The translations under genes and the position numbers were made by a program. A model generated the notes under the pieces. It was given only the letters and a program-made list of their open reading frames with translations. It made no database searches and was not told the origin of the DNA. DNA of 10,082 bases. Source: Atribacterota bacterium. Lineage in GTDB: Bacteria > Atribacterota > Phoenicimicrobiia > Phoenicimicrobiales > Phoenicimicrobiaceae. The stretch lies in assembly GCA_038203565.1 (NCBI GenBank), contig JBBRDV010000052.1, positions 1-10,082 of the forward strand. Direction: 5' to 3'. Every line of letters begins with the position of its first letter. The first letter of the stretch is position 1. Shown here piece by piece: positions 1 through 10,082 of the stretch.

Positions 1-741
1 GGTTGGCCTGATTGGATTTTCGAACAAGCTCTTGCCATTCATGACCATCTTTACGCAGATAATGATAATGGACGATCCGGCTTAGCGACAAAAGTTGTCT
101 TTAACGATGATTTTGGCCATATGATCTTTGATACCTGGACCAGGCTGCACGATAAGGGAATTTATATCTTTGGTGGAGCAGAGTACGATGCAAACTCAGC
201 TTTTATTTCTGGTCAAATTGCTATGCTTATTCAGTCTACTTCATCACTGGCTGGCATTATTAAAGCTTCTGAATTTAAGGTCGGTACCAGCTTCTATCCG
301 CGTTTCGAAGGATATCCGGTAGGAAACTCTATTATCGGAGGCGGAAGCCTTTGGGTTACCAAAGGACAAAGCGAAGAAGAACTCCGCGCTGTTTGGGAAT
401 TCCTTAAATATCTTGGCCAAAAAGATATTGCTATCCAGTGGCACAAAGGTACCGGATACTTTCCGGTGAGCGGAGCCGCACTTAAAACTTTATTAGACGA
501 GGGTTGGTTCTCGGAAGATCAAGCCTACCTCACTGCTTTCCTTCAGATCCTTTCCGGTAAACGGGATACTGCAGCATCCACCGGAGTCCGTTTAGGACCT
601 TTTGTAGCCATGAGAGAAGATCTTGTTTCTGGTTTAGAAAAAGCACTTGCTGGTGATCTTTCTCCGAAAGATGCTTTAAATGAAGCGGCAGAAAAAATGA
701 ACCTAAAATTAAAAGACTACTTAGAACTACACGGCAAATAA
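1..741 (+). CDS. ugpB: ABC transporter solute-binding protein, UgpB-like (5'-partial)
   Basis: Frame is open from base 1 (GWPDWIFEQALAIHDHLYADNDNGRSGLATKVVFNDDFGH, then the 121..741 ORF), so the ATG at 121 is internal. UgpB-like motifs: ADNDNGR, NSIIGGGSLWV, WEFLKYL, WHKGTGYFPV, GVRLG, PKDALNEA. The actual substrate is unproven. Confidence 0.85.
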   Translation, partial: GWPDWIFEQALAIHDHLYADNDNGRSGLATKVVFNDDFGHMIFDTWTRLHDKGIYIFGGAEYDANSAFISGQIAMLIQSTSSLAGIIKASEFKVGTSFYPRFEGYPVGNSIIGGGSLWVTKGQSEEELRAVWEFLKYLGQKDIAIQWHKGTGYFPVSGAALKTLLDEGWFSEDQAYLTAFLQILSGKRDTAASTGVRLGPFVAMREDLVSGLEKALAGDLSPKDALNEAAEKMNLKLKDYLELHGK

Positions 742-752
742 AAGTATACCGT

Positions 753-791
753 ACTACGGGAGCAAGTTTAATGATTGTTCCCGTAGTTTTT
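753..791 (+). terminator. Intercistronic stem-loop with T tract (terminator-like or mRNA-stabilising)
   Basis: ACTACGGGAGCAA (753-765), 9-nt loop, TTGTTCCCGTAGT (775-787): 13-bp stem with one G-U pair, followed by TTTT. This position between SBP and permease genes is typical of ABC operons. Confidence 0.75.
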
Positions 792-820
792 AAACCCCTG
801 ATGTACTAAAAGGAGAAGGA

Positions 821-1714
821 ATGAACGAAGATAAATTTCCCGGACACAAATTTTTACCTTATATACTCATTGCTCCTTCTATTGCGGTAATTATAATTTT
901 TTTGATCGGTCCTTTTATTCAAAGTGTATATACATCTTTTTTTGTATCAACAACATTTGGCACGAACACTATCTTTGTTGGGCTGCGCAATTATATTCGC
1001 TTATTTACTTCCCCAGACTATCTGAACAGTGTTGTGGTTACTTTTAAGTTCGCAGCTTTTGTTATCATTGTCGGACTTTCTATTGCACTGGCCATTGCTC
1101 AATTGCTCAATCAGAAGATTAGAGGTGTAGGTTTTTATCAAATCGCTCTTATCTGGACTTACGCCATCTCTCCAACCATAGCTGGTGTTATTTGGGCTTC
1201 AATGTTTGCACCCTCTACCGGCCTTATCCCTTATATTATTTCTAAAATTTCTGGCGGGTATACCCTAAATTGGATGACCAACGGCCAGTTAGCGTTATTT
1301 ATTGTCGCTGCTGCTGCTACCTGGAAGATGTTGGGTTATAATATTATTTTTTTTCTGGCAGGCTTACAAAACGTGCCGGATGAATTTTTAGAAGCCGCCC
1401 AGATAGATGGCGCAAACCCCTGGAAGTCATTTTGGCGTATCACTTTTCCCCTGCTTTCCCCGACTACCAGCTTTTTATTATTTGTTAATATGCTTTATGC
1501 TTTTTTCCAGGTTTTTGGGTTGATTGATATTATGACACATGGTGGACCAGGAAATGCAACAGAAATTCTGGTTTACAAGTTATATCGTGATGGCTTTATT
1601 CATCTAAATACCGGATCTGCTTCAGCCCAATCTTTTATAATATTTTTTGTAATTTCTGTGGTAGCTATTATTCAATTGAGAATAGTTACCAGAAAAGCTA
1701 TTTATTCTCGGTGA
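821..1714 (+). CDS. ugpA: CUT1 ABC permease, UgpA-like
   Basis: 297 aa, hydrophobic; FVGLRNY, WKMLGYNIIFFLAGLQ, EAA loop EAAQIDGANPWKSFWRITFPLLSPT, THGGPGNATEILVYKLYRDGF. SD-like AGGAGAAGGA directly upstream. Confidence 0.9.
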   Translation: MNEDKFPGHKFLPYILIAPSIAVIIIFLIGPFIQSVYTSFFVSTTFGTNTIFVGLRNYIRLFTSPDYLNSVVVTFKFAAFVIIVGLSIALAIAQLLNQKIRGVGFYQIALIWTYAISPTIAGVIWASMFAPSTGLIPYIISKISGGYTLNWMTNGQLALFIVAAAATWKMLGYNIIFFLAGLQNVPDEFLEAAQIDGANPWKSFWRITFPLLSPTTSFLLFVNMLYAFFQVFGLIDIMTHGGPGNATEILVYKLYRDGFIHLNTGSASAQSFIIFFVISVVAIIQLRIVTRKAIYSR

Positions 1715-1725
1715 GGTAATATTTT

Positions 1726-2553
1726 ATGACAAGAAAAACTCGACAGGAAATTTTTATTCATGCCATACTTATTTTATTGGTTATCGTCCTGGCTTTTCCG
1801 GTATTTTTCGCTTTGGTTACCAGCACCTTAAGTTTACAGGAATCCTACCAATACCCGCCAAAACTTATACCGGGAAACCAATTTATGAACAATTTAAAAG
1901 AAGCTTGGGAACGAGTTAATATAGGGCGGCTCTTTTTTAATAGTACTTTGATTTCAGTAGTAGTAGCAATAGTGAAGACTATCCTGGCATTACTAGCTGC
2001 CTTCGCCTATACCCACTTTAAATTTCGCGGTCAAGGTCTCTTATTCTCTATATGTATGATCACCCAAATGCTTCCCCTCCCCGTCCGTATTATTCCAACT
2101 TATCAATTAATGGCCAGCTTCAACTGGATAAATTCTTACTATGCTCTTACGGTACCATTTTTTGCCAGCACAACCGGACTACTTCTTTTTCGGCAATTTT
2201 ATATGACTGTGCCTGCAGACCTTCCGGACGCTGCCCGGGTGGATGGGGCAGGCCCCATGCGATATTTCTGGCAAATTTTAATTCCTATCTCCAAGACTAA
2301 CATTGCTGCACTATTTGTTATAGAATTCATCTTTATGTGGAGTCAGTATCTATGGCCCTTAATTGTAACCACTACAAGGGAAATGCGGGTTATACAAATT
2401 GGTATTAAAATGCTTCTGGCCAGTGAGCAGATAGCCCCCGAGTGGAATGTTATCATGGCTGCCACGGTGATAGCTATGCTGCCTCCGCTTATAGTCCTTC
2501 TGGTTTTGCGGAAAAGCTTTGTTGAAGGAATTGCCATGCAAACAACTAAATAA
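1726..2553 (+). CDS. ugpE: CUT1 ABC permease, UgpE-like
   Basis: 275 aa; MLPLPVRIIPTY, LLFRQFYMTVP, EAA loop DAARVDGAGPMRYFWQILIPISKTNIAALFVI, QYLWPL. GAGGT SD overlaps the upstream stop. Confidence 0.9.
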   Translation: MTRKTRQEIFIHAILILLVIVLAFPVFFALVTSTLSLQESYQYPPKLIPGNQFMNNLKEAWERVNIGRLFFNSTLISVVVAIVKTILALLAAFAYTHFKFRGQGLLFSICMITQMLPLPVRIIPTYQLMASFNWINSYYALTVPFFASTTGLLLFRQFYMTVPADLPDAARVDGAGPMRYFWQILIPISKTNIAALFVIEFIFMWSQYLWPLIVTTTREMRVIQIGIKMLLASEQIAPEWNVIMAATVIAMLPPLIVLLVLRKSFVEGIAMQTTK

Positions 2554-2576
2554 AAAGAGTAAGGAGCAATTGCTAG

Positions 2577-3470
2577 ATGCGCACACAACTGAACTGTGCG
2601 AGTTGCATAATAGATGATTTGTGCGGTGCTTTACAGTTAGTACCTTTAGAGGAAAAAATTAAAAAGGAGATATTAAAGGAATCCTTTCAGTTCTTAGCTC
2701 GAGAGTTCTCCACAGAAAAAATTCCATCTTATTTCATCACTGAAGTTCATAGAATCTTAAAGAGGTTATCGGGAATCGAAATTCCTTTTAATGAAAGAAG
2801 GGACAAGTGTAATAAGCTTGGAATAGAAATGGCAGAAAAGATTGCTTTGGAAGCGGAGGGGCTGAAAGAATTTGAAAGATTTTCATTTTTGGTTAATTGG
2901 GCTATTGCCAGCAACCATCTTGATTTTCGGACAGTAGGAACCGGTTATGGTTTTCAAATGGCTGAAATAATAGAGGAACTTCGGGCCTGTGTTTCGGAAG
3001 GCCTAAGAATAGACCGGAGGGCTGAAATTTTCCAGATAGTTAAAAGCTCGCCTAAAATACTTTATATCCATGATAATGTCGGCGAAATTGCCTTTGATAA
3101 ATTACTGATTAAAGAGCTCAGAAGATATGGTGCTCAGGTAACCTCCGCCTTAAGAGGTGGACCTATAACTAGTGATGCCACTATAAAAGACGGAGAAACG
3201 GTAGGACTCCAAGAAGCTGCTTCAAAAATTATTTTAGCCGGACCCGACACACTGGGTATTTCTCTTCATGAAATGTCTGACCAGCTAAAACAGGAACTTC
3301 AGACTGCTGATCTGGTAATTGCCAAAGGCCAGGCAAATTATTATGCCTTGACCGAATACAGGTCGGAAGTGCCCGGAGAGATTGCCTGTCTTTTCAGAAC
3401 CAAATGTGAAATTGTCTCAAATGAGCTAGGAGAGACAGGAAAAATAAATGTAGCCATTTTACTACAGTAA
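2577..3470 (+). CDS. DUF89/ARMT1-like damage-control metal-dependent phosphatase
   Basis: N-terminal CxxC (CASC), AIASNHLDF, HDNVGEIAFD, RGGPITSDAT, DLVIAKGQANY, C-terminal TKC; AAGGAG SD at 2561-2566. Confidence 0.85.
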   Translation: MRTQLNCASCIIDDLCGALQLVPLEEKIKKEILKESFQFLAREFSTEKIPSYFITEVHRILKRLSGIEIPFNERRDKCNKLGIEMAEKIALEAEGLKEFERFSFLVNWAIASNHLDFRTVGTGYGFQMAEIIEELRACVSEGLRIDRRAEIFQIVKSSPKILYIHDNVGEIAFDKLLIKELRRYGAQVTSALRGGPITSDATIKDGETVGLQEAASKIILAGPDTLGISLHEMSDQLKQELQTADLVIAKGQANYYALTEYRSEVPGEIACLFRTKCEIVSNELGETGKINVAILLQ

Positions 3471-3472
3471 TT

Positions 3473-4609
3473 ATGGGACAATCGCCATCTTCAAATTTTT
3501 ATAATGAAGAAGGAAAAGGATTACCTTTTTTCCAAGGAGTTACTGATTTTAGTTATAAATATCCTAATGAAACTTTTTGGACAACCGTAGCTCCTAAAAA
3601 AGCTGAAATCAATGATGTTTTGTTTTCAGTTCGGGCACCAGTTGGCGATGTAAATATTGCAAATAAAAAATGCTGCATTGGTAGAGGTATTGCAGCTATT
3701 AGATCAAAAACAAATCAAATAGATTATTTATTAAAATATGAAAGTATAAAAATTCAAAGATTAGGGACTGGTGCTGTTTATGATGCTATAAAAAAAAGTG
3801 ACTTAGAAAATATTCTTCTAAATATTTTTGAAGATCCGAATTCACAATTTCAAGTTGGAAGTTTACTTGTTTTATATGACGACCTCATCGATACCAACTG
3901 CCGGCGGATACAGCTTTTGGAAGAAGTGGCGCGGCTTTTTTTCCGTGAATGGTTTGTGTATTTCCGCTTTCCGGGACATGAAAAAGTGAAATTAGTTGAT
4001 GGTGATGGAAGTAAAATACCTTCAGATTGGGATTATTTACCGTTTGCAAAGATAAAGATATTTAAGAAAGCTCCACTTGGTGTGCTAGTATTTACTGATA
4101 TCCGTCAATATTATCAAACTTCAGAAATAGATGGCACGACTATTACCGGGGATGGAGAAGAAGTTGATTATGAGAACAGACCAAGTCGGGCAAATATAGC
4201 ACCAGCAATTAATACAGTATATTTCGCAAAAATGAAGGATACAAATAAGGTCTTGTATTTTAACAAGGGAAATTCTTTTTTGCTTGAAAAAATATTGTTA
4301 TCAACCGGGATGGTTGGATTTACTACAGACGAAAAATATTTAGGCTTCTTGTTTAGTCTTTTGAAATCTTACGAATTTGTTCAATATAAAAATAATTTTG
4401 CAACAGGAGCCACACAGGTGTCTCTTAATAATGCCAGTTTAAAAAAAATCAAAGTGTTATTTCCTAAATTGAATTTAGTAGAGTTGTATTCTGAGATTGT
4501 TAATCCTTTACTTGAAAAATGCTCTCTATTAAAAAACCAAAACCAAAAACTTGCCCAAGCGCGGGATTTATTATTGCCGCGGCTGATGAGCGGCGAGATT
4601 GAGGTATAA
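3473..4609 (+). CDS. hsdS: Type I R-M specificity subunit HsdS, probably 5'-truncated
   Basis: TRD1 motifs MGQSP, LPFFQG, SVRAPVG, CIGRGIAAIR; central conserved spacer YDDLIDTNCRRIQLLEEVARLFFREWFVYFRFPGHE..IPSDW; second TRD; C-terminal LAQARDLLLPRLMSGEIEV. It starts at MGQSP, normally an internal motif, and has no obvious SD. Confidence 0.88.
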   Translation: MGQSPSSNFYNEEGKGLPFFQGVTDFSYKYPNETFWTTVAPKKAEINDVLFSVRAPVGDVNIANKKCCIGRGIAAIRSKTNQIDYLLKYESIKIQRLGTGAVYDAIKKSDLENILLNIFEDPNSQFQVGSLLVLYDDLIDTNCRRIQLLEEVARLFFREWFVYFRFPGHEKVKLVDGDGSKIPSDWDYLPFAKIKIFKKAPLGVLVFTDIRQYYQTSEIDGTTITGDGEEVDYENRPSRANIAPAINTVYFAKMKDTNKVLYFNKGNSFLLEKILLSTGMVGFTTDEKYLGFLFSLLKSYEFVQYKNNFATGATQVSLNNASLKKIKVLFPKLNLVELYSEIVNPLLEKCSLLKNQNQKLAQARDLLLPRLMSGEIEV

Positions 4610-4612
4610 ATT

Positions 4613-5650
4613 ATGAAAAAGAATAAACAAATTGTTCTACAAAACAGCTTTACGGAATTTTTACTCTACACTACGCCAAACGGCAAGGTGAAAGTGGAGA
4701 TATTTTTGCGCGATGAAAATGTCTGGCTTACACAAGCAAAGATTGCTGAACTATTCGATATAGATCGCTCCGTTATCACCAAACACCTCAAAAATATCTT
4801 TGAAAGCGGCGAATTGCAGGAAGATTCAGTATGTGCAAATTTTGCACATACTGCCGCGGACGGCAAGACCTATCAAACAAAATTTTATAATCTCGATGCT
4901 ATAATATCTGTAGGCTATCGGGTAAATTCGCAGAGAGCTACACATTTCCGTATATGGGCTACACAGGTGCTCAAAGAGTATATTATTAAGGGCTTTGCCA
5001 TGGATGACGAACGGCTGAAAAATCCCAACAACATTTTCGGCAAAGATTATTTTGAAGAGCAACTGGCGCGCATCCGTGATATTCGCTCAAGCGAACGTAG
5101 ATTTTATCAGAAGATCACCGATATTTATGCGCAGTGCAGCGCCGACTATGATCCGAACGAATCAATCACCAAACAATTTTTTGCCACCGTGCAGAACAAA
5201 CTTCATTTTGCAATTTCCGGCCAACCGGCGGCAGAAATTATTTACCAAAGAACCAGTAGTAAAAAAACAAATATGGGCTTAACTACTTGGAAAAATACAC
5301 CTAAAGAAGCTATTAGAAAAACCGATGTAAGTATCGCCAAAAATTATCTGGATGAAAAAGAATTGAACCTGCTCAATCGGATTGTAACCATGTACCTTGA
5401 TTATGCCGAAATGCAAGCACAAAAAGGTATTGTGATGTACATGAAGGATTGGGTAGCCAAGCTTGATGCTTTTCTGCGATTTAATGAAGAGGATATCTTG
5501 CAGGACAGTGGCAAGGTTGGCCATGATGTAGCGGTCGCTTTAGCGGAGAAGGAATATGAAAAGTATCGGGTTATTCAAGATCGCCTAATAGAATCCGATT
5601 TTGACCGGGAAGTTAAAAAATTGCTTAATTCAAAGAAGAAGAAAATATGA
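4613..5650 (+). CDS. rhuM: Virulence RhuM-family putative DNA-binding protein, intact
   Basis: 345 aa; WLTQAKIAELF..ITKHLKNIFESGEL (HTH-like), YNLDAIISVGYRVNS.RAT.FR.WAT..LKEYIIKGFAMDDERLK, RIRDIRSSERRFYQKITDIYA, FFATVQNKLHFA, C-terminal SDFD. GAGGT SD at 4601-4605. Confidence 0.9.
   Translation: MKKNKQIVLQNSFTEFLLYTTPNGKVKVEIFLRDENVWLTQAKIAELFDIDRSVITKHLKNIFESGELQEDSVCANFAHTAADGKTYQTKFYNLDAIISVGYRVNSQRATHFRIWATQVLKEYIIKGFAMDDERLKNPNNIFGKDYFEEQLARIRDIRSSERRFYQKITDIYAQCSADYDPNESITKQFFATVQNKLHFAISGQPAAEIIYQRTSSKKTNMGLTTWKNTPKEAIRKTDVSIAKNYLDEKELNLLNRIVTMYLDYAEMQAQKGIVMYMKDWVAKLDAFLRFNEEDILQDSGKVGHDVAVALAEKEYEKYRVIQDRLIESDFDREVKKLLNSKKKKI
4827..4853. repeat. Perfect 27-bp palindrome inside the rhuM-like CDS
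   Basis: CAGTATGTGCAAA-T-TTTGCACATACTG: the 13-bp arms are exact reverse complements around a 1-nt centre. Confidence 0.97.
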
Positions 5651-8030
5651 AGTATTTAAACGAAGACACTTTAGTTCAAAAAACCACTACCGATTACTTA
5701 AAAAGTAGTCTTAGTTGGAATTCGGTATATGCCCATAACCAGGAAACCTTTGGCCCGAATGGCCTATTGGGCAGAAATTCCGACCGTGAGGTGGTGCTCA
5801 CGCGTTACCTCAAGCAAGCCCTTAAAAAATTTAATCCCCATCTTCCTGAAACCACCTACGATGAAGGCGTACGTCAATTGGTGGATATGGAAACTCTTCT
5901 GAAGGGTATTTGCGACCAGAAAAATTTCATGGATATCTTCGAAAACTTCATTGTCTATGACGATTCCAGCGGTAAACAAATAAAAGTGCTGGCGAAAAAT
6001 CACCAGTATCTGGGTGTTAATCAAGTTATTAAAGCCCTGAATGACCCCCAAAGAGTTAAAGGAAAACTCGGCGTTTTCTGGCATACGCAAGGTGCCGGGA
6101 AAAGTTATTCCATGGTGTTTTTTACTACCAAGGTGCACCGTAAAATAGGCGGCAATTATACTTTCTTAATCTGCACTGATCGTGATGATCTGGATACCCA
6201 AATATATAAAACCTTTGCCGGATGCGGTGTGGCCGATAACGACAGAACACCCTGCCGGCCCAGCAGCGGCAGACATTTAGCAGAACTCATGAGTCAACGA
6301 AAGGCCTATGTTTTTACCACTATTCAAAAATTCAATCAAGAAGTTGACCCGGATGAAGGCTACACCAGGCGAGATGACATTATTGTGATCACCGACGAAG
6401 CGCACCGCACTCAATACGGCACTCTTGCCTTAAATATGCGCAATGCCTTACCAAAGGCTAACTTTATTGGGTTTACGGGAACACCGTTATTTAAAGATGA
6501 TCAGATTACAATGCAAGTCTTTGGTGATTATGTTTCCACTTATGACTTTCAGCGGTCAGTAGAAGATAAATCTACCGTACCGCTCTATTACGATTCACGA
6601 GGCGATACTCTGGGCGTAGCCACCAACGATATCAATGAGCGGATTGCCGAAAAATTGGAAGAAATTGAAATTAATGATATCGATGTTAGTCAGCGGTTGG
6701 AAAGAGAGCTGAAGCGCGAGTATCACATCATCACTGCCGAAAAACGTCTTAATCAAATTGCCAGAGATTTTGTCCAGCACTATACCACTTCTTGGGAGGC
6801 CGGCAAGGCGATGTTAGTGTGCATTGATAAATTAACCTGTGTGCGGATGTATGAATTGATCAGGCAATACTGGGATCAAAAAGCAGAGGAAGTCAGAGAA
6901 TCCTGGAACATGGCGGCGGGAGAAAAGAGGGAGCATTTTTCTAATCAACTTATCTGGATGAAAGGAACCAAGATGGCAGTAATTGTGTGCGAAGAGCAGG
7001 GCGAGGTAGATAAGTTTAGAAAATGGGGTTTCGATATTATACCCCATCGGCGACTTATTAAGCATGGCTTTGAACTCTCCGATGGAACGCGAATTGATGT
7101 AGATTCTGCTTTTAAGAAAGATGGACATCCCTTTAGAATTGCCATAGTTGCGCGATGTGGCTCACTGGGTTTGATGTACCGAGTTTGGCAAACCTTTATT
7201 TGGACAAGCCACTCAAAGCCCATACCCTGATGCAGGCGATTGCCCGCGCCAACCGAGTGAACGGCGATAAAAACAATGGTCTGATTATCGATTATTGCGG
7301 CATCCTCAAGAATTTACGCAAAGCACTGGCAACCTTTACCGGTACAGCTGATACTGGCAGAATAGGCGGAGGCGGCCTGAGGCCGGGTGAATTGGATCCA
7401 ACCAGAACCAAAGAAGAATTACTCGAGAATCTTAGGGAAACGATTAGTTTAGTAAGTGATTTTCTCAATGAGCGAAAAGCGCCGCTTGAAGCAATCATCA
7501 ATACTAGCGGATTTGAGAGAAATAAGGCGATCGTCGCGGCTAAAGAAGCGGTGAACGAAAATGATGAAACCAGAAAGAAGTTTGAAGTCATGTGCCGTGA
7601 AGTATTTATTAAATTTAAAGCGTGTCTCACCATTCCCGGAATAAATGCTTATCATAACCAATACAACGCGATAAATATTATCTACAAAAGTTTACAAAAA
7701 GACATTGAACGAGCAGATATCAGCGATATCATTAAAATGTTGCATAAAATTATTGATGAGTCGATTACCGTGAAGCAGGACAAAGGCAAAGAACCCAACA
7801 AGTCATAGAAAGAAAAATTGAAGGGTCTGTATAAGTGGCAGGATAGAGAGCCTACAAGAGATGGTGTAAAGGTTCTAATTCAAAATTTCTTGTGGGATGA
7901 AAAAACCGGGTTACCTGTAGAGTATTACACTCAAAAGGATGTATATAAAAAAACCGAAGCCGTTTTTTATCATGTATTTCGTGCATACCCGACGGTGCCT
8001 TCACCGTACTATGCCTCAGTAGCAAGTTAG
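5647..8030 (+). pseudogene. hsdR: Type I R-M restriction subunit HsdR, disrupted
   Basis: Three ORF pieces (5647..7230, 7155..7808, 7818..8030). Walker [49 protein letters not shown]-terminal AYPTVPSPYY. Frameshift near 7149, in-frame TAG at 7806-7808, and no PD-(D/E)xK nuclease motif before Walker A. Start overlaps the rhuM stop (ATGA). Confidence 0.9.
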
Positions 8031-8183
8031 GGAGTGGTATAGGGGAGTACATCCCATTTTTTTCTAATTAATATTTAACTTTTTAAATTAGATAGATAGG
8101 GGAAGCTCCCTGACGGGAATGTCATAAGGAAGGTTCTATTGACAATCTAAAAGAAGCGCAGAAATCAGAATTTATTACTCTAT

Positions 8184-8618
8184 GAAACCCTTATTATACA
8201 AGGCTTTCCTGAGCATGACAGGAGGCGGTTTTGTGATTAAAAAGGAGAAAAATAGAGGAACAGGAAAGTTTATTTAGCCAAGTAAAGGATATATAGAATT
8301 AGAGGATTATCAGTTTTTGTAGCAAAAAACAGTAGAGCTCTAAAATGTAGAAAACATAAGGGTTTCCGCGTTTTTTTGTTATATAGGATGTTGGCGAAAC
8401 TTCTAAAATACGAAGAAAATAAGACAAAAAGGGCTAAAAACGCTATTTTTAGGAGCTTGAAAGCCTTGCAAAATAAGGGTTTCAACGAAATATCGCCGTA
8501 GCTGCGTTTCTTGAGGTTGCCTGGAGTGATTTGTCCTATTTTTTAAAATAGGCGCTTAAAAGGGCTTAGAATAGCTTATTTTCGATGTAAGTGGAAAGCC
8601 TTATTTTATAAGGGTTTG
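8184..8618. repeat. Array of 25-bp imperfect palindromes GAAAGCCTT-N7-AAGGGTTT(C/G)
   Basis: 8184-8208 GAAACCCTTATTATACAAGGCTTTC (inverted copy); 8459-8483 GAAAGCCTTGCAAAATAAGGGTTTC; 8594-8618 GAAAGCCTTATTTTATAAGGGTTTG; half copy ATAAGGGTTTC at 8356-8366. Confidence 0.85.
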
Positions 8619-8790
8619 AGTGAGGTTAAATTTGAAAGTATTATAAAAAAAGAAGGATTTTAAGAGTTTTGTAGAATAGGTATAAACAGTATTATAATTA
8701 AAAAGATAATTTACGATTTCAAAGCAATATATAGAAGAAAAAAGTAATAGAATTTTATTAATAATAAAGGGAGGCAGGTCAAGTATTTAT

Positions 8791-8819
8791 TTGACTTGAT
8801 CAAAGATCTTATCTATAAT
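8791..8819 (+). promoter_or_regulatory. Sigma70/SigA-type promoter for the aldo/keto reductase unit
   Basis: TTGACT (8791-8796), 17-nt spacer, TATAAT (8814-8819); AT-rich sequence upstream. Confidence 0.75.
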
Positions 8820-8964
8820 TTAGCAAACTTCTTATTTGAATATAACCAATTAAGAAGAAAAAAAGGGAATTGCTTATCAGACCCCTTACGAAAAGTTAGA
8901 AAAAGTTACCAAATTATTGAGTTAGTACATTAATTTAACTTAAAAAGAAAGGAATTTAAAAAAT

Positions 8965-9915
8965 ATGAAAAAATGTTCTTTAGGAAAAACCGGAATCAAA
9001 GTAACTGAGTTATGTTTTGGTGCGTTACCCATAGGACCTTTGCAGGCAAATATATCTGTGGAAAAAGGGGCAAAACTCATTCGTACTGCTTTGGAAAGGG
9101 GAATAAATTTTATCGATACTGCCGAGGTATATCAAACCTATCCCCATATTAAAAAGGCTTTAGAAGGGTATAAAGGAGAAGTCATTATTGGAACCAAGTC
9201 TCATGCCGAAACCTATACAGAAATGGAAAAAAGCATACAATATGCACTTGAATCTCTTGATCGTGATTATATAGATATTTTTCTTTTACATGCAGCAAAA
9301 ACTACTCCTTCAGTTTTTGAAGAGAGGTCGGGGGCATTACAATGTTTGAAAGATTATAAATCAAAGGAAATGATTCGGGCAATCGGAATTTCAACCCATA
9401 TGGTAGGGATCGTTAAGCGGGCAACAGAAATTAAAGAAATCGATATTATATTTCCGATTATTAATAAACTCGGTATGGGTATTGTTGATGGCAGTGTTGA
9501 TGATATGGTTAAAGCCATTTCAGAGGCCTATAAGGCGGGGAAAGGCTTATATGCTATGAAGGCCTTGGCCGGAGGACATTTGATTGATCAATTAGAAGAA
9601 TCTTTTAATTTCGTTAGAAATATTAAAGGTATTAGTTCCATAGCAGTTGGCATGGTTAATCAAGAAGAATTAGAACTAAATTTAAAAATATTTAATGATG
9701 AAGAAATTCCTAAAGGGTTATTCACTCAAAAAATAAAACCTAAGAAGAAATTATTTATTTCCACTTTTTGTAAAGGTTGTGGCACCTGTGTTAAAACTTG
9801 TCCTAATAATGCTTTATCCTTAGAAAATGGAAAAGCGGTGGTTGACCATAGTTTATGCATTTTGTGCGGTTATTGTAACCCGGTATGCCCTGAATTTGCC
9901 ATTAGATTGATTTAA
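8965..9915 (+). CDS. Aldo/keto reductase with C-terminal 2x[4Fe-4S] ferredoxin domain
   Basis: LGKTGIKVTELCFG, GINFIDTAEVY (Asp/Tyr), IGTK (Lys), DYIDIFLLH (His), AMKALAGG; CKGCGTCVKTCP and CILCGYCNPVCP. GAAAGGA SD upstream. Confidence 0.92.
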   Translation: MKKCSLGKTGIKVTELCFGALPIGPLQANISVEKGAKLIRTALERGINFIDTAEVYQTYPHIKKALEGYKGEVIIGTKSHAETYTEMEKSIQYALESLDRDYIDIFLLHAAKTTPSVFEERSGALQCLKDYKSKEMIRAIGISTHMVGIVKRATEIKEIDIIFPIINKLGMGIVDGSVDDMVKAISEAYKAGKGLYAMKALAGGHLIDQLEESFNFVRNIKGISSIAVGMVNQEELELNLKIFNDEEIPKGLFTQKIKPKKKLFISTFCKGCGTCVKTCPNNALSLENGKAVVDHSLCILCGYCNPVCPEFAIRLI

Positions 9916-9957
9916 GCATCCCAGGTAAAAAAATTTTAAAAGCAAGGAGTAGGAGAA

Positions 9958-10082
9958 ATGAAGGATCAGGAAAGTTCGAGAGTTTTAAAAGATGCCATTA
10001 TAGATGTGCCGGGGATAAAAGTAGGACACAGTCAGGATTTAAAAGCCGGGACTGGCTGTACAGTGATTATCTGTGAAAAGGG
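9958..10082 (+). CDS. P1 (S58) family peptidase, DmpA-like (3'-partial)
   Basis: Not in the ORF track. Manual translation MKDQESSRVLKDAIIDVPGIKVGHSQDLKAGTGCTVIICEK matches the family's N-terminal I.DVPG..VGH...TGCTV signature. AAGGAG at 9944-9949; runs off the window end. Confidence 0.8.
   Translation, partial: MKDQESSRVLKDAIIDVPGIKVGHSQDLKAGTGCTVIICEK

Follow-up and report, generated by a model that had tools for sequence, protein, structure and literature searches.

A perfect palindrome within the rhuM coding sequence as a putative self-encoded DNA site of the RhuM protein

The 27-bp palindrome within the rhuM gene described here is real and under selection, and it is most likely a cognate site that RhuM encodes for itself. 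We consider it very likely that RhuM binds its own site, given how closely the site covaries with the protein's recognition helix. The fuller reading, which we favor with moderate confidence, has RhuM recognizing the palindrome as its cognate double-stranded DNA site, which is kept within the protein's own gene as an in-cis check that marks self. As for the role of the site in self-immunity or as a decoy, we lean toward it, if only slightly. No description of a RhuM palindrome was found among the matches listed in our literature searches, in which subscription journals were thinly covered and "rhum" was swamped by French rheumatology.

The features of the window (the whole 10,082-nucleotide stretch of DNA that was analysed) are as follows, with positions d counted outward from the palindrome centre.

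3473..4609, + strand: type I hsdS-like gene (context), PF01420
4613..5650, + strand: rhuM / PDC-S05 gene, 345 aa, sitting between hsdS and hsdR
5647..7808, + strand: type I hsdR (context), split over two frames, 5647-7230 and 7155-7808
4724..4933, + strand: MerR/Xis-like winged-helix domain, residues 38-107, from the AF2 model
4760..4795, + strand: codons of residues 50-61, spanning the turn and the N-terminal portion of the putative recognition helix, residues from which the inner word can be predicted
5030..5590, + strand: all-helical C-terminal domain, residues 140-326, the presumed effector
4827..4853, no strand: the complete palindrome of 27 bp, putatively the cognate double-stranded DNA target of a RhuM dimer, also coding S72-A81
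4827..4830, + strand: left outer arm (d13-d10), whose type tracks wing type (residues 83-90), not the helix
4833..4837, + strand: left inner half-site GTGCA at d7-d3, a specificity word that varies with residues 51-57 of the helix
4838..4842, no strand: 5-bp A/T spacer (AATTT here), found in both orientations among homologues
4843..4847, + strand: right inner half-site TGCAC, read from the sequence, 10 bp centre-to-centre from the left half-site, or one helical turn
4850..4853, + strand: right outer arm, coding the turn into the wing hairpin

The window protein matched Virulence_RhuM (PF13310) with an E value of 3.6e-111 and 370.9 bits (cut-off 33.7), and the PADLOC model PDC-S05 (PDLC04851) at 1e-150 over residues 4-343. 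NCBIfam and PHROGs gave weak matches only (anti-repressor Ant, E 0.0017), and no solved relative was found by sequence. The family has been linked to phage defence: the accessible text of one report describes another member, a PDC-S05/RhuM gene, that cut T7 and T5 plating ~1000-fold in E. coli (10.1101/2024.09.26.614923), and the parts available of a second state that RhuM genes are enriched next to invertible R-M genes (PMC9881135). The main text of a third (10.1101/2024.01.29.577857) contains no definition of PDC-S05.

Some further features of this genome are worth recording. The hsdR gene (5647-7808) seems to be shortened internally near residue 78, and there is no hsdM in the window; next to an intact rhuM, the type I R-M locus thus appears to be in decay. 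An AT-rich gap ahead of an aldo/keto reductase gene holds three related arms, 26-32 bp long and both inverted and direct (8178-8209, 8459-8486, and 8591-8624). Elsewhere in the same genome (L082; G000:C183, centre 2048) lies a second RhuM N-domain, apparently part of a frameshifted RhuM-Fic gene, with a site that differs from the window's: its word is TTGCA, matching its own helix.

The earlier note on this DNA had reported a flawless palindrome with 13-bp arms, and we recovered it exactly, at 4827-4853 (+215 to +241 of rhuM) with its centre (+228) at T4840, the third base of codon N76 in the 345-aa open reading frame at 4613-5650. It is indeed the longest perfect inverted repeat in the window (loop up to 10), with the runner-up arm reaching 8 bp, and it does encode SVCANFAHTA (S72-A81), with AVCAKFAHTE read from the minus-strand frame at 4666-4866. 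An arm of 13 bp was reached in 1 of 300 simulated windows (order-2 Markov). The peptide SVCANFAHTA by itself fixes at least 8 pairs, and 525 of 200,000 synonymous recodings (0.26%) pair at 13/13. The absence of a second copy held for the genome as well as the window, as GTGCA-N5-TGCAC occurs once in 1.97 Mb; this count is not informative about avoidance of the site by the host genome, given a median of 1 occurrence across all 1024 words.

To place the palindrome in its family, we collected loci from viruses (80), genomes (80), and metagenomes (80), along with the second RhuM domain of the same genome. The resulting 242 sequences, including the window, gave 240 mappable sequences and 180 distinct 41-mers; two loci without an N-terminus (L063 and L148) and L081, which is the window itself, were left out of the mapping. 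Homologues do carry other palindromes at the same spot, as the earlier note had suggested, and their symmetry is shown here to be under selection across the RhuM family. Among the 180 distinct sites, d3-7 and d10-12 paired in 94-99%, with several pair types per position (174, 176, 178, 175, and 179 sites at d3-d7, and 169, 177, and 178 at d10-d12). Pairing was laxer at d8 (121 of 180), d9 (136), and d13 (123), leaving d8 and d9 unpaired in 33% and 24%. Codon-level scoring, the check proposed in the earlier note, showed that palindromy itself is maintained: mean pairing over d3-12 was 9.24, compared to 6.19 for synonymous recoding, with the observed value higher in 179/180. The pairs at third codon positions (d3, d6, and d12) were formed in 97-99% of sites vs. 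25-31% expected from the peptide, and d8 showed no excess (67% vs. 75%). The palindrome centre scored 9.2 of 10 pairs; when 1860 candidate centres along the gene were scored, the runner-up reached 5.65.

The form of the symmetry is informative as well. Strict half-sites one turn apart, an A/T spacer, lax positions, and a strict flank are the typical pattern of an operator for a helix-turn-helix (HTH) dimer. By this analogy, the RhuM site would be built like a dimer operator: its half-sites measure 5 bp each, the spacer between them is also 5 bp long and mostly A/T, and the flanks are conserved. On the coding strand, mismatches across 248 sites comprised 25 G.T, 44 A.C, and 74 others, and this lack of a G-U bias argues that the element is DNA rather than an mRNA stem. 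Spacers among the 63 TTCC-type sites read AAAAT in 32 and ATTTT in 25, with intermediates never seen. Spacer flips probably occur, if rarely; spacer orientation mostly followed word class, so flips seem to be an infrequent by-product. The arms were unchanged in close relatives at 96% and 92% identity, and a relative at 92% had the opposite centre base.

Strong evidence that the site belongs to the protein comes from its covariation with the recognition helix. In a set of 127 sequences at <85% identity (L150, L041, and partial sequences left out), excess mutual information of the inner bases (d3-d8) peaked at residues 51-57, reaching up to 1.27 bit. The residues that predict the inner word are D51, R52, S53, V54, T56, and K57 in the window protein, with information shared between R52 and d7, S53 and d5-6, and V54 and K57 and d3-5. 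The buried helix positions 55, 58, and 59 carried little or no signal. Residues 51-57 shared at most 0.11 bit with the left outer arm, even though this arm sits physically between the helix and the inner word. The outer arm instead followed wing residues 83-90, a link that may be plain linkage, with the right outer arm coding the first wing residues. The earlier note had placed variable specificity in the wing encoded by the palindrome; our data assign it to the helix, whose codons precede the centre by 60-75 nt.

The same pattern emerged from disjoint sister pairs. On a C-terminal tree (residues 95-330), the helix differed in 49/50 pairs where the word differed and in 5/13 where it was the same (p 3e-6); on an N-domain tree with helix and palindrome removed, the corresponding fractions were 38/39 vs. 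10/24 (p 6e-7), and those for K57 against d4-d3 were 28/34 vs. 3/29 (p 7e-9). Also on the N-domain tree, p stayed above 0.1 for control residues A45, E46, and G66. However, a fourth control, S65, reached 0.012 against d4-d3, which counts against the coupling. Helix and outer arm were not significantly associated in sister pairs (p 0.16 and 0.56). The helix and site module turns over fast, with at least 71 word changes on the C-terminal tree and at least 59 on the N-domain tree (126 sequences; ~89 when shuffled).

Words could also be predicted from the helix. For this, we added 125 viral loci, 30 loci from the same phylum, and pattern hits, giving 25 words, and removed three stop-laden false motif hits from the 271 rows. 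When each word was left out in turn and features were picked within each fold, 4.08 of 5 inner bases were right, compared to 2.34 without helix residues and a class-permuted mean of 1.81 (maximum 2.30, 33 runs). This nested value is the one to trust, as an earlier cross-validation at 4.40/5 had picked features on overlapping data. Since unseen words are predictable from the helix, the code is combinatorial. A change from E57 or L57 to Y57 accompanies G to A at d3 in five word backgrounds. The code is a poor fit for TTAAG and TTAGG, two words with a single member each. Close linkage allows helix and site to move as one block, and part of the covariation reflects shared ancestry; the synonymous-site control for such linkage is weak because those sites are saturated. 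Still, the covariation strongly supports one option raised in the earlier note, that of a site for the protein within its own gene.

Several alleles in which the palindrome had moved separate the site from the peptide. In seven short-wing genes, it was displaced by -1 or +8 nt into another reading frame and coded an unrelated peptide, and it matched the word predicted from the helix at 5/5 bases in three genes, 4/5 in three, and 3/5 in one. One gene, L426, retained both the window's helix and the GTGCA word. In an allele of phage WO of Wolbachia, the internal site had decayed in its right arm, and a cognate TTTCC-N5-GGAAA with RhuM-type outer arms lay 203-262 bp upstream of the start (L363, L365, L367, L368, and AB036666.1 gp8). 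This relocation was probably one event, and the upstream site was absent from the sister WO allele with an intact internal site (L364, L366, and HQ906663.1). Together, the frame-shifted palindromes and the WO relocation indicate that the site is needed in cis and the peptide is not. Among close relatives, there was one mismatched helix and site pair, L445, in a gene with a stop in the helix.

Structural models point to a winged-helix fold and a homodimer. The AlphaFold (AF2) model has helices at 41-48 and 52-65 and hairpin strands at 74-80 and 86-93, the first of these wing strands being the one coded by the palindrome. Residues 38-107 aligned with pSK1 Par (8csh; Z 7.4, rmsd 2.3, 53 aligned), and 8u1j was matched at Z 7.5 (rmsd 4.0, 97 aligned). 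Deinococcus DdrC ranked first among fold matches, at middling scores, whether the full model or a separately folded C-terminal domain was compared; the C-terminal domain paired with the DdrC C-terminal bundle (Z 6.3, rmsd 2.7, 85 aligned). Structure comparison of the C-terminal domain gave no clear enzyme fold and no nuclease or recombinase fold; there was no viral fold match, and the ESM Atlas held nothing above 0.78 for the C-terminal part. Modeling supports a RhuM homodimer: the model scored 0.77 against 0.02 for the best control, with contact agreement of at least 91% and pLDDT of at least 79, at a mark reached by 20/30 solved pairs and 1/23 single chains. Residues 38-64 and 69-93, comprising most of the helix and the wing, fell outside the listed dimer interface.

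RhuM-type sites also occur without the gene. We searched viral contigs with two site patterns and two composition-matched control palindromes. One site pattern hit 74 times in 45 distinct contexts and the other 62 times in 44, and the controls gave 0 and 0. Long rhuM matches accounted for 27 and 18 contexts and fragments for 6 and 3, leaving 12 and 23 (35 in all) with no RhuM profile match once the palindrome was masked. About 10 of these 35 orphans were judged by eye to be tiny rhuM scars, and two (L291 and L303) may be chance matches within ordinary genes; others were intergenic or within unrelated phage genes. One phage contig (L477, 574-716) carried three RhuM-type palindromes with different words in a single gene beside a lysis-type gene, and another locus (L309) had two in one gap. 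A single prophage family ran from an intact gene (L243) through truncations with two palindromes (L244 and L246) to a bare site (L310). In the truncations (L244 1475-1795 and L246 1381-1533), two different rhuM alleles had each been cut after the YNLDAI codons, and a 5-nt microhomology joins both to one and the same further palindrome, which lies ~81 bp from the allele's own. Many scars ended at palindrome edges, and the retention of lone sites could be a by-product of recombination there.

Cellular rhuM loci showed a related pattern, with 16 extra sites in 12 of 152 loci, compared to 0-1 for 12 control word sets. All 16 had a word unlike that of the main gene; seven were in intact second RhuM domains, three in broken ones, and six had no helix. 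A second cognate site near the gene was found in 0 of 196 loci (1.06 expected); in L507, a second cognate site lay 428 bp from the site of an intact gene. Some neighboring palindromes are noted separately. Beside a rhuM scar, around position 717 of L311, a DinD-like gene contains a perfect palindrome with an even centre. In L098 (+1132) and L207 (+1094 from the rhuM site), further palindromes whose outer arms are similar follow shortly after rhuM. A lone RhuM-type palindrome with another word sits in L236, at -296 from the rhuM site, immediately after the 3' end of an hsdS-like frame.

Much of this evidence could also be produced by plain negative autoregulation, in which RhuM on the same site acts only as a transcription roadblock at +228 that limits its own expression and that of the downstream hsdR, and the orphan sites are neutral turnover debris. 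The same coupling of helix and site would be expected, and the classic operator anatomy, the single site per locus, and the relocation of the WO site to an upstream region all fit. A promoter scan showed no excess (6 found vs. 8.1 expected) and no promoter-like match overlapping the internal palindrome; because the gene is embedded in an operon without such an excess, an internal operator would allow regulation wherever the gene lands. However, autoregulation leaves unexplained the sites in unrelated phage genes, the side-by-side specificities in L477 and L309, and the pace of word change on both trees. In WO, more than 200 bp separate the upstream site from the start, and none of the promoter-like matches overlaps it. 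We therefore regard autoregulation as possible, if rather unlikely.

Explanations that dispense with a sequence-reading regulator fare worse. RhuM or a recruited partner might break or synapse DNA at the palindrome, making it a target for recombination or allele replacement that swaps modules and leaves scars. The many scars that stop at palindrome edges and the microhomology joint of L244 and L246 would fit, as would the best fold match of both the whole protein and its C-terminal domain, DdrC, which is described in the available text of PMC11347143 as a dimer that traps DNA breaks. Yet the DdrC match is of middling quality, the fold searches turned up neither a nuclease nor a recombinase, contigs from four sediment runs showed no joint at the palindrome among the rows listed, and selection keeping the site would leave the same scars, making this an improbable account. 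Another option in the earlier note is a self-templated cassette with no protein reader, in which the arms would stay symmetric, and the wing peptide would vary, through template switching. It draws on the two spacer orientations without intermediates, which suggest flips, and on the opposite centre base of a relative at 92%. Homogenisation of the arms would not spare d8, though, and a cassette cannot explain a word predicted from a helix 60 nt away, frame-shifted palindromes whose word still follows the helix, or a site outside the gene. Arms were also the same in the 96% and 92% relatives, and flips are rare given how far spacer orientation follows word class. No variant in 4827-4853 appeared among the rows listed for contigs of the four sediment runs (69 further rows lay beyond the list), a weak test since contigs drop rare variants. 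We disfavor the cassette as very improbable. An mRNA hairpin acting as a translation pause or stability element would fit the stable RNA folding of the region (z -4.7), which is as expected for any perfect palindrome. But mismatches lacked the G-U bias of such a stem, and neither helix-tied sequence specificity nor upstream relocation would be expected; this option of the earlier note was not supported, and we give it hardly any credence.

The reading that we favor, a cognate site kept in the reader's own gene as a mark of self, would work as follows. Each monomer of a RhuM homodimer would set its recognition helix on one of the two 5-bp half-sites, which lie 10 bp from each other, and the wings would probably rest on the outer arms. 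Residues 52 and 56 would specify d7, residue 53 d6-d5, residue 54 d5-d4, and residue 57 (with 51 and 54) d4-d3, providing at least 25 specificity words on one scaffold. Because the helix codons and the site lie within ~75 nt, they would travel together and could re-match after each change. The site would dock RhuM on the DNA that carries its gene, through sequestration and/or a transcription roadblock, such that this DNA counts as self, as with aba and BstA. Losing the site before the protein would be costly, and phages would gain from carrying sites as decoys, which could drive the turnover of specificities. Against an aba-like role, the accessible text of PMC8585504 reports that a single chromosomal aba copy failed to suppress BstA. 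More broadly, and more tentatively, RhuM could be the prototype of a widespread class of immune or addiction modules that consist of one gene and use a palindrome in its codons as a DNA antitoxin. A combinatorial code from helix to base would then provide orthogonal self tags by the dozen that phages gather, singly or in short arrays and even in frame, as DNA-only decoys. The same design may extend to the DinD, DUF1016, and Bro-N families.

If this is correct, a common and poorly understood family long labelled "virulence RhuM" gains a testable mechanism, and each member gains a predicted DNA site and a predicted route of phage escape. The 25 words on one small winged-helix scaffold would constitute a natural residue-to-base code for studying protein-DNA co-evolution and orthogonal binder-site pairs. 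Lone phage copies, if decoys, would be DNA-only anti-defence elements that are invisible to gene-based annotation. With a defined site, it also becomes possible to address how aba-type elements silence their proteins.

Several known systems resemble RhuM in part. Lambdoid repressors and the C proteins of R-M systems bind as dimers to two half-sites one turn apart around an A/T spacer, and their helices and operators have co-evolved into orthogonal groups. RhuM is similar in its dyad of half-sites one turn apart that covary with the recognition helix, but its site lies in the reader's own codons beside those of the helix, and it is a candidate defence effector, rather than a known regulator, with lone sites in phages. 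The MerR/Xis-like proteins pSK1 Par, RacA, BldC, and DdrC share the fold of RhuM residues 38-107, though with scores below 8 and ~9% identity, and we know of none among them that encodes its own site. DdrC resembles RhuM further in combining a winged HTH with a helical bundle in a dimer architecture; however, it senses breaks, not a sequence, according to the available text of PMC11347143. The accessible parts of PMC6649704 describe inverted repeats within functional coding sequence in Nematomorpha mitochondria, but these are numerous, up to 284 bp long, and in conserved protein regions, whereas RhuM has one short site per gene, at a fixed codon and linked to the helix that would read DNA. Protein variants matched to cognate short DNA motifs are also seen in Ssn nucleases and their NTS/SRM repeats; as presented in the parts available of PMC11893778, Ssn is a GIY-YIG single-stranded DNA nuclease, and NTS occurs in N. 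meningitidis in hundreds of copies around genes. By contrast, RhuM has no GIY-YIG domain and one site in the genome.

BstA and its aba element form a close parallel. In the available text of Owen et al. 2021 (PMC8585504), BstA is a phage-defence protein encoded by a single gene; its N-terminal domain is of the HTH type, and its short cognate DNA element overlaps the coding sequence of BstA itself. BstA variants have non-interchangeable aba elements, much as the 25 RhuM words track the helix. The two elements differ in form: aba is 63 bp over the start codon with terminal direct repeats ("palindrom" gave 0 hits in that paper), while the RhuM site is a 27-bp inverted repeat at +215 to +241 that codes a wing strand and follows a residue-to-base code. 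Immunity was shown for aba in that text, and for the RhuM site it is inferred. The BstA model was absent among the PADLOC matches listed (25 of 40, 11 of 11, and 25 of 42). RhuM works like BstA and aba or like an intragenic operator, and by the form of its element it does not belong to the BstA family.
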